Part shown: positions 1-64,000 of the stretch, piece by piece
Layout of the letters: every line of letters starts with the position of its first letter
Position numbering within the stretch: the first letter of the stretch is position 1
DNA from: an uncultured Methanoregulaceae archaeon
GTDB taxonomy: Archaea; Halobacteriota; Methanomicrobia; Methanomicrobiales; Methanospirillaceae
Assembly (NCBI GenBank): GCA_963841015.1
Contig: CAWJAX010000003.1
Span: forward strand, 416,001 to 480,000
Length of the DNA: 64,000 nucleotides
Reading direction: 5' to 3'
The notes under the pieces: generated by a model
Seen by the model: only the letters and a program-made list of their open reading frames with translations
What the model was told of the DNA's origin: nothing
Database searches by the model: none
Made by a program: the position numbers and the translations under genes

Positions 1-450
1 CTCACCGACCTCATAGCGCAGTACCCCGGGATCTCTGCCCAGATCTTGGCAACAGACATTGACAAGGTTGTGCTTGCAAAAGCCCAGGAGGGCACCTATA
101 CCCAGAAGGCAATGATCAAGTTGTCTGAATCGCAAATCCACCGCCATTTCTCCAAACTCCCTGATGGGAATTACCAGGTGAAACCGCACTTAAAAGAGCT
201 GATCCGGTTCCGCCCTCACGACCTGATGAGCGGAGTACCTGCTTCGCGGTGGCTTGACATGGTCACCTGCCGGAACGTCACCATTTATTTCAACGAAAAG
301 CAGAAGGATGAACTGGTAAAAATGTTCCATGGGGCGCTGGTGTCAGGAGGTTTCTATATCATGGGCAAGACAGAATACCTGGGCCGGGCAGTGGAAGATC
401 TGTTTGAAGCGCATAATTCCCTTCAGAAAATCTACCGGAAAAAGGATTAA
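1..450 (+). CDS. cheR: Chemotaxis protein-glutamate methyltransferase CheR, C-terminal part (5' end outside window)
   Basis: Motifs ATDID, HDL, CRNVTIYF and G-K-T-E typical of the CheR SAM-binding domain; frame open from the window edge. Confidence 0.9.
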   Translation, partial: LTDLIAQYPGISAQILATDIDKVVLAKAQEGTYTQKAMIKLSESQIHRHFSKLPDGNYQVKPHLKELIRFRPHDLMSGVPASRWLDMVTCRNVTIYFNEKQKDELVKMFHGALVSGGFYIMGKTEYLGRAVEDLFEAHNSLQKIYRKKD

Positions 451-463
451 AAAAGGAGAAAGA

Positions 464-721
464 TCATCGGGTTTTTCTGCTGTCTTCATCCTTTGGACCC
501 CGTTCGAACCCTTGTATCAGGCGCTGTTGCAGTTCCTTTCTTTGTCTACGAAGCAGGATCTGGTTATACAGGGTGAAAAAATGAATGCCGATGATTATGA
601 TGACAAGAAACATGCTGACCCAGAGCATGACACCCTGAACAGAAAGGAAGGTTGCCCAGAGGAGCCCGACAAACGAGATCAGGTATAACATAATCCAGGT
701 CCGAAGTTCGGGGATCTCCAT
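464..721 (-). CDS. Small membrane protein (2 predicted TM helices), unknown function
   Basis: 85 aa ORF with two hydrophobic stretches and a charged C-tail. Confidence 0.65.
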   Translation of the reverse strand: MEIPELRTWIMLYLISFVGLLWATFLSVQGVMLWVSMFLVIIIIGIHFFTLYNQILLRRQRKELQQRLIQGFERGPKDEDSRKTR

Positions 722-792
722 GTGGATCTCATATTACCTGATCACCTAATAAAATAACCCTAAATACTATCAACGGATCGTCAGGATATTTT

Positions 793-998
793 TCCCCTGC
801 AATAATTCTCTTTAAAGAGGAGGAGAAAATGCACAGGTACGAAGAAGACGGGGACTGTACCTGTCCCCCCATACCGCCCCTGCGCCTCGCGATGATGACG
901 GAGCACCTGTTCGGGGATTATCGCATCGGGGGAGCCACAGCGGCGGGGGTGAAACCCCTTGAGCGTATAGCTGGTAATTGAGCATTTTCTCCAGAGTC
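793..998 (-). mobile_element. MITE-like repeat copy 1 (module A only, one end degenerate)
   Basis: Ends in tttctccagagtc (986-998); interior matches module A of the copies at 18364 and 49284. Confidence 0.85.
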
Positions 999-1023
999 TG
1001 AAAAGGTACATGTCCTCACCCTT

Positions 1024-1482
1024 TCATCTGCCCATTTTCTTTTTCTCAGCTTCCATATCAAGGATAATCTCAAGTTCGAGGGATTTTCCAAAAGCTTCCT
1101 GAGCTTCATCGCTTCGCCCGAGTTCATCCAGACATACTCCTTTGATATACCATGCAGCGGCATCATTCCCGTTGAGGGCGAGTGCCCGTGTGCAGGCAAA
1201 GAGTGCATCGTTATACCGTTCGAAATTGTAGAGCGCATGCCCTTTTTTTGACCAGGCATCAGCATAGTTCTGGTTGAGCTTAATTGCCTGCTCGCAATCG
1301 GCAAGTGCTTCGGTATTCCTCCCGGTCTCGATAAACACTACCGCCCGAAGATACCTGGCTTCAGGATTTTTGGGATCGAGCGACAGGGCCTTTTCGTAAT
1401 AGGTAATTGCCTCCTTGTATTTCGTGCGGCTGGCATAGGTACGCCCTTTCCTTAACAGCCCGATTACCTCATTGGTTGTCAT
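1024..1482 (-). CDS. Tetratricopeptide repeat protein
   Basis: Three to four TPR units (YKEAITYYEKALSLDP, YADAWSKKG, AAAWYIKG). Confidence 0.9.
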   Translation of the reverse strand: MTTNEVIGLLRKGRTYASRTKYKEAITYYEKALSLDPKNPEARYLRAVVFIETGRNTEALADCEQAIKLNQNYADAWSKKGHALYNFERYNDALFACTRALALNGNDAAAWYIKGVCLDELGRSDEAQEAFGKSLELEIILDMEAEKKKMGR

Positions 1483-1517
1483 GGTCGTCTCTTTTTAAGA
1501 TGCTGCATGTATCCTGT

Positions 1518-2546
1518 TCAAAGTTTTCCACCTGAACTACCTGCGGGTGATTCCTCAAAAAGATCCCCGAAAATCTTTTTTAAGGCTTTATTCTCGTACT
1601 CCCCTTTTCTTGCCTGAGCCTCCTGCAGATGTTGTGGGGATTCCCAGACAAACCAGTCTTTCATCGACATATAAGAGATAAAATGGTTCGTCATCTGCAC
1701 ACCCAGCCGGTAGATATCATGAAAATAGTCAAGACCCGGTTCTGCATTCCAGTCTATTTTTTGAAGGTACTTCTCCATGATCTCAAGCATGTTGTCGCCA
1801 AAGATCTTAGACTGGTACCACGAGGTATGTGTCCAGCGCGTGGTGAGCATCTCTTTTACCTCAAGGTGGTTGAACTTTTTCATCTGAGGGATATTGACAA
1901 CCGGCATCAGCTGATCAGCAGGAAGGGTCTTTGCGAGGTACTGGTCACGGGCATAGAACATTGACTTATTCAGAACAAAGTAGCGCCGTGGGATGACATC
2001 TTCATACTCCATCATTTCATCCATGTCCATCTTTCCCTCCTTCATGAGATAGTATAGCTGGGTTTTTCTGATCTGGGGCATACGGTGATAGACACGGGCG
2101 TTGGTTATCGGATTCCAGGGGAGTTCGTTGATATCGTCATTAAAATTGGTGTAGAGGATATTGAGCATCTGGATGAGTTTGTGGACCGGGAGTTTTTTCT
2201 CCTTTTTTGCCTCATCCTTGAGGGCATCGATATAGATCTGATGAATCCCCCGGTACACGGAATCCCCGGTAAAGGAACAGACCAGATACCGGGACTTTTT
2301 TGCCGCCGCGCCTTTGATAAGCAGGTGCACGCAGTGCCTGGCAATGATAAAATCCTTTAACAGTCCAATGTAATGCGCCGGAAAAATAATCATATTTTTT
2401 TCGATATCATAGGTATAAATATCCACCAGCATGCCGTTTGGGTCTGCTTCAGGATTGCGCAGGAGAGAGATTTCCGTGTCCAGAAGGGTTTCTGTCTGAC
2501 TGACAAAATGTCGGATAGGTTTGGACAAAGGCATATCAGTTTTCAC
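1518..2546 (-). CDS. Hypothetical protein
   Basis: 342 aa ORF with normal composition, GTG start after a GGTGA RBS; no recognised motif. Confidence 0.75.
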   Translation of the reverse strand: MKTDMPLSKPIRHFVSQTETLLDTEISLLRNPEADPNGMLVDIYTYDIEKNMIIFPAHYIGLLKDFIIARHCVHLLIKGAAAKKSRYLVCSFTGDSVYRGIHQIYIDALKDEAKKEKKLPVHKLIQMLNILYTNFNDDINELPWNPITNARVYHRMPQIRKTQLYYLMKEGKMDMDEMMEYEDVIPRRYFVLNKSMFYARDQYLAKTLPADQLMPVVNIPQMKKFNHLEVKEMLTTRWTHTSWYQSKIFGDNMLEIMEKYLQKIDWNAEPGLDYFHDIYRLGVQMTNHFISYMSMKDWFVWESPQHLQEAQARKGEYENKALKKIFGDLFEESPAGSSGGKL

Positions 2547-2843
2547 TTTTCACTCACCTGATCCCGTGCTCATGAGCTGGATACAATTCTTACCGGTTCA
2601 ATTGGCGGGATGAAACTTAATATATCTGATGAGTAGTGTTCAGCCTGCACCAGACTGACATTTCCTTAAAAAAGGAAAGGGTAGAGTTACCGAGAGGATA
2701 GGGGAAAACCAAAGAGGTTCTTTAATGTTCCCAGAGGTTCAGGAAATTTGCCTCTCCTCATATCCGGACCCTGTAATAAAAATCCTGAAATCTATTCAAT
2801 ATATTTATCTTGTTGACATCGTAAACAGACAATAAGATGTATT

Positions 2844-3032
2844 ATGGCTGACATGCTCACGGATTTGTTAATTTACATCGCTATCGGAATTATGACTTTT
2901 GCAATTGGTGCAATTCTCGGATACCAGCTCCTCGTAATGTATTATGCGAAGCGATTCATGGTAATCGCACAGGAATGTTTCGATGTCGAATCAGTGATAC
3001 CTATCATAGATGAACTCGCCAGGGAGACCTGA
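2844..3032 (+). CDS. Small single-TM protein, paralog of the next ORF
   Basis: 62 aa; N-terminal TM; aligns without gaps to 3047-3232. Confidence 0.7.
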   Translation: MADMLTDLLIYIAIGIMTFAIGAILGYQLLVMYYAKRFMVIAQECFDVESVIPIIDELARET

Positions 3033-3046
3033 GATACGGAGAGACC

Positions 3047-3232
3047 ATGGTTGACGTAGTAAGTTACACCTTAATAAGTATCACCTGCTTCTGCTTCGGA
3101 CTGATTGTCAGTTTCCAGATGGCTCACATACACTATTGCCGGAAGCTGACCGTCCTGGTGAAGCGATCTATAGCGACGAAAACAATTGCCCCGGTCCTTG
3201 TCGAATTTGAAGCAGGCAAGTCAGCAAAATAA
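3047..3232 (+). CDS. Small single-TM protein, paralog of the previous ORF
   Basis: 61 aa; GGAGA RBS; aligns to 2844-3032. Confidence 0.7.
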   Translation: MVDVVSYTLISITCFCFGLIVSFQMAHIHYCRKLTVLVKRSIATKTIAPVLVEFEAGKSAK

Positions 3233-3265
3233 TTTTTTTAAAATCCGGTTTTATACCCGCCAGAG

Positions 3266-3323
3266 GCACCCGGTAGCGTTTCTTTTTTTATCAGGTGCCC
3301 GGGGTCCGGGTGCTTTTTTTTTT
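3266..3323 (+). terminator. Hairpin plus T-tract, possible terminator
   Basis: gcacccgg (3266-3273) pairs with ccgggtgc (3306-3313), followed by T10. Confidence 0.4.
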
Positions 3324-3506
3324 AAATCCTATAAAAAGACTGGCGAATGAGGGTGTCAATGCCATCCCTTCCGAGGATCCTGAGCGACAGCATAAAACTC
3401 TCGTTACCCGACGCTGTGGCCGGATCCACAAAGCAGCAAATCGCCGTAATCGGGCCAGGGGACAACTCAAATAATTTTAATAGTAATTTCCCGATTACCT
3501 ATCACT

Positions 3507-4013
3507 ATGAAAAAATTGCTGATACTACTATTCCTATCACTTTTCGTTTACCTGGCGGGTTGTATTTCACTACCCGGTGATCCTTCCGTTACTGCTTCAA
3601 ATCAGACAATTTCTGAAAAAAATCTCCATACGGTAAACTGTAGCGTGTTCGATGCCAATAATATGCCCATGGGATACGCTTCAATAACAATTACTTATAA
3701 TTCATCAAAATACTCTGATGGTTTTATTTATGGGAGTAATCTCAGTGTTATGGTAGTAAAAACTGACGAAAATGGATACTTTTCATTACCCCTGAATAAG
3801 TCAGTACCCTATAACTTCACCGTCGCAAAACAGCAGGAGGAATTTAGTACACGATTGATTCCGACGGATGATGTGTGCCTCATAAAGCCAACCTCTCAAT
3901 TAACTTCTCCTCCCGTACCTGTCAATACGCTGACATTGCGATCCCCAACTACATTACAAGAGCTGATAAAAGGAGTAAACAAGGGAGTTGGATGGTTTAA
4001 CGGACTTTTTTAA
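3507..4013 (+). CDS. Predicted lipoprotein with a beta-sandwich (carboxypeptidase-regulatory-like) domain
   Basis: Lipobox LAGC; KTDENGYF motif; several N-x-S/T sequons. Confidence 0.7.
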   Translation: MKKLLILLFLSLFVYLAGCISLPGDPSVTASNQTISEKNLHTVNCSVFDANNMPMGYASITITYNSSKYSDGFIYGSNLSVMVVKTDENGYFSLPLNKSVPYNFTVAKQQEEFSTRLIPTDDVCLIKPTSQLTSPPVPVNTLTLRSPTTLQELIKGVNKGVGWFNGLF

Positions 4014-4415
4014 ATGGAATTGGAACAAAACAAAAAACCCGGGTGAATATCTCAGTCATTTTCCTTATAGTAATAACTATCTTGAATTTTATTGAGGAAA
4101 AATTCAATTTTTACATTACAAATTGATTACCACCATAAAGGAAATTTCATCACTAGCTGGCCTTTGCGGTAAGAACCTGATTTTTTTGCGCGCTTAGAGT
4201 TAAAAAACCAATTGGGGGCTGCTTCTTACTTGCATTTTACTAAAAGTAATTTATCATATATAATCATTTCTTTTTAAATTCTAAACTATTTTGAACGATT
4301 CTTTTGAAATAAAGGTATTAAGAACAATTAAAAGACATATAGATTTTCAACAGCCTTATTTCAATTTGGGGCAAAGAGAACATTACCGGAACATTCCGGA
4401 TTGGTGTGATGAAGT

Positions 4416-5591
4416 ATGGTAAAATATCGAATTGTAAAAGGATGTATCCTGCTCGCACTGATTTTTATGGTTACCATAGTCAGTGCTGCTGAACCGCAAG
4501 CCGACCTCAATGTCACAAAAGTGGTGAGTTCTACCAGACCTTATGCAGTTAATGACAGTGTAACATGGATTGTTACAGTCTGGAATAACGGGCCCGACGA
4601 TGCTACGAACGTAATTCTCAAAGAGGATATTTCGCAGCTTTCCGGTCACCGGGACATAACTGTTGAAGTCAGTAACGGTGCATATAATGACACAACAGGA
4701 ACCTGGACTATTCCCACGCTGGCAAACGCTTCTTCTGCCAGCCTTACGCTGGTAACAAATTTCAGTACACAAGGGAAGAAGGTAAACAGTATCAGTATTA
4801 CTGGTCAAACGCCGGCTGATTCGCTCCAGGAAAATAATAGTGCCAATTCAAGTGTGGACATATTTGACAAACTCCTCCTGTCAGCAGATCTGAAAATCAA
4901 ACCAACCACCCTGAACGTCAACAGCAAAGGTGTATTCACTGTATACGTTACTCTGAATCCATCAGAGTCCACTAAGGGGGAAAAAGTAAAACCCACGATC
5001 GATTTTGCCCGCAGCACCCTGACCTGCAGCGAGGCCGAGCTGATCAGAGCTTCAGTATCGAATAAAGAAGGCGGAACCCTGATTGCAAAGTTCTACCGCC
5101 AGGATCTCCAGAATGTCACCAACGGAACTGGTGTGAGGGTTAATTGTTCGGGAACGCTCTCGGTCGATGGTGAGAGCATCTATGTCGAAGGCAGCGACAC
5201 GATCCGTGTTATCGGAGAAAAGAAAGGACTGGATAAGATCTTTTCAGACCTGAAAAAATTCCTCAGGATTGAAAAAGATGAGGTAGAGGTTAACGAGACC
5301 GAAAACGGTAATGCAACCCTGATGGTCACGCTGAACCCTGATAGTTACAAAAATAAAGGCCAGCTCAAAAAGCAGACCGAAAATTCAAAGGATCAGTCTG
5401 TAACAAACACCGGCACCCAGGATCTCTCTGATAAAACCCGGGGACCCAAAGAGGATACCGGCAAAAATAACGATAAGGATAAAAATCTTCAGAAAAACAA
5501 TGCCGGTGATACTACCGGGAAAGGGAACACTAACGCAAACAGGTCTGACAACGAATCCACAGGAAAATCAAACGGAAAAAAGACGAAATAA
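4416..5591 (+). CDS. Secreted DUF11-domain cell-surface protein with a low-complexity charged C-tail
   Basis: Signal peptide; ADLNVTK...VTWIVTVWNNGPDDATNV is the DUF11 pattern. Confidence 0.8.
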   Translation: MVKYRIVKGCILLALIFMVTIVSAAEPQADLNVTKVVSSTRPYAVNDSVTWIVTVWNNGPDDATNVILKEDISQLSGHRDITVEVSNGAYNDTTGTWTIPTLANASSASLTLVTNFSTQGKKVNSISITGQTPADSLQENNSANSSVDIFDKLLLSADLKIKPTTLNVNSKGVFTVYVTLNPSESTKGEKVKPTIDFARSTLTCSEAELIRASVSNKEGGTLIAKFYRQDLQNVTNGTGVRVNCSGTLSVDGESIYVEGSDTIRVIGEKKGLDKIFSDLKKFLRIEKDEVEVNETENGNATLMVTLNPDSYKNKGQLKKQTENSKDQSVTNTGTQDLSDKTRGPKEDTGKNNDKDKNLQKNNAGDTTGKGNTNANRSDNESTGKSNGKKTK

Positions 5592-5671
5592 TGGGGTATT
5601 GTAACAATGAATTATCAATAATTGACAATGGATGAATTCCATTGTCTAAAATCGCATTTAGAGAGGGTTTT

Positions 5672-6244
5672 ATGCGCAATGGAAAGGGGAATGAAGAAGG
5701 GTTCACCGGTCTCGAGGCGGCGATTGTACTGATTGCATTTATCGTCGTAGCAGCGGTGTTCTCCTATGTTGTTCTGGGAGCCGGGTTCTTCACAACCCAA
5801 AAGGCCCAGGAAACAGTGTACAGGGGTATTGAACAATCTACTACAAATGTCCAGTTAGTAGGCAATGTCTACGGGTTATCCTCGAACACTACAGAAGGAA
5901 TTGACCAGATCAGATTCACGATCGGTCTTGTTCCGGGAACTCCCGCTATCAATCTGGAAAAGATGAACATTGTTGTCTCCACGCCAACCTATGGTCCGAA
6001 AATATTGGCATGGACCAATCAGAGTTCTTCAACCGTATATACGAACTTTATTGCTTTAAAAAATGGAGTTGGTTCATCTCAATCGACCATGACGTCAGGT
6101 GACCAGACGGATATACAATATAATATAACCGCAGTCCCAAGGGACACGAAAATAACTATCGAAATACGTCCTGGTCTTGGTGCTTCGTATCCGTTTTCGA
6201 AAACAACACCATCAATTATAGCCCCAAATAATGTCATCTACTAA
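5672..6244 (+). CDS. flaB: Archaellin (archaeal flagellin)
   Basis: Class III signal EEG/FTGLEAAIVLIAFIVVAAVFSYVVLGAGFF; ATG at 5672 chosen as the likely start. Confidence 0.93.
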   Translation: MRNGKGNEEGFTGLEAAIVLIAFIVVAAVFSYVVLGAGFFTTQKAQETVYRGIEQSTTNVQLVGNVYGLSSNTTEGIDQIRFTIGLVPGTPAINLEKMNIVVSTPTYGPKILAWTNQSSSTVYTNFIALKNGVGSSQSTMTSGDQTDIQYNITAVPRDTKITIEIRPGLGASYPFSKTTPSIIAPNNVIY

Positions 6245-6276
6245 TTTTTTATGAAGAATCAGGCAGGTGAAGGGAT

Positions 6277-6486
6277 ATGTCGAGCGATAGTAAACATGAA
6301 ATTCTAATCCGGCATGTTAATTGGAACTTCCAAAGAGCGAGGGTCTGGTTCTGGCCAATTGTTAGTGGCTTTACCATTTTTTTTGGGTTATTTGCCGGGG
6401 TAGAGGGAGCATTTGTTGGTTTTTTCTACGGGCTCGTTTGCGCGGGATTTCTTCTCTATGAAAGTTTACCTGTGAATAAAAGGTGA
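6277..6486 (+). CDS. Small 2-TM membrane protein, paralog of 25895-26140
   Basis: Shared WFWPIV...GAFxGFFYGLVCxGFLLxESL; GGTGA RBS. Confidence 0.75.
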   Translation: MSSDSKHEILIRHVNWNFQRARVWFWPIVSGFTIFFGLFAGVEGAFVGFFYGLVCAGFLLYESLPVNKR

Positions 6487-6567
6487 GATAGATCAAAAAG
6501 TCAAAAATCATTAATCTGGTGATTCCAAAATATCATCCACCCCCGAGCAGGGAGTAAGGTGGTGAGA

Positions 6568-6745
6568 GTGAACCTGGTTTGAAGTAACCCAACATACCCA
6601 GTCAGAAGAGGCAGATGAAGACTATTACGAAAGATGGGGATACGTGAGACATTCACTCAATGTCCAGATTGCAAGGGAGAACGCGTTTGGAAAGATACAA
6701 CGAGGTCTCTACAAATGTTACCTCTGTCGAAAGGAGTGGAGCTGA
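6568..6745 (+). pseudogene. Decayed IS1595-like transposase N-terminal zinc-ribbon fragment
   Basis: With three frame corrections reads MNL-FEVTQHTQSEEADEDY-RKMGIRETFTQCPDCKGER-GKIQRGLYKCYLCRKEWS; GGTGGTGA RBS before the GTG. Confidence 0.55.
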
Positions 6746-6762
6746 ATTTCTGGGAGGATCAC

Positions 6763-8532
6763 TCAGTCATTTTCCTTATAGTAATAAAATTCACCCAATC
6801 CCTTTTGTTCCCGGTCAAGGAACGATCCGGGTTTGTTGATCCGGGGTCTCCCGCTCTGGTCCCTGCGGAACGTAACCTCAAGCACCTCGAGGAAACGGTT
6901 CATTCCTTCCCTCATCTTAAACGGTCCGGCTGCGGTTCCCTGCCTGCCCGGTTCCCCTTCAAAGACTAAAATCCGCTCACTGATCATATCGATGAGATAA
7001 ATATCATGATCAATCACCATGATGCCGACAGACCTGCCCTCGGCATGGTGTTTGATCATCCTTGTTACCTTGACCCGTTGTTCAACATCAAGATGGGCAC
7101 TGGGTTCATCGAGTATATAGAGGTCGGCATCCTTCGAAAGGCACCCTGCGATAGACACCCTCTGCAGCTCTCCTCCACTCAGGGAATCAACCGGTGACTG
7201 GAGAATTGCTTCAAGGGAGAGTGATTCAATAATCTCATGCTGATAGAGTGAAGAATCAAACTTTGTGGTGCGCTGGCGGAGGTACATTTCGACAGTATCA
7301 GAGGTGTCTGCCTTGATATACTGGGGTTTGTAAGAGATACGGAGGGAGGTTTCGATTTTTCCTGTCGTGGGAGTTTCATCACCGGCGAGGAGCCGGGCAA
7401 ATGTGCTCTTGCCCATTCCATTCGCTCCAACAACCCCCAGCACTTCTCCGGCCCTGATCGTTCCACCGTTCACTGACAGGTGGAAGGAATCATAGCTTTT
7501 GGTCATTGACGGGATCTCAAAGAGGATTTCCCGTTCCGATCCTTTATCGTGAGCCCGTTTTTCAAAGACAACTGCGGTGTCCCGGAACCGCACGTTCTCT
7601 TCCACGAGGAAACCCTCAAGGTACTGGTTAATTCCGACTCGGACGCCTTTGGGGCGGGTGATGATACCAAAGACTGCCGGTTTCCCATAGCCTACATGCA
7701 CCGTATCTGCGAGCATGTCAAGAATCGCGAGATCATGCTCGACAAGTACTACGGGGCGCTGCGTGGCCAGCTCACGGATCAGCTTGGCAGCGGCAATCCG
7801 CTGGTAAATATCCAGAAAAGGAGTAATTTCATCAAAGAAATACAGATCTGCATCCCGTGCAAGACAGGCTGCGATCGCAACCCTCTGCAGTTCACCGCCG
7901 CTCAATGTCCGGATATCATGGTCCAGAATCATGTCGAGCTTGAGCACCGGAAGGATTTCTGCAAGTTTATTCCGCTCGTCGGTTGTCTGTAACAATTTCC
8001 TGACCGTGCCGGAAAAAACATTGGGAATATAATCGATATACTGCGGTTTAGACGCAATCTTTAAGATCTTTTTTGAAACGGTCTGGAGATAATCAAAGAG
8101 CTCGGTACCGGAATATCGTTTGAAGATCTCTTCCCATGCAACTTCGGTATCAAAGTTCCCGAGATTCGGGCGGAGCTGGCCGGAGAGGATTTTGACGGCT
8201 GTACTCTTACCGATACCGTTTGCCCCGAGAATACCCGTCACTTTTCCCTCAACCGGTATCGGGAGGCCGTAGAGGGCAAACCCGTTTTTCCCATACCGGT
8301 GAGTCGGGTGTTCGAGCTCTTCTGGCAGGCTTACAATATCAATTGCATCAAACGGGCACTTCTTGATACAGATACCACACCCGACACAGAGCTCCTCAGA
8401 GATAAGTGCCTTGCCATCCTCGCCAATGACAACGGTCTCGTCCCCGGTCCGCACCCGCGGGCAGTAGAGAATACACTCGGTACCGCACTTTTTTGCATGG
8501 CAGCGGTCTTTGTGGACAATCGCGATTCTCAT
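6763..8532 (-). CDS. rli: Ribosome recycling ATPase ABCE1/RLI
   Basis: N-terminal Fe-S cysteine motifs and two ABC domains (GANGIGKST, LSGGELQR). Confidence 0.97.
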   Translation of the reverse strand: MRIAIVHKDRCHAKKCGTECILYCPRVRTGDETVVIGEDGKALISEELCVGCGICIKKCPFDAIDIVSLPEELEHPTHRYGKNGFALYGLPIPVEGKVTGILGANGIGKSTAVKILSGQLRPNLGNFDTEVAWEEIFKRYSGTELFDYLQTVSKKILKIASKPQYIDYIPNVFSGTVRKLLQTTDERNKLAEILPVLKLDMILDHDIRTLSGGELQRVAIAACLARDADLYFFDEITPFLDIYQRIAAAKLIRELATQRPVVLVEHDLAILDMLADTVHVGYGKPAVFGIITRPKGVRVGINQYLEGFLVEENVRFRDTAVVFEKRAHDKGSEREILFEIPSMTKSYDSFHLSVNGGTIRAGEVLGVVGANGMGKSTFARLLAGDETPTTGKIETSLRISYKPQYIKADTSDTVEMYLRQRTTKFDSSLYQHEIIESLSLEAILQSPVDSLSGGELQRVSIAGCLSKDADLYILDEPSAHLDVEQRVKVTRMIKHHAEGRSVGIMVIDHDIYLIDMISERILVFEGEPGRQGTAAGPFKMREGMNRFLEVLEVTFRRDQSGRPRINKPGSFLDREQKGLGEFYYYKEND

Positions 8533-8554
8533 GAAAATCCCAAAAAAGATTTGA

Positions 8555-8932
8555 TCAGGGTGCCGGGGATAATGAGGTCAACAGGATCGTCCATGTCATG
8601 AACCAGAATGCAAAGGTCATGAATCCCTGGTAAAACCAGTCTTTTGCACCCAGTTTTGAGGTGTCCATGCCAAGGAGCTTGAAGATGTGTTTCTGGACGA
8701 CTACCCCTGCAAGCATCAGCATGAACCCCAGAAATCCGTTTTCCTGCAGTCCGGCTATATTGGGAGTTCCACCGGACCAGTACGAGAGGATACCCGTTAA
8801 AATACCCAGCAGGGACGCGACAAGTGTCCGTTTAATGCGGGCAATATGTTCCGCCTGTTTATCTGCCTTGGTTTTTTCTTTTTTTGTCAGGGCAGGCTTT
8901 TCTTCAATTATTTCTTCACTCATCCCCATCAC
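8555..8932 (-). CDS. Archaeal EMC6-like membrane protein
   Basis: Three TM helices; KDWFYQGFMTFAFWFMTWTILL C-terminus; typical position next to ABCE1. Confidence 0.7.
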   Translation of the reverse strand: MMGMSEEIIEEKPALTKKEKTKADKQAEHIARIKRTLVASLLGILTGILSYWSGGTPNIAGLQENGFLGFMLMLAGVVVQKHIFKLLGMDTSKLGAKDWFYQGFMTFAFWFMTWTILLTSLSPAP

Positions 8933-8981
8933 CAGTAGTCTTATTTTTTAGTGCGCAAGCCATATGTAATTTGGTACATTC

Positions 8982-10878
8982 ATGGCATCAGAACAGGGCA
9001 TGAGCGGGATCGATGTTAAGGCAATTACCGGGGATTTGTCCGGAAAGCTACCGCTCTGGATAGACAAGGTCTACCAGTCTGACACCCGCACAATGAGTAT
9101 CCGGCTGAATGGAGAGAACAAAGCCAGGTACCAGATGATTATCGAATCGGGGAGAAGGGCACATCTGGTAAAAGACCTGCCGGAACCCCCGAAAAATCCG
9201 CCCCAGTTTGCCATGTTCCTGCGCAAGTACCTGTCCGGAGGAAAAGTGCTTGCCATCCACCAGCACGGACTTGAGCGTATACTGATCTTTGATATCGGGA
9301 AAGGAAATCTTATCTACCGGCTCATTATCGAACTTTTTGATGAAGGAAATATCATTCTTGCCGAAGAGAACTATACAATAATCAAACCACTCAGGCACCA
9401 CCGGTTCAAAGACCGGGAAATTGTTCCCCGCGCACTCTATGTCCTTGGAGCTACAGATCCCACAGCGTCCCTTGAAAATCTCACCTCTGCAATCAGGAAC
9501 GATGACCGGGACCTTGTCCGGAGCCTTGCGATTGGCTGTATGCTCGGGGGCACCTATGCAGAGTATATCTGCCGGAAAGCCGGCCTGGATAAAACAATGC
9601 CAGCGAGTACTGCTGATCCCGGAACCATTTTTACTGCCGTGCAGGACCTCTTTTTTCAGGTAGTACATGCACCAAAGCCGGGAATCTTTGCAAAACACTG
9701 CGAACCCATCGATATCTGGGACAAGGATGATGTTCAGTATTTTTCAACGTTCTCTGAAGCCCTTGAGAATTTTTATCCACTGACCAAAGCTGAGAGAAAA
9801 ACGGCTGAAGCAAAATCAACATTAACCAAGGAAGAGAGGATCTTAAAATACCAGAAATCAGCGATAAAAAAATTCGATGAAAAGATCGAGAAGACAGAAG
9901 CAGTTGTTGCTGCGATTTACGAGAATTACGCGTTTGTGTCAAAGGTTATAAGCTCACTGGACACTGCAAGTAAAACACATTCATGGCAGGAGATTGAGAG
10001 ACTGATCAGGAGTGACCATTCACCGGAGGTAAAAAAGATAGTTGCATTCTATCCCGAAGAAGCAGCGGTTGATATCGATATCGGGAAACGGGTGAAAATC
10101 TTTGTCCATGAAGGGATCGAGCAGAACGCTGGCAGATATTATGATGTGATTAAAAAATTCCGGAAAAAAAAGGAAGGGGCGCTCAGAGCGATGAAAACAA
10201 CCCAGCCGAAGAAAAAAGAGGTGCGGAGGGAATTTACCTTCATGAAGAAATTGTGGTACCACCGTTTCCGCTGGTTTGTTACAAGCGACGGGGTTGTAGT
10301 ACTTGGCGGACGGGATGCATCGCAGAACGAGGAACTGGTCAAAAAATACATGGGGGGGCAGGACCTGTTTGTACATGCTGATGTGCATGGTGCAAGTGTC
10401 GTGATTGTCAAGGGAAAGACAGAGCATATGGATGAGGTGGCACAGTTCGCTGCGTCCTATTCCGGTGCATGGCGGAGCGGGCACTTTTCCGCAGATGTGT
10501 ACAGTGCTCTCCCTTCACAGGTCAGCAAGACACCGGAATCCGGTGAATTCATCTCCCGTGGTTCCTTTATTGTCCGGGGAGAACGCACCTATTACCGGAA
10601 CGTACCGCTGGCCGTTGGCATCGGGCTTATGCTCGAACCACACGCAGCGGTCATCGGCGGTCCGCCTTCCGGCAATCAAAGGAAAAACGAAAGCGTATAC
10701 CGAACTCAAACCAGGACAGTTCGAACCCAACGATGTGGCAAAAAAAGTGCTGCGTATTCTCAAACAGAACGTTTCTGAAGAGGAAGAAAAAGCACTCAAA
10801 GGTATCCTGAACACAACGCAGGTTGCTGCATTCGTACCGCCCGGCGGTTCCGATATTGTGGGACACCATGAAAGCTGA
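8982..10878 (+). CDS. rqcH: Ribosome quality-control protein RqcH (NFACT/NEMF family), +1 frameshift near 10670
   Basis: NFACT-N (ELFDEGNIIL), WYHRFRWF, GGRDASQNE, HADVHGA; C-terminus continues in ORF 10405-10878. Confidence 0.9.
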
Positions 10879-11902
10879 ATATGGTGATTTAAAGGACAGG
10901 TATGGCGAGATCCGGTTATTCCCGGAGAGCATCGATGATCTCTGGCACCTCCGGCACCTCATTACCACCGGTGACCTTGTTTTTGCCACAACATTCAGGA
11001 GTGTTGATACTGCTTCTGATAAAATCCGGCCGGAGAAGGCTGAAAAGCGACCGGTCCGGCTCGGCATCAGGATTGATCGGGTTGAGTTTTCCGAACATGG
11101 GATCCGGCTCCGGCTCACCGGGGTTATCGAGCATGGAGTTGATACCGGAGCATATCATACCATCAATGTGGAAACCAGCTATGAAATTTCCGTGATCAAA
11201 CAGTGGCGGCCTATCGATCTCGAACGGATTGAGCGGGCAGTGAAAGCGTCGGTGTATGGAGTAATCCATATCCTGACCATTGAGGAAGGGGAAGCAGAAC
11301 TCTTCAGGTTGCGCCAGTATGGTCCGGAGAGTGTTATCACGATCACGTCAGGGAGTGGCAAAGGATCCGATACCGATACCCGTGCTGGTTTTTTTGGACA
11401 GGTTCTCACGACCATCACAGATATCACCGGTCCGCTGATCATTGCCGGTCCCGGATTCATCAAGGATGATTTCGTCCGGTTTGCAAAAAGTAAGTCAAGC
11501 ACGAACGCAGATCGGGCTATTGTAGTCGAAACCCGGCGGATAGGGCGTGGATCAGTGCAGGAAGTGATCGGCAAGGGGGCACTCGATAAGCTGATAGATG
11601 ACCTCCAGTTGTCCCGAGAGGTCAAGCTGATGGAAGAGGTACTGCTCAGGATCTCGCAGGATAGTGCTGTTGCATACGGGCGGCAGGAAGTCAGGGAAGC
11701 CATCGAATTCGGCGCAGCAGAACAGGTGCTGGTAGCCGATACACTCCTGCGGGATGACGAGGTTACGCACCTTATCGAGAAAGCAGAGGCAATGCGGGCA
11801 ACCATTGTTGTCCTTTCATCGGGGTTTGAACCGGGGGAACGACTGGTTGCACTTGGCGGTATTGCAGCGTTGCTTCGTTACCGGCTTGTCAAACGAAGAT
11901 AA
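10868..11902 (+). CDS. pelA: mRNA surveillance protein pelota (Dom34)
   Basis: PESIDDLWHL, GAYHTI, AGPGFIK and LGGIAALLRY motifs. Confidence 0.95.
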   Translation: MKAEYGDLKDRYGEIRLFPESIDDLWHLRHLITTGDLVFATTFRSVDTASDKIRPEKAEKRPVRLGIRIDRVEFSEHGIRLRLTGVIEHGVDTGAYHTINVETSYEISVIKQWRPIDLERIERAVKASVYGVIHILTIEEGEAELFRLRQYGPESVITITSGSGKGSDTDTRAGFFGQVLTTITDITGPLIIAGPGFIKDDFVRFAKSKSSTNADRAIVVETRRIGRGSVQEVIGKGALDKLIDDLQLSREVKLMEEVLLRISQDSAVAYGRQEVREAIEFGAAEQVLVADTLLRDDEVTHLIEKAEAMRATIVVLSSGFEPGERLVALGGIAALLRYRLVKRR

Positions 11903-11903
11903 G

Positions 11904-12232
11904 GGCTCTATTCAGTTCCTTTTGTTATACTTTGAAATACAAAGCACTGGTTCGATAGAGAAGGGAATCGTGCCGGTCTCCCCATTCCGCCCCTGAGCTG
12001 AGCGATAATGACGTAGTACCTGTTTGGGGGTTATCGTAATTGGGGAGCCACAGCGGCGGGGGTGAAACCCCCTTGAGCGTTTAGCTTATAATTGAGCATT
12101 TCTACAGATCAAAAAATTAAAAACTATCTTCCCCCGTGCCTCGGAAAGGCCCTGATGCGGGCGTCCATCATATGGGGACGATTTTGATGATTTGTGTGCG
12201 AACTGAATATTAATTTCTGTTTCTCCAGAGCT
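11904..12232 (-). mobile_element. MITE-like repeat copy 2 (partial module B plus module A with its own internal end)
   Basis: Ends tttctccagagct; internal tttctacagatc at 12099-12110; starts 1 bp after the pelota stop codon. Confidence 0.8.
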
Positions 12233-12290
12233 TACCGATTATTGTTTAAATGGAAGAGAATAGGATCTGAATCCACCCCTCCTTAAATCC

Positions 12291-13367
12291 TCACCTCTGT
12301 TCAAATCCATTGGCCAAAGTACGGGTAGTACCATCAGGATTTGTCACCGTAACAGTATAGGTTCCCACTTGTTTGGGTGTGGGAAGTGTGAACCAGGCTT
12401 TGACCTGAGTCGGGCTTTCCCATGCGACACTCCTTGCCTCAACCACAACAGCCGTACCCGTGGTCTTGGTCAGTTTAGCGGTAAAACCCTGCTGGAAACC
12501 CTCACCAACAATCGTCATTGGTACATCGTTTCCAAATGTAGATGTCGGACTGATGCTCGTGATACCCCCGGAACCTGTGGGAGATGTAGTAGTAGCGGTA
12601 CTGGTAGATCCGTGGATTGAGAATATGTTGGAATAGGAGACATATTGACCATCAGGATTGGTGATGACAACGTCCCAAGTCCCTGCGGATGCATTGACCG
12701 GGGGATTAAATGTGCAGGTTATCCATGTCGGGGACTGCACATTGACATTTGTCGCAGTAATATTTGGGTTGTCAGACTTCCGTAAAGTGACGGTGGCTCC
12801 TGACTGGAAATTTGAGCCGGTGAGAGATGTGATGGATATTGTTGTCCCCGCATCCCCAAAATCAGGTTCAATTTTCTTAAACGTTGGTTTTCCGGTCGGA
12901 GATACGGTTGTGGTTGTCGTCGTTGATATTGAAGTTACCTGCGTCGTGGATCCAGCTGTCGCCGTCGTTGTAGGAACTGTTGGCGTCCGGATCACAACAG
13001 AGGCAGGAGCCTTATTGGTGATTTTTTCAGTATATGCTTTTTCCATAGCAACCCTAGATGCTTTTTCCGTGTTGGAATTCCTGCGATATCCCCAGCTGCC
13101 ATCTGCATTGGGATAGATGAGCGCCCGTTCGTACGTGTCCGTGGCAGCATCGTACCTGATAATCAGCATAGCTGTGGCTGCGCTGGAACCGGGGATTTTG
13201 ACAATATCCCCTGATACATACTTTGCACTTCCGGATGGGGAAGTAGTTACCACGCTTGCCGGGGTTGTTGTATTGGTTGTACTGGAATTATCTGTGCAAC
13301 CGGTAATAAGAACACAGGAAATAAGAAGTACCACCAGACCCGATACCAGGAGAGTTTTCTTATTCAT
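12291..13367 (-). CDS. Surface lipoprotein with Thr-rich linkers and two IPT/TIG-like domains
   Basis: ITGC lipobox; Thr tracts; GTWDVVITNPDG and GTYTVTVTNPDG. Confidence 0.8.
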   Translation of the reverse strand: MNKKTLLVSGLVVLLISCVLITGCTDNSSTTNTTTPASVVTTSPSGSAKYVSGDIVKIPGSSAATAMLIIRYDAATDTYERALIYPNADGSWGYRRNSNTEKASRVAMEKAYTEKITNKAPASVVIRTPTVPTTTATAGSTTQVTSISTTTTTTVSPTGKPTFKKIEPDFGDAGTTISITSLTGSNFQSGATVTLRKSDNPNITATNVNVQSPTWITCTFNPPVNASAGTWDVVITNPDGQYVSYSNIFSIHGSTSTATTTSPTGSGGITSISPTSTFGNDVPMTIVGEGFQQGFTAKLTKTTGTAVVVEARSVAWESPTQVKAWFTLPTPKQVGTYTVTVTNPDGTTRTLANGFEQR

Positions 13368-13498
13368 AGTATTGACTGAGCGTGGAGATTATTTTAAAAA
13401 ATCGATTTATTCATAGCATATATTTCGATTTACCTGTTCAGGATAACGTGCGGATCTCATGGCTGTTCCCGACAGCGAAAAAAATGAAACAAAAAACC

Positions 13499-13998
13499 AG
13501 CTCTGGAGAAACAGGCATGAAAAGAGGGTTCGCACCCAAACCATGAAAATCGTAATGTATACGAGGGAACCCCGCCTCAGGGCCTCTCCGAGGCACGGCG
13601 GGCAGGAGTTTTTTTGAATTGTTTGTTCCAGATCCGCCGCCGCGGGGACGACCGTTTGCGGGGCGGCGGCAATCATCCTGAATGGAGGATTGTGAATAAA
13701 AATCTCGTATCATACCTGAATAGTATAATTTTCATAGGAAATCCCCCCGAGTTTTTTGAACCGGTGTGGAAATTACGAGCGTGACCCCCTCTCTCCCCCA
13801 GCGGGGGGCAGCCCATGGGGGCAAGCCCCCTTGACCCCCCCAAGAGCGGTTGGATTTTTCTTTTACGCTGCCGGGAATCCACAGCCATGGTCCACGGGGC
13901 GAGCCCCGACGAGGCGGTGAGGAGCCCGTGATCCCAACGCTATCCGATACAGGTCCCCTCTTTTAGTTTTTAAAAACGAGCACGCTTTCTACAGAGAA
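13499..13998 (+). mobile_element. MITE-like repeat copy 3 (module B + module C)
   Basis: ctctggagaaa at 13501 and tttctacagag ending at 13996; junction TTTCATAGGAAA at 13730-13741. Confidence 0.88.
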
Positions 13999-14017
13999 AG
14001 AAAACAAAAAAAAGTGA

Positions 14018-14695
14018 TTATTCTTCCTTCTTTTCAGGACGTTTAAAGGTTTCAACCAGGGTGATTTCTGATAAATCCCTGATCAACTCGAATCCCTCGT
14101 GGATGATCCTGCTTCTCCAGAGAAGCCAGCGGCGGTCATAGTTAATGCCCGGGGGAAGCGTTACGGTTGCCCTGCCATCATCCATCGCGATTTCCAGGTC
14201 CCTGCCAGCGTACAGCCGGACCAGCCCTTTCAGCTGCTCGAGCGGATCTGTTACTTCATCTTCAATAGTATAGTGGTACGACAGGGTCTGTCCTGCGAGG
14301 GGGGCATTGAAATCGACAATAACCTTCGAACCGATTACATCGACGACCGTCCCTTCACCCATCTCATCCATCTTTACCGACATGCCGCGGACAGGTTTTT
14401 CCTTGAACTGGCTCTTTGGGAACGACTGGATACGTTTGGGATCCCGGTCACCAAATGCTTTCTCGGGGGTTACAACAACATCTCCGGTTGCACCTGTTTC
14501 CTTACCGACAAGTTCCTCATCCAGACCAAGTATTACATGTTTCTGACCGACGCAGATCGTGACCGGCCCGTAAATCGCATTCGGACTGTGGATACCCGCA
14601 GATTTTGCCTCTGCAGCATCGGTGGTATCAAAAATATTCTCATCGACACTTCCTGAATAGCTCAGTTTAATAAAATCTCCATCTTTTATTGCCAT
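14018..14695 (-). CDS. Long-type FKBP peptidyl-prolyl isomerase (SlyD-like)
   Basis: FDTT, VILGLDE, PEKAFG, VDFNAPLAGQTL. Confidence 0.92.
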   Translation of the reverse strand: MAIKDGDFIKLSYSGSVDENIFDTTDAAEAKSAGIHSPNAIYGPVTICVGQKHVILGLDEELVGKETGATGDVVVTPEKAFGDRDPKRIQSFPKSQFKEKPVRGMSVKMDEMGEGTVVDVIGSKVIVDFNAPLAGQTLSYHYTIEDEVTDPLEQLKGLVRLYAGRDLEIAMDDGRATVTLPPGINYDRRWLLWRSRIIHEGFELIRDLSEITLVETFKRPEKKEE

Positions 14696-14750
14696 AGTTC
14701 ACCTGACTATATTAAATTGCAACGAAAACAGATAAACGTGTGGCACAGTC

Positions 14751-15293
14751 ATGCTTGAATTTGAATTAAAAGTAGGAATATCTTCGCTCGATCCTGTGCG
14801 AAAGCAGCTTATCGGGCACAATGCACAGTTTTGCGGCAGGGTACATGAGCACGACATCTATTACAACGCACCCCATCGCGATTTTAGCGTGACTGATGAG
14901 GCAATCCGGGTCAGGTATACCAACGAACATGCACTCGTCACCTACAAGGGAGCAAAAATAAAAGCGTCCGGGCTCAAGGCACGCGAAGAACTGAATGTGG
15001 TTGTTGATTCCGGCAAAGTTTTCGAGCAGATGCTGGGTCGACTTGGGTTTTCCCGGACTGCTGAAGTGAACAAATGGCGTGAGAATTACCGGCTTTTAGG
15101 TGCAGCAATAACGCTTGATGAGGTTGAGAACCTTGGCACCTTTGTCGAGATTGAAATACTGGCAGAGGATGAGAATTCAAATCCCGCCGCCCGTATTGAA
15201 GAAATTGCAAAAGAGATTGGAGTTTTTGGCGAGCCGATCCTCGCATCATATCTAGAATTGCTGCTGTCTAAACCGTCAGGAGCTCGATCTTAA
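14751..15293 (+). CDS. cyaB: CYTH-domain protein (class IV adenylate cyclase-like)
   Basis: ExExK, DIYYN, RVR, TYKG, REE, LGTFVEIE. Confidence 0.88.
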   Translation: MLEFELKVGISSLDPVRKQLIGHNAQFCGRVHEHDIYYNAPHRDFSVTDEAIRVRYTNEHALVTYKGAKIKASGLKAREELNVVVDSGKVFEQMLGRLGFSRTAEVNKWRENYRLLGAAITLDEVENLGTFVEIEILAEDENSNPAARIEEIAKEIGVFGEPILASYLELLLSKPSGARS

Positions 15294-15909
15294 TATCCCG
15301 GGCATCGTTGCCGAAATGGATCATCGCACAGTTACCGTCCATTGCCGGACCAGGGTTTACAATCTTTACCCCATCGGATTCCACAATGCCCCGTGCCTCG
15401 TGAATGTGAGCACAGCACACCAGATCAAAAGATTTCATGTGCTTACGAATACTGTGGCTCCCGACATGTTCAGCCCCCGGTTTGTCAAGGAACTCATACG
15501 GGGGTGCATGGCAGAGAAGAACGTTGTGAACGGTCTTCTCCATTTTTTTCATCGCGCTGTTCAACACGTCATCTATCTGCTTGTCGGTCAGCTCGAACGG
15601 GGTACCGAACGGGGTCGGATTTGAACCACCAACCCCGACAATGATCATCTTTCCCAGGTTAATCCGGGAGCCATGAAGGCAGACCGTGTCGGAGTGTTCA
15701 AGTGTCTCGAGGATCTCACGCGGGTCGCAGTTGCCGGGCACTGCAAAACACGGCACATCGATACGTGAGAGCACGTCATCGACCGCATCAACCGGACCCA
15801 TGTTGGTGATATCACCTGCAATAAATACCGCTTCCGGATTCAAATCCAGAAATGAATCAATTTTACCGAATTGACCATGGAGATCTGCTATCAATAGCAC
15901 ATCTTTCAT
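15268..15909 (-). CDS. Metallophosphoesterase (Icc-like)
   Basis: DLHG, GDIT, PGNCD, HAPP, HIHE. Confidence 0.92.
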   Translation of the reverse strand: MKDVLLIADLHGQFGKIDSFLDLNPEAVFIAGDITNMGPVDAVDDVLSRIDVPCFAVPGNCDPREILETLEHSDTVCLHGSRINLGKMIIVGVGGSNPTPFGTPFELTDKQIDDVLNSAMKKMEKTVHNVLLCHAPPYEFLDKPGAEHVGSHSIRKHMKSFDLVCCAHIHEARGIVESDGVKIVNPGPAMDGNCAMIHFGNDARDIKIELLTV

Positions 15910-17024
15910 GGTATATCATTTGAAGGGTGTCTAAAAAACCTTATCTCAGGATCATTCCACGAACCGGTTAATTTACCCGATAAGGCAAGTTTTCCGCAGA
16001 TTTTTTCGGTTTCCGGCAGGAGTGATCGCGCGTTCGTACCGGCAAGCGGTGTACCGGGAAGGGGCATAAACCGGTGCACGTGCACATTGCCATACCGTGC
16101 AACCCACTGTACCAGGTCAAGGGTCCGGCTCTGGTCCTCGTCGGTCTCGAACGGTAATCCGACGATAAAGTCCACAACCGGGGTAATCGAAAATTCGGTG
16201 CAGAGTTCTACAGCCCGGATTATCTCATCAACAGTGTGTCCCCGACACAGTCGTTCCAGCACCCGGTCACTGCCCGACTGTGCTCCAAAATGGAGTCTGG
16301 TATTGGCGCAATACCGGTTAACGAGGTCAAGGGATTCCTCGCAGATGAATTCCGGGCGGACTTCGCTGGGGAAGGTCCCGAAATAAATCGCATTTTTCAG
16401 ACGTGAAAAAAGGCGTTCAATTTTTTCCCACCGGGGATGAATACCATCGGAGCCGTAAGCAAATGCATTCGGCGATACGAACCGGGCATGCCGGTGCCGG
16501 TTTGCATATTCTGCAATGGTATCGATTGAACGGTGACGCATGCAATGGCCGAAGATATGCGGTGTCTGGCAGTAGCCGCAGGAAAACGGGCAACCCCGGG
16601 AGATCTCCACATAACCTTTCGTCCGGGAAAATGCCGGATAGGCATCGAGTCGTACACAGGTATCCGGCGGTTTATAAAACCGGGCAGTTGCCACACCGGG
16701 TAATTTCATATCACCGTCACGTTCAATCTGTGCGAGAAGCCGGGGAAGGGTGAATTCACCTTCACCAACTATCACATAATCGGCATATGCCGCCACTTCC
16801 CGGGGACAGGCCGAAGCGTGAGGGCCCCCGACAATAGTGATACTCTCCGATGAAGAAATCTCATGCCGGTAATGGGATTCATTTATCGAGTTGAGACTGT
16901 AACAGGTTACATCATCTGCGGGTTTATCCACCAGATGAAGAACAAATCCTTCCTGTTCACAAGCCGCAGAGAGGGCTGCAAAAGAGTTTGCTGCTGCATG
17001 AATCTGCCGCCAGTTGACCCGCAT
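15906..17024 (-). CDS. B12-binding-like/radical SAM protein (TIGR04013-like)
   Basis: GGPHAS, GEGE, CPFSCGYC (CxxxCxxC), GAQSGS. Confidence 0.88.
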   Translation of the reverse strand: MRVNWRQIHAAANSFAALSAACEQEGFVLHLVDKPADDVTCYSLNSINESHYRHEISSSESITIVGGPHASACPREVAAYADYVIVGEGEFTLPRLLAQIERDGDMKLPGVATARFYKPPDTCVRLDAYPAFSRTKGYVEISRGCPFSCGYCQTPHIFGHCMRHRSIDTIAEYANRHRHARFVSPNAFAYGSDGIHPRWEKIERLFSRLKNAIYFGTFPSEVRPEFICEESLDLVNRYCANTRLHFGAQSGSDRVLERLCRGHTVDEIIRAVELCTEFSITPVVDFIVGLPFETDEDQSRTLDLVQWVARYGNVHVHRFMPLPGTPLAGTNARSLLPETEKICGKLALSGKLTGSWNDPEIRFFRHPSNDIP

Positions 17025-17084
17025 GATTAAAAAATCCTGCCTGTATTTTTGTAAAAAAAAGGGATTGATGAGGTTTATTGTCCA

Positions 17085-17550
17085 CTAACGAATGCGGTAC
17101 TCGCGGAGCACATCAATAATTTTATAGGTTTGTCCGTTATCCATATCAACCCAGACCTCGACGCGATCGGTCTGTTTGGTGCCTTCCAGTTCGATAGTAG
17201 ATCCTTTCTTATTTTCCAGGGGTTTGGTCTGGGTCTGTCCGTCTGCCCGGGTAATTTTTGCAGATATTTTTTTCACATGGATCTGTCCCATACCTCCCTG
17301 GTAAATCACCTCAATATTACCCAGATAATCTTTTACTCCCACATCAACGGTAACCTGGTTGGTACCGGGGACTATGTCGGTTGGTACGGTGGTCAGAACA
17401 GCTCCCTGATGACGCGGGAGGGGTTCCTGATCCAGTAGTTCCGGAAGCCGGGGTAGTTGCAGCCGGTGGAGTCGGGGTACTTGTACATCCGGCTATGGCA
17501 AGAGCACTACAGAGAAGCACTATCATAATAACCATGATTCTGTTTTGCAT
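17085..17550 (-). CDS. Predicted lipoprotein, split by a +1 frameshift near 17405
   Basis: IAGC lipobox in 17344-17550; removing one G gives SSGAVLTTVPTDIVPGTNQVTVDV, joining ORF 17085-17342. Confidence 0.7.
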
Positions 17551-17752
17551 ACCAGAAAATGCGAGCCGGTGTTATATCATGTTTGCGCTCGCTGGTGTTC
17601 CCTTCTCCAAAAAAATGTAAGACAGAATTTTGCCTTTTTTTGTAAACCAGACATGATTTAATCTTTTTTTGCGAAATCTTTATCAATTGCCAAGGATAAT
17701 GGCTTTTTATCAGTAAACAATTATACCGTTTCCTGATTTGAGGTTCATACGT

Positions 17753-18085
17753 ATGGCTGAAGAAAAGAAGGAAGAAAAGAAGGGATTTGTTGCGGAATTC
17801 ATGGAATTCCTGTTAAAATACCAGGTTATTGGTCTGGCTGTTGCAGTCATTATCGGTGCAGCAGCAACAAAAATGGTAACCGCAATGGTAAATGATATCA
17901 TAATGCCAATCATTGGTGCGGTTGTCCCTGGAGGATCCTGGAGAACTGCTGTCCTTGAGATAGGCTCGATAAAATTCCTTATTGGAGATTTTGTTGCTGC
18001 GATCATTGATTTTGTTATCATTGCATTCGTGGTATTCCTCATTGTCAAGTTTATGATTAAAGGGGACACATCAAAAAAGATCTAA
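17753..18085 (+). CDS. mscL: Large-conductance mechanosensitive channel MscL family
   Basis: EFMEFL, LAVAVIIGAA, DIIMPII, GDFVAAIIDFVIIAF. Confidence 0.92.
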   Translation: MAEEKKEEKKGFVAEFMEFLLKYQVIGLAVAVIIGAAATKMVTAMVNDIIMPIIGAVVPGGSWRTAVLEIGSIKFLIGDFVAAIIDFVIIAFVVFLIVKFMIKGDTSKKI

Positions 18086-18119
18086 GGATCTTTTTTATTT
18101 TTTTTGAACCCGGTTTTTT

Positions 18120-18310
18120 AGCCCTCGACAATTCATTATGAAATAACAGGATAAGAAAGAGGACGGGAGGACAGTACCTGTGCTGCCTGAACGATCCTGT
18201 GCTGATATCGATCATGGTACAGTACCTGGTCTCGTGATACGTATTTTGGAAACGGTGGGGAATAAACCCTAAAAAAAGGGTTCACTTTTTTTTAATCTGT
18301 CACCAGAGCC
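18120..18310 (-). repeat. Highly degenerate MITE-like copy 4 (module A relic)
   Basis: Ends agccctcgacaattc and caccagagcc resemble the family ends; ggacagtacctgt and cagtacctg resemble module A. Confidence 0.5.
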
Positions 18311-18363
18311 ACTATGAATATTTTCAAAAACAGGAAAACATTCGCCTGCATAGTTGTTCTTTC

Positions 18364-18570
18364 GACTCTGGAGAAATGCTCAATCACCAGCTAAACGTCA
18401 GGGGGGTTTCACCCTGCCGCTGTGGTTCCCCCGATGCGATAAATCCCTAATGGGTACTGCGTCATCATCACACAGCGCAGGGGCGATAAGGGAGGACAGG
18501 CTCATGTCCCCTCCTTCATCGTACGTGCATCCTGAATTTCACATCAAAGGAAAAGGAATTCTCCAGAGCC
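18364..18570 (+). mobile_element. MITE-like repeat copy 5 (module A only, intact)
   Basis: gactctggagaa...ttctccagagcc; flanks gttctttc and gttttttc (7/8 direct repeat). Confidence 0.92.
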
Positions 18571-18580
18571 GTTTTTTCCC

Positions 18581-20827
18581 TCATTTTTGTCCCGGGACAG
18601 GCTCTTTTTCAAATCGTGATGCAATCACAAGAATCGCCGGCATCACGATGATTGCACCAATAAGGGCAAAAAATACCGAGATTACCGTCACCAGCCCGAA
18701 GTTGCTGATGATTCCAAAGGAGGAAAGCATCAGAGCCGCAAATCCAAATACTGTTGTCATTCCTGAGACCGTAATTGCAGTACCAATCTGACCGACACTG
18801 TGCTGGATTGCGGGGATAATGGCAAGACCATTTGCACGTTCTTCGTAACAGCGTTCCATAATCAGGATGGTGTATTCTGAAGCGACGCCGACTGACATCG
18901 AGCCCAGCGTAGCAGTGAGCGGGGTATAGTCGATTCCCAGCACGAACATGATCAGGCCGTTCCATCCGACAATGAGAATGATAGGAATGAGGGGAGTTGC
19001 AGCTTTGGCCACCTTCCGATAGAGTACAAGGAGGAAGCCGAAGATCAGGCCAAAACCAAGTATGGTCATCAGCATCTTGCCCTCACGTATCTCACGGATC
19101 AGGTTAGAGAACATCTCTCCCATGCCCGTTACTGATGCTGACGTGCCAACAGGAGGCTTAAACCACTCCAGATCCTTTCTCATCTGGTCCACCATGGACA
19201 TGCCCGCCTCGTTCTCCATTTCAATCGTTGAAAACTCAATCACCGCTTGTGACCTGCCATCAATATACCGTTTCTTTATATCGGGGGGGATTCGGGTCAC
19301 GATACGGTCAACCTCGCTCTGAGTCTCAGGCATTTTCCCATCATTATACTGGAGAATAAGGCTCGCAATGCTGTGAGATCCGGTGATCTTGGCATTGTGC
19401 ACCTGCTCATACTGCTGAAAGTCAATCATCCACTGGATCGTATCGATGGACAGGACATTTTCACTCCTTATCAGGACAGGTGTGGAAGCTGCTGATCCCA
19501 TTACCCGGCTTACCTTGTCCAGATAGATTTTTGCCGGCATGTCTTTGGGAACAAAAGTATCCTCATCCGTATTGACAATTATCTGGTCATCCAGCATGAA
19601 CCCGGCAAGAGCAATACATCCAATGACCAGAAGAACCGGGACAGGATTTTTTGCGACCTTTGCTGCTGCTGACCCGAGAAAATTGTTATATTGATCAACC
19701 AGCTGAACAGGTTTTTTACCGGACACGGATTTTGGCCCGGGTACTTCCTTTGCCCGGTAACTTACCAGTATTCCAATGCAGGGTATAAGAACAATTGCGG
19801 CAAGATAACAGGATATAACCCCGATCACACAAACTATACCGAAGCTCCGGATCATCGGCAGCGGTGAGATATACATTGCAAGAAAACCCAGTGACGTTGC
19901 AAGCATTGCGTAGAGAACTGAAGGGCCGGCAAGAGTAATCGTATTTTTGACTGCACCAGCCACGGTTCCCTTTCTGATTTCTTCATCAAACCGGGAATGA
20001 AACTGGATGGCGTAATCTATACCAATCCCGATGAGCACGGGAAAGGCACCGATCGTTGCCATATTGATCTGCATACCGGAATAGCCAATGATACCAAAGG
20101 TAAGGATCAGACCCGTTGCGACAATACCAACAGAAAGGAGGCGGTATCGAACATGCCCGAACAACAGCCCGACAGCGATTACCATGAGAATCATAGCTGC
20201 AAGAATGAGAACGCTCATTGAGGTGGACATCTCGGTCTGCATCTGCTGCTGGAAAGCGGAGTTGCCGGTAAAGACAACAGATACACCGGGAGGTTTGTCT
20301 GAAACACGGAGAAGGGTATTCAGATTGTTCACCACTTCACCCTGCTGTTCCTGACTGAGACCGGGTTTGAGTGTGGCAACAGCAATTGTCATTGTCCTTG
20401 AGGGCACAAAACGCGAAAGAACCTCAGAAGGAAGACGTTGTTCTGTCCGGGTGATCTCTGCTGTTGATACCGGGAGGATACCTCCATTTGCAGATTTCAG
20501 CAGATTCGTAATACTGGTAACACCATCAACGTTCTGTTCTTTTGCGATGCCTGTCTCTATTCTGTCAATGTAAGCAAGTACCGGGGGAGTCAGGACATCA
20601 TCAGCCTCAATGAGCACCAGAATGCTGTCGGACTGAAACGTCTCAGTATAATCATCAAGAAGCATACCCCGCTTTGTATCCTTATCGACGTATGTATCAC
20701 TACCCGTGGCCATGGTCACAAAACCCATCCCGAATAACGCGACGATAACTATAGCCACGGAGGCTATTGCTACATATCGCGGGTGATCGATGATAAGTTC
20801 AGCCAGACAAAGGAAAGGAGATTTCAA
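18581..20827 (-). CDS. RND-superfamily transporter (HAE3/MMPL type)
   Basis: Two repeats of TM + large loop + 5 TM; GIGIDYAIQ motif. Confidence 0.92.
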   Translation of the reverse strand: MKSPFLCLAELIIDHPRYVAIASVAIVIVALFGMGFVTMATGSDTYVDKDTKRGMLLDDYTETFQSDSILVLIEADDVLTPPVLAYIDRIETGIAKEQNVDGVTSITNLLKSANGGILPVSTAEITRTEQRLPSEVLSRFVPSRTMTIAVATLKPGLSQEQQGEVVNNLNTLLRVSDKPPGVSVVFTGNSAFQQQMQTEMSTSMSVLILAAMILMVIAVGLLFGHVRYRLLSVGIVATGLILTFGIIGYSGMQINMATIGAFPVLIGIGIDYAIQFHSRFDEEIRKGTVAGAVKNTITLAGPSVLYAMLATSLGFLAMYISPLPMIRSFGIVCVIGVISCYLAAIVLIPCIGILVSYRAKEVPGPKSVSGKKPVQLVDQYNNFLGSAAAKVAKNPVPVLLVIGCIALAGFMLDDQIIVNTDEDTFVPKDMPAKIYLDKVSRVMGSAASTPVLIRSENVLSIDTIQWMIDFQQYEQVHNAKITGSHSIASLILQYNDGKMPETQSEVDRIVTRIPPDIKKRYIDGRSQAVIEFSTIEMENEAGMSMVDQMRKDLEWFKPPVGTSASVTGMGEMFSNLIREIREGKMLMTILGFGLIFGFLLVLYRKVAKAATPLIPIILIVGWNGLIMFVLGIDYTPLTATLGSMSVGVASEYTILIMERCYEERANGLAIIPAIQHSVGQIGTAITVSGMTTVFGFAALMLSSFGIISNFGLVTVISVFFALIGAIIVMPAILVIASRFEKEPVPGQK

Positions 20828-21244
20828 AAAATCAGTTCTCCCGGGGCATGCATTTTACAAATCTGGGATTTTATAGGGGATAAAAGATATGTTCTGGATT
20901 GCAGGACCCTGGAGCAGGTACCTGTTCTCAGTATCCAGTCCCGAACCCTCACTCACGGGTGAGGACTCCGGGCAATTACTACCGGAGTAAGATTTTTTTA
21001 TCAACATTATGACCACGGTCTGAAGTCTGCTACCCACAAGGATGAGAGATGAAGCCTTGGAGAAATGGAACCGGGCACTTCATCTTCAGCTGTTCCTGCC
21101 CGTGATTGCGTTCCTTTTTCATGTACATGATACGGTAAGAGCAAAAGATGCCTGATCATACCTGGTAATCCACCCTGTTCGATAAAAAAATACCCACGAA
21201 TCAAGGGAATTCTTTATCGCTTCCCGCATCCAAAATATCAGGAA

Positions 21245-21919
21245 ATGGATCCGTCCTCTCTTATCGATCTTGTTCTCCACTTTGATGCATATCTCCCGGG
21301 AATTATTGAGGTATACGGATTCTGGACATATCTCATCCTGTTTATCATCATTTTCTGTGAAACAGGTTTTGTAGTGTTTCCCTATCTTCCGGGAGACTCA
21401 CTTCTCTTCGTTGCCGGGACAATGGCAGGGGCTGGCTTTCTCAATGTAGAAATCCTGATATTGACCCTGGTTGTTGCAGCAGTAATCGGTGATTCGGCCA
21501 ATTACTGGATCGGGAAAAACGTGGGAATGAAGGCACTTGAAAAGAACACGTTTGTGAAAAAGGGCCAGATGGAGAAAACCGAGGAATATTTTGCCCGCTA
21601 TGGCGGTCTGACCATCGTGATCGCCCGTTTTGTCCCCTTTATCCGCACATTTGCCCCGTTCCTTGCCGGCGTTGGAAAGATGAACTACCGGTGGTTTTTA
21701 GGTTATAACATTGTCGGTGCACTTTTGTGGGTTCTCGGGTTTGTGCTGGCGGGATATTTCCTGGGAAGCTTACCCGTAGTGCAGGATAACTTCAGTCTTA
21801 TCATCTACGCAATCATCGGTGTCTCACTGCTTGCTGTCGGATCCGTTATCCTCGGTATGGTCCGGAAAGCACAGCCGAACCCTGCAGAAGAGCAGACAGT
21901 GGCAGAAAAGAAGGAATGA
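21245..21919 (+). CDS. dedA: DedA/VTT family membrane protein
   Basis: ETG...LPGDSLLF, GD..NY.IG, ARFVPFIRTFAPF. Confidence 0.93.
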   Translation: MDPSSLIDLVLHFDAYLPGIIEVYGFWTYLILFIIIFCETGFVVFPYLPGDSLLFVAGTMAGAGFLNVEILILTLVVAAVIGDSANYWIGKNVGMKALEKNTFVKKGQMEKTEEYFARYGGLTIVIARFVPFIRTFAPFLAGVGKMNYRWFLGYNIVGALLWVLGFVLAGYFLGSLPVVQDNFSLIIYAIIGVSLLAVGSVILGMVRKAQPNPAEEQTVAEKKE

Positions 21920-21965
21920 TTATTTAGGGTAAAGTGCTATTTTAACCCCTAAATTTTTCATAAAA

Positions 21966-22080
21966 TCCTCTGAAAATAATACTCCAATCAATAGTTATCA
22001 AGCTCCTGGGGGCTTTTTTTAAAGCCTCCACCCCCGCAGCTGTGGCGACCCCCATATCGCCATAGACCCGAATACAGGAG
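21966..22080 (+). repeat. Degenerate MITE-like copy 6 (5' half of module A)
   Basis: ctctgaaaa at 21968; cacccccgcagctgtggc (22029-22046) matches the module A core cacccccgccgctgtggc. Confidence 0.6.
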
Positions 22081-22358
22081 CCATCAACACGAAAAAGAAT
22101 CCTTGAAAATCATTGTCACTTTTTTCATTCCAGTTTTAGTCACATAATTTTTTTTTAAAATGTCGTCGTAAGAAACAAAATTGAGGCCAGACGGGTTCAT
22201 TACCCTAATTTAATTTGCGATTAATAAAAAAAATCCACTGCCCGATTTTGTTCATTGAATGAAATATAGTTCTGATGAAAGATGATGAAGAAGATCACTG
22301 ATGTAACAACTAACGCCCTCGTGCTTTAGAGTAGTGCAGCTGTATCTTCGAGGAGGTA

Positions 22359-23462
22359 TCAGCCCTTGGGGGTTATATCCCCGATATACCCCCTTATTGC
22401 AGTCCGGGTCGTGCTGTCAAGGATGACCGAGAAGTCAAGGTCCACAACAAAGACCGGAAAAAAACCATTCAGGGTATTTCGCTTTATTGTGTAGATCTTG
22501 GTTTCAAGCAGCCGGGTTGTCGTTTCAGCGCGATTTTCAGGATTCGTGTTCCCGGATACGACTGTGTTCTGGAGGTCCAGAAGAACATTTTCTTTGTAAT
22601 CGAAGAGCCTGTCGGCCATTGTCCGGCTCGTGTTGCCGTGGATGTAACGGATAATGAAATACTGGCTGATGGCAAGGATAGCGAGGAGGGCTACGAGATT
22701 TCCCAGTTTTGTGAGTTGTGACTCGTCAAGAAACGCCTGGAGAGTAATTCCGGGCAGAAGAATAATCGTGGTCAAAAACAACACCAGAGCGACCAGAAAA
22801 CCGATGAGGAACATAATGGTTATAATACGGGAGGGAAGTTTTTCATGGATGAGCCTGCGTTTGACCTTCTCCACACTCTTCACATACTTCATGGAAAATG
22901 GCTCTAATTTCCATACCAGAAGATAAAACACAATAATTATCACACACTGGGAAATGACAATGATAGTGGTCCTTACCGGGAGTTCCATGGTGGTGTAAGC
23001 CCGGATCACATAGAGAATATCTATGGTGAATATCAGACTGATCCCAAGAGATAATGTCGAACTGTTGATGAAAAGGGAATTCATAAACAACTTCGTAAAC
23101 CGGGCTGTTCCCGATGTCAGCCCTATCTCTTTAAGCCAGCTCCGGAACCGGGAGATATCGGCTTTCGGGAGACCCGCATTTTTATTAAAATTTTGGGGTA
23201 TCAGAAGGGTGATGAAATAATACATGTTGAGATAGAAACTGGCGGCGATAAAAAGGTACAGATAGTCACGCCGGAGAAGGGAATAGGTTGCGTTAATGCC
23301 TACACACAGGCAAAGAATACCGATATGTATTCGGTAATTACCATGTTCTGCCATCAGCCCAGCACGGTTTTTCCGGACTGCAGACAGTTCGTCACTGATG
23401 ACCTGACTGAGGGGGATTTCTGACGGGGAGCCGGGTACAGCATCCGGAGGCGGAAGTGCCAT
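22359..23462 (-). CDS. Multi-pass membrane protein, unknown function
   Basis: About 6 hydrophobic segments; start uncertain (23462 or 23507). Confidence 0.75.
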   Translation of the reverse strand: MALPPPDAVPGSPSEIPLSQVISDELSAVRKNRAGLMAEHGNYRIHIGILCLCVGINATYSLLRRDYLYLFIAASFYLNMYYFITLLIPQNFNKNAGLPKADISRFRSWLKEIGLTSGTARFTKLFMNSLFINSSTLSLGISLIFTIDILYVIRAYTTMELPVRTTIIVISQCVIIIVFYLLVWKLEPFSMKYVKSVEKVKRRLIHEKLPSRIITIMFLIGFLVALVLFLTTIILLPGITLQAFLDESQLTKLGNLVALLAILAISQYFIIRYIHGNTSRTMADRLFDYKENVLLDLQNTVVSGNTNPENRAETTTRLLETKIYTIKRNTLNGFFPVFVVDLDFSVILDSTTRTAIRGYIGDITPKG

Positions 23463-23525
23463 TTTGTAGTGCGTGGGGTTTACAACTATAAATATCGTAG
23501 TAAACACCTGCTATCGGGAGAATTT

Positions 23526-24479
23526 TTAAAATATTTTTTTCTTCCACATCAGCAGGCCCATCACGACTGAAATGAGGACAGATAAAGCAAAGATCATTTC
23601 AAAAGCAAGCGGTTTGTCGGATAAGGGAAGATTCAGCACATTCATACCGTAAAAACTTGCAATCATGGTCGGCACCGCGATGATGATCGTTACCGACGCT
23701 AAAAATTTCATCACAATGTTGAGGTTATTTGAGATAATGGTGGCAAAAGCCTGGGTCATCCCGTTCAGGATATGCAGGTAGATCTGGGACATCTCCATAG
23801 CCTGTTTGTTCTCGATGATGACGTCTTCTAAAAATTCAGCATCCTCCTCGTACATCTTCAGCGGTTTTGAGCGCAGGATCCGTTCAAGAACGGCCTCGTT
23901 GCTTTTGAGCGATGTTGAGAAATAGATCAGGCTCTTTTCAAGTTCCATCATCTTGAAAAGTTCAACATTCTTCATGGAGCGGTGAAGTTCAACTTCAATC
24001 CGGGAGATCGATCGTTCAATCTGGCGCAGGTGGCTGAGATAGTCCGATGCATTGCGGTAGAAGATCTGAAACATGAACCGGGTTCGTTTTGCAGTCGTAA
24101 AATGCCGCACTTTCCCGGCAACAAAATCATCCAGGACCTGCGACTTGCGGCTGCAGACCGTGACCAGATAATCTTTGGCGATGATGATTCCCAGCGGATG
24201 CGTGGTTAAGGTCTTGATCTCTTCAAATTCGGTCATCACCGGAATATCCATGACAATCAGGACGACATCATCTTCCGCATCAATGCGGGGACGTTCCTCT
24301 TCATCAAGGGCTGCTTTTAAAAATTCATGGGGGATAATGCATTTCTCTGCAACAATCGCAAGTTCGGTTTCTGTCGGTTCGTACAACCGTATCCATGCAT
24401 TCTCGCAGATCTCGTCAATTTTTTCAGTGATGGACGGTTCCTGCTCTTTTTTTGTCTTAAAGATCTGCATCAAGGCCAA
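23526..24479 (-). CDS. corA: CorA family Mg2+/Co2+ transporter
   Basis: LDEEERPR; YGMN signature; two C-terminal TM helices. Confidence 0.95.
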   Translation of the reverse strand: MALMQIFKTKKEQEPSITEKIDEICENAWIRLYEPTETELAIVAEKCIIPHEFLKAALDEEERPRIDAEDDVVLIVMDIPVMTEFEEIKTLTTHPLGIIIAKDYLVTVCSRKSQVLDDFVAGKVRHFTTAKRTRFMFQIFYRNASDYLSHLRQIERSISRIEVELHRSMKNVELFKMMELEKSLIYFSTSLKSNEAVLERILRSKPLKMYEEDAEFLEDVIIENKQAMEMSQIYLHILNGMTQAFATIISNNLNIVMKFLASVTIIIAVPTMIASFYGMNVLNLPLSDKPLAFEMIFALSVLISVVMGLLMWKKKIF

Positions 24480-24724
24480 ATCCCTCCTGCATCAGTTTTT
24501 TTGGGGAAATTTCAAGCGGTACCTGTTGAAAATACCCTTCCTGTTCCAGTACTCATCATCTTTACGCTGGTAAAGATTAATTGTCACCGCCTTTATTTAT
24601 GAAGTACTGTTGACTTTTGTAAAATTGGATGAATCGTTTTTTTACAGGGGAACCTGTTCACAAAAAAACTCCGATCTCAGTCCACCAGGAACACGTGAAT
24701 TACTCCTGTATTTCCCCATCTCTT

Positions 24725-25693
24725 TTATTTTTTGTCATAGAATGTGCAAAACGACCCGCACCGTGTACACCCTTCGTTACATGGCTCAGTATGTATGCTA
24801 ATATTGGCCCGCGGAAACTCAGTTTTCAGGTCGGATTCAAGGTGATCGGAAAGATCATGGGACTGCAGCACAGAGACCGTGCCGGGCATAACAAGATGGA
24901 ACTCAATAAAGATTTCAGGACCGGATCGCCGTGTCTTCAGGTCATGAAATCCGGCATAACTCCCTGCATGATCGCAGATGATCTCCTGTATCCTCCGCTC
25001 ATCTGCCAGGGGGATGCTATGATCGATGAGATCCGAAAAAGAACGCCGGGTCAGATCATACGCGGCCTTCAGGATAACCAGGGCGACACCAATAGCGATA
25101 AGCGGATCCAGAAGAGTGATACCGGTCAAACGGATAAGAATGAGCCCGATGAAAACACCCAGTGAGGTATAGACATCCGTCCGCAGGTGCCATGCATCGC
25201 TTTCAAGTGCAATGGACTCGGACTGGTGAGCGACTTTCATAAGCCGCTCGGAAACAAACCAGTTCACCAGTGCAGAGATACCCATAACCGCGATACCGTA
25301 TATAAGCAGTTCCGGTTGCAGGAGCTCGGATGATTCTCCGAGCAGTTTTTGTGAAGCCTCCCAGATGATCAGGATCGCAGCAACGAAGATCAACAGAGCT
25401 TCTATCAATCCTGAAATATCCTCGAATTTCCCATGACCAAACGCATGATGGGCATCAGGGGGTTCGGCTGATTTCCGGACCGAGAAAAATGCAATAACTG
25501 CTGCGACAAGATCCATCGATGAATGGATTGCTTCTGAAATGATACTGACAGAACCTATCGCAAATCCGACAATAAATTTCATCAGGACAAGCCCGCTGTT
25601 GGAAATAACGGATAAACGTGCAGTTTTTTCCTTCAGCTGATCCAGCACGGCTTTATCCATGGGGGGATTATTCATGAAGTTCTCTGTACACAT
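24725..25693 (-). CDS. Cation diffusion facilitator (CDF) metal transporter
   Basis: HSSMD, FGHGKFE, HLRTD, IHTEP; start may be at a downstream Met. Confidence 0.93.
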   Translation of the reverse strand: MCTENFMNNPPMDKAVLDQLKEKTARLSVISNSGLVLMKFIVGFAIGSVSIISEAIHSSMDLVAAVIAFFSVRKSAEPPDAHHAFGHGKFEDISGLIEALLIFVAAILIIWEASQKLLGESSELLQPELLIYGIAVMGISALVNWFVSERLMKVAHQSESIALESDAWHLRTDVYTSLGVFIGLILIRLTGITLLDPLIAIGVALVILKAAYDLTRRSFSDLIDHSIPLADERRIQEIICDHAGSYAGFHDLKTRRSGPEIFIEFHLVMPGTVSVLQSHDLSDHLESDLKTEFPRANISIHTEPCNEGCTRCGSFCTFYDKK

Positions 25694-25894
25694 CGGTGGT
25701 TTTGTTCACATCAAGGTATTGAGGAATTATCCTCCTGAATATCAACTGACCTTGCTATGCACGGATCCTGAAGGGATTCTCCAAAGAATTTGATAATAAT
25801 CCAAAAAATGGATTCAAAAATCAATATAGTTAAATTAAACTGAATAAATTAAAAAAATAAAATTAATATACATGGAATAACTATTCAAATTGAT

Positions 25895-26140
25895 ATGCCC
25901 GGCACTTCGTCCTTTCGGTCATTTTTTACAAAAACTTCTGGCGGACAGAACGCAGGTGAGGTATCAGAAGATATTCGGGCGTTCAAACGAGCGAAGTTCT
26001 GGTTCTGGCCAATTGTTTTAAGCGTTACTATTTGTTTTGGGTTCTTTGCCGGAATACAGGGAGCATTTATTGGTTTTTTCTACGGACTTGTATGCGGGGG
26101 ATTTCTGCTCCATGAAAGTCTTCGGGTGAAAAAAAAGTGA
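25895..26140 (+). CDS. Small 2-TM membrane protein, paralog of 6277-6486
   Basis: Strong similarity to 6277-6486 over ~50 aa. Confidence 0.75.
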   Translation: MPGTSSFRSFFTKTSGGQNAGEVSEDIRAFKRAKFWFWPIVLSVTICFGFFAGIQGAFIGFFYGLVCGGFLLHESLRVKKK

Positions 26141-26498
26141 CTCTGGAGAAACAGACATGAATCTATGAGGTTCATTCCCGAACCATGTAAATCGTAATAT
26201 ATTCAATGGAACCCCGCCTCAGGGCCTCTTTAGAGGCACAGCGGGCAGGGAATTTTGTCACCAATCCGCCGCGGGGGCGACCATCCGGGGGCGGCGGCGA
26301 TCATCATAAATAGAGACGTGTGAAAAAAATTCGTACCATAACGGAATAGTTCAATTTTCAGGGGAAATGCTCAATCACAAGCTCTATGCTCAAGAGGTTT
26401 CACCCCCCACCCCTGTGGTTCCCCGGTGCGATAAACTCCGAACAGGTTATCCTGGCTGGAGAGATGGGGCAAAGGCGATAAAGATTTATAACAGAATC
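26139..26498 (+). mobile_element. MITE-like repeat copy 7 (module B + 5' half of A; right end unclear)
   Basis: gactctggagaaa overlaps the upstream TGA stop; junction TTTCAGGGGAAA at 26356-26367. Confidence 0.85.
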
Positions 26499-26548
26499 TT
26501 GTACCTGGCTTCATTCAGAAAAGTCTGGATTCAAACTTTGCATCCAGA

Positions 26549-26633
26549 TGCGAGGGATGGGATTCGAACCCAAGAACTCCTACGAGACTAGGCCCTCAAC
26601 CTAGCGCCTTTGACCTGGCTTGGCTACCCTCGC
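26549..26633 (-). tRNA. tRNA-Leu (GAG), no encoded CCA
   Basis: GCGAGGG/CCCTCGC acceptor stem, anticodon arm CTAGG-TTGAGGG-CCTAG, long variable arm, GGTTCGAATCC. Confidence 0.96.
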
Positions 26634-26851
26634 TTTGTGCCATAACAAAGAGGTTGTCTATCTAATAAAATCTTATGCAAGTAAAATTCCCTGTTTTTTT
26701 AAAAAAATACCTTCACATTCTGAAAATATCAAAGTTCTTGTCTCACTTCAGGGTAATTCTGCATCCGGTTTGTTATTGAGTAATAACCCGTCTCTGATGG
26801 CGTCAGATCAGCATCGCTGTATATTTATATACGTCATACCCAGTGGTGAGT

Positions 26852-27352
26852 ATGTGGTCAGACATCATTCATGAGTTTTCTGACTCTCCTTCGCAGAGTC
26901 GTGTTGTACGGTTCTTACTTGAGAATGGTTTTGGTGTGACCGAAGACGGGCGGATCAGTTGTAATGGGATCGAGGTGCCGGCAACGGCGGTAGCAAAAGC
27001 AATCGGATCCGATCGCCGGGTCGTTGATTCTACAGCACATCGTATCCTGGAACGCCCGTTCCTCCGGGATATTTTTCTGAATATGCGGGCAACGCCGGAT
27101 CTTTCCAAAGTTGCAGAATCCCTTGGGTTCGTTGTCATCACCGTTCTGCCAAAAAATGCAAGTGAGCGGGGTATCGTCGGTGCAGTAGTCCATGTCCTTG
27201 CACTGCACGACGTCTCTATCCGGCAAATCTTTGTTACTGACCCGGAGTTTTCCGAGGAGCCCCGGCTCGTTATCATTGTCGAAGAGTCCCTGCCGGTAGG
27301 GGTCGTCGAACAGATCCGTGCGTTGCCACAAGTGAAACATGTCACTATCTAG
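26852..27352 (+). CDS. ACT-domain regulator of amino acid metabolism (COG2150-like)
   Basis: RFLLENGF, GSDRRVVD, C-terminal ACT-like GIV...SIRQIFVTDP. Confidence 0.85.
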   Translation: MWSDIIHEFSDSPSQSRVVRFLLENGFGVTEDGRISCNGIEVPATAVAKAIGSDRRVVDSTAHRILERPFLRDIFLNMRATPDLSKVAESLGFVVITVLPKNASERGIVGAVVHVLALHDVSIRQIFVTDPEFSEEPRLVIIVEESLPVGVVEQIRALPQVKHVTI

Positions 27353-27639
27353 GCAAGACCATCCTTAGAACAACAGATTTACCCCTCTCAAATACTATCA
27401 GCAAAAGTATTATCAGATCTGAACAGGATTATCCTGTATGCCTCAGAGAACCCTCACTGCATGGCTTTGCCTACCTGCCGTGAGGTCACCTCCGAAAAAG
27501 AACCGGATGAAAATTTTTCGGGAAATTCCTGAACATGACGACAGATCCGGTAAAAAATATTCCCGGTCCAAATAGAATGAGAGAGAAAAATTAGGACAAT
27601 CCGATATGATACTGTTTTTTAAGGTTTTTTATTGTACTT

Positions 27640-28164
27640 TCAGATGATTTTTCCGGCGGTTTTTTCGCTGCACAGCAACTCAACTTCCTGCGAAAGGAGA
27701 TATATCCGATGTCGTACCTTTCTTGGAAGGTGAATGGCAGACGCAATACTTTCATCAGCAGTCACTCGTTTTCTCCCTTCAATCAGGTTGTCAGCGTGGG
27801 TGACGATCTTCTCTTCTGTCGTCCGTGGCATACAATCGCGGGGAGATAACCTGAGTATTGTACATTCGTCAGCAGTAAGTCCTGCGCCTGTATGGCATTC
27901 CACAATACGTGCGACCTCCTCGCTGATGCCCTCTGCACGCAACAGGTCTGCTCCCAGCTGTGCATGCAGGATTGTGTGATTCGCCCCTCTCCCGATATCA
28001 TGGAGCATCGCACCTTCCCTTACCAGATCCACAGCAACAAGGGGATTGCGCTGCGCGTATTCCAGGGCAACATCACATACCGCCCGGCAGTGGGCCAGAA
28101 CCTTTTCGCTGCATCCTGCTTCACGCAGCAGCTGCTCAACGGTGTTTTCTGAACGGTCAGGCAT
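27640..28164 (-). CDS. HD-domain protein (TIGR00295-like)
   Basis: LHDIGR, HTGAG, EEKIVTHADN. Confidence 0.88.
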   Translation of the reverse strand: MPDRSENTVEQLLREAGCSEKVLAHCRAVCDVALEYAQRNPLVAVDLVREGAMLHDIGRGANHTILHAQLGADLLRAEGISEEVARIVECHTGAGLTADECTILRLSPRDCMPRTTEEKIVTHADNLIEGRKRVTADESIASAIHLPRKVRHRIYLLSQEVELLCSEKTAGKII

Positions 28165-28681
28165 GACCGAGTGATTTTTTAATATCGTCGATCCGGTGTT
28201 TGAGGGAGCGCAGGAGCATATCGTTGTCAAAATGGGTCACGGCTTTCTCGCAGCCCGGACAGTTGAAATCGCAGTTCATTGCCTGCGGGAAGGTAAAAAG
28301 CACCTGGCAGTCCTTGCAGATAAAGAAGTCATTTTCTTCTTCATACTTTTCACGCCGTTCGAGTTTTTCCAGGACGAGCTCCATGTCTTCCCGTATCGCA
28401 CTATAAATATGATCGGTACGCAGTTGCCAGAGATACGTGAGCCAGCCGGTCTCGTTGTTTTTAATGCGGTGATACTCGGCAAGCCGTTTTTCATACAGGG
28501 TATAGAGGGTATGCCTCACAGTATTCAGGTTGATACCAGTGCGGGCAGCAAGATCTTCATCGCTGTACTCACCTTCACGCGGGAACCTTTCGATAAGGTT
28601 GAGCCCTTCATCTTTTACCAACCGGTGGAGGTATGCACGTATAGCCGGATCATTCAGCAGGTCATCTATGGGATCCATCAC
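28157..28681 (-). CDS. tfe: Transcription factor E (TFE/TFIIE alpha)
   Basis: wHTH with DEDLA...LNTVRHTLY, GWLTYLW; Zn ribbon CKDC...CPGC. Confidence 0.95.
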   Translation of the reverse strand: MMDPIDDLLNDPAIRAYLHRLVKDEGLNLIERFPREGEYSDEDLAARTGINLNTVRHTLYTLYEKRLAEYHRIKNNETGWLTYLWQLRTDHIYSAIREDMELVLEKLERREKYEEENDFFICKDCQVLFTFPQAMNCDFNCPGCEKAVTHFDNDMLLRSLKHRIDDIKKSLGHA

Positions 28682-29754
28682 CGTATGTATTGTCGGACGG
28701 TGCTAATATGCTTATCCAGCATACAAAATGCAGCCTCACGGGTCGGTCCCCAGCCATACACACTGACTAATGCCTGACCCGCTTCAAATGAGGATCCCGG
28801 CCACGGGATGTCAGCTACATACGATGCCAGATCTTTCAGATCTGAGGTAATAGTCAAATCCCTGTCGGCAAAGAGGATGCTGCGTACTGCAACCTGCCGC
28901 GGGGAGAGCATACCTGAAGGGAGTTTCCCGTCACAGGCATCGACATGATACTGGAAAAGATTACAGCCGTATGCCATTTCAACGGTATCGATCGTTCCCT
29001 GAAACCGGGGATTTACTTCTATTGCATACGCAGTGGTGCTGCCAAGAACAAAGTCAATCCCGATGGTGCCGAAGCACCCGCTTGCTGAAGCGATCTGTTC
29101 TGCCCGGGTAATCATTTCCTGGCAGAGCGGATGATCAAACGGAGTGACCGAACCACAGAACCCAAACTGGGATTCTCCTTGCTCCCGTAAAATCTGCTCG
29201 TTTGCAGTAATCGCCCGCGCCCTTGTACCATCGGCAACACAACAGACGCTTGCGGGAATACCCTCAACGATTTCCTGGCGGATAAAGGGTATGCCGGGAT
29301 TCAGGTTTTCCCATGCAGAAAGCCCGGCACTATCCCGCACGATCGCGTTCCGCCATCCTCCGGCTCCCCTCCGGGGTTTGATCATGGCAGGATAGTCCCC
29401 ATCATCCATGAGCCGGGGTACAGGAACGCCAAGGGATTCAAAAAAATGCTGGATATCCAGTTTATCTAAAAAACGGGCGACGTTGCCATGAGGAGTCCCG
29501 CAGAGCGGAAGGGGGATATAAAGATCTTCTGCACCTGAGGTGACAATTACGAAGTCAAAGGTATGACGCCGGCATATCTGGTGTACCGCATCAGGAAGAT
29601 CTGCAAGTTCTGAAAATTTTTCCCTGTCTGTTGTATACCAGGAAAGGTCCTGATCGCAGAAATGGTCAACGGCACAGACTTCATAGCCGGCACACGCTGC
29701 TGACTGTGCCACATGCCGGGTTGAAAATCCGGCGACCAGCACCCGGCCCTTCAC
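28678..29754 (-). CDS. ATP-grasp domain protein
   Basis: [28 protein letters not shown]. Confidence 0.9.
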
Positions 29755-30281
29755 ATTTCCTCCGTCTGTTTTCCTGCTATTGACGGGATAATACGAATCC
29801 GGGCACCGGGAAATTCATTCCTGAGTTCCTGCCCGGAAAAAAAATGATCGAGAAAAAGGGCAAGACTCGATATCTCGGAATGGGGTTGACCGGTAACAGC
29901 CACATTATAATCTGAAAGTCCATAGATCTCGCCAGGTACTTTCTCGGCACCAACAATAACGAGAATTTTTTCATGTTTCTGAATATCCCCTATCACATCG
30001 GGAAGGTTCAGGCCGTACATGGTAAGGTGAACGACCGTCCCCCCCTGTGCCTGCCACTCCCGTATGCAGGAGCGCCATTTCACCGTATCCTTACAGAAAA
30101 AGTCACCACCCCACCGGCTGACCACATCCTCAATACTCTGGACAACACCCTTATCAGCGGCAGCCAGGTACATCCCCTTTGCACCAAGAGCCCGGGCCGT
30201 TAAACCGACATGGGTTGTTACCCGCTGATCGCGTTCAGGGCGGTGGCCAACCCGGAGAATAATAACTTCGTTTCCCGGCAT
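29751..30281 (-). CDS. trm56: tRNA (cytidine(56)-2'-O)-methyltransferase
   Basis: [37 protein letters not shown]. Confidence 0.96.
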
Positions 30282-30282
30282 G

Positions 30283-30555
30283 CTACCTTTTCCGCTCTTT
30301 AATCACACCATTTTCCAGGGTGTACGGGAGATCCCCGGAGTACTTAATCTGGCAGCGCAGGAGGGCTTCACCAAAGTTCAGAACGCGCAGTTTCCCGTCA
30401 GTCTGTTCGATCAGAAGATATCTCTCAAGACGCTTAAGCGATGCATCAACTACACAAGGGTCAAGCCCGCTTGCAGTGACCAGACCTTCCAGCGAAATAG
30501 AGGGTTCCCTGACAATGAGATGATAGATTGCCCAGTCCGTATCCTCTTCTTTCAC
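30283..30555 (-). CDS. Small winged-helix protein
   Basis: 90 aa HTH-like ORF at the head of the trm56-tfe operon. Confidence 0.7.
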
Positions 30556-30660
30556 CTTTATTCATTCCTCATGGGGGTGAATAAGGGTTTTGTCCTGCTG
30601 CTCAAAAAGAAATGCTTCTTCACGAGCTTTTTTTTATGTCTTCGCAACAAATGACTGGCA

Positions 30661-31074
30661 ATGAATCCTGACGGATCCACAGTTCCTTATGCCACGCTGG
30701 TGGCCCTTGCTGACCATCTTTTTGAAGAATGCGAGGATGATGTCAAATGCCTTTCCCGCAGGATAGATGCACTCGATTCAAACCTGCGCCACGAATTGCT
30801 TGTCTCAGATCTGCTCAATGCATATCAGGTATTTTATTATTTTTTCCGCATTCTGCCTGATGAGCTGGTTGGAGAGCGGCTTGAACTCGAGCCTGCCTCG
30901 TCACTCACCAGAGGAATAAAAATTGATGAGGTTGAACTTCTGGACCTGGTCTTTTCGGTAAAAGATAATGAACCCGTAATCATGGTGTCAGATGGCGAAC
31001 ACCCGCTCGTGACCTTTACGGGGAAAACTGCCTATACCGATGGCCTGAAATATATCGAAAATCCCCCGTATTGA
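30661..31074 (+). CDS. Hypothetical acidic protein
   Basis: 137 aa ORF with protein-like composition. Confidence 0.7.
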   Translation: MNPDGSTVPYATLVALADHLFEECEDDVKCLSRRIDALDSNLRHELLVSDLLNAYQVFYYFFRILPDELVGERLELEPASSLTRGIKIDEVELLDLVFSVKDNEPVIMVSDGEHPLVTFTGKTAYTDGLKYIENPPY

Positions 31075-31156
31075 CACAATTATCGTCATGGACCTTCCAC
31101 CGATCCGGTTGCATGCGTGTCCAAAATTGGGGGAGGGGATAAAAAATATTTTTTTT

Positions 31157-31372
31157 TGCTCTGGAGAAAAAGCATGAACGCATAATGTTCAAACCAGAAC
31201 CAAAAAATTGCCTGACGATGGACACCCGTCTTTGGCCTCTCAAAAGGCACGGCGGACAGAGATTTTTTTAATCGTTCGTCACCAATCCGCTGCGGGGACG
31301 TCCTTTCGGTGGTGACGCCATCTATCACACGGTTTTTTAGCCGAAATTCACCTGAGAATATTTCATGGACAT
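31157..31372 (+). mobile_element. Degenerate MITE-like copy 8 (module B only)
   Basis: gctctggagaaa; ggcctctcaaaaggcacggcgg; ends at junction-like tttcatggac (31361). Confidence 0.75.
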
Positions 31373-31532
31373 GACACATAAAAAAGCCTATATTCGCGTC
31401 AGTTAAATCTCTCTACTATTTCTGATAAAATTGAAAAATATCCAAAAAATAAACATAAAAAGTAATTATTTCATTTAATTTCATTTTGATTAATTACGCA
31501 AACTATATATATTATAAAAATAAAAGAAAAAT

Positions 31533-31718
31533 ATGCATGTGAATGTACCTTGTCCAAATCATGGATGCAGAAGGGGTAAAATTCATACAATTATTGGTTA
31601 TGATATTTTTTGGAATGATTGCCCGGTTTGCGGAGGATCGGGATTCATCAAAAGACAGGTTCCTGATTATATCACCGAACTTCAACATCAACGTCGAAAA
31701 TGTAAACGGTCTTTGTAA
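31533..31718 (+). CDS. Small DnaJ-type zinc-finger protein
   Basis: CPNHGCRRG and CPVCGGSG motifs; AT-rich TATA-like upstream region. Confidence 0.6.
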   Translation: MHVNVPCPNHGCRRGKIHTIIGYDIFWNDCPVCGGSGFIKRQVPDYITELQHQRRKCKRSL

Positions 31719-32179
31719 ATTTAGTACCTGAAATTCTCTTTTTATCAGAATGTTCTGTTGCATGCATATTCGTATTCGTTTGGTAGATCGCAAGGGGACT
31801 ACATTCCTTTGTGGCAAGTGAAAAAAAGTTATTTTATATACCTGCTGAATTTAGGGTGAAATACATGATTGAATGATATACAGATAATATAACCCACTCT
31901 AATCAGGTAACATAATGGTATTTTTTGGGTAAAATCTCCCATATACGCATTTTGTCAGCATTTCTTGTAATCTCCGCATTGTTTTATCGTTACTAATTGT
32001 CTTTTTTAAAAGTCCACAAACACTGCATTACCCACCGCATCCCATGAGCTTCCTGATTATGCCTAAATTCGTTTTTTTGTGTCGTGTCTTATTATCTAAA
32101 AAGCGCACTCAGGACTGACGTTCAGGCATCCATTGCGGGATGAAAAATTAAAACAGGGTGATTGTTTTTTCGCTTTTTT

Positions 32180-32446
32180 TCATTTCTTCCATCGGCTGAT
32201 GATTTCATCAAATGATTTCTGGATCTGCGCCTGCGTATCCTTAAGGGTTTTTTCAATGTACTGCTTTCCCTCTTCGGTTGTTATGAGATCATGGGTGACT
32301 TTCATCACGTCATTCACGGATGATAGGAGAGATTGCGTTGCATAAGAAAATCTTTTATCAATGACATTTCCATCGGTGTGGGTGACAGATGGTTCGTTCT
32401 CTTCTACCCACAGTCCTTTTTCAAAGTGCCCTTTTTTTCCCGTCAT
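32180..32446 (-). CDS. Small hypothetical protein
   Basis: 88 aa, GGAG RBS, protein-like amphipathic composition. Confidence 0.65.
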   Translation of the reverse strand: MTGKKGHFEKGLWVEENEPSVTHTDGNVIDKRFSYATQSLLSSVNDVMKVTHDLITTEEGKQYIEKTLKDTQAQIQKSFDEIISRWKK

Positions 32447-33412
32447 ATTCTTACTCCTTTTCTTTTCATTGACATCAGTTTTTCTGCATTGTAGAAAAAT
32501 TTTTTTAATGAGAACTTATCGCTTTTACCGACGTTGTTGTTGTTATCTGGGGTATTGTGTTTGTCTGGGAGCACCAGATTACCATCTGTGGGATACTTCA
32601 AGCCGATTGCATGCCATAATTGCACTTTCATTGCTCACTTGTATGACATTCATGCATTCGATTCATTCATGATTATTAATGGATCGTCAATACACACGTT
32701 GTCGTATTACCTGTTTACTGTCGCAGCCATGAATGGAATTACAGGGCAATACGACTTGCCGGTTAGCAAAGATCGAATAAACCAATGAAAGCACATTGCC
32801 CCGGATGTCAGAACCAGGTAAAGATGGATACGAAAAATACGGGATGAATAAATCCTGCATTCAGACCCTGCATCAAATCTGAATTTGTTGAACAGGATAA
32901 TGATGAGTGCTTCTCTATAAGAAAAGTGGAAAGGAGAGACCCATTAGTCGATATCTTCTGACTTACATCCATGTATACACCACAAAGCTTCAGGGGGGTA
33001 TTTACCCTTGTTATCACGTGTGGCAATATGGACGGATCCACATACCTCGCATTGCATTTCACCGGTACAATCATCAATTAGATTCATAACCTCTTTTGCC
33101 ATTTTATCACCTGTTCTGTATATTTTTTCTTATTCAATTACTATATCGTTGGCGGTCTAGCAACCAAAATATGTTCAAACGGTATTCATATTTGTGTTCT
33201 TTTGGCAGATCGTACGGATGGGGGTGCATGCCTATGAGGCAAGGAAAGGCGGCAACTAATTGGTCCAGTTCCTTTTACTTAATTCAAATTGTAAGTGAAG
33301 GTGTTCCATTTACTTGGTTTTGAATTTACATAATCGCTGGAGCCTACTGCAGTCACACGCCACATTTTGGGATAAACTATGCAGTAGTCACAGACGAAGT
33401 TTTATATTCCCC

Positions 33413-34126
33413 TTATATCCGATCTCCCGCACTTATCAGCTGCTCATCGACCACCGCAGAAACCAGGGGTGGGAGATTTCCCCATTTCACCAGGGTCTCT
33501 CCCATAATGGCAAAAATCCCGGATACTTCATCCGGGTTTATCCGGTCGAGAACCTTCTGGTCATCGGGACGGATCTGGTTGCAGACCGATGTAGCCCAGG
33601 CATCGGCAAGCGCAACATCAGGAGAGAATATCGTAACAGCATCTGCACAACCAAAGGAGATAGAAGGTCCAACCGTTGCCGAAGAGGTGCATATACCCAG
33701 TATTTTCTCCTGCGGAGGGACAACAAAGGCAATCCGGTTGGAAAAAACTGCCTCACCGGCATGGACTCCGACCCGGACCGGGCGGTCGCTCAAGAGTGCA
33801 ATGTCACCACCGTTATCGATCACGCCGAACACTGCACCTGCATCCACCATTGCCTCAACACCAGCCCATGCAATTGCACCTGCCACAGCTGCCATGGGAC
33901 CAACACCGGCTTTTCGCGTGGCGTGGGCCATCCTGAGAATTATCTGCTCACTCGAGGCCGGCGTATAGGGATCAAAGGTAGAAAGAAAAAAAGGATCGCG
34001 GGCAATATGCGCCTCCAGCACCTGCCGTGCCTCAATCATACCGGATTTTGCAGCAGCAATATCCCCGGGCGCATCGGCAAGTATTGTTGCTATCGTTTCG
34101 CGGTACACAAATGGTGCACGAATCAT
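33413..34126 (-). CDS. UPF0280 / ApbE-like protein (COG2122, linked to sulfide assimilation)
   Basis: GPMAAVAG, DNGGDI, GICTSSATVGPSISFG. Confidence 0.9.
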   Translation of the reverse strand: MIRAPFVYRETIATILADAPGDIAAAKSGMIEARQVLEAHIARDPFFLSTFDPYTPASSEQIILRMAHATRKAGVGPMAAVAGAIAWAGVEAMVDAGAVFGVIDNGGDIALLSDRPVRVGVHAGEAVFSNRIAFVVPPQEKILGICTSSATVGPSISFGCADAVTIFSPDVALADAWATSVCNQIRPDDQKVLDRINPDEVSGIFAIMGETLVKWGNLPPLVSAVVDEQLISAGDRI

Positions 34127-34509
34127 AAAGGAAGCGTGAGTGCCTGTTGCGGACACGCTTCGATACATTTACCGCAGAGCACGCATTTTTCTTCTGCCAG
34201 CTTCAGTTTAAAGTCACTGTCCAGCGAGAAGACCTCACGGGGACAGATGCTGATGCATGCTCCGCAATCCACGCATTCGCTCTCGTTTACACTGATGCCA
34301 TGTTCAAGGAGGTGTACCGTTGCACCGAGACTGATCATCGTATCCCTGACGAGCTGGCACTGGTCGTCCGGAACATCGATGAGTGCTTCTCCTTCCGATG
34401 AATCAATGATCGCCCGTTCAACATTGATCAGGACACCGGTGTCACGGACGACCTGTGCGATAATCGGTTTTCTCCCTTTCTTGCGCGAGAACGTCACCAG
34501 CAGTTTCAT
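34123..34509 (-). CDS. NIL-domain / 2x4Fe-4S ferredoxin (partner of the homocysteine biosynthesis enzyme)
   Basis: N-terminal NIL-like region plus CxxCxxCxxxCP twice. Confidence 0.9.
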   Translation of the reverse strand: MKLLVTFSRKKGRKPIIAQVVRDTGVLINVERAIIDSSEGEALIDVPDDQCQLVRDTMISLGATVHLLEHGISVNESECVDCGACISICPREVFSLDSDFKLKLAEEKCVLCGKCIEACPQQALTLPL

Positions 34510-36014
34510 TTCAGCCACCTCCCGCCGAAAAGCTTTCCAAGATCTATTGCCGTAAGCATGGCAACCACATGGTGCCCGCCATCGATGACCGGCAGTGCAC
34601 TGATATTGTTCTTCTCGAGTTTTTGCACAGCGATATCCACAGCTTCATCGGGTGTTGTCGTGATGACTTTCTTTTTCATGATATCCTTGACGAAGAGGGC
34701 TTTGCCGGGATTTGCAACCGCTTTTGATACATCAAACGTTGTTACTATACCGACCAGGATATTGTCATTGTTGATGACCGGGAGATGGTTGGTATCCCCC
34801 TTCAGGAGTTTTTTTGCCGCTGTGGTAATCTCTTCATCCTGCCGGATACTGACGACCTGACGGTCCATGATGTCCAGCACCCGCGGGCCTTTTACACTCT
34901 GGTGCATGGATTTTACCGGCTTTTTTGAATCGATCAGGCGGGTAGGAAGCGTGAGTTGCATTTTACCGGCTTCAACCCAGTGTTTCAGCTCACCGGCTAC
35001 CTGCCTTGCCTTCCGGAAGCTGGAGAGTGATGACGTCTTTATCTCCTCTCCATTCATTTCGACGGCACCGCTCCGCAGTTCAGCATAGGTTACTTTCCTG
35101 AGGGCAGGACGATTCCTGCTCGGCACACCATAATCGAGAAGATCTACTGAAATGTCCTCATCACGGACAGCAGTTGCCCGCACTACATCAAGATCGAGCA
35201 CCGGGAGGGGGATGCCAAGTCCCACATACAGCGTAACCCCGTATCCGGTCATAGTCGCCGCCCGCATGTAGTCCTGCGACATCTCCTTTAAGTCCCCTGT
35301 TACCATCAGGGTACCAAATCCCCCGGCTGGCGAGTGCTGGGTTCCCTCACCAACAACCATTCCCTGAGCCCCGCATAAAAAGATAGGAACACCGCTGCCT
35401 ATAAGCCGGAGCTTGGGATCATTGGAGAGCGGGTTTAAGACTCCCGCTCCAGAATATGATACATTACCGCAATTGGGCAGCAGCACCCCCATATAGGTAT
35501 GCAAAACGCGGTCCGTTGAATTGCTCGCCGCGTTATAGCGCTGGTACGCATTGCGCGGGTTGCACATGATGGCCTGGTTGAAATGTTCGAGCAGGAGATC
35601 GGTGGTTATTGTCCTGCGCGGGTAACAGTCAGTACCCCGTGAACTTGCCCGGAGTTCTACGGATTTTCCTGCCACAAGGTCCTCGATTACATGCGCTCCG
35701 CCATATTGCTCTTCAAGGGTATCGGACTGCTGTGTCGCACCAATATATGTATCGACTGCTGCCAGCCCGCCGTATCCTTCCACGTTGTTCAGCCAGATTC
35801 GTTCCATCCGGATCGGTGGTTCGGCATGCCCGAAATTGAGGAATGCACCTGATGAGCACATGGCCCCGAATGTCCCCGTAGTAACAACGTCAACTTCTTT
35901 GAGCGCCCCCAATTCACCCAGCTCGGCAACAATAGCGGGCATTTCCTCGGCAGTGACAACGCGGGCAGTGCCGTCCCGGATCCGCTCGTTGATCTGATCG
36001 ATGGACTTGTGCAT
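34506..36014 (-). CDS. DUF39-CBS homocysteine biosynthesis protein (aspartate-semialdehyde sulfurtransferase)
   Basis: VDVVTTGTFGAMCSSGA, GTDCYPR, NPRNAYQRY; C-terminal CBS pair. Confidence 0.92.
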   Translation of the reverse strand: MHKSIDQINERIRDGTARVVTAEEMPAIVAELGELGALKEVDVVTTGTFGAMCSSGAFLNFGHAEPPIRMERIWLNNVEGYGGLAAVDTYIGATQQSDTLEEQYGGAHVIEDLVAGKSVELRASSRGTDCYPRRTITTDLLLEHFNQAIMCNPRNAYQRYNAASNSTDRVLHTYMGVLLPNCGNVSYSGAGVLNPLSNDPKLRLIGSGVPIFLCGAQGMVVGEGTQHSPAGGFGTLMVTGDLKEMSQDYMRAATMTGYGVTLYVGLGIPLPVLDLDVVRATAVRDEDISVDLLDYGVPSRNRPALRKVTYAELRSGAVEMNGEEIKTSSLSSFRKARQVAGELKHWVEAGKMQLTLPTRLIDSKKPVKSMHQSVKGPRVLDIMDRQVVSIRQDEEITTAAKKLLKGDTNHLPVINNDNILVGIVTTFDVSKAVANPGKALFVKDIMKKKVITTTPDEAVDIAVQKLEKNNISALPVIDGGHHVVAMLTAIDLGKLFGGRWLK

Positions 36015-36104
36015 ACCAGAAATACGCTTTAATGTATATTTAAATTAATTGTTATTATCCACGGTAATATGTGTTTTTTTAACCCCACCTAACGATACTT
36101 GTCT

Positions 36105-36812
36105 ATGCATGTGCATGCCTTTATTGAAGAGATGGAGCGTCTCGCCCCCCCCGAGCTTGCTGAGGATTTCGATGCCGGACGAATCGGGCTTGTAGTTGAA
36201 GGAAAACAGGAAATTTCCCGGGTGTGCTGCGCACTGGATGCTACACAGAACGTGGTACAACAGGCAATAACAGCATCGGCTGATATGCTGGTAGTCCATC
36301 ACACACCCTTGTGGACACCGGTTACGACCATTACCGGGCGGACAGCCGGATTGATGCGCGCCCTGCTCTCTGCAGACATGAACCTCTATGTCATGCACAC
36401 AAATTTCGACAGGGCACCTGAGGGGGTTAACGATGCCCTTGCAGAGATTCTCTCGCTCAAAGACGTTTCACGCATGTCCACAGGATGTATTGGTTCCTGC
36501 ACGCTATCCCCTGCTGAGATATCGAAACGTCTTGGAGGAAATTGCCGTCTCTGGGGAAAGGTAAAAAAGATCCGGCGGCTGGCACTTGTCGCCGGCAGTG
36601 GTTTTGATCCGGCTTTTCTAAAAGAGGCAAAAGCACTGGGTGCTGATACATTTCTTTCTGCTGAAATGAAACATTCGGTTGCACGCACTGCTGCCCTGCC
36701 CTGCATTGAAGCAACCCACTACGCACTTGAGGCTCCCGCTATGCAGCGCCTTTCCACCCGGATGGACTGGCAGTATATTGACGATCCACCTGTCTTTCAG
36801 ATAATCCCATGA
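36105..36812 (+). CDS. Nif3-like (DUF34) dinuclear metal-centre protein
   Basis: HHTP, HTNFD, GSG, THYALE. Confidence 0.9.
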   Translation: MHVHAFIEEMERLAPPELAEDFDAGRIGLVVEGKQEISRVCCALDATQNVVQQAITASADMLVVHHTPLWTPVTTITGRTAGLMRALLSADMNLYVMHTNFDRAPEGVNDALAEILSLKDVSRMSTGCIGSCTLSPAEISKRLGGNCRLWGKVKKIRRLALVAGSGFDPAFLKEAKALGADTFLSAEMKHSVARTAALPCIEATHYALEAPAMQRLSTRMDWQYIDDPPVFQIIP

Positions 36813-37126
36813 GCGATCTCTGGCAGCGCCTCGCCCAAAAAAAGGGTCTCGATGCATCCCTTCGTCTCGAGATCGAAGAAACTTTCGGCACACGGGGGAA
36901 AAAAGCCCTTGCTGCACTCGATTCAGGTAAAATCAAAAAATACCTGGATTTTTTTGTCGTAGAAGGCAGGACTGCCGAATATGTGGTGGATGAAGATTTC
37001 TGTACCTGTGGCGATTTTCTCTACCGTGGCAGGACGTGCTGGCACCTGCTGGCAGTCAGGATAGCGCAGGAGACCGGAACATTCCGGCACATCGAAACCT
37101 GGTACCAGGATACCTGGAAAAAATAA
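36809..37126 (+). CDS. SWIM zinc-finger protein
   Basis: CTCGDF...CWH. Confidence 0.85.
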   Translation: MSDLWQRLAQKKGLDASLRLEIEETFGTRGKKALAALDSGKIKKYLDFFVVEGRTAEYVVDEDFCTCGDFLYRGRTCWHLLAVRIAQETGTFRHIETWYQDTWKK

Positions 37127-37187
37127 GCGTATACAATACAATAATTACCGTTCGTAATCAACTGTACTGACGATTACGTGATAATTC

Positions 37188-39928
37188 ATGCTCGAAGAAG
37201 AATACCAGCTGGAATATTTTAAGACCCAGGGAATGGTGCGCAAGGTCTGTAAAAGTTGCGGCTCAGCATTCTGGACACGTGACAGTTCCCGCGAAATATG
37301 CGGTGATGCTCCTTGTGAACCCTATAATTTTATCGGTAACCCGGTCTTCAACACTCATTCCCTTGACAGCATGCGTGAGGCTTACCTCTCCTTTTTTGAA
37401 AAGCATGGCCACACCCGCCTCGGGCGTTACCCGGTCGTTGCACGCTGGCGGGACGATATCTACCTCACTATCGCATCGATTGCTGATTTCCAGCCCTTTG
37501 TAACCGGGGGTATCGTTCCACCTCCGGCAAATCCGCTCACCATATCCCAGCCGTGCATCCGGCTCAATGATCTCGATTCAGTCGGCAGATCAGGGCGGCA
37601 CCTCACAACATTTGAGATGATGGCGCATCACGCTTTCAACACACCTGCAGAAGAGATCTACTGGAAAGACCGGACCGTGGAACTGTGCGACCAGTTCATC
37701 GCCTCCATCGGGGGGGACATCACCAAAGTCACGTATAAGGAGCACCCTTGGATCGGTGGCGGGAATGCAGGACCAAGTGTTGAAGTGCTTATTGGCGGAC
37801 TCGAGATTGCAACCCTGGTCTTCATGAGCCTCGGTCGTCAAAAGACTTCAGCACCGGGATATGACCTGAACGGGGAAATGTACTACCCGATGAAGCTCCG
37901 GATTGTCGATACGGGTTACGGGCTTGAACGACTTGTATGGGCATCCAAGGGTTCACCTACCATCTATGATGCAGTTTTCCCGGAGATGGTCAGCAGAGTA
38001 ATGAGTGCAGCCGGGCTCTCGCATATGCTGGACAACAAGGAGTTCACCAAGATCCTGGCTCTCAATGCAAAATTTGCCGGGCTCATGGACATCTCCGGCA
38101 CGAATCTGTTCCAGCTGCGCAAGAAAGTAGCATCAGCAATTGATATTTCCCCGGAAAAACTCGACAAGATGATCACCCCTATCGAGAAGGTATACGCGGT
38201 AGTTGATCACACCCGCTGTCTGGCGTACATGCTCGGCGATTCCATCGTTCCGTCCAATGTCCGGGAGGGCTACCTTGCCCGCCTTGTCATCCGGAGAACG
38301 CTGCGGATGATGAACGAACTTAAAATACAGGAACCGCTTGCCGATCTTGTCGAACAGCAGACGAGAATCATCGGCATAAATGCTTTTGAGCAGGATATTT
38401 CCATTGTCCGCGAGATTATTGACCGGGAGACCGAGAAATACGCATCCACGCTCGAACGTGGAACGAGGATAGTACAGAAAATTGCAAAATCCTACAAAGC
38501 CAAGAGCCAGCGTGTCCCGCTCTCCGAGATCATCACCCTCTACGATTCACACGGCATCCAGCCTGAAATGGTGAAGGATATTGCAACAAAAGAAGGTGCT
38601 GTTGTTGACCTTCCTGACAATTTCTATTCAATGGTTGCAGATATGCATTCCGAGTCGAAAAAAGAGGTTGTTGAGGACAAAACCTCGAAGTATCTGGCAC
38701 GTGTCGATGGACTCCCTCCGACAAAAAGCTCTTCTATGACCAGTCCTCTGACATCGAATTCGAGGCGGTCGTGCTTGACTTTTTTGATGGCTATGCGGTA
38801 ACCGACCAGACGCTCTTTTACCCTGAAGGTGGTGGCCAGCCGGCAGACACCGGTTCGCTGGTCAGTTCTGACAGTATGGTCCGGGTTGACGGGGTGGTAA
38901 AGATCGGGGAAGTGATACTCCACCACATCACCGGAGGAGTTCTCCGGCGTGGTGAACGGGTAAAAGGGATGGTAGATGAGGAGCGGAGATGGTCCCTGAT
39001 GCGCCATCATACCGCTACGCATATTCTTCTCCATGCTGCAAAAGAGGTCCTGGGAGTGCATATTCACCAGGCAGGAGCGCAGAAAGGAAGCGAAAGTTCC
39101 CGTATTGATATCCGGCACTTCAAGCATATCACCCCAGATGAACTCCGTAAAATTGAGACTGAGGCAAACCGGATGATCATGGCCAGCCAGCCGGTAGAGA
39201 TCTCGGTTGAGGACCGTACAAAAGCCGAGCAGAAATATGGTTTTTCCCTGTACCAGGGTGGCGTTCCCCCGGGGAAGGATATCCGGGTTGTGAAAGTCGC
39301 CGGTGATATCGAAGCCTGCGCCGGTACCCACTGCCGGAACACCGGTGAAGTCGGCGTAATCAAGATCATTCGGGTCGAGCATATCCAGGACGGTATTGAA
39401 CGCATCGAATTTTCCGCGGGTCTGGCCGCGATCTTCTATATGCAGCACCTTGAAAACATTGTTGCATCCTCGTCTGAAGTCCTCTCGGTGCAGCCGGATA
39501 ACCTCCCGTCAAGCGTGTCGCGGTTCTTCAATGAATGGAAGGATCAAAAGAAAGATATCGACCGGATGAGTGCCCGGCTGGTAGACCTTGAGATGCAGGC
39601 AATCGTTGCAGAATCAATAAGCGGTGTTTCGGTGGTCATCCGGCGTATCGATCTCCCCGCAAAAGAGCTCGCTGCACTCGCGACATCCATCTCAGAGAAA
39701 GGGGGCGTTGCTCTGATTGCCGGGGCCGGGGATACCGTGCGGGTAGTACTCACGTCAGGTGACTCGCGGGTGAACGCCGGCGAGATCATCAGCCAGGTCT
39801 GCAGCCTCCTCGGGGGAAAAGGTGGCGGTAAACCAGCGATGGCGCAGGGTGGCGGACCGGATGTAAACCAGCTTGACCTTGCCTTAAAGGTAGGACGCGA
39901 GCGGATAATCGCGGCGCTGCATGGCTGA
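37188..39928 (+). CDS. alaS: Alanine--tRNA ligase, -1 frameshift in the A5 run at 38723-38727
   Basis: Archaeal AlaRS motifs (IASIADFQP, SQPCIR, FYPEGGGQ, HTATH, CAGTH, GKGGG) split over two ORFs. Confidence 0.95.
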
Positions 39929-40679
39929 TAATGTTGTAATCCTGGAACCCGGCGATGAGCGGGCACAGAAGATTTCAAAAGCGATGGCCAGCCAGACCGC
40001 AAGTGACATCCTCCAGCTCCTTGCGGAGGGCCAGAAAAGCCTCACCGAGATCACTGACAGGCTTGATATTCCCCTGACAACCGCAAAATATCATATCGAG
40101 AACCTGCTCGAAGCAGGTCTGATCACGGTTGCAGAAACAAAATACAGTGTCAAAGGACGGGAAATAAAAATCTATGCCGTGACAAACCAGCTCCTGATCG
40201 TTGCCCCCCGCCAGTCCAATGTGCGATCACTGCTGTTGAAATACGCTTCACTCTTTGGGATTGTCCTGTTCGGGTCGCTGGTTATTGCCATGCTGTCCCC
40301 TGTCCTCGGGCAGGGAATCACGGCCGGGAGCTCCATGAACGGGGCAACGCGAATGGCAGCACAGGAATCAGCAGTCACGTCAGCAAAAGCAGTAACCGAC
40401 GGGTTAATGCAAAATGCGACAGCAGCTCCTGAAATGACTGCTGCCGCAGCAAAGGGAGTACCGGGTTTTGTTGCCGGAAACCTCACCCCGGAACCTACAC
40501 TCCTGCCCACCATTGTTCAGGCGCCGATGGTCACTCCGGTTCCCGTCCCTCCGGGTATTGGTGCACAAGCAGCCGCAGTACTACCGGATCCGGCACTGAC
40601 ATTTTTCCTTGGCGGTTTACTGGTGATCCTCCTGCTGGTTGTCTATGAAGTGTATCTCTGGAAAAAAATGAAGTCATAG
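39921..40679 (+). CDS. Membrane-anchored ArsR-type HTH regulator
   Basis: N-terminal wHTH (YHIENLLEAGLI...YSVKGR), TM, Ala/Thr/Pro linker, C-terminal TM. Confidence 0.85.
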   Translation: MADNVVILEPGDERAQKISKAMASQTASDILQLLAEGQKSLTEITDRLDIPLTTAKYHIENLLEAGLITVAETKYSVKGREIKIYAVTNQLLIVAPRQSNVRSLLLKYASLFGIVLFGSLVIAMLSPVLGQGITAGSSMNGATRMAAQESAVTSAKAVTDGLMQNATAAPEMTAAAAKGVPGFVAGNLTPEPTLLPTIVQAPMVTPVPVPPGIGAQAAAVLPDPALTFFLGGLLVILLLVVYEVYLWKKMKS

Positions 40680-40794
40680 CGTGATTCAAGAATCCATCTC
40701 ATTTTTTCAGCCATTCTAATCGAGACCGTATTTTTTAATCATCTTTCAACACTCTCAAACCCTACCTTTGACCTTTCACCGGACTCCCTCGTGC

Positions 40795-41095
40795 TAAAAT
40801 AACCTGAAATCACGGCTTTTAAGCGAAAATAACCTTTTATATTCGCCAATTTTCGATCCCCTTTTAGAGGGCCGCCAATGCCCTTTGGGTGGCCGAACCT
40901 GACCTTCAAAGGCTGAAGAAGGGTCAGGATCGAAACTCACGCAGCTTTGAGGGTCGAAATTGGGGCTCAAAATCTGGATATTTTGCCAAAAACGTCTCAA
41001 ATTTCAGATTTTCTGAACAGGGTTCAATCGGAGCGTTTTGCGAGATTTTCCGGAAGAGGAAGCGGGTAATCGGAGCCCGATGCGGGGTTATTTTA
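40795..41095. other. Nested inverted-repeat intergenic segment (candidate structured RNA or second repeat family)
   Basis: taaaataacc/ggttatttta outer pair; tttcgatcc/ggatcgaaa; two internal hairpins. Confidence 0.4.
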
Positions 41096-41207
41096 CCCTG
41101 ATTAAGAGTATCGGGATTACAAGGTTGCATGTTTCCCGCTACCTTAGGTAAAAAACGAACATCTATTTTTTAAGCCTTACAAACCAGGTAAAAAAAGTGC
41201 TATTCTC

Positions 41208-42033
41208 TTATCGCTTTTTCATCAGGACTACGGTGACTAAACCAACAAACGAGAGCGCTGCAATAATTGGCAGGAGGGAAAGAGGTGCCTGCGTGGTTGT
41301 AGGCAGGGGGGCAGGTACTGTTGTCGGGGGGCGGGAGGTAACTGCCGTTGTTGTACGAACGGTTGTCGGTACTGTTGCAGGAGCGGTAACGGTGAATGTT
41401 TTCACCCCGATATAGACTCTTTTGATCTTTAAAATATACATCATACTGACCAGGCTTTATCACCGGAACTTTTTGCGTGAATTCTCCTGCCCCGGACTGA
41501 ATGAGTTCTGTTGTACCTATCCACTTCGGCCCGAAGATGCTGTCGCCATCAGGTCCCCTGACCTCAATCTGAACTCCGTCATTTCCTATTTTCGTGATAT
41601 ACCCCTCGATGCGGAGTGCATCGACAAGGGCCTGTGTCATGGGGGAGGTAATCGTTATCTCGCCTGTACGGTCGATAAGTACCGGGAGTTGCAGGGTTAT
41701 GGAATCGGTTGACAACCGACCCTCATCGTTACCCATGAAATCTATCTCCACCTTGTATTGCCCACCGGGTAATCCCTTGGTATCCAGTATCGAGTACTGG
41801 GTGGGATTATTCTCCTGTATGGTCATAGTCTGGCTTTTGACGGGAGTTGCGGTATATCCGGATTGGTACATCGCCACATCAAAAGTTGTCCCGGCAGGGA
41901 AGTTACTGTCAATGGAACATTTTAACGGAATGCCAACCTGCACCGATGCCGGACAGCTGAGATAGAACTGGTATGCTGATGCTGTCCCGATAATACACAT
42001 CATGCAGAGAACGATGAGTATGATCTTTTTCAT
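41208..42033 (-). CDS. Secreted surface protein with Thr-rich stalk and C-terminal TM anchor; frameshift near 41420
   Basis: Signal peptide; ORF 41208-41444 supplies the T-rich stalk, TM and KKR tail. Confidence 0.75.
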
Positions 42034-42121
42034 ATCTACAGCATCGAATGGCCGTCATTAAAAGGTTTCCCGTTATTATGGGGAATTATGATAGTGAAAC
42101 AACCAGGTAGTTGCGATACGG

Positions 42122-42727
42122 TTATATCATACCGATGAAATTGTTCAGCAGACGAAGACCGATCGCGCCGCTCTTCTCAGGGTGGAACTGGACACCGTAG
42201 GTATTATTTTTCCCCACCGATGACGCAAAAGGACAGATATACCGGGTGGTTGTAAGCGAATATTCAGGAGTTGTATCGACATAATAGGAATGGACAAAGT
42301 ACACATATTCGTCCAGGCCAAAACCGGCAAAAAGCGGGTTATCAGTATGTTCAATTGCCAGAGAATTCCAGCCCATGTGAGGAATTTTATACCCTGATCC
42401 CCGGGGAAATCGCTTTACACGCCCCGGGATAAGCCCGAGTCCCTGGTGAATTCCATGCTCCTCGCTTGTATCCATCAGCATCTGCATGCCAAGACAGATC
42501 CCGAGCAGGGGAACATCACGGGTTGCCTCAATTACGGTTTCTTTTAAGAAACCCAGCTGGTCCATTCCCTCGCGGAACGCTCCAACACCGGGAAGCACAA
42601 GACCATCTGCAGCTGCGATCTCTTCCTTCTCTGAGGTAATTATCGCATTCGCTCCGGCTTTTTCAAGTCCGCGGATAACACTCCGCAGGTTCCCGAGCCC
42701 GTAATCAATAATGGCTATCTTCGTCAT
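42122..42727 (-). CDS. hisH: Imidazole glycerol phosphate synthase subunit HisH
   Basis: IIDYGLGNL, LPGVG, GICLGMQ, PHMGWN, QFHPEKS. Confidence 0.96.
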   Translation of the reverse strand: MTKIAIIDYGLGNLRSVIRGLEKAGANAIITSEKEEIAAADGLVLPGVGAFREGMDQLGFLKETVIEATRDVPLLGICLGMQMLMDTSEEHGIHQGLGLIPGRVKRFPRGSGYKIPHMGWNSLAIEHTDNPLFAGFGLDEYVYFVHSYYVDTTPEYSLTTTRYICPFASSVGKNNTYGVQFHPEKSGAIGLRLLNNFIGMI

Positions 42728-44117
42728 CCTTGCCACATTCCCTGAGCCGCCATTTCCCTTCAGTGACCCATTCAGCAGAAAGCCCCTGTGACCGTTGCCA
42801 TTGTTCAAGACGGCTTCGCCAGCTCTCCCAGAGATCCGGATACTCCTCTTCAATAATATGGATCAATGCCATATCGCTTGACGGGCACATGAAACATCCG
42901 ATCCGGTCCAGGTGATGCTCGTACAGGACGTTGTACGGCGCATGCTCCCGCATGAGATACAGCCAGACATGCAACGCTGTCCAGTTATGGATCGGGGCGG
43001 CCGAGAGCTGGGCTCGGACGTTTGAGTTTCGCCAGACACGATCGCTCTGCGCACGCGCAGCTGACTCATATCTTCTCTGACCGATAAAAGAAAGACATTC
43101 ACCCCACTGTTTGCGAATGAGGTTCGCCACCGGAGTCAGCTTGCAGACCCTGCAGCACCACCGGGCGTTCACTGCAGGGGGGCCCTGTCGCTCAAAATTT
43201 TCCCAGAATTGTGTTTCCCCATCCGTACGAATCAGGTCAAGCCCGTAATACCGCGATGCTTCTTCCACATTGGCATAGGTTTCGGGAAATTCCATACCGG
43301 TATCGGCAAAGAGCAGCGGGACCCTGCCGATGGCTTTTATCACTACCAGCAGTGTGGCGAGGCTGTCCTTTCCGCCGGAGTACGAGATGTTTGCCACGAG
43401 ATGCGGGTTCTTTTCAGCAACTTCCCGTACGAATTCAAGGGATGAGGATTCTGCATTTTCAAGAGCGTCAGCGTTTGCAGTTACTGCTGCTCCCCAGCTA
43501 GCCGCACCGGGCACAACAAATGAAGATACATTCCTGCGGGTCCTGACAATCGATCCTTTTTTCATCTGCCGGGCAGTTGCTGCGTCCACTTTTGCCCGCC
43601 CTACACCTACCGGTGAGCCATCTTTTGCAAGTATGAATACTTCGTCTCCGGCACCTACTGCATCATCGATAAAAACCAGCCCGGGCGCAAGAACACTCAT
43701 TCCCTGGTCCCTGATGAAGGGAATTGCATCATCATCAACGATAACGAACCGTTTCTGAGGGGTGAACAGGATACATGCCTCTGGGCGGGGGATGGGTTCC
43801 CAGCGCCGTTGTTTGGGGAGATACCGGATGATCCCGGCGACTCCTCCCCCGACAACAATCTCTTCCATCCGGTCATGATCCGGAACTTTATTCAGGAGTG
43901 CAAGGTGACCATCAGGTATCAGCGCTGCACCGAAATGATCTTCATAAATCCGGTTGATGAGTGCAATGTCTGCCGGAAATGCCGGACGGGCATCGCCCGG
44001 GGGGGTTACCGGTACCTCCCGGGTCTTTTCTCCGCAGGTACAGCAGGGTGCAAGAACCGGGGTGTGGCACTGATCACACCAGCGTAAAAGGATCTTCCCC
44101 AGATAGGACGGACGCAT
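42705..44117 (-). CDS. PAPS-reductase family protein with PUA domain
   Basis: N-terminal Cys cluster, PUA-like region, SGGKDS, RWCC, RIGCFMCP. Confidence 0.9.
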   Translation of the reverse strand: MRPSYLGKILLRWCDQCHTPVLAPCCTCGEKTREVPVTPPGDARPAFPADIALINRIYEDHFGAALIPDGHLALLNKVPDHDRMEEIVVGGGVAGIIRYLPKQRRWEPIPRPEACILFTPQKRFVIVDDDAIPFIRDQGMSVLAPGLVFIDDAVGAGDEVFILAKDGSPVGVGRAKVDAATARQMKKGSIVRTRRNVSSFVVPGAASWGAAVTANADALENAESSSLEFVREVAEKNPHLVANISYSGGKDSLATLLVVIKAIGRVPLLFADTGMEFPETYANVEEASRYYGLDLIRTDGETQFWENFERQGPPAVNARWCCRVCKLTPVANLIRKQWGECLSFIGQRRYESAARAQSDRVWRNSNVRAQLSAAPIHNWTALHVWLYLMREHAPYNVLYEHHLDRIGCFMCPSSDMALIHIIEEEYPDLWESWRSRLEQWQRSQGLSAEWVTEGKWRLRECGKDDEDSHY

Positions 44118-44292
44118 CTCTTCTATTCATTCGCTCCGCGGGGATAAAAATGGGAGGGAAAGGGATACGCGTGAAGAAAGAAACGTTCGAAATTTTTCTG
44201 CTGATTCTTTTTTATGGATTCGTAGTTGATCATAACACAACCCGGAGCGGGAGGATTGATAAACAGGAATCTTCCACACTGTACTGTAGTAC

Positions 44293-44553
44293 ATGATAGA
44301 CTCCTGGCTTTTTGCAGCACTCTGCCTTATCTTCCTGTCAATCTGCGCTATCCTGATGATCATTCACGGGCCGACCCGCGATGACCGGCTCATTGCAGTG
44401 AATACAGCAATTACTATCGCTGCCGGAGCAGCAATAGCACTCAGTATTTCCCTGGGAAACCTGTTCGTACTGGATGTTTCAATCCTCCTTGTTGTACTTG
44501 GTTACGCAGGAACAATTGCCATTGCACGGTCAAAGAGAGGTGAAGAAGTATGA
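44293..44553 (+). CDS. MrpF/MnhF-like membrane subunit
   Basis: GPT..DR motif and three TM helices. Confidence 0.8.
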   Translation: MIDSWLFAALCLIFLSICAILMIIHGPTRDDRLIAVNTAITIAAGAAIALSISLGNLFVLDVSILLVVLGYAGTIAIARSKRGEEV

Positions 44554-44906
44554 GCGCTCCTGGTATTGATGCAGCAATTTTTATCCTCCTTATCATCAGT
44601 GTCGGTTTTAGCTGGATTGGTTTGATAGGTCTCTTTCTCTTTCCCGATATTCGCAGCAGGATGTATACCGCATTCAGGGCAACAGTGATCAGCTTCAGCG
44701 CGATTATTCTATCCGTAATTATCTATGCTCTCTTTACCTTCAATTCAAGCGGGGGGGATCAGTATATCGCTCTGATTCTCCACTCCATGGTTCTCCTGTT
44801 CATCATCGCGGTGGCAAATGGTGTGGTATACAAGACTATTCTCGACCGGACAAAATCGGTACCATTCTGCCAACCAGCCACGGAACAAAACGAAGACAAC
44901 AAGTAG
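44550..44906 (+). CDS. MrpG/MnhG-like membrane subunit
   Basis: IGL..FPD...R motif; coupled to the MrpF-like gene. Confidence 0.7.
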   Translation: MSAPGIDAAIFILLIISVGFSWIGLIGLFLFPDIRSRMYTAFRATVISFSAIILSVIIYALFTFNSSGGDQYIALILHSMVLLFIIAVANGVVYKTILDRTKSVPFCQPATEQNEDNK

Positions 44907-45190
44907 ATTCATTTTTTTTCAAATTCCTTGAGAACAAGATAATTACAGCTACCAGCGCATCCGTCCTTCTGACCCTAAATAATCCGACGAGAGATTTTTT
45001 ATTCGTTATAAAATTGGTTTTTTTGAAATCAGAGCGAAATTTAAAGGATTGCGCATTTTGAGAGATATTACTTTTAAAAACCGCCATTGTTCAGATACTG
45101 CCATTTTACTGTGCTATAAGTGACATTAACTAGGGATTCTATGCACTAAAACGACGTTGCGACCAAAATATTTATTAATTCGTAGATTAA

Positions 45191-45221
45191 AGAAATTTAT
45201 AACCCTTTCCGGTAGGAGGTG
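45191..45221 (+). promoter_or_regulatory. BRE/TATA box and Shine-Dalgarno for the microprotein gene
   Basis: AGAAA-TTTATAA at 45191-45202; AGGAGGTG at 45214-45221. Confidence 0.7.
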
Positions 45222-45229
45222 GAATACAC

Positions 45230-45310
45230 ATGGCAGCAGCAAAGAAAGCAGCGGCAAAGAAGCCGGAAGCGAAAAAGCCAGCCAAGAAGGCGGCAGGCAA
45301 GAAGAAATAA
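45230..45310 (+). CDS. 26-aa Lys/Ala-rich microprotein MAAAKKAAAKKPEAKKPAKKAAGKKK (histone H1-tail-like)
   Basis: ATG 8 nt after a perfect SD; 11 Lys; T-tract downstream; below the ORF-track size cutoff. Confidence 0.8.
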   Translation: MAAAKKAAAKKPEAKKPAKKAAGKKK

Positions 45311-45323
45311 TCTTCACATAACA

Positions 45324-45572
45324 CTAAGACTTTTTTGAAGTGATTTTTTGCGAGAATTTTTGTTTTATTCCGGATAAGGCATCTGGTGTTGATCTTCTCT
45401 CAAAGGCTAAAATGCAATCCGGGCACAAACCAAGAGTATATTCCAGCCCCGGTATTCTGGTCAGGTACCTCCGGCTCATTTTATGAACCGACAAATCCCC
45501 GTCCAATGAGCTGATTTCTTTGAATGTCTGGCATTTTGTGTCCCGGTTCCGGGTATCAGAAAATGCTGGCAT
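45324..45572 (-). CDS. Possible small hypothetical protein
   Basis: 82 aa with a CPDC motif; weak support. Confidence 0.35.
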   Translation of the reverse strand: MPAFSDTRNRDTKCQTFKEISSLDGDLSVHKMSRRYLTRIPGLEYTLGLCPDCILAFERRSTPDALSGIKQKFSQKITSKKS

Positions 45573-45748
45573 TTACCGGGAGATCCTGATAATTGTCTGG
45601 TATGCTTAGTTTCTGATTCCCCACGCTTGTGGTAAGGCAGATTCATTATCTGAGCAGGTCACCTTCAGATTCACCATGATTGAAAACGGGTATCGCTAAA
45701 ACAAGGATCCTAATGCCAGTTCCCTTCCCTTTGTTGATTGCCAGCATC

Positions 45749-46844
45749 TTATCCCTTGAGACGCACGGAAGCCTGATGCTCGGGGTCAGGGAAATCACCC
45801 GCATGAATAAAATCTGTTATTAACCTGCCACGAATCTCCCGGGGAAGATATCCCAGTACCTCTGCAATCCCTTCATGTACCTGAAGTACCCGGAAATTAC
45901 GGTCAAGCACCCATATGCTTTCCTGCGCCGTTTCCACGATGTGGTGACAATTTTCTTCACTTACCCGCAGTTTCTGCTCTTTTTTGTTCAGCTCATCGTA
46001 ATTTTGCCGCAGCTCCTCTTCAGTTGCAGCAATCTGTTCATACGCTGCCTGGAGTTCGCCATTGATTATGCGCATTTTTTCTTCAGAACGTTTGGTTTCC
46101 GTGATATCGCGACCAACGGACTGGTATTCGATCAGTCTTCCCTGATTATTAAAAATTGCCCGATCGCTCCAGCGCTGCCAGCGAATCTCCCCATCAACCA
46201 TGATGATCTGATGGTCTATGGAGGCAATCGGGTTTTCCTTTGTCAGGGAGAGAAAATGTTTCCTGACACGGTCCTGATCCTCTTTGGGGACAGAAGGCCT
46301 GAACCGGTTCCCAAGAAGCTCCTCCTTTTTTTTATTGAAATACCGACAGTATGCCTCATTTGCAAATACGTGGGTATAATCAGGAAGAAACCGTGAGATA
46401 AATTCTGTCTGGTCTTCGACAACATTGCGGTAATGTGTTTCACTCTCCAGCAATGCTTTCTCTGCCTGCCTGCGACGGACGGCAGCAGTAATTTTATGTC
46501 CGAGTTCCAGGAACTGCGGAGTTGGTTTCCCGCCTTTCTGGAGGTAAAAATCAGCGCCGTTATCAAATGCTTCTATCACAACCTCTTCCCGGCCTTTGCC
46601 GGTAAATATGATGAAAGGGAGATCAGGAAATTCAGCACGGATCGCTTTTAAGAAGGTAATTCCATCCATATCCGGCATCTGGTAATCGGAAACAATCGCT
46701 TCAAAGGATGTTGATTTTAGTAACCTTAAAGCATCACGGGCCGACGTCAACGTATCAACCCGGAACTGGCCGGATTTTTCTAAAAAAAGTTTGCCGAGTT
46801 CAAGCAGACTCCTCTTCATCATCTACATAAAGTACGGATATCAT
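45749..46844 (-). CDS. Response-regulator receiver + PAS domain protein; +1 frameshift near 46811
   Basis: True start MISVLYVDDEE at 46844; SDYQMPDMDG, FTGKG, GRDITE; second PAS appears truncated. Confidence 0.85.
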
Positions 46845-47080
46845 AGTCGTTTTCCTGTACGTCAATGGGAGAGATTATATGGAAAGATTAATATTCATCT
46901 GCAACTATTTTCAACAAAGGATCTGACTCAGATAATCTCCATAATCTTCTTTCATGAGTTTCATATCCTTGAATGAAATTTGTCGAGCTCGTCATTTATT
47001 TATCACGGGGATTCAGATTATCCGCTGCGATTAACATTCACCGGCAAAATGAATGTTTCTTTTGTCCCTGAATTGATCTC

Positions 47081-48019
47081 ATGGATTCTTTCAACAGCTC
47101 CGGCTATTACCGCCACCGGCATTTTGTATCGGACATCAGGGATACTCTCTTTTTGAGAATTCGCGACTATGGAGAGTTCCTGCTGTACAGTTCACTCTTC
47201 CTGGGTTCAGCTGCAGTCGGTATGGCTTATACTTCCTGCTTTATCCAGGGTATAACCTGGTCAGGCAACATCGCTGCCGTAATGTTCCTGATTGTATTCT
47301 CTGTGTATAATTTAAACCGGAAAACGGATGAAGCGGAAGACAGTCTTAACCATGAACGGCGTTTCCGTATAACCAAAAAATTCGAACGCCACTTTTTTAT
47401 TGCTGCACTTGGCGCATACATCATTGCACTCACCATTGCCGCATTTCACGGAATTGCCGCAGTCAGCGTGGTTATGATACCTCTCGTAAGTGGCATATTC
47501 TACAGCGTTCCTGTACTCCCGAAGGGGTGTGGATACCGGCGTTTAAAAGAAATTCCGGTGATGAAAAACTTCGTGGTCTCAATCTCATGGGCACTCGCGT
47601 TTTCGCTGGTGCCGGTGTATCTGGGTGCTTCTGAACCGGGTGCAGCATCCGGGGTTGTATTCCTGTTCATCTTCTGCTGGACATTTATTGCTTCCGTTCT
47701 TCCCGACATACGGGACCGGAGCGGAGATTCTGCAACCGGTGTCGCAACCATTCCGGTTCTTTTGGGAGTTGCACGAACCCGCGGCATCCTTACGATAATA
47801 AATTTTTCAGCGGGAGCCATTATCCTGCTCCTGGGAAGCCCCATTATTCCGATGCCGGCAATTGCCGTTATCCTCATTTCTCTTGTGTATTCCCAGATTT
47901 GCATCATTTCTATCGATCGAACAACCATGAATGATCTTCTCTGTGATGTCATTTCTGATGGCCAATTCCTGACTATTGGGGGGTTATGTCTCCTGATCAC
48001 ATCATTGTCTTACCTGTAA
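47081..48019 (+). CDS. UbiA family prenyltransferase
   Basis: NRKTDEAED and DIRDRSGD Asp-rich motifs; multiple TM. Confidence 0.88.
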   Translation: MDSFNSSGYYRHRHFVSDIRDTLFLRIRDYGEFLLYSSLFLGSAAVGMAYTSCFIQGITWSGNIAAVMFLIVFSVYNLNRKTDEAEDSLNHERRFRITKKFERHFFIAALGAYIIALTIAAFHGIAAVSVVMIPLVSGIFYSVPVLPKGCGYRRLKEIPVMKNFVVSISWALAFSLVPVYLGASEPGAASGVVFLFIFCWTFIASVLPDIRDRSGDSATGVATIPVLLGVARTRGILTIINFSAGAIILLLGSPIIPMPAIAVILISLVYSQICIISIDRTTMNDLLCDVISDGQFLTIGGLCLLITSLSYL

Positions 48020-48124
48020 CCCAAAAATAACATCAATTTTCCACGCTCATGAGATTACTTAGGCAGACCTGAGGGAGTCATAAACGAACAAAATATGTAC
48101 ATCTCAGAGATAATGTATTGCAGT

Positions 48125-48959
48125 ATGGATACCCTCAAAATTTATGAGCACCATAAACAACCGATCCATTCCCTATACAGTTCACGGCTGAAGATTCAGA
48201 TTCTGCTTACCTTACTCCACAATAAAGCATCCCTCGACCGGCTGCGTGAGGTCACCGGCAGCACGTCCCAGGCATTAATTCCCAAGATCCGTAACCTGGA
48301 AAAACAGGGACTTATTGAAGCGGTGAATTACGAGTACTGCCTTACTCCGCTTGGGGGGGTGGTTGCAGAGAATGTTGATGGGTTTGTCCAGCTCATCGGA
48401 GGGATCAGCCAGCATCATACATTCTTTAAAGACCATGATCTTACCGATCTTCCGGTGACCTTTCTTTCCCGGATCGGGGACCTGTATCATTCAGAACCTA
48501 AACATGATACAACGACCGATATGTTTTATGTTTATTCCCACTATCTCGAGATCCTGAAAGACGCCACGTTTATCCACGGGATTTCCTCGGTAGCAAGTCC
48601 AGGACTTGCCCAATTCATTGCAGAAAAAGTGGTCACCGGTATTCCGGTCGAACTTGTTGTAAATAATGAAGTTATCGGACTTTTAACAAAAGAGCCCTAT
48701 GCATCAAATATGCAGGCCCTTTTGGGGCATCCCAATTTTTCGGTCTGGGTAACCGGCGAGAGACTTCGTGTCGGGCTGACCGTCACCGATAAATACCTCT
48801 CACTGGGCCTTTTCAAGAAGGATTCCCACCTCTACGACAGTTCGTCTGATCTCTTCAGCAGCGATCTCCGTGCAGTTGAATGGGGAGAGGACCTTTTCCG
48901 GGTACTATAAAGAGCGTTCAATCAAGCTTGACATTGCCACATTATTCGAAGAAAAATAA
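48125..48959 (+). CDS. Winged-helix / DUF1724-type transcriptional regulator; +1 frameshift near 48900
   Basis: HTH N-terminus, VTDKYLSLGL...YD..A..WG; removing one G gives the ending FRYYKERS... Confidence 0.8.
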
Positions 48960-49039
48960 ACAAACCGGTTTTTCCCGGAATTATGAGTATTCCCGATTAA
49001 TATTCCCAATTTTTTTTAAAAGATTTTTTTTGATTTTGC

Positions 49040-49483
49040 TGCTCTGTAGAAACGAGCATGAACTGATCGGGTTCACACTCAAACCATGAAAATCTTATTT
49101 TATACGAAGGACTCCCGCATCAGGGCCTCTCCGAGGCACGGCGGGGCAGGGAGTTTTTTTTTAAATTTTTTGGTCATCGATCCGCCACGGGGGCGCCCCT
49201 TCGGGGGTGGCGGCATTCATCCTACCAGATGGATAGAGTGATAATAATTTCCGCATCATATCTGAATAATACAATTTTCATGGGAAATGCTCAATTACAT
49301 GCTAAACGCTCAAAGGGGTTTCACTCCCACCGCTGTGGCTCCCCCGATGCGATAACTCCCGATCAAGTGCTACGTCATCATCGCTCAGCGCAGGGGCGGC
49401 ATGGGCGGACAGGCACTGTCCCCTCCTTCATCCGTACCAGCATCTTGAATTTCATATCAAGGGAAAAGGAATTCTACAGAGTC
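49040..49483 (+). mobile_element. MITE-like repeat copy 9 (module B + module A, intact)
   Basis: ctctgtagaa/ttctacagag TIR; perfect 8-bp direct repeat gattttgc at 49032-49039 and 49484-49491. Confidence 0.95.
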
Positions 49484-49535
49484 GATTTTGCAGTATTTTT
49501 TTCCAGACACAGGGGAGTATCGTTGGGAATAAAAA

Positions 49536-51113
49536 TTACTCCTGCGAAAAAGTGGAGTTTTTTTTCCTGAATATCAGTACTTTACTATTTTCAAAAATTA
49601 AACGGTGATCATCAGAATTGGCAAATGATGAAATAATATATCCATTTTCAGGATTTTTGATGATATACACATGCGAATATCTGAAATTATAATTATTGGA
49701 AACATTCTCAAAACAGAAGGTATCTTCACAATTGCTTAATTCAAGGTCAGCTAACCATAACTGAGGCTTATTTGACCATTCATTTCCGTAAAATATATTG
49801 AGAGTTTTTCTGTGGGTTATAGCAGGAAACCAGTCTCCGATCCAAAACTGGTTTTTCTGTTCACTTGCAATAACATCTTTTACGATAAAAGTACTGGTAT
49901 TTTCAGTATTTTGTTGTATCCAGTACATAGCTTCGAAATGTCCTTTTTCGTCATCTTTCAGGGAAGAATACCTGGATTCAAAAAAATCCCGGTTTTGAAT
50001 GTAACTGCCTCCAAGAATCAGGACTACTAACAGAATAGTAAAAAATAATGGTAAAAGAGTTTTTTCTGGTGTTTCAGCATTCAGGGTAAACTTCAGAGCG
50101 GGAAATATCACTTTCATCAATCCAACAGAAAAAAGGATGATTACCAATATCAGAGGTATAATCACCACTCCATACCCCCCGCTTATTACCAATAAAACGA
50201 ATAAAACAGGTAAAAAAAATTCTTTTTTGGCGAGGTAATAAAAAAGGCCAAGTAAGCAGATTAATATTAAAGATAACTGATAATTATAAAAGTTAGTTAA
50301 ATAAATATTTATAAATATATTGAATACTGCAGTTGGTTGTCGTACCATAAACCCATTTATCAGAACATCAATTCCATGATTCCGGATAACGGTAAACCAC
50401 CAGGGAGAGCTGATTAACGTCGCGATAATCACAATAAACGCAACATCGAACACCGTTTTTTTCCGGGGATTGAGTAATGCAACGGCAAACAGGACCAGGG
50501 CATATGCAAAGGCACACCGGGGACTCGATACTATTAACAATCCAAAAAGAATTCCTATAAAAAAAATGAATGTATCATTCTTAAATTTCATCCATCGGAG
50601 AACAAGAATCAGACCAATAATAAAAAATAACGTACCAACACCATGAACGAGAAAGAGTCCCTGCGCAGAATAAGAAATCAGCGGGAGGTATAAAGCAAAA
50701 ATCAGTGTACTTATGAGGATTAAGGATTTTTCAGTGAATAATTCTTTTACTAAAAAATAAAACGCGAATATGCATACTATGCTGATTATCACAGGAATGT
50801 AAATAACAAGAGTCAATAACGGGACGGGGAACAGGGTGCTGCTCAATGCTAATACATAAAATATTAACGGGGGGTACGCAAAAGGGATTCCAGTTTCTGT
50901 ATAAAATGGAATATATGCCGGGTATGAAAAATTATTCTGAACAATAATTTCTGAAAAAAACAGATACAGTCCACCGTTATTGAGGGGGAGATTTGAGGAA
51001 AATCCCATAAATATATGGGGTAATAATCTTAAAAAAATCCCCAAAATTATGGAAGTTATAAGAACAAAATTAAAAAAAAATTTCGTTTGTATGAATGAAT
51101 AAAAATCTTTCAT
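49536..51113 (-). CDS. GT-C fold (ArnT/PMT/GT39-like) membrane glycosyltransferase, AT-rich
   Basis: LRL...GGLY...YPPL pattern, about 11 TM, soluble C-terminal domain. Confidence 0.75.
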   Translation of the reverse strand: MKDFYSFIQTKFFFNFVLITSIILGIFLRLLPHIFMGFSSNLPLNNGGLYLFFSEIIVQNNFSYPAYIPFYTETGIPFAYPPLIFYVLALSSTLFPVPLLTLVIYIPVIISIVCIFAFYFLVKELFTEKSLILISTLIFALYLPLISYSAQGLFLVHGVGTLFFIIGLILVLRWMKFKNDTFIFFIGILFGLLIVSSPRCAFAYALVLFAVALLNPRKKTVFDVAFIVIIATLISSPWWFTVIRNHGIDVLINGFMVRQPTAVFNIFINIYLTNFYNYQLSLILICLLGLFYYLAKKEFFLPVLFVLLVISGGYGVVIIPLILVIILFSVGLMKVIFPALKFTLNAETPEKTLLPLFFTILLVVLILGGSYIQNRDFFESRYSSLKDDEKGHFEAMYWIQQNTENTSTFIVKDVIASEQKNQFWIGDWFPAITHRKTLNIFYGNEWSNKPQLWLADLELSNCEDTFCFENVSNNYNFRYSHVYIIKNPENGYIISSFANSDDHRLIFENSKVLIFRKKNSTFSQE

Positions 51114-51456
51114 ATCTGTTCCATCTCTTTTTTTATGTAAAACTTACCTGCCGGAGGGGAAAATTTCAATAATTTTTTTATGGTTTAATCTGCGAAATTT
51201 TTAATAATTATACCGAACAACCGAAGGGAAAATTTTACTCCTTCTTTTTTTTCACTTGTATATACAGTAAGTTTCCTGATACGAATATGTTATGGAGAAG
51301 ATCAGACAATTCAATAAAGAAATTATGAGGAATAATTAAACGTAATTCTTTTGACATGACAGTAATGTTTGCTCCATCAGCAAAAGGAATGCATCCAGAA
51401 AATTCCTGAAATAAGATTAAGATTTAAAAGTAAGCTCCTAAAAAAGCAAGGCAGAG

Positions 51457-51528
51457 TGCGCCGACCGGGACTCGAACCCGGGTTTAGGCGTTGGCAACGC
51501 CTAGTGATAACCACTACACTATCGGCGC
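51457..51528 (-). tRNA. tRNA-Gly (GCC), no encoded CCA
   Basis: GCGCCGA/TCGGCGC acceptor stem, AGGCG-TTGCCAA-CGCCT anticodon arm, GGTTCGAGTCC. Confidence 0.96.
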
Positions 51529-51764
51529 AGATGTGCTCTAAAGTGTGAGCATTCAAACAATTTAAGGATATCGAACCCTTGGGCTCCGTCAGATATTCTT
51601 CCTTTGTCTCCTTCATACCATCATTTGTTCGGAAATGGCGGTCTGATCCTTCCATGATAACTGGTATTTCCGTAAGGATTCAAACCTGCACCTTGTGGTA
51701 AAGCAGGGAAAAATACACAACTATTCCAACATCTTAAAGTAACGCAATAGCCCTATCTATTACC

Positions 51765-52393
51765 TTGATGATCCCGCTCTTTGTGGATTGTTCGGACAGA
51801 CGCATTATTATATTCGGAGGAGGGGAGGTCGCATCCCGAAAAGCTGCGTATTTTTCCCGTGAGGCCGAGGTTCTGGTGATAAGCCGTTCATTCTCACACA
51901 AGATAAGCATCCTTCCGGTAAAACGCCGGATGCTGGACGCGGGAAAGGTTTCTGATGAGGAACTCAGGGAGATTGTTGACGGGGCCTTTCTGGTTGTCGG
52001 GGCATTATCAGATCCTGCCCAGAATAATCGGATTAAAAATCTCTGCGGGGCACAGGATATCCTGTTCAATAACGCGGATGGTGAAGCAGGAGATGTGATT
52101 ATTCCCTCGGTAACCAGGGGGGAAAATTACCAGATTGCGATCAGTACGGGGGGAACAGCCCGGCAGTATCCCGGTTTATACGGGAACACCTCGAATCAGA
52201 GTTCCCTGCCCTTGATGACATGATAGCATTGCAGCGTGACCTGCGGGCGCAGCTGAAACAGACTGTATCTTCCCAGTCCCGGCGGAATGCGATTCTGCGG
52301 GAAGTGTTACAGGATCGTGAGATCTGGAAAACCCTGAAAACTGATCCTGTACGGGCTTGCCAGCAGGCAAAAGAGAGGTACCTGCATGAATGA
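51765..52393 (+). CDS. sirC: Precorrin-2 dehydrogenase (SirC/CysG N-terminal type); -1 frameshift in the G6 run at 52148-52153
   Basis: MIPLF, GGGEVASRK, AISTGG; adding one base gives NSPAVSRFIRE... Confidence 0.88.
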
Positions 52394-53666
52394 ACCTGCA
52401 GCAGTTCCGATCGCGATTGCCGGTGTAAGCCATCACACGGCAAATGTTACTGCCCTCGAAACATTCCGCTTTCCAGACGAACCCGAATTCCTCAATAAAG
52501 CCGGTCAACGGTTCAAAGGGGTTCTCCTGCTCCAGACATGTAACCGTGTCGAGTTGATCGTTGAAGGAGATGCAGATGATCTCAGGGATTTCCTTACTAA
52601 ACAGGGAAGACAGGATTTCTTCATGCACAGCGGGAAAGGGGCACTTTGCCATCTCTTCAGCCTTGCATCCGGTATAGACTCGATGATTGTTGGTGAAGAC
52701 CAGATCCTCGGGCAGCTGAAAAAATCTCTTGCCGATGCACAGGAAGCCGGAACTGCAAGCAACATCCTCGAATTCTGCATCAACAAAGCAGTACACGTGG
52801 GGATCGAAGTGCGTAAACGCACCATGATCAACCGTGGGGCAGTCTCCGTGGGGTCTGCGGCGGTACTGCTTGCTGAATCCCAGATCGGGAGTCTTGAAGG
52901 CAAACATATCCTCGTCGTAGGAAGTGGAGAAATGGGGATGCTGGTCGCCCAGGCACTTGCAGCAAAGGACTTAACAGCCATGTATGTGGCAAACCGTACC
53001 TACGGCCGGGCAGTTGTCCTTGCTGACAAAATCGGGGGAAAGGCTGTGCGGCTGTCCGAACTCTACCATTATATCACGCTGTCAGATGTTGTGATCTCCT
53101 GCACATCTGCCCCCCACCCGGTCATCCATACAAAAGAGCTGGAGCTGGCGATGAAAAACCGGTGCTGGCCGGTTGAAGGACATCCCCGCCCACTGATACT
53201 GATTGATATCGCCCAGCCCCGGGATATCGAGGACGGGGCATCGACCATCGATGGTATCCGCCTTTTTTCTATCGATAACCTTCGCACGATAAATGAGCAG
53301 ACCATGAGCACACGGAAAGCAGAGGCTGAGCGGGCTCGTGAGTTCGTGGATATGGAACTCGAAGTTTTCCTCCGTCACCTCAACCGGAAATCTGCTGATG
53401 ACCTGCTCGCCGCACTGCACACATGGGCTGAAGCCGTGCGGATCCGTGAACGGGATCGGGCACTCGCCCGATTTGGTTGTCCCGACACAAAAACGGCAGA
53501 GATTGTTGATGACCTGACCCGGGTTCTTGCAAAAAAACTTCTTACCGATGCAACCTTTTCTATCCGTGAGAGTGCTGAGGAGGGAGAACTTGCAGCTGCA
53601 AAGGCACTGGTAAAAGCAATCATGCAGGGAGACAGGATCGGGATCGAACTATGCCGCAGGGAATAA
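52386..53666 (+). CDS. hemA: Glutamyl-tRNA reductase
   Basis: TCNRVE, GEDQILGQ, GSGEMG, DIAQPRDI. Confidence 0.96.
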   Translation: MNEPAAVPIAIAGVSHHTANVTALETFRFPDEPEFLNKAGQRFKGVLLLQTCNRVELIVEGDADDLRDFLTKQGRQDFFMHSGKGALCHLFSLASGIDSMIVGEDQILGQLKKSLADAQEAGTASNILEFCINKAVHVGIEVRKRTMINRGAVSVGSAAVLLAESQIGSLEGKHILVVGSGEMGMLVAQALAAKDLTAMYVANRTYGRAVVLADKIGGKAVRLSELYHYITLSDVVISCTSAPHPVIHTKELELAMKNRCWPVEGHPRPLILIDIAQPRDIEDGASTIDGIRLFSIDNLRTINEQTMSTRKAEAERAREFVDMELEVFLRHLNRKSADDLLAALHTWAEAVRIRERDRALARFGCPDTKTAEIVDDLTRVLAKKLLTDATFSIRESAEEGELAAAKALVKAIMQGDRIGIELCRRE

Positions 53667-53862
53667 TCAGCTTCCGCGTTTTCTCATCTTAAAATCCGGT
53701 ATGACGGGATAGTCCCATCATCAGAAAAACTCTTCACCTGATACGGAATGCTTCGCGATGAGTGACTATTTTTGACCCGGTGCAGACCGGATCCTCATCA
53801 AAAAAGACGGGTACTAATCCCTTACACAACTCGGGAGTGAAGGGAATATACTGCATATTGTG

Positions 53863-54504
53863 TCAGGGAATCTTAGCATACGCTTTTTGTGCAAGGCTGG
53901 CAAGAGTTGCATAGTCAGCCCCTTCACCGGTCATACGGAGCACCTCAAGGATGTCACCTTTCGAAAAGATAATCTCGACAAAGTCCTGCTGAACCGTTCC
54001 CTCACCCGAACCGGGACCCGGCAGATTCCCGGAGACGGGTTCCGGAATTATGATGGTGTGTGCAGTTCCTGAGAAAGCCTGGCTGTAGCTGCCGAGAGCC
54101 GGGGAAGAAAGGTTAGAAAATATCATAGTATTGTCGGATCGTTCCTGTTTTTCTGCAAGTGCAGCTATGGCGGGAATATTTTTTGCAGGATAACGGGTGA
54201 CAGTCTGAAGAATCTCAATCTGGCCGGAAATTCCCTCAGGGGGACGGGTAAAACGCACGACATATCCCTGCTGCCAGCCGAGATCCCGTGCGAGCTTACT
54301 TACTTCAGGGGAGTTTTTCACCCTGCTCTCGCGAAGGGTAAAATTTTGTGGGATCTCTGAAGGGGTCAGGACCAGCGATTCAAGGGTTATCTGTTCAGGA
54401 GTTGATGGGGCGGGGGCCGCTGTCCCGGCAAGCCCCGTACATCCCGTTGCAAGAACGAGTGAACAGACAAGAATTGCAATGATCAAACCCCGGGAACTGC
54501 TCAT
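53863..54504 (-). CDS. Predicted lipoprotein
   Basis: ATGC lipobox; A..AYAKI C-terminus. Confidence 0.75.
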   Translation of the reverse strand: MSSSRGLIIAILVCSLVLATGCTGLAGTAAPAPSTPEQITLESLVLTPSEIPQNFTLRESRVKNSPEVSKLARDLGWQQGYVVRFTRPPEGISGQIEILQTVTRYPAKNIPAIAALAEKQERSDNTMIFSNLSSPALGSYSQAFSGTAHTIIIPEPVSGNLPGPGSGEGTVQQDFVEIIFSKGDILEVLRMTGEGADYATLASLAQKAYAKIP

Positions 54505-54601
54505 TTGTTATGATCATTTAGGTTACTACAAAAATATGTCCATTTTGTTTCCTGCAGTTTGTTGCTCCGATTATCTCCGCATTAAGAACAGACTATTTCT
54601 G

Positions 54602-54932
54602 TGTTCTGGAGAAATGAGCATAAACTGATCGGGTTCACACACAAACCATGAAAATCGTAATGTATATGTTGGAACCCCGCTTCAGGGCCTCTTTAGAGGC
54701 ACGGCGGGCAGGGGTTTTTTTTGAATTGTTTGTTCCAGATCCACCGCGGGGGCGACCCTTCGGGGGCGGTGGCGATCATCGTACATGGAGGTGTGTTAAA
54801 AAAAACTCGTATCATAACTGAATAGTTCGATTTTCATGGGAAATGCTCAATTACATGCTAAACGCTCAAGGGGGTTTCACCCCCGCCGCTTGTTTGCCTG
54901 AGTCCGTGACTAATGTGCGTTTCTACAGAGCC
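54602..54932 (+). mobile_element. MITE-like repeat copy 10 (module B + truncated A + short tail)
   Basis: ttctggagaaa...ttctacagagcc; perfect 8-bp direct repeat tatttctg at 54594-54601 and 54933-54940. Confidence 0.95.
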
Positions 54933-55186
54933 TATTTCTGTTCCTGCTCTGAGCCCCTGATGCAATAGTATGCTTTTTTGAGTCCCAGGACTGGTTTGAG
55001 CGGACAAGCCGGGCAGACGCATCCCTTTTTATCAAAGGTGCAGGTCGGGCTTTTTCCCGTTACACAGAATAAGAGTTCATCTCCAGCCCGCATGCACTCA
55101 TTATATGTCGGGCACGGTTCACAGATACACCTGGCCCGGTTCTGTTCATTGTTGTTGATGTCGTTTTGCATATTTTTTAGCTCCAT
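54932..55186 (-). CDS. Cys-rich DUF2769-like protein
   Basis: CxCxxCPTY..C...LFC..GKS.C.....CxCxxC...YYC. Confidence 0.85.
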   Translation of the reverse strand: MELKNMQNDINNNEQNRARCICEPCPTYNECMRAGDELLFCVTGKSPTCTFDKKGCVCPACPLKPVLGLKKAYYCIRGSEQEQK

Positions 55187-55279
55187 GCTCCGGCATTCAC
55201 TCCCCCAGGATTAAGGATGCGCAGTTCCGGAGAGTTAGATCAATAAGTAGATTATCGCGGGCTCCTTGATAATTAAATC

Positions 55280-56014
55280 ATGCCTGCACCACTGGTTGGA
55301 CGAAAATTTGGTGTCACGGTCATCCCACCGCTGGACCCCGAAAAACGAAAGGGAATCCGCGTGCTCGGGCTCTCGGGTTCGAGCCGGCAGCAACCCGGGA
55401 TGAGTAAATCCGAGCGTCTCCTCCTCCGAGCGCTCGAGGTGTACAAAGAATATGGTTGCAAGACCACGTTTCTCAGGTTAAAAGATCTCAACATCCACGA
55501 TTGCGAGGGCAACTATTCTGAAAATCCTGCTTACTGTACGTATCCATGCCAAAGCTCGCTGAAGTACGAAGATGACCAGATGCAACTGGTGTATGACGCA
55601 GTACTCGCGTGCGACATCCTGATCCTCGCAACCCCAATCCGCTGGAATAACCACTCCGCGATAGTCCAGAAATTTGTGGAGCGGATGAATGCCATTGAGA
55701 ACCAGTACTCATGGTTCGGGAACCGGATGATCGATAATAAAGTCGCCGCCATGATCATTGTGGGCCATGTTGACGGTGTGCAGCATGTGGCAGGTAATCT
55801 CATGAATTTTTTTTCGTGGCTCGGGTTTCACACCCCGGAGGTTGCTATTGCATCCTGGGTCGGCGAGAATGATGAGGATACCACCAAAGACTGGGATCAG
55901 ATCGAGAGTAACCGGTACACAAAAGAGGACCTCAGCAACCTGATCACAAGCGCGTTGAGGCTTGCGTATGCACTCAAGCACCATACCGCAGAAGAAACCG
56001 GAGGAAGTGTCTAA
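55280..56014 (+). CDS. Flavodoxin-like / NADPH-dependent FMN reductase family protein
   Basis: GLSGSSR, CEG...C..PC, DDQM, ATPIRW. Confidence 0.85.
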   Translation: MPAPLVGRKFGVTVIPPLDPEKRKGIRVLGLSGSSRQQPGMSKSERLLLRALEVYKEYGCKTTFLRLKDLNIHDCEGNYSENPAYCTYPCQSSLKYEDDQMQLVYDAVLACDILILATPIRWNNHSAIVQKFVERMNAIENQYSWFGNRMIDNKVAAMIIVGHVDGVQHVAGNLMNFFSWLGFHTPEVAIASWVGENDEDTTKDWDQIESNRYTKEDLSNLITSALRLAYALKHHTAEETGGSV

Positions 56015-56166
56015 AAAAGCAGCCGGTTTTCGTTACTCGTTGTATCACAAAAACAATTGTCGCCACATTTTCGATGAAGAATTTTTCCCTCTAAGAAAAA
56101 CATGATTGAGAGATTTCCCAAAAAAAAAATATTTTTGATAACGTGTATCTGTTTGGAGTAAATGCC

Positions 56167-56430
56167 ATGGAATGTAAAAAATGCGGGGCGTGTTGCCGGG
56201 TGATAGTACTCCAGCACAGCAACCCCACAAAAAAAAGTTTGGAGTATTACCGGGCAAGGGGTTGGACATTTGATCCTGTCAATGAACTGGTCTGGATTCC
56301 TTCTGTATGCCCGCATCTTCTTGAGAACAACACCTGCAATATTTATGAAAACAGGCCTAAACAATGCAGGCTCTATCCCACCAGGACACCAGGATTAGTA
56401 GTTCCGCCCGGTTGTGCATTTGAAAAATAA
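56167..56430 (+). CDS. YkgJ family cysteine-cluster protein
   Basis: CKKCGACC...CPHL...CNIYENRPKQCRLYP. Confidence 0.88.
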   Translation: MECKKCGACCRVIVLQHSNPTKKSLEYYRARGWTFDPVNELVWIPSVCPHLLENNTCNIYENRPKQCRLYPTRTPGLVVPPGCAFEK

Positions 56431-56617
56431 ATTCCTTTTTTTTATTTTAATCCACTTTTTTATCCAGGTTCCAAGGGTGAACTCTCTTCGGTTATCAGAA
56501 TCCAACCGGGGAATTCAGGCATTTATATTCGCTTTTTTTTAAAAAATGCCTTGCACCGGTGCCTTGCCAGACTTTATTATTTCATCTGAAGAGGTAACCG
56601 GTTGAGGATTTTTAAAA

Positions 56618-56842
56618 ATGGTAACATCAGTACCCAAACCTGGCAGGGTGCTCGCAAAATGCCTGAACTGCGGGGTTATCTTCAGCGTCAGTAAACCTGA
56701 ATACCGTATGCGGACACAGAACAGCGAACAACCAGGTCTCTTCCATATACGTAAGTGCATGGATGAGTACCGGGAAAACCATAAAACGGCAAATGCGATG
56801 AAACAGCGAATACTGGAACTCAACAAACGAGGGAAACAATAA
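56618..56842 (+). CDS. Small putative zinc-binding protein
   Basis: CxxC and HxxC; GAGG RBS. Confidence 0.55.
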   Translation: MVTSVPKPGRVLAKCLNCGVIFSVSKPEYRMRTQNSEQPGLFHIRKCMDEYRENHKTANAMKQRILELNKRGKQ

Positions 56843-57008
56843 TCGTGTTTTTTTGACGTGTGCCTCAAACACCAGAGATGAAAAAAAGGGTATAGTGCCA
56901 TTTTAACTACCAACTCGTAAAGGAAATAACGAGAGAAAAAACAATCAGAAAAGTGTTCTAAAAATTCAGGATGAAAAAGTGTTCCTGTTCAAAGGACCAA
57001 AAACGCAG

Positions 57009-57056
57009 ACGCTCAAAGGGGCTTCGCCCCGCCACTATGGTGCCCCGGTTGTGATG
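57009..57056 (+). repeat. Fragment of MITE module A (copy 11)
   Basis: acgctcaaaggggcttcgccccgccactatggtgccccggttgtgat vs acgctcaaaggggtttcactcccaccgctgtggctcccccgatgcgat in copy 9. Confidence 0.65.
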
Positions 57057-57181
57057 GCGTTATATACCCCATGATCAGGTATACCGGTAATACAGATGAA
57101 TCGCCAATGTGTTTGTCGTGGTGAGAACGGGCATACACATTAATCCGGAGGCATCGGATTGCACATCGGGTCAGAGGAATA

Positions 57182-57637
57182 TCAGGATCTGACCACCATC
57201 GTCGTAACTTTGCCATGGGTAACCACATATGAACTGACACTCCCACTCAGCAGACGATCAATACTGCCCTTCCCATGAGAACCAATAACGATGAGATCTG
57301 ATTTTTCCTGTTCTGCAAGAGAAATAATCTCGCTTCCTGCATCTCCATATTTCATGTGAGGAATAAGAGTAATTCCTTTTTCGGCACAGTATTTTTTTGC
57401 TTTTTCAAGGACCTCTGCTCCCTCTGATTCTTCCGCTTTTTCTATAACCCGATTCATTTCAAAGGTAGTATCCATCCCGTAGGTCTGGTCAATGGGAAGT
57501 GAATTAAACTGGGGTGTCTCGGCTGTATATATGGCCTGAATCTTTGCATTCCATATTCTGGCCTGATCAACGGCCTGGACAAGCGCGATATCGCTTATTT
57601 TTGTTCCATCAAGTGCGACAAGTATGTTGGTAAACAC
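57182..57637 (-). CDS. Universal stress protein
   Basis: ILVALDG, DLIVIGSHG, GSVS; GTG start. Confidence 0.92.
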   Translation of the reverse strand: MFTNILVALDGTKISDIALVQAVDQARIWNAKIQAIYTAETPQFNSLPIDQTYGMDTTFEMNRVIEKAEESEGAEVLEKAKKYCAEKGITLIPHMKYGDAGSEIISLAEQEKSDLIVIGSHGKGSIDRLLSGSVSSYVVTHGKVTTMVVRS

Positions 57638-58095
57638 TGGCTACCCCTCCGGACTACCATGATTTTTTTATTGGATTAACACATTAAAAACCGTTATAAC
57701 AAATTAAGGTGTCGGAAATTCGTTTTACCAGCGGGACTATTCGATCCTTGCTGACGTATGAAGGTGTCCCTGCAATCAGTCGGATATGATGCATCAAAAG
57801 GAACTGTTCCAATTTTTTAAGGACAATTGTGTTCTTCCACATTTCATTCCCTATATTTCCTGATACATCATGTCACGGTTCAATGGGCGTTTTGCAGAGT
57901 AAGCTACGCTTGCACTATGATGCAAAAAACACGTGCTTTTAATACTTCCAAAAAAGATATTGGTTGACATTCTGTCGCATTTTGAGGAGAATAAGGTTAT
58001 TTGATAACACCGTTGACCAGGTGGGAAAATAGCCATAAATACAATGGATTTAAGAAAAAGGTACACAATCATACCCCAGGAGATGGAATCAGAAC

Positions 58096-59079
58096 ATGTT
58101 TCCCCAGCGAAGGATGAGGCGGTCGAGATCACGTACTATCCAGCCGCTCCTGTGTGAAATTACTTTATCGAAAAACGATCTCATCGCCCCGCTCTTTGTC
58201 GATGAGACTATCACTACTCCGCTTCCTATTCAATCGATGCCCGGCCAGTTCCGCTACCCTTTGAGCGGTATTGCCGATGTAGCAGCAGAGTTGTGGAAAC
58301 GCGGGATTCGGGCAATCCTGATCTTCGGTATTCCGAAGGATAAAGATCCTTTGGGTTGTTCGGCTTATCATGTGGAGGGAGTTGTACAGCAGGCCGTCTC
58401 CCTGGTAAAAGCGAACGTTAAAGGGATGGTCGTCATCACCGATGTCTGCGCCTGTGAGTATACCGACCATGGTCACTGCGGGATTGTCGGGGATACGCGG
58501 TGCGGCCCGGATCTTCTCAATGATCCATCACTTGAACTGATGAATAAAATCGCAATAAGCCATGCAGAGAGTGGTGCTGATATCGTTGCACCGTCGTGCA
58601 TGCTCGATGGCATGGTCGGTTCCATCCGGGCTGCGCTGGATGATGCCGGCTTTGAAGATGTCCTGATCATGTCCTACTCGACAAAGTTCGCCTCTGCCCT
58701 CTATGGGCCATTCCGTGAAGCTGCAGATTCAGGGTTCTTGTTCGGTGACCGCACCACATACCAGATCCACCCCGGCAACAGCAGGGAGGCAATTTTAGAA
58801 TCGCAGATGGATGCTGATGAAGGAGCCGACCTCCTGATGGTGAAGCCGGCAGGGCTCTACCTCGATATTCTTGCTGGGATCGCAACGCTTGGTCTCCCGG
58901 TCGCCGCTTATCAGGTAAGTGGTGAATATGCCATGATCAAGTGTGCAGCGGAGCGCGGCTGGATCCGGGAAAAGGAGACTGTGCTGGAGAGCCTGATATC
59001 CATCAAACGTGCCGGGGCTTCACTGATCATCACCTATTTTGCAGGCGATGTCGCCGGGTGGCTGGATGAAAAGCAGTGA
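58096..59079 (+). CDS. hemB: Porphobilinogen synthase
   Basis: [32 protein letters not shown]. Confidence 0.97.
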
Positions 59080-60313
59080 CTTGTTTTCTATGGCCAAAAA
59101 CCTGATGCCCGGCGGTGTCAGCAGTCCCGTGCGGGCAATTAAGCCATACCCGTTTTACACTGAGCATGCAACCGGGTCACACATAATGACGGTTGACGGT
59201 ACCGACCTTATTGACTGCTGCATGGCATACGGTCCGCTTATCCTCGGGCATGCCCATCCTCACATAAGAAAAGCGATCGAAGCGCAGCTGAAGAACGGCT
59301 GGCTGTTCGGAACTCCCGCACCGCAGGAACCGGCTTTTGCAAAAATTATTACGGGTGATCATAAGGGCATGGATATGGTACGGTTCGTATCGAGCGGTTC
59401 TGAAGCAACAATGGCAGTGATCCGGCTTGCACGAGGTTTTACCGGAAAAAAAGATATTGTAAAGATCGAGGGGGGGTTCCATGGGGCTCATGATGCAGTG
59501 CTGGTCAAAGCCGGATCGGGCGCAACAACCATGGGTGTACCGGATTCTGCCGGTGTGCTTGCAGATCTGGTAGCCCATACACGGCAGGTGCCCTACAATG
59601 ATCCTGAAGCGCTGGAATCACTTCTTACGGCGCACCCGGATGTTGCAGCACTCATCATTGAACCGGTTCTTGGCAACATCGGACCAATAATACCTGAGGA
59701 CAACTACTTACAGGATATACGGGAGATCACCCGGGCACACGAAGTTCTCCTGATTTTTGATGAAGTAATCACCGGTTACCGGCTCGGTATTGGCGGAGCA
59801 CAGGAGATGTATGGCGTAAAGCCGGATCTCACCACGCTGGGAAAAATTATTGGCGGGGGACTTCCGATCGGCGCATTCGGGGGAAGGCGTGAGATCATGG
59901 AAATGGTTGCTCCGCAGGGTCCGGTCTACCAGGCCGGCACCTTTTCGGGAAATCCGCTTTCGCTCACAGCTGGCCTCGCCACCCTGCAATGGCTGCATGA
60001 CCATCACACTATCTATGACGATCTCGATGAAAAGACCCGGGCACTGGAAGAGTCTCTTGGAGGTACAACAGGGGGTTCATTTGTCCGCCTCGGTTCAATG
60101 TTCAAATGGTTCTTCCGCAATGAGCCGCCGAAAAACTACCGCGAGGTAAAAGAGTGTGACACTGCATCATTTGGCCGGTTCTGGAAGAGGATGCTGGATG
60201 CCGGTGTCTTCCTTCCCCCTTCCCAGTTTGAGACGAATTTCCTCTCATCAGCGCACAGCGATCAGGATCTTACCACTCTTTCACGGGCGTATACTCAATG
60301 GTTATCAGAATAG
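59066..60313 (+). CDS. hemL: Glutamate-1-semialdehyde 2,1-aminomutase
   Basis: [33 protein letters not shown]. Confidence 0.97.
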
Positions 60314-61188
60314 GAACCCGGGGGAGTAAGCTGGCACTCGCCCAGACTGCGACGGTCTGCAAAAAATTATCCGCGCTCGGCATACGCAGCGAGCAGGTAA
60401 TTATTGCCACCCAGGGAGATACCTCAACGGGCGTTCCGCTTCACGAGATAGGGGGGCAGGGGGTCTTTGTACGGGCTCTTGATGACGCGATCCTTGCAGG
60501 GGACATTGATTGTGCTGTGCACAGTATGAAAGACATTCCCGCGTTCCGCCCGAGCGGGCTTGTTACTGCAGCCGTACTCAAACGTGATTCAGCAGCTGAC
60601 TATTTTGCCTACAACGGTTCCCTGGATGCGGTAAAAGTGATCGGGACCTCCAGCACCCGCAGGCGTGCCCAGCTGCTTCGCCACGATCCTGACATTTCCA
60701 TACAAGATCTCAGGGGTAATGTCGATACCCGGATCCGGAAGTTGACTGCCGGAGAATTCGATGCCATTGTCCTGGCAGAAGCCGGACTGGCCCGGCTTGG
60801 TATCCGTATCCCGGGCGAGCGCTTCCCCCCGGAAAAATTTGTCCCGGCACCCAACCAGGGCACGATAGCTGTTGTCAGCCGGGCAGATCCTTCCCTGAGG
60901 GAAGGCCTCTCTACCATTGACCATGCAGAGACCCGAACAGATGTGGCAATTGAACGGGCAGTGATGGAACAGCTTGGTGGGGGGTGTTTCACACCTCTGG
61001 GCATCTACTGCCACGAAGGGCACCTGATCGCAGAAGTTCTCTCGCTTGACGGAACACGCACCGAGAGAATCGAATCCGACGTGCAGAGTATTGAACAGGC
61101 TCGTGAACAGGGAAGGCAACTTCATGTCCGGGCAAAGGAGCTGATTGATGATGCATATCAAAAACTGGGGATAAGGCATGATCGGTAA
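60298..61188 (+). CDS. hemC: Hydroxymethylbilane synthase
   Basis: [29 protein letters not shown]. Confidence 0.97.
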
Positions 61189-61945
61189 AGTATACCTGGT
61201 TGGATCCGGTCCCGGAGGAGAAGGACTGCTAACCCTGCGGGCACGACGAGTAATTGATGCCGCTGATGTCGTTTTATTTGACCAGTTGCCCGGGGAGGAG
61301 ATCCTTGCATCGTTACCCCCGGGAGCCGAAAAGATTGACTGCGGCAAATACGGGGGGAAACACACCCTCGAGCAGGACGAGATCGAAGCCCTGATTGTTG
61401 ACCGGGCGAAGCAGGGCAGGAACGTGGTCAGGCTCAAAGGTGGCGATCCCTTCCTGTTCGGCAGAGGTGGAGAGGAACTGGAAGCTGTCCGCAGCGCCGG
61501 TATACCTGTTGAGATGGTACCGGGAGTGAGCAGTGCGCTGGCTGTTCCGGCATCCGTAGGAATTCCCCTCACCCACCGCAAATATGCCTCACAGGTTACT
61601 ATCCTCACCGGCAATGAAGACCCGACCAAGCCCGAGCCGGCACTGGACTGGCAGCTGCTTGCCCGGAGCAGGGGCACCATTGTGATCCTGATGGGTGTGG
61701 CTAACCTTGGCAAGATTGCCGAAGTACTTATCAGGAATGGCAAAGCAGGCAGTACCATGGTTGCCATCATTGAACGGGGACTGCGCAAAGACCGGCGGGT
61801 GACTACCGGGTCACTTGCAACCATTGCTGAAGTTGCCAAAAAAAAGGGTATTCAACCTCCTGCGGTAATCGTGATCGGCGATGTAGTAAAGTTATATAAT
61901 CCGGATAATCCTGACCTGATACCTGTTGAGGGAAAATTGCTATGA
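61178..61945 (+). CDS. cobA: Uroporphyrinogen-III C-methyltransferase
   Basis: LVGSGPG, RLKGGDPFLFGRGGEE, GIPLTHR. Confidence 0.96.
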   Translation: MIGKVYLVGSGPGGEGLLTLRARRVIDAADVVLFDQLPGEEILASLPPGAEKIDCGKYGGKHTLEQDEIEALIVDRAKQGRNVVRLKGGDPFLFGRGGEELEAVRSAGIPVEMVPGVSSALAVPASVGIPLTHRKYASQVTILTGNEDPTKPEPALDWQLLARSRGTIVILMGVANLGKIAEVLIRNGKAGSTMVAIIERGLRKDRRVTTGSLATIAEVAKKKGIQPPAVIVIGDVVKLYNPDNPDLIPVEGKLL

Positions 61946-62385
61946 TTGAGATTGTCAACAAATTCGAAAAAGGGATCTACGCGGTGCTCATGGTGCTGCT
62001 TATGGTGGTAATTGTTATATCCGTGATCGATCTGGCATTGATCCTGTATAAGTCCTGGGGAGCTACCCGGCTTTACATGCTGGAAACTTCGGTAATCATC
62101 ACCATACTGGGCGCTTTCCTGCTGGTGTTAATCTGTATCGAACTGCTGGATACCATCAAGGCGTACTTCTACGAAAACACCATCCATGTGGAGATTGTGA
62201 TTCTCCTTGCCATCATCGCAATATCCCGGAAGGTGATCCTGCTTGATCCTACCGGTATGAGCGGCATCGAATTCGGGGTTGAAATGATGGGGATCGGGGT
62301 GATTGTGATCTGTCTCGCGGCGGGGTATTATTTCCTGAAGAAGGCGGGGATCTCGACACGATCGGTTAAACCTGAAGAGAAATAA
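61942..62385 (+). CDS. PsiE-like membrane protein
   Basis: Four TM; ELLDTIKAY and AIIAISRKVI motifs. Confidence 0.82.
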   Translation: MIEIVNKFEKGIYAVLMVLLMVVIVISVIDLALILYKSWGATRLYMLETSVIITILGAFLLVLICIELLDTIKAYFYENTIHVEIVILLAIIAISRKVILLDPTGMSGIEFGVEMMGIGVIVICLAAGYYFLKKAGISTRSVKPEEK

Positions 62386-62417
62386 CCGTGTTGACGGCAA
62401 AGATCTATTAATTTTTT

Positions 62418-62848
62418 GGCTCCGTAGAATTCCTGTTCTATCGATATGAAATTCAAGATGCTGGTACTATGACAGAGGGGACAGTGCCTCTTCCCCCATA
62501 CCGACCCTGCACTGAGCGATGATGACGTTGCATCTGTTCGGAATTTATCGCATCGGGGGAGCCACAGCGCAGGGGTGAAACCGCCTTGAGCGTATGCTTG
62601 CAATTGAGCATTTCCCATGGAAATTGAACTATTCAGGTAGGATGCGAGATTTTTTTCACACCCCTTCATGTACGACGATCACCTCCGCCGAAGGGTTGCC
62701 CCCAGCAGCGGATCAGGAACAAACAATTCAAAAAAACCCCTGCCCGCCGTGCCTCAGAGAGACCATGAGGAGGGGTTCCATCGTATACAGTACGATTTTC
62801 ATGGTTCGGGTGTAACCCCCAGAAATTCATGTCTGTTTCTCCAGAGTC
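62418..62848 (-). mobile_element. MITE-like repeat copy 12 (module B + module A)
   Basis: ggctccgtagaa...tttctccagagtc; flanks aatttttt and attttttt (7/8); junction at 62611-62622. Confidence 0.92.
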
Positions 62849-62885
62849 ATTTTTTTATTGAAAAACTCTACCCAATTCCTTTACC

Positions 62886-64000
62886 TCACCCCGCCTCCCA
62901 TTTCTTTCGGATACCCTGTCCTGCTAAAAAACCCGTTGAGAACGCGGCCTGCAGGTTGTATCCACCAGTATCACCATCTATATCCAGCACTTCACCGGCA
63001 AAATAGAGATTCGGTATACTTTTTGATTCCATGGTTTTCAGATTCACGCCGTCAAGCGCAACCCCGCCCCGGGTCACCATCGCAACCGAATAACCGCCAG
63101 GTGCCTCAACGGTCAGCGGGAATTGTGTGCAGCTGGTGATCAGGCATGATCGTTGTTCAGCAGAGAAATGATTGCACTTCAGATCGTCCGGTATCCCCGT
63201 TAACTTCAGAAGTTTCCGGTTAAGGCGTTCCGGGATCGGGTATGCAGCAAGTATGGTACTGATCTGCCAGCTCCGGTGTTCCTCCACACGACTAGTGAGA
63301 TCAGCAGCAAACTCCTCACGCTTCAGGTTTCCCACAAATGAGAGTTGAATGACGTCATCCGGCTGAATGTCCCGCGAAGCATCAAGGATGCCCGGCCCTG
63401 ACAAACCAAGGTGGGTGAACAGGACATCTCCCCTGCGATCTGCTATTTTTTTCCCGGCCCGCCAGATCGAGAACCGCATGCCTTCAAACGAGATACCCGC
63501 GAGTGCTGCAAACGGGTAATTCCTGATAAGCAGGGGAGTGAGGGCGGGTGCAATTGCGGTTACCTGCTGACCCAGGGATGCAGAAATCCGATACCCGTCC
63601 CCGGTCGATCCTGTCTTTGGATAGGATGCTCCACCGGTTGCAATGACAAGAACCGGAGAAAGATAGGTGGTTTTCGGCGTTGTTATCTCAAAACCTTCAT
63701 CAGTCCGATTCACACGGGTTGCCGGCTCGCCACAATGAAAATTGACGCCCCGATCTTTGCATTCTTTTATGAGCAGGGCGAGAACGTCTGCTGACCGGAG
63801 AGTTTCCGGGAACACTTTGCCGTTCTCTTCTGTAATCATAGCAAGCCCGCGAGTGCAGAAGAATTCGATGAGATCCTGGTTGGTGAACCCGAATAAGGCG
63901 GGTTTTACCTGTTTTCCATGATCTCCATAATGAGAAATGAAATCACGGATTTCTCCGCCGTGAGTGATATTGCATTGCCCGGATCCGGAAAGGAGGAGCT
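62886..64000 (-). CDS. HI0933/BaiN family flavoprotein (5' end outside window)
   Basis: SGSGQCNITH at the edge, ATGGASYP..GSTGDG, FTH.GLSGP, GGYNLQAAFSTG. Confidence 0.92.
   Translation of the reverse strand, partial: LLLSGSGQCNITHGGEIRDFISHYGDHGKQVKPALFGFTNQDLIEFFCTRGLAMITEENGKVFPETLRSADVLALLIKECKDRGVNFHCGEPATRVNRTDEGFEITTPKTTYLSPVLVIATGGASYPKTGSTGDGYRISASLGQQVTAIAPALTPLLIRNYPFAALAGISFEGMRFSIWRAGKKIADRRGDVLFTHLGLSGPGILDASRDIQPDDVIQLSFVGNLKREEFAADLTSRVEEHRSWQISTILAAYPIPERLNRKLLKLTGIPDDLKCNHFSAEQRSCLITSCTQFPLTVEAPGGYSVAMVTRGGVALDGVNLKTMESKSIPNLYFAGEVLDIDGDTGGYNLQAAFSTGFLAGQGIRKKWEAG

Follow-up and report, generated by a model that had tools for sequence, protein, structure and literature searches.

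The window, a stretch of 64,000 nt from an uncultured Methanoregulaceae archaeon, harbors about 10 of the approximately 142 repeat loci of its source genome (Methanoregula). The repeat at 13499–13998 combines two modules, B and C, between one outermost pair of TIRs, and B contains two hairpins, H1 and H2. The features of this locus, followed by the other repeat copies in the window, are:

13499–13998, plus strand: composite MITE formed by cap B and module C, with the outermost TIRs as its boundaries; 8-mers on the two flanks AAAAAACC / AGAAAACA, identical at 6/8 positions
13499–13512, plus strand: outer left TIR of cap B, AGCTCTGGAGAAAC; this TIR is also found on a 1,007-bp IS
13570–13602, plus strand: H1 hairpin of B with a T run after it; almost invariant throughout the genus
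13634–13670, plus strand: hairpin H2 of B
13727–13741, plus strand: cap end AATTTTCATAG and inner half of the partner TIR (GAAAT), together the TTTC-N4-GAAA site
13730–13741, plus strand: junction of the B+C composite, TTTCATAGGAAA
13742–13998, plus strand: module C, whose left TIR lacks the initial ~9 nt; right TIR at 13985–13998
804–989, minus strand: copy of A, model positions 5–194, one end degenerate
11907–12229, minus strand: composite of a truncated B (model 1–132) and A
18137–18300, minus strand: degenerate fragment of A, model 15–177, in head-to-head arrangement with the neighboring copy of A
18364–18570, plus strand: complete stand-alone A MITE with both TIRs
26139–26452, plus strand: cap B and A (model 2–95), junction TTTCAGGGGAAA at 26356; truncated, without a right TIR
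31157–31372, plus strand: cap B alone, model 1–182 and then diverged; ends TTTCATGG, followed by unrelated DNA
49040–49483, plus strand: B+A composite, junction at 49276; perfect 8-bp duplication GATTTTGC around the entire unit
54602–54932, plus strand: three-module element of B, A (model 3–57) and inverted cap E (model 1–43), junction at 54832; perfect 8-bp duplication TATTTCTG
57000–57087, plus strand: fragment of A, model 19–97
62418–62848, minus strand: B+A composite, junction variant TTCCATGGGAAA at 62622; flanking 8-mers identical at 7/8 positions

The element and junction positions given by the first-pass annotation (13499, 18364, 26356, 31157, 49276, 54832, and the minus-strand junction) were recovered on the sequence. 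The element at 54602 had been described there as B plus partial A, which is correct for B and A (model 3–57) but overlooks the inverted third module, E. The copies at 11907–12229, 18137–18300, and 57000–57087 are additional to that annotation.

Iterative nhmmer searches of the source genome, which is 94% complete, yielded 125 matches to A, 62 to B, and 3 to C, in 141 clusters. With E included (9 matches), there are 142 clusters that together span 35,098 bp, that is, 1.5% of the 2.28 Mb. E and D, which are also present in this genome, had not been part of the original set of modules. Modules A (~207 bp) and C (~220–260 bp) are complete, two-ended MITEs that carry both IS ends and are denoted cores here. 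For C, the initial observation that it follows B at 13499 was correct, but C is not just a tail of B, because it also exists as a complete MITE on contig C5 of the source genome (about 81663–81881), where it is nested within a B, is flanked by a duplication of its own, and has both TIRs, the left one being complete (GGCTATGCAGAAATCCCC). The other modules are one-ended caps, namely, B (~235 bp, containing a conserved pair of GC hairpins), B-short (~115 bp; 3–4 copies, counted by eye, as an HMM of the middle part retrieved only its seed), E (~67 bp), and D (~60 bp). Every cap has a true TIR on its outer side (GGCTCTGKAGAAAC) and, at the other end of its body, a conserved pseudo-end, TTTTCATGG (also written TTTTCATGGGAAAT). 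The ATG within TTTTCATGG opens only a short frame that, when read by eye, has no counterpart in stand-alone A. The outer TIR is present with at most 4/14 mismatches at 38 of the 53 B 5′ ends, compared to 1.6% at random; most of the remaining ends carry degenerate versions of the TIR, and none of the 53 represents a B body away from an outer TIR. The repeats are short, non-coding, and multi-copy, as is typical of MITEs, and they form a superfamily of non-autonomous MITEs assembled from interchangeable pieces. A known RNA family was considered as well and rejected: only two tRNAs reached the Rfam gathering thresholds, and there was no Rfam family for the repeats, with three sub-threshold matches at chance level in 13450–14050 and none in 49000–49540.

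The source genome contains three intact copies of a 1,007-bp IS, all with an open transposase frame, with the TIR GGCTTTGTAGAA and with perfect 8-bp duplications (AATTTTTT, CGAAAATT, and GATTGCAT). The TIR GGCTCTGKAGAA and the 8-bp target duplication are common to this IS and the repeats. The 305-aa ORF of the IS matched Pfam DDE_Tnp_1 (PF01609) with 85.2 bits (cut-off 23) and the IS5 family model NF033579 of NCBIfam with 217.4 bits (cut-off 140), and the three IS copies account for all DDE_Tnp_1 matches in the genome. The left end of A matches the right end of the IS (GAAATGCT), and the right end of A matches the left end of the IS (GAATTCCT); the MITE interiors are unrelated to the IS, with no internal BLAST match. 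By their sequence features, the repeats are MITEs of the resident IS5-family IS and are presumably mobilized in trans. The initial proposal of a system outside the MITE concept is thus not sustained, given that an IS5-family element with the same TIR and the same 8-bp duplication is present in three intact copies. The nearest relatives of this IS are uncharacterized copies in Methanoregula MAGs (80–89% identity) and in Methanolobus/Methanosarcina (~57%). A scan of the source genome for TIR pairs with duplications identified none beyond these MITE families and the IS. The transposase searches covered five families. An ISL3 origin, suggested by the GGCTCT start of the TIR and the 8-bp duplication, was rejected because there is no ISL3 transposase in the source genome (0 matches to PF01610, a search that was positive in 5 of 14 genomes). 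An origin of the hairpin-rich B from IS200/IS605, PATE, or REP-RAYT elements was rejected as well (0 matches each to PF01797 and PF07282).

The 12-mer TTTCATGGGAAA occurs 57 times in the genome with at most one mismatch, compared to ~11 occurrences expected from the base composition, and 26 of the 57, counted by hand, are located at a junction between a cap and its partner. The 3′ end is retained in 39 B copies. In 29 of these, another module comes next in register, which is A(+) in 23 cases, A(−) in 4, and E and C in one case each; no recognized module follows the other 10. The TTTCATGGGAAA junction has a fixed register relative to the TIR, with the joint always at the GAAA of the TIR and the pseudo-end TTTTCATGG of the cap taking the place of the first ~9 nt of the TIR of the next module. 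This register holds for at least four partner types in the source genome (A+, A−, C, and E), and further partners were found in other Methanoregula species, namely, C−, D, a variant of A, and another module. The caps are found on either end of A or C, with the core module in either orientation, and they also stack: B-E-A(−) is present in the source genome (C3:149614) and in the sister genome G017; three-module B-A-E(−) elements are found at C2:544932, C2:555735, and C4:72745, as well as at 54602 in the window; and the genome G007 contains B+C(+), B+C(−), and B+D+C. This genome-wide catalog of modules and partners, which had been called for at the outset, bears out the claim that the modules are combinatorial. 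A single B-A-C master element with scattered breakpoints, the stated alternative to that claim, is not what was found. The first-pass annotation had further regarded the junction as the fused inner halves of a right end and a left end. The GAAA half is in the register of the TIR. The TTTC half belongs to the inner inverted repeat of the cap itself and could possibly have been left over from the TIR of a right end.

In the same annotation, TTTC-N4-GAAA was suspected to be a site of site-specific recombination. The joint is precise and partly palindromic, accepts many partner types, and is kept in at least six of the species examined, all of which could be expected if it were the core site of a dedicated, integron- or dif-like system by which cassettes are excised and joined. 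However, the palindrome comprises just 4+4 nt with a non-symmetric center, its GAAA half is nothing but positions 10–13 of the TIR, and its TTTC half is part of the inner repeat of the cap, CCATGAAAATCG / CGATTTTCATGG. Furthermore, neither a free module nor a polymorphism at the level of single modules was seen in the assembled contigs, with few orthologous sites compared, nothing points to a dedicated recombinase, and the composites carry 8-bp duplications of the transposase type and behave as single insertions. This explanation therefore appears highly improbable, and the need for a site-specific recombination system is not supported.

The duplications around the composites were analyzed for the 43 elements, composites included, in which both outer TIRs are present. 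The flanking 8-mers were identical at six or more of the eight positions in 34 of these 43 elements, compared to 8.8% for shuffled flank partners. Perfect duplications surround the composites at C2:474884, C2:576771, and C3:13199 and those at 49040 and 54602 in the window. The comparison with G017 revealed presence/absence polymorphism at orthologous sites in both directions: at ~30617, the window lacks a B+A composite that occupies the corresponding site in G017, and conversely, G017 shows only one copy of TATTTCTG at the position of the 54602 composite; sites 1, 3, and 4 of this comparison aligned too poorly for empty sites to be defined. In addition, 13415 is connected to 14013 in contigs from two metagenome runs, in which the B+C composite is absent. 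Because of the 8-bp duplications and one empty site in each direction, we conclude that whole composite strings transpose as one element. The targets are A+T-rich (0.79 vs. 0.53), and GAAAT-like 8-mers make up 4 of 23 targets vs. 2.8%, in a comparison that was not matched for A+T content.

The divergences of the modules are discordant within the same composites. In one pairwise comparison, the B parts differ at 59/231 positions and the A parts at 15/194 (p = 1e-6, Fisher test); in the reverse case, the B parts differ at 9/235 (3.8%) and the A parts at 22/194 (11.3%; p = 0.004, Fisher test). The first-pass annotation had proposed a test for incongruence between A and B, and the discordance indicates that partners have been swapped. 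A Mantel test of the B and A distances (r = −0.14, p = 0.72, n = 14) was uninformative because A has a star-like history; the nearest neighbor of the A copies is usually one consensus-like copy. No orthologous loci that differ by one module between two genomes were detected at the few sites examined, and exchange of modules in situ was thus not observed.

Loss combined with homogenization offers another account of these observations. A long ancestor consisting of a cap, A, and an inverted cap, similar to B-A-E, would have suffered deletions between GAGAAA and GGGAAA repeats, gene conversion would have made the divergences discordant, and the joint would be the mere edge of homology. The existing three-module B-A-E(−) elements fit such an ancestor, a deletion between GAGAAA and GGGAAA would regenerate the exact TIR of stand-alone A, and the A copies show a star-like pattern and less heterogeneity than the B copies (mean p-distance 0.19 vs. 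0.23). However, loss alone can yield neither B+A(−), B+C, and B+E+A, nor B joined to C in both orientations or the other modules in other species, and the pair with 3.8% divergence in B and 11.3% in A demands a replacement of A, which goes beyond homogenization. We therefore consider this account quite unlikely.

The data show that the repeats are MITEs with an IS5-family partner, that they are joined in a fixed register inside the TIR, that they transpose as units, and that their modules have discordant histories; the overall account of caps and cores mobilized by the IS5-family element is considered probable. In a composite, the pseudo-end of the cap is fused in register to the inner half (GAAAT or GAATT) of the next TIR, which is presumably the part bound by the transposase. 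Because of this fusion, the internal end lacks its terminal ~9 nt, and the extent of the mobile unit is set by the outermost TIR pair alone. The most likely source of new combinations is insertion followed by collapse. A complete element would land directly beside the pseudo-end of a cap, upon which the TIR of the cap and the far TIR of the newcomer would define a new mobile unit; subsequently, the direct repeat (GAAATx ... GGCTCTGKW GAAATx) would collapse by slippage to the standard junction, with a loss of 15 nt. Gene conversion among the ~190 copies could add further mosaicism. We infer that the pseudo-end attracts insertions.

Copies in which the junction is followed by 2–5 nt and a complete TIR are rare, with only three identified: C3:344809 and C3:328285 in the source genome and L138 in G007, the latter being the only one found in 61 genomes of the genus with a strict pattern. 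In two of them, C3:344809 and L138, the nine terminal bases of the TIR lie between copies of a hexamer specific to the partner (GAAATG and GAAATC, respectively), so that a 15-nt deletion would yield the standard joint; this arrangement was not seen at C3:328285. These copies suggest intermediates in which an adjacent insertion precedes the 15-nt collapse between GAAAT repeats. No reciprocal products, as an insertion at a junction should generate, were found.

Copies of this kind, with a cap, GAAATx, and a complete TIR, are unlike the product of an insertion into the TIR, and they thus bear on a further explanation, in which the cap bodies are separate, tiny insertion elements with the ends CATGA...TCATG. 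Such elements would enter the GAAA of an IS5-type TIR, always in the same orientation and with duplication of the GAAA, and would therefore be parasites of the MITE's own end; repeated insertions into the regenerated outer TIR would give the stacks. Indeed, GAAA is present on both sides of every cap body (GGAGAAA|C ... CATGG|GAAA) and bounds each unit of the B-E-A stacks, short inverted repeats terminate both B and E, B additionally has an inner inverted repeat of 11–12 bp, and both TIRs of A and of C can bear a cap, in constant orientation relative to that TIR. On the other hand, no B body was found away from an outer TIR, and the searches for a second transposase (Y1_Tnp, TnpB-type, ISL3, and additional DDE_Tnp_1) gave 0 matches; moreover, the cap ends are unlike the TIR of the IS, and the duplication would be 4 bp instead of 8 bp. 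On balance, we consider it unlikely that the cap bodies are parasites. More generally, the inner half of the TIR could be the true exchange point, either because the pseudo-end binds the transposase and recruits elements or because the cap bodies are TIR-specific parasites, which we regard as a minor but not negligible prospect. If so, MITEs would be assembled in Methanoregula recursively and in a cassette-like manner, which would explain how MITEs gain internal DNA unrelated to their IS and would also spread the near-invariant H1/H2 pair through the genus.

Both hairpins are strongly conserved between species. In metagenome contigs, H1 reaches a depth of 267–897 and has loose ends to either side. 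Contigs from RNA libraries also cover H1 at high depth, but as assembled contigs they bear neither on transcription nor on strand or ends. A purely selfish model does not explain the very strong conservation of H1 and H2. Possibly, they constitute a terminator, an RNA, or a protein-binding module, and these two genus-wide hairpins may have a host function.

IS5-derived MITEs of archaea have been listed for Sulfolobus, Halobacterium, and Haloquadratum in a 2024 review (PMC10969869). The Methanoregula family shares with them the short, non-coding, multi-copy character, the TIR and fixed-length duplication of a resident IS, and the apparent mobilization in trans. It differs from them in that it is built from one-ended caps and two-ended cores and in that its modules are fused within the TIR, stack recursively, and exchange partners. 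Neither capped or modular MITEs nor any Methanoregula MITE is described in that review or in the literature searched. To judge from the searchable literature, this appears to be the first record of a large MITE load in Methanoregula, a key methanogen of peat and sediment.

Regarding the IS itself, the resemblance is to the IS903 and ISH1-type elements of the IS5 family in size, transposase, TIR start, and duplication. Those elements are ISs of ~1 kb with a single DDE transposase of ~300 aa, a GGCTTTG start of the TIR, and a duplication of 8–9 bp. With BIME/REP and BOX elements, the Methanoregula repeats have in common that they are dispersed intergenic repeats, with few modules in variable order or orientation and with hairpin units. 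However, BIME/REP elements depend on RAYT (Y1) transposases and lack TIRs and duplications, whereas the Methanoregula elements have both, and the genome contains 0 matches to a Y1 transposase. BOX elements also lack TIRs and duplications, follow the order boxA-boxB(n)-boxC, and, to our knowledge, have no IS partner; compared by description, the Methanoregula modules differ in their variable order and orientation and in the presence of TIRs and duplications. In IS30, IS3, and IS21, insertion beside the end of another copy generates end-to-end joints in which both ends are complete and hyper-reactive. There, too, an insertion next to the end of a copy alters which ends are used, but the internal end in Methanoregula lacks the terminal ~9 nt and is presumably inert, and the family and the chemistry are different. 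The Correia elements of Neisseria, with subtypes resulting from TIR variants and one internal deletion, a TA duplication, and regulatory hairpins, are similar as a MITE family with end variants, internal indel subtypes, and hairpins, but they have neither one-ended caps nor stacking.

IS5-derived MITEs are already known, whereas the fusion of caps and cores, the stacking, and the swapping of partners are apparently undescribed. As can be read from the sequence, the caps appear to hitch to any TIR-bearing partner via a fixed-register fusion that would inactivate the internal end, which bears on how MITEs with interiors unrelated to the parent IS arise and diversify. Since the transposase and natural candidate intermediates come with the system, it is directly amenable to transposition and DNA-binding assays.

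The element at 13499-13998 is a composite of two modules, joined at a TTTC-N4-GAAA site where the end of a one-ended module is fused to the inner half of the terminal inverted repeat (TIR) of its partner. Its parts, as read from the sequence, are:

13499-13512, outer TIR AGCTCTGGAGAAAC
13499 up to the joint at 13730, module B, with two GC-rich hairpins
13570-13602, hairpin H1 of module B, then a T run
13634-13670, hairpin H2 of module B
13730-13741, joint TTTCATAGGAAA between modules B and C
13985-13998, terminus of module C, the inverted TIR TTTCTACAGAG

Iterative nhmmer searches of the whole source genome (2.28 Mb in 5 contigs, with the window at C3:416001-480000; about 48-49% G+C, 94% complete) yielded 125 matches to module A (65 full length), 62 to B (34 full length) and 3 to C. 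A further module, E, had been missed in the first-pass annotation and has 9 matches, 7 of them full length. Altogether, the matches to the four modules form 142 clusters of 35,098 bp, that is, 1.5% of the genome. The copy positions previously reported were all confirmed in the sequence and by the genome-wide module search. The junction 12-mer, with at most one mismatch, occurs at 57 sites compared to about 11 expected, and 26 of the 57, by manual count, are junctions between a cap (a one-ended module: B, B-short, D or E) and a partner. B/A-like repeats were present in all 24 genomes drawn from the same genus, and outside the genus, 16 genomes from the same order gave 2 weak matches. An unusually dense stretch, C2:534000-577300, contains more than 20 module matches within about 43 kb. 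A degenerate inverted A fragment (18137-18300) lies about 60 nt upstream of the complete A at 18364-18570, one of four head-to-head A pairs in the genome.

Stand-alone A copies start with (G/T)GCTCTG(G/T)AGAAATGCTCAAT, end with GGAATTCT(C/A)CAGAGCC and lie between 8-bp direct repeats rich in A+T. Both outer TIRs could be located in 43 elements, and in 34 of these the flanking 8-mers matched in at least six of eight positions (perfectly in 11), compared to 8.8% for shuffled partners. A scan of the source genome for inverted TIR pairs revealed three pairs of 1,005 bp (1,007 bp including the terminal G/C), all intact insertion sequence (IS) copies outside the window:

C2:353343-354349, intact IS copy with a perfect 8-bp duplication
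C3:194783-195789, intact IS copy with a perfect 8-bp duplication
C5:79673-80679, intact IS copy with a perfect 8-bp duplication

The three copies share 87% mutual identity, and each contains one open frame of about 305 aa. The 305-aa product scores 85 bits against Pfam DDE_Tnp_1 and 217 bits against the NCBIfam IS5-family equivalog NF033579 (cut-off 140), and its closest relatives are Methanoregula records with 80-89% identity. The genome has no other DDE_Tnp_1 matches, and a domain search of the 94%-complete assembly found no ISL3, Y1 (IS200/RAYT) or TnpB-type domains. Beyond the TIR, the left end of A resembles the right end of the IS (GAAATGCT), and the right end of A resembles its left end (GAATTCCT); sequence comparison found no similarity between the interior of A and the IS. 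The repeats are MITEs with an identifiable master, the resident IS5-family element, and its three copies are likely to drive all of them.

The modules fall into two-ended cores (A and C) and the one-ended caps. On contig C5, C is a complete MITE with its own left TIR GGCTATGCAGAAATCCCC and its own duplication, nested within the T-rich spacer of a B. The outer TIR, with at most 4 mismatches in 14 positions, is present on 38 of the 53 B copies that have an intact 5' end (random: 1.6%), and an inverted TIR at the 3' end was found in no B. The 3' end of B reads ...(C/G)(A)ATTTTCATGG, and forms an internal inverted repeat with CCATGAAAATCG at 13541-13552. This 3' end is followed by GAAA and the next module's interior, so that the partner TIR lacks approximately its first 9 bases. 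E, 67 nt long, repeats this layout in miniature (GGCTCTGTAGAAAC, body, TTTTTCATGG), and in six of eight copies it is fused to the GAATTCC end of A; B-short, a shorter B, and D follow the same grammar as B. The D unit, about 60 nt long (…GGAAAT … GCCTG(T/C)G(A/G)CCGCAGGC … TTTCATGG), separates B from its partner in two species (C2:545195-545256 in the source genome and locus L116 in Methanoregula genome G007) and is bordered by junction-like motifs on both sides.

Among the 39 B copies of the source genome with a preserved 3' end, the partner is A in direct orientation in 23 (21 with the standard joint, one with a 63-nt extra D, and one with a complete internal TIR), inverted A in four (joint CAGGGGAATTCC and similar), and E and C in one each. 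The remaining 10 have no recognizable partner, several of them containing a degenerate A. In at least two of these 10 (C3:377742 and C3:492231), unrelated DNA directly follows GGGAAA or AGGAAA. Caps occur on the left side of A, on the right side, or on both, the last as B-A-E(-) at C2:544932, C2:555735, C4:72745 and window position 54602. A B-E-A(-) stack is complete in the sister genome (L126, 290-870) and partial at C3:149614 of the source genome. In other Methanoregula species, the partners of the cap end are C in either orientation and D+C (G007), an A variant in either orientation (G005), and yet another module (G010). Because the same cap end has different partners across species, the joint is a genus-wide, partner-independent feature. 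Thus, the modules are combinatorial, as the first-pass annotation had proposed, and the fixed joint extends beyond the source genome.

Differences in B and A were compared within pairs of composites.

Differences per aligned positions in B and A within pairs of composites (Fisher test)
C2:555738 / C2:545257: B 59/231, A 15/194, p = 1e-6
C4:72745 / C2:545257: B 65/218, A 15/187, p = 2e-8
C3:465043 / C2:545257: B 9/235, A 22/194, p = 0.004
two B+A(-) copies: B 24/223, A 80/197, p = 1e-12

The discordance goes both ways (B over A and A over B) and therefore cannot be caused by a rate difference. The histories of B and A are incongruent in these four pairs, and composite partners have been exchanged. 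A global Mantel test of B against A was flat (r = -0.14, n = 14), as expected for star-like A copies, and gives no information on their histories. Loss-only descent from a B-A-E master, combined with gene conversion, explains stand-alone A but leaves the variety of partners without account.

Perfect 8-bp duplications surround whole composites at window positions 49040 (GATTTTGC) and 54602 (TATTTCTG) and at C3:13199 (GAAGTTTC). The window is syntenic with contig C17 of the sister genome, which contains a B+A, with duplication TCTT(C/T)AT, where the window (about 30617) retains the uninterrupted target. Conversely, TATTTCTG is single in the sister genome at the site of the three-module composite at 54602. 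Composites move as units. Two metagenome contigs, X1 and X10, from one study each, join 13415 to 14013, possibly with other letters in between; thus, related strains lack the B+C element there. Among seven orthologous sites compared, three of them poorly aligned, none was seen to differ by a single module between the two genomes. At window positions of about 62387-62902, an A-B composite of about 0.5 kb corresponds to about 6.4 kb in the sister genome (C17:5617-11999), including a B-E-A(-) stack. The truncated B+A at 26139-26452, about 100 nt upstream of tRNA-Leu(GAG) (26549-26633), is replaced there by unrelated sequence.

Ordinary nested insertions retain complete TIRs and duplications, as seen for an A inside B at C3:28919 (with GATATTTT) and for the C inside B on C5, so the standard joint needs something more. 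In three copies, two in the source genome and one found by a strict pattern in 61 genomes, the cap end is followed by 2-5 nt and a complete TIR:

C3:344809, full-TIR copy, ...TTATCGGAAATG TGCTCTGGAGAAATGCTC
C3:328285, full-TIR copy, degenerate
G007 locus L138, full-TIR copy, ...CATGGGAAATC GGCTCTGTTGAAATCC

In the copies at C3:344809 and L138, the base that follows GAAAT and is specific to the partner (G for A, C for C) recurs ahead of the full TIR, so that the 9 terminal TIR bases lie between 6-nt direct repeats; a 15-nt loss, of one repeat and these 9 bases, would yield the exact standard joint. This repeat is absent at C3:328285. The flanks of the whole element at C3:344809 match in six of eight positions (AGTTTTTA / GTTTTTTA), indicating that the full-TIR copy itself transposed as a unit. 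We infer that the standard joint arose by insertion followed by slippage: a full element would insert beside the pseudo-end of a cap, the new unit would be bounded by the cap TIR and the far TIR of the newcomer, and slippage would then delete the internal terminus. Insertion targets are A+T-rich (0.79 vs 0.53), and GAAAT occurs in 4 of 23 targets vs 2.8%, a figure that is not composition-matched. A search for reciprocal products of insertion at the junction found none. Cap bodies could alternatively be separate mini-elements targeting the GAAA of the TIR, which would suit the GAAA on both of their flanks, their short terminal repeats, fixed orientation and stacking. However, no cap, degenerate versions included, was found without an outer TIR, transposase-domain searches of the source genome found no second enzyme, and the full-TIR copies are at odds with this reading. 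The cap end with the joint (TTCATGG-GAAAT) resembles the TIR (CTC-TGGAGAAAT); by sequence, it is equally similar to two abutted ends with the centre deleted, as proposed initially. A dedicated recombination system behind the joint is not indicated, and no test made here points to the undescribed one suggested in the first-pass annotation, of which the combinatorial modules and the fixed joint stand.

Beyond the joint, the hairpin pair is conserved genus-wide. Across 33 aligned B cores, taken from at least 12 genomes, H1 and H2 hardly vary, and the spacer between them is free; for these cores, RNAalifold predicted 21 pairs, 4 with compensatory double changes. In the source genome, all pattern matches to H1 (29 of 29) and H2 (17 of 17) lie inside a B; in other Methanoregula genomes, a single H1 or H2 also occurs on its own (loci L097-L125). 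In contigs from sediment and wetland metagenomes, an RNA library among them, the interval of H1 reaches a contig depth of 267-897, a measure that does not report on transcription, with unrelated sequence on either side of the pile-up.

Full-text searches of the literature yielded no relevant description of Methanoregula MITEs or of chimeric, modular or nested prokaryotic MITEs; in these searches, 'Methanoregula' and 'miniature inverted-repeat' co-occurred in a single paper, on a Staphylothermus genome. In the accessible sections of a 2024 review of prokaryotic MITEs (PMC10969869), which lack the terms chimer-, modular, tandem and BIME, the archaeal MITEs are those of Sulfolobus, Halobacterium, Haloquadratum and Desulfurococcus. 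For archaeal IS, a 2026 survey, in the accessible part of its main text, reports one Methanoregula genome with 12.8% IS content and leaves MITEs untreated. The system described here is a modular cap-and-core MITE superfamily of an archaeal IS5-family element, and it offers a concrete, testable route for MITEs to gain foreign interiors.

Follow-up and report, generated by a model that had tools for sequence, protein, structure and literature searches.

Short gene-less repeats of a Methanoregula-like archaeon: a modular MITE family very probably moved in trans by a resident IS5-family element

What kind of element is the 444-bp repeat located at positions 49040-49483 of the archaeal DNA studied here, and which enzyme might have spread it? 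The window, i.e., the whole 64-kb stretch analyzed, corresponds to C3:416001-480000 of a Methanoregula-like genome (G000; 2.28 Mb, 5 contigs, GC content about 0.49, 94% complete). For a housekeeping protein, and likewise for the IS transposase described below, all of the nearest named relatives carried the label Methanoregula sp. The original prediction, which was based on the letters of the window, listed twelve related sites and described them as a family of non-autonomous MITEs, the parent of which was thought to be an IS1595 (ISPna2 group) or an IS6 element. MITEs are defined as short, gene-less elements bounded by terminal inverted repeats (TIRs), which generate target duplications, are assigned to an IS by the homology of their ends and are mobilized in trans, in the terms used in PMC7002104.

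The element at 49040-49483 has inverted 12-nt ends consisting of TGCTCTGTAGAA and the reverse of GACTCTGTAGAA, in agreement with the inverted repeat of about 12 bp expected to bound the intact copies, and the octamer gattttgc is found in identical form on either side of it (Table 1). Twelve occurrences of the motif GRCTCTGKAGAA, with at most one mismatch allowed, were counted in the window, compared with 0.83 expected from dinucleotide-preserving shuffles, and none of the 100 shuffles reached 12. A search for repeats in the window showed the same internal blocks at the sites originally listed, and when each half of the 49040 copy was turned into a profile, 11 loci were matched. Eleven of the twelve sites are therefore significant profile matches, while the twelfth, at 21966, which looks decayed by eye, gave no match at the E 1e-3 threshold. 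The two perfect duplications (at 49040-49483 and 54602-54932) and the two 7/8 duplications (at 18364 and 62418) reported previously were all recovered. The copy at 26139 stands next to a gene end (25982-26138) showing 79% identity with a paralogous gene end at 6328-6486, and this similarity is lost at the first bases of the copy.

Table 1. Coordinates of the repeat family, its target sites and the partner IS (window positions, unless a contig is named)
Feature	Position	Strand	Profile match	Ends, flanks or basis
Module B copy	793-998	-	804-989	single good TIR (987-998), opposite end decayed
Module B plus partial module A	11904-12232	-	11914-12229	single good TIR (12221-12232); no duplication left
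Module A alone	13499-13745	+	13502-13734	left TIR; right side is the constant inner end TTTTCATAGGAA; without right TIR or duplication
Decayed module B copy	18120-18290	-	18136-18284	profile E 4.4e-12
Short MITE, module B only, 207 bp	18364-18570	+	18370-18567	both TIRs; flanks 7/8
Possible very decayed module B	21966-22080	+		by eye only
Module A plus truncated module B	26139-26455	+	26142-26451	motif and profile match
Empty target in this genome	27383-27390	.		G017: module B MITE, 6/8 duplication
Empty target in this genome	30617-30624	.		G017: 441-bp A+B MITE between diverged 8-mer copies (6/8)
Truncated module A, left TIR intact	31157-31335	+	31160-31330	motif and profile match
Left 8-bp target duplication gattttgc	49032-49039	.		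flank comparison
Intact long MITE, 444 bp	49040-49483	+	49043-49480	A 49040-~49283 fused to B ~49284-49483; 12-nt TIR at both ends
Right 8-bp target duplication gattttgc	49484-49491	.		flank comparison
Long MITE, 331 bp, internal deletion in module B	54602-54932	+	54605-54891	tatttctg perfect at 54594-54601 and 54933-54940
Short decayed module B fragment (weak)	57002-57090	+	57002-57086	weak, profile E 1.4e-5
Empty target in this genome	57828-57835	.		G017: module B MITE, 7/8 duplication
Long MITE, 431 bp, B then A on minus strand	62418-62848	-	62421-62845	flanks 7/8
1,007-bp IS copies	C2:353343-354349, C3:194783-195789, C5:79673-80679			TIR pairing

When the 444-bp copy was compared with the whole genome using BLASTN, 126 HSPs were obtained (the self match showing 100% identity), many of which span only positions 245-442. 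The element was split into module A (positions 1-244) and module B (233-444), and iterated nhmmer profiles (E <=1e-3) of these modules gave 63 and 135 matches, respectively, which were merged into 158 loci covering 34,072 bp, or 1.5% of the genome. The two main forms are a module B element of ~209 bp and an A-B fusion of ~440 bp, both of which are small and carry no transposase gene. Module B stands alone at 97 of these loci, A is followed by B at 26, A is alone or truncated at 25, A is followed by an inverted B at 4, and the other 6 show other combinations. A TIR with at most three mismatches was present at both ends of 51 of the 158 loci; the fact that one or both recognizable ends are missing at the other 107 counts against the explanation we prefer. 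The copies show 49% to 96% identity with their own consensus and range from intact to decayed; they are of mixed ages. The frequency of about one copy per 5 kb holds good within the window, but genome-wide there is only one locus per 14 kb (69 per Mb). Contigs C2, C3, and C4 carry 8-10 loci per 100 kb, and the 30-kb contig C1 carries 6 loci, which is equivalent to 20 per 100 kb; the density is lowest on C5 (2 loci per 100 kb), where there are none between ~150 and 500 kb.

The duplication of 8 bp is real. Perfect 8/8 flanks were found in 12 of the 51 two-ended elements, and flanks matching at 7/8 or more in 22 of them, whereas permuting the flank pairs 5000 times gave a mean of 0.42 perfect pairs (maximum 4) and a mean of 1.84 pairs at 7/8 or more (maximum 8). 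The genome-wide excess of 8-bp duplications implied by the window copies therefore exists. When the right flank was slid by -6 to +12 bases, at most two perfect pairs were obtained, and these occurred at +/-1 within A/T runs. These two controls argue against the idea that the flanks are identical because the DNA around them favors certain sequences, and not as a result of duplication. The 54602 copy enters the count of 12/51 as a 3/8 match, a false right end having been paired, although inspection by eye puts its end at 54932, with perfect tatttctg flanks; it is consequently also counted among the 18 two-ended elements in which the flanks match at 5/8 or less, a group that likewise counts against the explanation we prefer. 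The family thus shows both the TIRs and the fixed-length duplication that are typical of MITEs.

Pairing the TIRs throughout the genome yielded three elements measuring exactly 1,007 bp, located outside the window and all having perfect 8-bp duplications (Table 1). Each of them carries one long ORF of ~300 aa without any internal stop, and a transposase gene bounded by the same TIR as the repeats is therefore present in this genome, as expected of the autonomous partner of a MITE family. The protein contains the Pfam domain DDE_Tnp_1 (PF01609; 6.6e-24, residues 112-281) and scores 217.4 bits with the NCBIfam model transpos_IS5_2 (NF033579; cut-off 140), while its scores with the IS1182, IS4, IS982, and ISNCY models are far under their cut-offs. 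Residues D117, D190, E246, Y239, R242, and K253 are invariant among the 15 transposases aligned, including that of ISHvo2; we take D117/D190/E246 to be the DDE triad and Y-2-R-3-E-6-K to be the signature of the IS transposase. The domain, the score exceeding the IS5 cut-off and these D/D/E and YREK residues all assign the protein to the IS5 family. The three copies of this IS are the only matches to NF033579 in the genome. Two of them differ at 1 of the 1,007 bases (99.9% identity), the third being 87% identical to both; the IS has thus moved recently.

These findings have a direct bearing on the parentage initially put forward, that the family derived from and was mobilized by an IS1595 (ISPna2 group) or IS6 element. 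The ends of the repeats do begin with GGCTCTG and are accompanied by an 8-bp duplication, as in the GGCnnTG pattern attributed to IS1595 in the original prediction and as in IS6 elements, but this is a likeness of ends only. Six-frame searches of the 94%-complete genome gave no match with the IS1595 domain PF12762 or with the IS6 domain PF13610 (DDE_Tnp_IS240), whereas the control genomes were matched (Haloferax volcanii in the former case and five control genomes in the latter). The IS5-family protein encoded by the three TIR-bounded 1,007-bp elements does not match the IS1595 or IS6 transposase domains either, and among the 80 related loci of the IS5 type examined in public genomes, 61 have the same TIR. 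Since the transposases of both families are absent here and an IS5 protein lies inside these ends, the resemblance to ISPna2 and IS6 is superficial, and this parentage, which is largely refuted by the domain searches and by the protein itself, can hardly be correct.

The IS belongs to a clade of its own. Its protein has 1,577 relatives at E <=1e-3 in a large protein collection, with lengths of 292-456 aa, and a relative is encoded in 187 stretches of the species-representative genomes, 80 loci of which were kept for the analysis. The latter occur mostly in Methanoregula or Methanoregulaceae bins (75-89% identity) and in Methanosarcinaceae (51-59%). At 61 of the 80 loci, a pair of GGCTCTGTAGAA-like TIRs was found 950-1100 bp apart, and among the 58 TIR-paired loci with both flanks, 30 had perfect 8-bp duplications and 4 had duplications at 7/8. 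In 12 of the 16 copies with a placeable right end, the ORF runs on past the right end of the IS into the flank, and its stop codon is located 4 to 216 bases outside the element. It follows that the right repeat and the flank encode the tail of the protein, and this accounts for the scatter in the transposase lengths. The nearest annotated plasmid copy is an IS5 element of the Methanomethylovorans hollandica plasmid pMETHO01, the transposase of which, annotated 'IS5 family transposase', is 56.5% identical to that of the Methanoregula IS; the element itself measures 1,001 bp, its ends are of the same GGCTCTGTAGAA type, and its 8-bp flanks repeat each other at 7/8 positions. The transposase of ISHvo2 (Haloferax volcanii) is 33.5% identical. 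Unlike these methanogen and haloarchaeal IS5 elements, the Methanoregula IS forms a distinct clade, in which identities of 75-89% occur only inside the Methanoregulaceae. In ISfinder, the IS5 members making 8-bp duplications are placed in the ISH1 subgroup; no ISH1-named match was present among the plasmid tblastn matches listed. A second IS subfamily, having TGCTCTGTAGAA ends and a transposase showing 47-52% identity with the first, was found in other Methanoregula genomes.

The similarity between the MITEs and the IS is restricted to the terminal ~17 nt at each end, which exist in left- and right-specific versions. The left end of the IS, GGCTYTGTAGAAATGCT (also given as GGCTTTGTAGAAATGCT), corresponds to the left end of module B, and its right end, GGCTYTGTAGAATTCCT (also given as GGCTTTGTAGAATTCCT), to the right end of module B. 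The match at the right end includes positions 13-17 (the asymmetric TTCCT), at which the left and right ends differ. It is this end-specific match over 17 nt which identifies the IS as the source of transposase, and since the MITEs have the same ends as the IS but no gene, they would have to be moved in trans. No similarity was found between the interior of the IS and that of the MITEs. With only ~17 nt shared at each end, the MITEs need not descend from the 1,007-bp IS, and they are not simple deletion derivatives of it.

We therefore consider it very probable that these repeats are a MITE family moved in trans by an IS5-family IS which has the same ends and resides in the same genome. The non-autonomous, TIR-bounded, trans-mobilized and abundant family originally predicted is thus borne out (158 loci, 51 of which are two-ended, with 12 perfect pairs of flanks). 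Each mobile unit ends in ~17 bp copying either GGCTYTGTAGAAATGCT or GGCTYTGTAGAATTCCT. In the mechanism envisaged, the DDE transposase of ~300 aa would bind these 17-bp ends and cut at the outermost base; the element would then be joined to a target in which the two cuts are staggered by 8 bp, and repair would leave the 8-bp duplication. The binding by the transposase, the chemistry of the cleavage and the role of the resident IS itself, and not of a close relative, as the driver of the amplification are what we infer from these ends and flanks.

Comparisons with related genomes showed that the sites occupied by the family differ between species. The repeat was present in all 24 same-genus genomes searched vs 2 of 16 genomes from other genera of the order, these genomes being kin and not independent samples. 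The closest relative, the sister species G017 (DNA ~86% identical), has a 49-kb contig that is colinear with positions 24138-64000 of the window (84-95% identity). In place of the element at 54602-54932, the octamer tatttctg occurs only once in G017, with the same right flank after it, which makes this a clean empty site, and three less clean cases of the opposite kind, where G017 alone carries the element, were observed (Table 1). Insertion polymorphism of the kind expected of MITEs, in the form of empty sites in relatives, therefore exists at four sites between these two genomes. Among the six copies present in the colinear part, at most one (62418) may be common to G017, in which its module B is inverted. 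At the 49040, 26139, and 31157 sites, one side could not be aligned in G017, and these are not clean empty sites. The fact that occupancy differs at nearly every site compared indicates that movement continued after the two species split.

It might be suggested, on the other hand, that the MITEs are fossils: they would owe their amplification to a related element of the IS5 type and would since have lost the capacity to be moved in this genome, the resident IS merely sharing their ends. The subfamily with TGCTCTGTAGAA ends is a candidate past driver, since many MITE left ends likewise start with TGCTCTG, and it could have acted as a mobilizer as well. Among the MITE copies, nearest neighbors are no more than 96% identical (median 80-83%), perfect duplications are kept in only 12 of the 51 two-ended copies, and no empty alleles were detected in metagenome contigs. 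As regards the latter, 13 public runs contained at least half of the words sampled from 48000-55500, and in four of them (X1, X2, X5, and X15) the word depth over two repeats was ~10-60 times that of the flanks. Contigs of X1 span the right junction at 49483 and contigs of X2 that at 54932, and in the four runs the joints listed at the 49040 and 54602 repeats connect different copies of the repeat; none of the joints precisely skips 49040-49483 or 54602-54932, but since contigs drop rare variants, empty alleles may still exist. The occupancy differences at nearly every site compared between G000 and G017 go against the idea of fossils, as does the fact that the MITE right ends match the resident IS through position 17, with the asymmetric TTCCT included. 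The second subfamily, moreover, has no copy here, all three NF033579 matches being of the first type. The fossil explanation is thus unlikely, but it deserves to be kept in mind. Since the MITEs are at most 96% identical while IS copies reach 99.9%, the last MITE burst may predate the last jump of the IS, and the family is at best a candidate for current activity, to judge from the identities between copies.

Another explanation would be that the repeats are not transposons but structured RNA genes, or REP-like regulatory or terminator elements spread by recombination. The folding of module A does surpass that of shuffles (plus strand, z -2.98; minus strand, z -2.25), and this module contains two GC-rich hairpins, the sequence of which is conserved across species; one of these is followed in this genome by a T run, which is not conserved in the other species. 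Module B folds no better than shuffles (z 0.56 and -0.26). RNAalifold, applied to 37 copies of module A and 66 of module B, gave essentially no consensus structure. In three hairpins drawn from the module A consensus, 64-83% of the cells pair and the changes are mostly one-sided, double stem changes (11-18 cells) being no commoner than with slid partners; because of this no covariation can be claimed. At the gathering thresholds, Rfam yielded only two tRNAs in the window, and a permissive scan of 49000-49520 yielded nothing even at E 1.

The gene context is also relevant to this reading. Based on a crude ORF-based gene set, which covers 76-84% of the four large contigs and 59% of the 30-kb C1, 9.7% of the MITE bases are located inside genes. 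Convergent gene pairs surround 52 of the 141 intergenic loci while accounting for 23% of the intergenic length, and divergent pairs surround 20 of the 141 while accounting for 24%. This enrichment fits selection against the disruption of promoters as well as it does any function. No bias was observed in the orientation of the modules relative to the neighboring genes, which is the same in 18 cases and opposite in 12 for A, and the same in 26 and opposite in 31 for B. In the RNA-library run X15, contigs extend over the repeats with a word depth above that of the flanks, to which DNA carry-over or other copies may possibly have contributed. With the TIRs, the 8-bp duplications, the IS having the same ends and the empty sites all favoring transposition, an origin as RNA genes or REP-like elements seems highly improbable.

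Archaeal MITEs of a similar kind include SM1-SM4 of Sulfolobus. The MITEHsal series and ISH2 of Halobacterium are likewise short, gene-less TIR elements with duplications, as presented in PMC7002104. The Methanoregula MITEs differ from all these elements in their host lineage (Methanomicrobiales), their sequence and their partner IS, and unlike them, they are built from interchangeable one-ended and two-ended modules and occur in all 24 congeners searched. A 2024 census of 8,220 archaeal genomes, according to its main text, gives maxima of 251 MITEs per genome and 100-146 per Mb, and found 88.9% of the archaeal MITEs to be intergenic (PMC11602168). The present family resembles the MITEs of that census (PMC11602168) in being ~90% intergenic by bases and genus-specific. 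Since the maxima given there are 251 and 100-146, the 158 loci and 69 per Mb recorded here are high figures but not a record, and the statement that the repeats are very dense for an archaeon was overstated. Methanoregula is not named in the main text of the census, the supplementary catalogue of which may contain these elements (PMC11602168). In a 2026 survey, very high IS content is mentioned in the case of one Methanoregula genome (PMC13343696). No description of a Methanoregula MITE was found in the literature searched, and the family therefore represents mobile DNA of an ordinary type, new to its lineage as far as that literature goes.

Methanoregula, known almost exclusively from metagenome bins, is one of the main producers of methane in peat and wetlands. 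A repeat which has ~150 copies per genome and which occurs in every congener searched breaks short-read assemblies, and its copies may be misread as RNA genes or as belonging to another IS family. Since its occupancy differs at nearly every site compared between two species, it marks strain-level differences. Naming the ~1-kb IS5-type partner and its 8-bp stagger provides an annotation rule for finding both the IS and the MITEs, and the compact methanogen transposase with its pair of 17-bp ends is a candidate genetic tool. What is known about how MITEs work is unchanged by this family.

The only unusual feature is the modular build in which module A behaves as a 'half-element', and this point merits a specialist's second look. 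Module B (~209 bp) has both ends, while module A (~240 bp) has only the left one and always terminates in TTTTCAYGGGAA, which replaces the 12-nt TIR of the next block; the latter is B in the forward orientation, B reversed, or another A. This junction would be a crippled, directly oriented terminal repeat, and because it is crippled, the fused blocks would move as one unit. Module A would become mobile by fusion with a block providing a second, inverted end, namely B in either orientation or A. None of the 8 module A-only copies in this genome had a right TIR or a duplication, and they are probably truncated units. In the related genome G007, other short modules come after module A and form with it units of 313-385 bp with 8-bp duplications, and inverted A/A pairs of 552-553 bp also have 8-bp duplications. 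A right TIR was found inside ~210 nt in 12 of the 17 module A copies of G007, 11 of which could be scored: 6 had perfect duplications (5 distinct elements), 3 had duplications at 7/8 and 2 at 6/8 (one element). One G007 copy has the junction TTTTCTGGAGAA, which is much nearer to a true terminal repeat.

That module A might be a one-ended half-MITE and not passive cargo, recombining with any block able to provide a second terminal repeat (including the other modules of G007), and that its hairpin core might have been kept for some function across the genus in hundreds of copies, is an idea which we regard as improbable. If it were true, the hairpin core might aid transposition as a site for a host factor or as an accessory site for the transposase, or alternatively the host might have come to use it, between convergent genes, for marking the ends of transcripts or for RNA stability. 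Module A also holds an internal inverted repeat, CCATGAAAAT...ATTTTCATGG, which was considered as the possible mark of a separate element nested inside it.

The transposase ORF of the IS5-type elements was found to lack a stop codon within the element in 12 of the 16 copies examined, namely the three 1,007-bp copies present in the genome outside the window (L001 to L003) and 13 related loci. In these 12 copies, the ORF runs across the right terminal repeat into the flanking DNA, so that the C-terminal tail of the protein differs from copy to copy, amounting to 1 to about 90 residues. A second IS subfamily, about 997 bp in length, was identified at loci L074-L095 of public Methanoregula and Methanomicrobiales bins, which encode a related IS5-type transposase: it carries TGCTCTGTAGAA termini and 8-bp duplications, and its transposase identity is 47-52%. 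Although no copy of this second subfamily is present in the genome under study (G000), many of the MITE left ends there start with TGCTCTG.

The MITE loci are distributed very unevenly among the contigs of this genome. They are absent over 350 kb of contig C5 (about 150-500 kb), and part of C3 (about 500-800 kb) holds about one locus every 50 kb, while the end of C2 carries 12-13 loci per 50 kb. In the window, the stretches 6328-6486 and 25982-26138 are the 3' ends of two paralogous genes showing 79% identity; the similarity of the latter breaks off where the MITE at 26139 begins, and this copy is placed directly on the stop codon of the neighbouring gene.

In the sister species G017, unrelated sequence of about 760 bp takes the place of the 2.46-kb stretch at 48959-51417, which includes the MITE at 49040 and a 525-aa ORF (49536-51113, minus strand). 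This variable spot adjoins a tRNA gene (51457-51528). The repeat at 62418-62848 may occupy the same site as G017:C17:10831-11324: module A has the same orientation in both, whereas module B is inverted in G017, where about 5 kb of extra DNA adjoins the repeat.

In the contigs of the RNA-library metatranscriptome X15, the word depth was 40-142 over the repeats within 49004-49505 and 54526-55027, as against 0-10 over the flanks. Many transcribed copies could account for this excess, as could DNA carry-over.

The alanine--tRNA ligase gene (37188-39928) is divided into two ORFs in this genome, whereas the enzyme of its relatives has 913 aa (identity up to 99%). The frameshift, located near 38771-38801, is either an assembly indel or the mark of a broken gene.

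Coordinates of the alanine--tRNA ligase ORFs (window) and of the IS5-type copies (contigs of G000)
Feature	Position	Description
Alanine--tRNA ligase, first part	37188-38801	537-aa ORF
Alanine--tRNA ligase, second part	38771-39928	385-aa ORF, different frame from first part
L001 to L003	C2:353343-354349, C3:194783-195789, C5:79673-80679	IS5-type transposase ORF

Follow-up and report, generated by a model that had tools for sequence, protein, structure and literature searches.

A new MITE family of Methanoregula with IS5-type ends and a conserved two-hairpin cargo

Module B, a repeat of ~236 nt, is the structured cargo of a non-autonomous Methanoregula MITE with IS5-type ends, and the element that carries it is a new MITE family with a conserved hairpin cargo. 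The window analyzed here is a stretch of 64,000 nt that corresponds to positions 416001-480000 of contig C3 in a 2.28-Mb Methanoregula genome (5 contigs, ~48% G+C, 94% complete). The two hairpins of module B, H1 and H2, are clearly kept intact across the genus, and compensatory change at these hairpins is real yet modest, with three pairs carrying most of it. Our main reading, to which we give a probability of about 0.45, is that the MITE cargo is moved in trans by an IS5 DDE transposase and that its hairpins matter as a single-stranded molecule of the B sense, probably RNA.

Copy 10 of module B lies at 54602-54840 on the plus strand of the window (nhmmer profile positions 2-236, score 242), and its sequence was read directly. 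The left terminal inverted repeat (~54602-54614, +) is followed by the structured cargo, in which the 5' arm of a long-range inverted repeat named P1 (CCATGAAAATCG, 54646-54657, +) has its partner, the 3' arm CGATTTTCATGG, at 54828-54839 (+). Between these arms are H1 (54676-54708, +), with the outer stem CCCGCT/GGCGGG and the inner hairpin GCCTC-TTTA-GAGGC, a T8 run (54715-54722, +) located 6 nt 3' of H1, and H2 (54741-54772, +), in which CCACCGC (54741-54747) pairs with GCGGTGG (54766-54772) and encloses an 8-nt 5' internal loop and CCC-TTCG-GGG. Copy 9 (49042-49284, +) has H1 at ~49114-49145 and H2 at 49182-49213, where CCGCCAC (49182-49188) and GTGGCGG (49207-49213) enclose CCCC-TTCG-GGGG, and it is joined to module A (49285-49485, +), which ends in the right terminal inverted repeat GGAATTCTACAGAGTC. 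In copy 7 (26141-26364, +), H2 occupies 26266-26297 with the stem CCGCCGC (26266-26272)/GCGGCGG (26291-26297), and a deletion has removed the T run together with some of the spacer. These three versions of one stem had been described in the original prediction and were all found at the given positions, as were a second hairpin, gcctc-loop-gaggc, whose loop varies (TCC, TTTA, and others), and the hairpins of module A.

Two further plus-strand copies were detected by nhmmer, one at 13501-13738 (C3:429501-429738) and a diverged one at 31159-31326 (C3:447159-447326). On the minus strand are copy 12 (62614-62846), which carries the H1 variant gtctc/gaggc, and the truncated copy 2 (12110-12230), which has H1 only, in the variant gcctt/gaggc. 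Directly beyond the truncation, which falls after H1, an A-type MITE begins with its left end ctgtagaaatgctcaat (window 12085-12110, -), and this arrangement suggests a nested insertion or a deletion at copy 2.

In profile columns, the H1 consensus consists of an outer stem of 6 bp (CCCGCC/GGCGGG), an inner stem of 5 bp (GCCTC/GAGGC), and a variable loop, and the H2 consensus consists of an outer stem of 7 bp (CCGCCGC/GCGGCGG), an 8-nt 5' internal loop (GGGGGCGN), and CCC-(T/G)TCG-GGG. The small inner hairpin of H2 is of the C(UUCG)G type, and the inner part of H2 allows two mutually exclusive foldings, GGGG-GCG-CCCC or CCCC-TTCG-GGGG. The spacer between H1 and H2 contains a T run of at least 5 in 61 of 87 copies, while the T run is absent from some relatives (e.g., L021). 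The 12-bp inverted repeat P1 brackets the two-hairpin core, and of the 13 pair columns tested in P1, 10 hold Watson-Crick pairs in 80-97% of the copies. Upstream of H1, both this genome and the relatives have a conserved ATGAAAATC block and an A/T-rich octamer. We rejected an ORF from the conserved block through H1: by eye, the only short frame through H1 is broken by loop indels that shift it between copies.

The MITEs are bounded by terminal inverted repeats of 14 bp (GGCTCTGGAGAAAT/AATTCTCCAGAGCC) and, as judged by eye in a few copies, by A/T-rich target duplications of 8 bp, such as GAATAAAT at C5:139583 and CGAAAATT at C3:194785. Three size classes (~200, ~400-450, and 1003 bp) have these ends in common. 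Module A is the MITE of ~200 nt, with ~85 BLAST matches in this genome, 50 of them near full length, and module B is placed between the left terminal repeat and the module A body. In several copies, a third repeat module replaces the right terminal repeat 3' of module A (...GGAATTACCATGAAAAACCCACGGTTATTCATCATGTTTGCCTGAGT), as observed at 54891-54935 of the window and also at C2:217324, C2:545002, and C4:72957.

The 1003-bp element is present at three sites in the genome, on C3 (L151, G000:C3:194700-195900), at C2:353345-354347, and at C5:79675-80677, and its ends (GGCTCTGTAGAAATGCT... and ...GGAATTCTACAAAGCC) match the MITE ends. Its transposase is an IS5-family DDE enzyme, matching NF033579 with 214 bits (cut-off 140) and PF01609 with 84.9 bits (cut-off 23). 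An ISL3-family parent was rejected, as the family search gave IS5. The ORF of the 1003-bp element crosses the terminal inverted repeat into the flank, with no stop codon inside the element. The interior of this parent and module B have only the ends in common, so module B is acquired cargo and not a deletion remnant. The site C3:549697-549729 is empty in this genome (G000) and is occupied in G017 by a ~900-bp insert with a B+A MITE (L002:997-1891), and the genes flanking it are 88-93% identical between the two genomes. Because the site is filled in G017 and empty here, the MITE family has been active since the split from the G017 lineage.

Module B has 63 nhmmer matches in this genome, 45 of which span both hairpins. 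BLAST searches with copy 10 gave matches in every one of the 24 further Methanoregula genomes that were searched, and none in 16 genomes that represent five other families of the order. The exact H2 motif occurs in at least 120 stretches in public genomes, and among the matches listed, nearly all are titled Methanoregula, Methanoregulaceae, or Methanomicrobiales MAGs, with one Methanolinea and one Nitrospirota. The record titled 'Nitrospirota bacterium' (a 2.35-Mb contig) holds a full B+A MITE at L080:3333-3571 and a second B copy at 6518-6684, within 8 kb. This record could be mislabelled or mis-binned, or the locus could have arrived by transfer, and the three proteins scanned favour none of these over the others.

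The best conserved part of module B in relatives is the two-hairpin core, which also occurs there in alternative contexts: as one hairpin alone, in tandem arrays, or joined to another 3' continuation that includes a third hairpin. The third hairpin (GGGGGC-GACA/ATCA-GCCCCC) follows H2 in the B-poor relatives G020 and G004 (L190/L021, L193, L194, L197, L199, and L200). Module A of this genome contains a similar hairpin, ...TATGGGGGGACAGGCACTGTCCCC, which hints at a common origin of the two. At L021:1290-1440 (-) in G020, several direct repeats like GATTTTCAAAAAA(A)G lie just past the hairpin unit. Tandem arrays of the H1-H2 core were found at L149:2769-3186 and at L112:2760-3285 (-), with a spacing of ~190-370 nt. 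A housekeeping ncRNA locus was considered and rejected, as the copies in G020, G004, and G019 have the element alone in common and not the flanks.

In these same three relatives, the hairpins also stand single (H1 alone, H2 alone, or H2 with the third hairpin) and are scattered in intergenic DNA. Such REP-like scatter is what would be expected if H1 and H2 were archaeal REP-like palindromes spread by a Y1 (RAYT/IS200-type) transposase, which we regard as extremely improbable. The Y1 transposase family PF01797 has no match in this genome (94% complete) and, among the 41 genomes examined in the genus, is matched in only 5, none of which is among the hairpin-rich genomes G007, G017, G021, and G023, and therefore this is not a REP/RAYT system. 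Moreover, at least one stand-alone unit, in G020, is flanked by degenerate terminal repeats that by eye resemble the IS5 type.

Pairing was evaluated on copies collected without bias towards the structure. Of the 150 copies in the unbiased set, 63 belong to this genome, 29 come from the BLAST loci, and the remaining 58 were additional copies within the pattern loci; the other 129 of the 279 distinct copies were left out because they had been chosen by the H2 pattern itself. Pairs were counted in an 87-copy MAFFT alignment (1816 cells), with shuffles (500) and slid partners as controls, and covariation was gauged by APC-corrected G-test ranks, non-partner control pairs, shuffles, and slid partners. 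The results show that 89.0% of the 1816 cells in H1 and H2 hold standard pairs, compared with 44.8-53.5% for slid partners. Conservation across the genus is also far higher in the stems than in loop or spacer sequence. In unpaired columns of the module B copies, the values for C>T and G>A are 0.167 and 0.155, and the stems, with 0.080 and 0.053, respectively, show 2-3 times fewer transitions. The original prediction had proposed selection on secondary structure, and these results, together with a roughly threefold excess of compensatory double changes, support the proposal, while the covariation itself is modest.

Cells changed on both sides number 32, compared with 11.4±3.0 after shuffling (0 of 500 shuffles reach 32) and 18-23 for slid partners, although shuffle and binomial figures overstate significance because the copies are related. 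The covariation score of the H1/H2 pairs is 0.144, compared with 0.046-0.072 for the slid controls, while 12 pairs show two-sided change in the 87 copies, a number inside the slid-control range of 8-13. True partners average 2.48 double Watson-Crick changes per pair, and the 380 control pairs, whose columns are complementary without being partners, average 0.78 with a maximum of 5. Three true pairs lie above that maximum, namely H2 141-162 (G-C to A-T in 12 copies), H1 87-93 (T-A to C-G in 11 copies), and H2 136-167 (C-G to G-C in 6 copies), and they rank 6, 15, and 16 of 27,730 by the APC-corrected G-test. When the same test is limited to the 63 copies of this genome, none of the proposed pairs does better than rank 525 of 27,730, so the expectation of more paired change than chance failed within the genome and was borne out moderately across the genus. 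The RNAalifold check that had been suggested returned no pairs on the 87-copy alignment or on all 89 full-length copies, and recovered H1 and the outer H2 stem on 21 relatives (one copy each) plus copy 10, where the covariation term contributes -0.4 of -32.45 kcal/mol. Single copies fold marginally better than their shuffles (z -1.78 for the plus strand and -2.06 for the minus strand). A Fitch event count on a FastTree of the non-stem columns was dropped; the tree split copy 10 from its closest relative.

These data bear on the explanation that the hairpins have no function and that the paired changes come from quasi-palindrome template switching or from subfamily ancestry, the GC-rich stems being young. 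The two double substitutions in the window are indeed two independent events, as had been claimed, and each is common to close kin: the copy 10 change is also present in C3:406236, and the copy 9 change in C3:492224, C2:545257, and one G017 copy. As subfamily markers of one event each, they fit this explanation, as do the G-test scores of subfamily-diagnostic column pairs and of adjacent columns, which are as high as those of the best stem pairs, and the slid controls, which come near the real structure in the number of covarying pairs. However, we consider a lack of function unlikely, since transitions are rare in the stems despite their G+C-rich composition, and since 72% of the double changes at true partners are Watson-Crick, compared with 44% in controls. 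The asymmetric internal loops (GGGGGCGN in H2 and TCAGG/AC in H1), which template switching should erase, persist genus-wide. Template switching is also strand-symmetric and does not predict that G·U pairs outnumber A·C pairs.

Such an excess of G·U over A·C is observed in the B sense. It had been pointed out that the stem variants gcctt/gaggc (~12143-12155, -) and gtctc/gaggc (~62750-62765, -) give T·G wobbles in the B sense only, and this is correct. Overall, the ratio of G·U to A·C in the B sense is 152:89, to which this genome contributes 77:45 and the relatives 75:44. All four helices show the same asymmetry, and alignment A1 (87 copies) gives 105:69, or 34:17 per sequence and 16:5 per pair, all of these counts including related copies with no kinship correction. 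Because C>T and G>A are equal in unpaired columns (0.167 versus 0.155, as above), there is no mutational strand bias. The G·U excess thus points weakly to a single folded B-sense strand, and it fits RNA or single-stranded DNA alike. As RNA, 76 of the 87 copies give a better fold on the plus strand than on the minus strand; this result was discounted, as the plus strand is G+U-rich and the comparison had no composition control.

It is conceivable, though somewhat unlikely, that the hairpins act as DNA, in single-stranded or cruciform form, and aid a transposase or host factor to find, excise, or copy the MITE, with selection working on active master copies. The insertions are younger than the species split, as seen at the site empty here and filled in G017, so the conservation of the stems is kept largely in active element lineages, which suits this possibility. 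Single-stranded DNA tolerates G·T wobble, so the 152:89 ratio fits as well, and on the minus strand the H2 loop has the sequence C-GAA-G, which is a motif of stable DNA mini-hairpins. However, the A-only MITE with the same ends reaches its ~85 BLAST matches without module B, indicating that module B is dispensable for mobility. It is well established that DDE transposition of the IS5 family uses double-stranded ends, which also argues against a role of folded DNA, and the 1003-bp parent is absent among the nhmmer matches for module B in this genome. By eye, the orientation of the copies along contig C3 follows no obvious pattern.

The gene context of the copies is biased towards gene 3' ends. 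The flanking genes are convergent for 61 copies and divergent for 23 (p=4e-5; crude ORF calls), and a preference for A/T-run targets alone could be the source of this bias. In tandem gene contexts, copy orientation shows no significant bias, as 41 copies follow the direction of the upstream gene and 27 oppose it (p=0.11; crude ORF picks). Metatranscriptome contigs of four runs from three studies cover the repeats, and these contigs carry neither strand nor ends. The contig depth summed over H1 is very high (e.g., X3: 1558 at 49143 versus ~4 at 49162), a pile-up that arises because H1 is the most conserved stretch and depth is summed over many copies and organisms. Some contigs bridge H1, the T run, and H2, and the locus-specific depth over module B is 4-6, like that of the flanking genes, with DNA carry-over possible.

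This depth also bears on the possibility that module B contains an independent small RNA gene, with an archaeal promoter inside the element and the long-range helix CCAUGAAAAUCG/CGAUUUUCAUGG as its closing stem. Such a gene would account for the conserved ATGAAAATC block and the A/T-rich octamer upstream of H1, for the 12-bp inverted repeat around the core, and for the tandem core arrays in relatives (L149, L112). However, locus-specific RNA contigs over module B are no deeper than those over its neighbours, and the distance from an archaeal TATA box to the start site is ~23-27 nt, which would put the start inside H1. The inverted repeat is also not a closing helix in some relatives: in the L149 and L112 arrays, CATGAAA/TTTCATG forms a local hairpin and not a bracket around the unit. 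In addition, the module B copies of different genomes are not syntenic, and Rfam gives no match to the module, with only two tRNAs reaching the gathering score in the whole window and the best match over B+A of copy 9 having E=1.6. We consider a small RNA gene quite unlikely.

According to our main reading, an IS5-family DDE transposase would move the module B MITE in trans, and the B-sense RNA would most probably be made by read-through from a neighbouring gene. The hairpin with its oligo-U stretch may then be a 3'-end termination or protection module, as suggested by analogy with bacterial REP, BOX, and SPRITE repeats, and if copies with the hairpin module are harmless or useful at gene ends, the module would persist in active element lineages. 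An action of the hairpins as RNA is plausible. H1 and the T run are not a canonical bacterial intrinsic terminator: the spacer from H1 to the T run is 5-7 nt, where a terminator of the bacterial type needs 0-2 nt, and a consensus terminator scan of 48900-55100 did not flag H1. We further propose, tentatively, that H1-H2, with the third hairpin in some species, might be a mobile RNA module complete in itself, which is delivered to gene ends by an IS5-type MITE and there sets or protects mRNA 3' ends; it would be the equivalent, in archaea, of REP, BOX, and SPRITE.

Should the hairpins indeed affect transcripts, the element would be an example from archaea of ready-made 3'-end signals dispersed by transposition, and its copies would offer a natural set of stem variants for studies of termination and RNA decay in methanogens. 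If the mobile RNA module is real, selection for RNA folding would be maintaining a 3'-UTR system carried by transposons in this genus. If the hairpins have no action on transcripts, the element is an ordinary, nicely modular MITE family.

A full-text literature search combining Methanoregula with repeat, hairpin, or MITE gave no description of this element. The portions of PMC10969869 drawn on here present MITEs as little studied in archaea and mention few archaeal ones and none from Methanoregula, and an excerpt of a 2026 survey of archaeal insertion sequences reports one Methanoregula genome with an insertion-sequence content of 12.82% (PMC13343696). The closest likeness in the mode of spread is to insertion sequences and MITEs of the IS5 family, which have terminal inverted repeats, an 8-bp target duplication, and a DDE transposase of NF033579/PF01609; the difference is that the interior of module B is unrelated to the interior of its parent.

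In their structured part, H1 and H2 resemble the REP, BIME, and REPIN sequences of Proteobacteria, which are described as imperfect, GC-rich palindromes, 30-40 nt long and situated at gene ends, that form mosaics and keep their stems, with termination and mRNA stability as proposed roles. REP sequences depend on RAYT, a Y1 transposase, whereas this genome is without RAYT. H1 and H2 also differ in that they are not inverted copies of one unit and are carried in a MITE that has inverted repeats at its ends and a target duplication. According to PMC10969869, the BOX and SPRITE elements of pneumococci are small, non-autonomous, multicopy, intergenic modular repeats that adopt stable folds when transcribed, and SPRITE has a terminator-like hairpin. 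Module B is likewise part of a small, multicopy, modular, and non-autonomous repeat with predicted folds, while BOX and SPRITE are bacterial, unrelated in sequence, and linked to another parent transposase. In module B, the structured part is cargo within an archaeal IS5-type MITE, and its effect on transcripts is putative.
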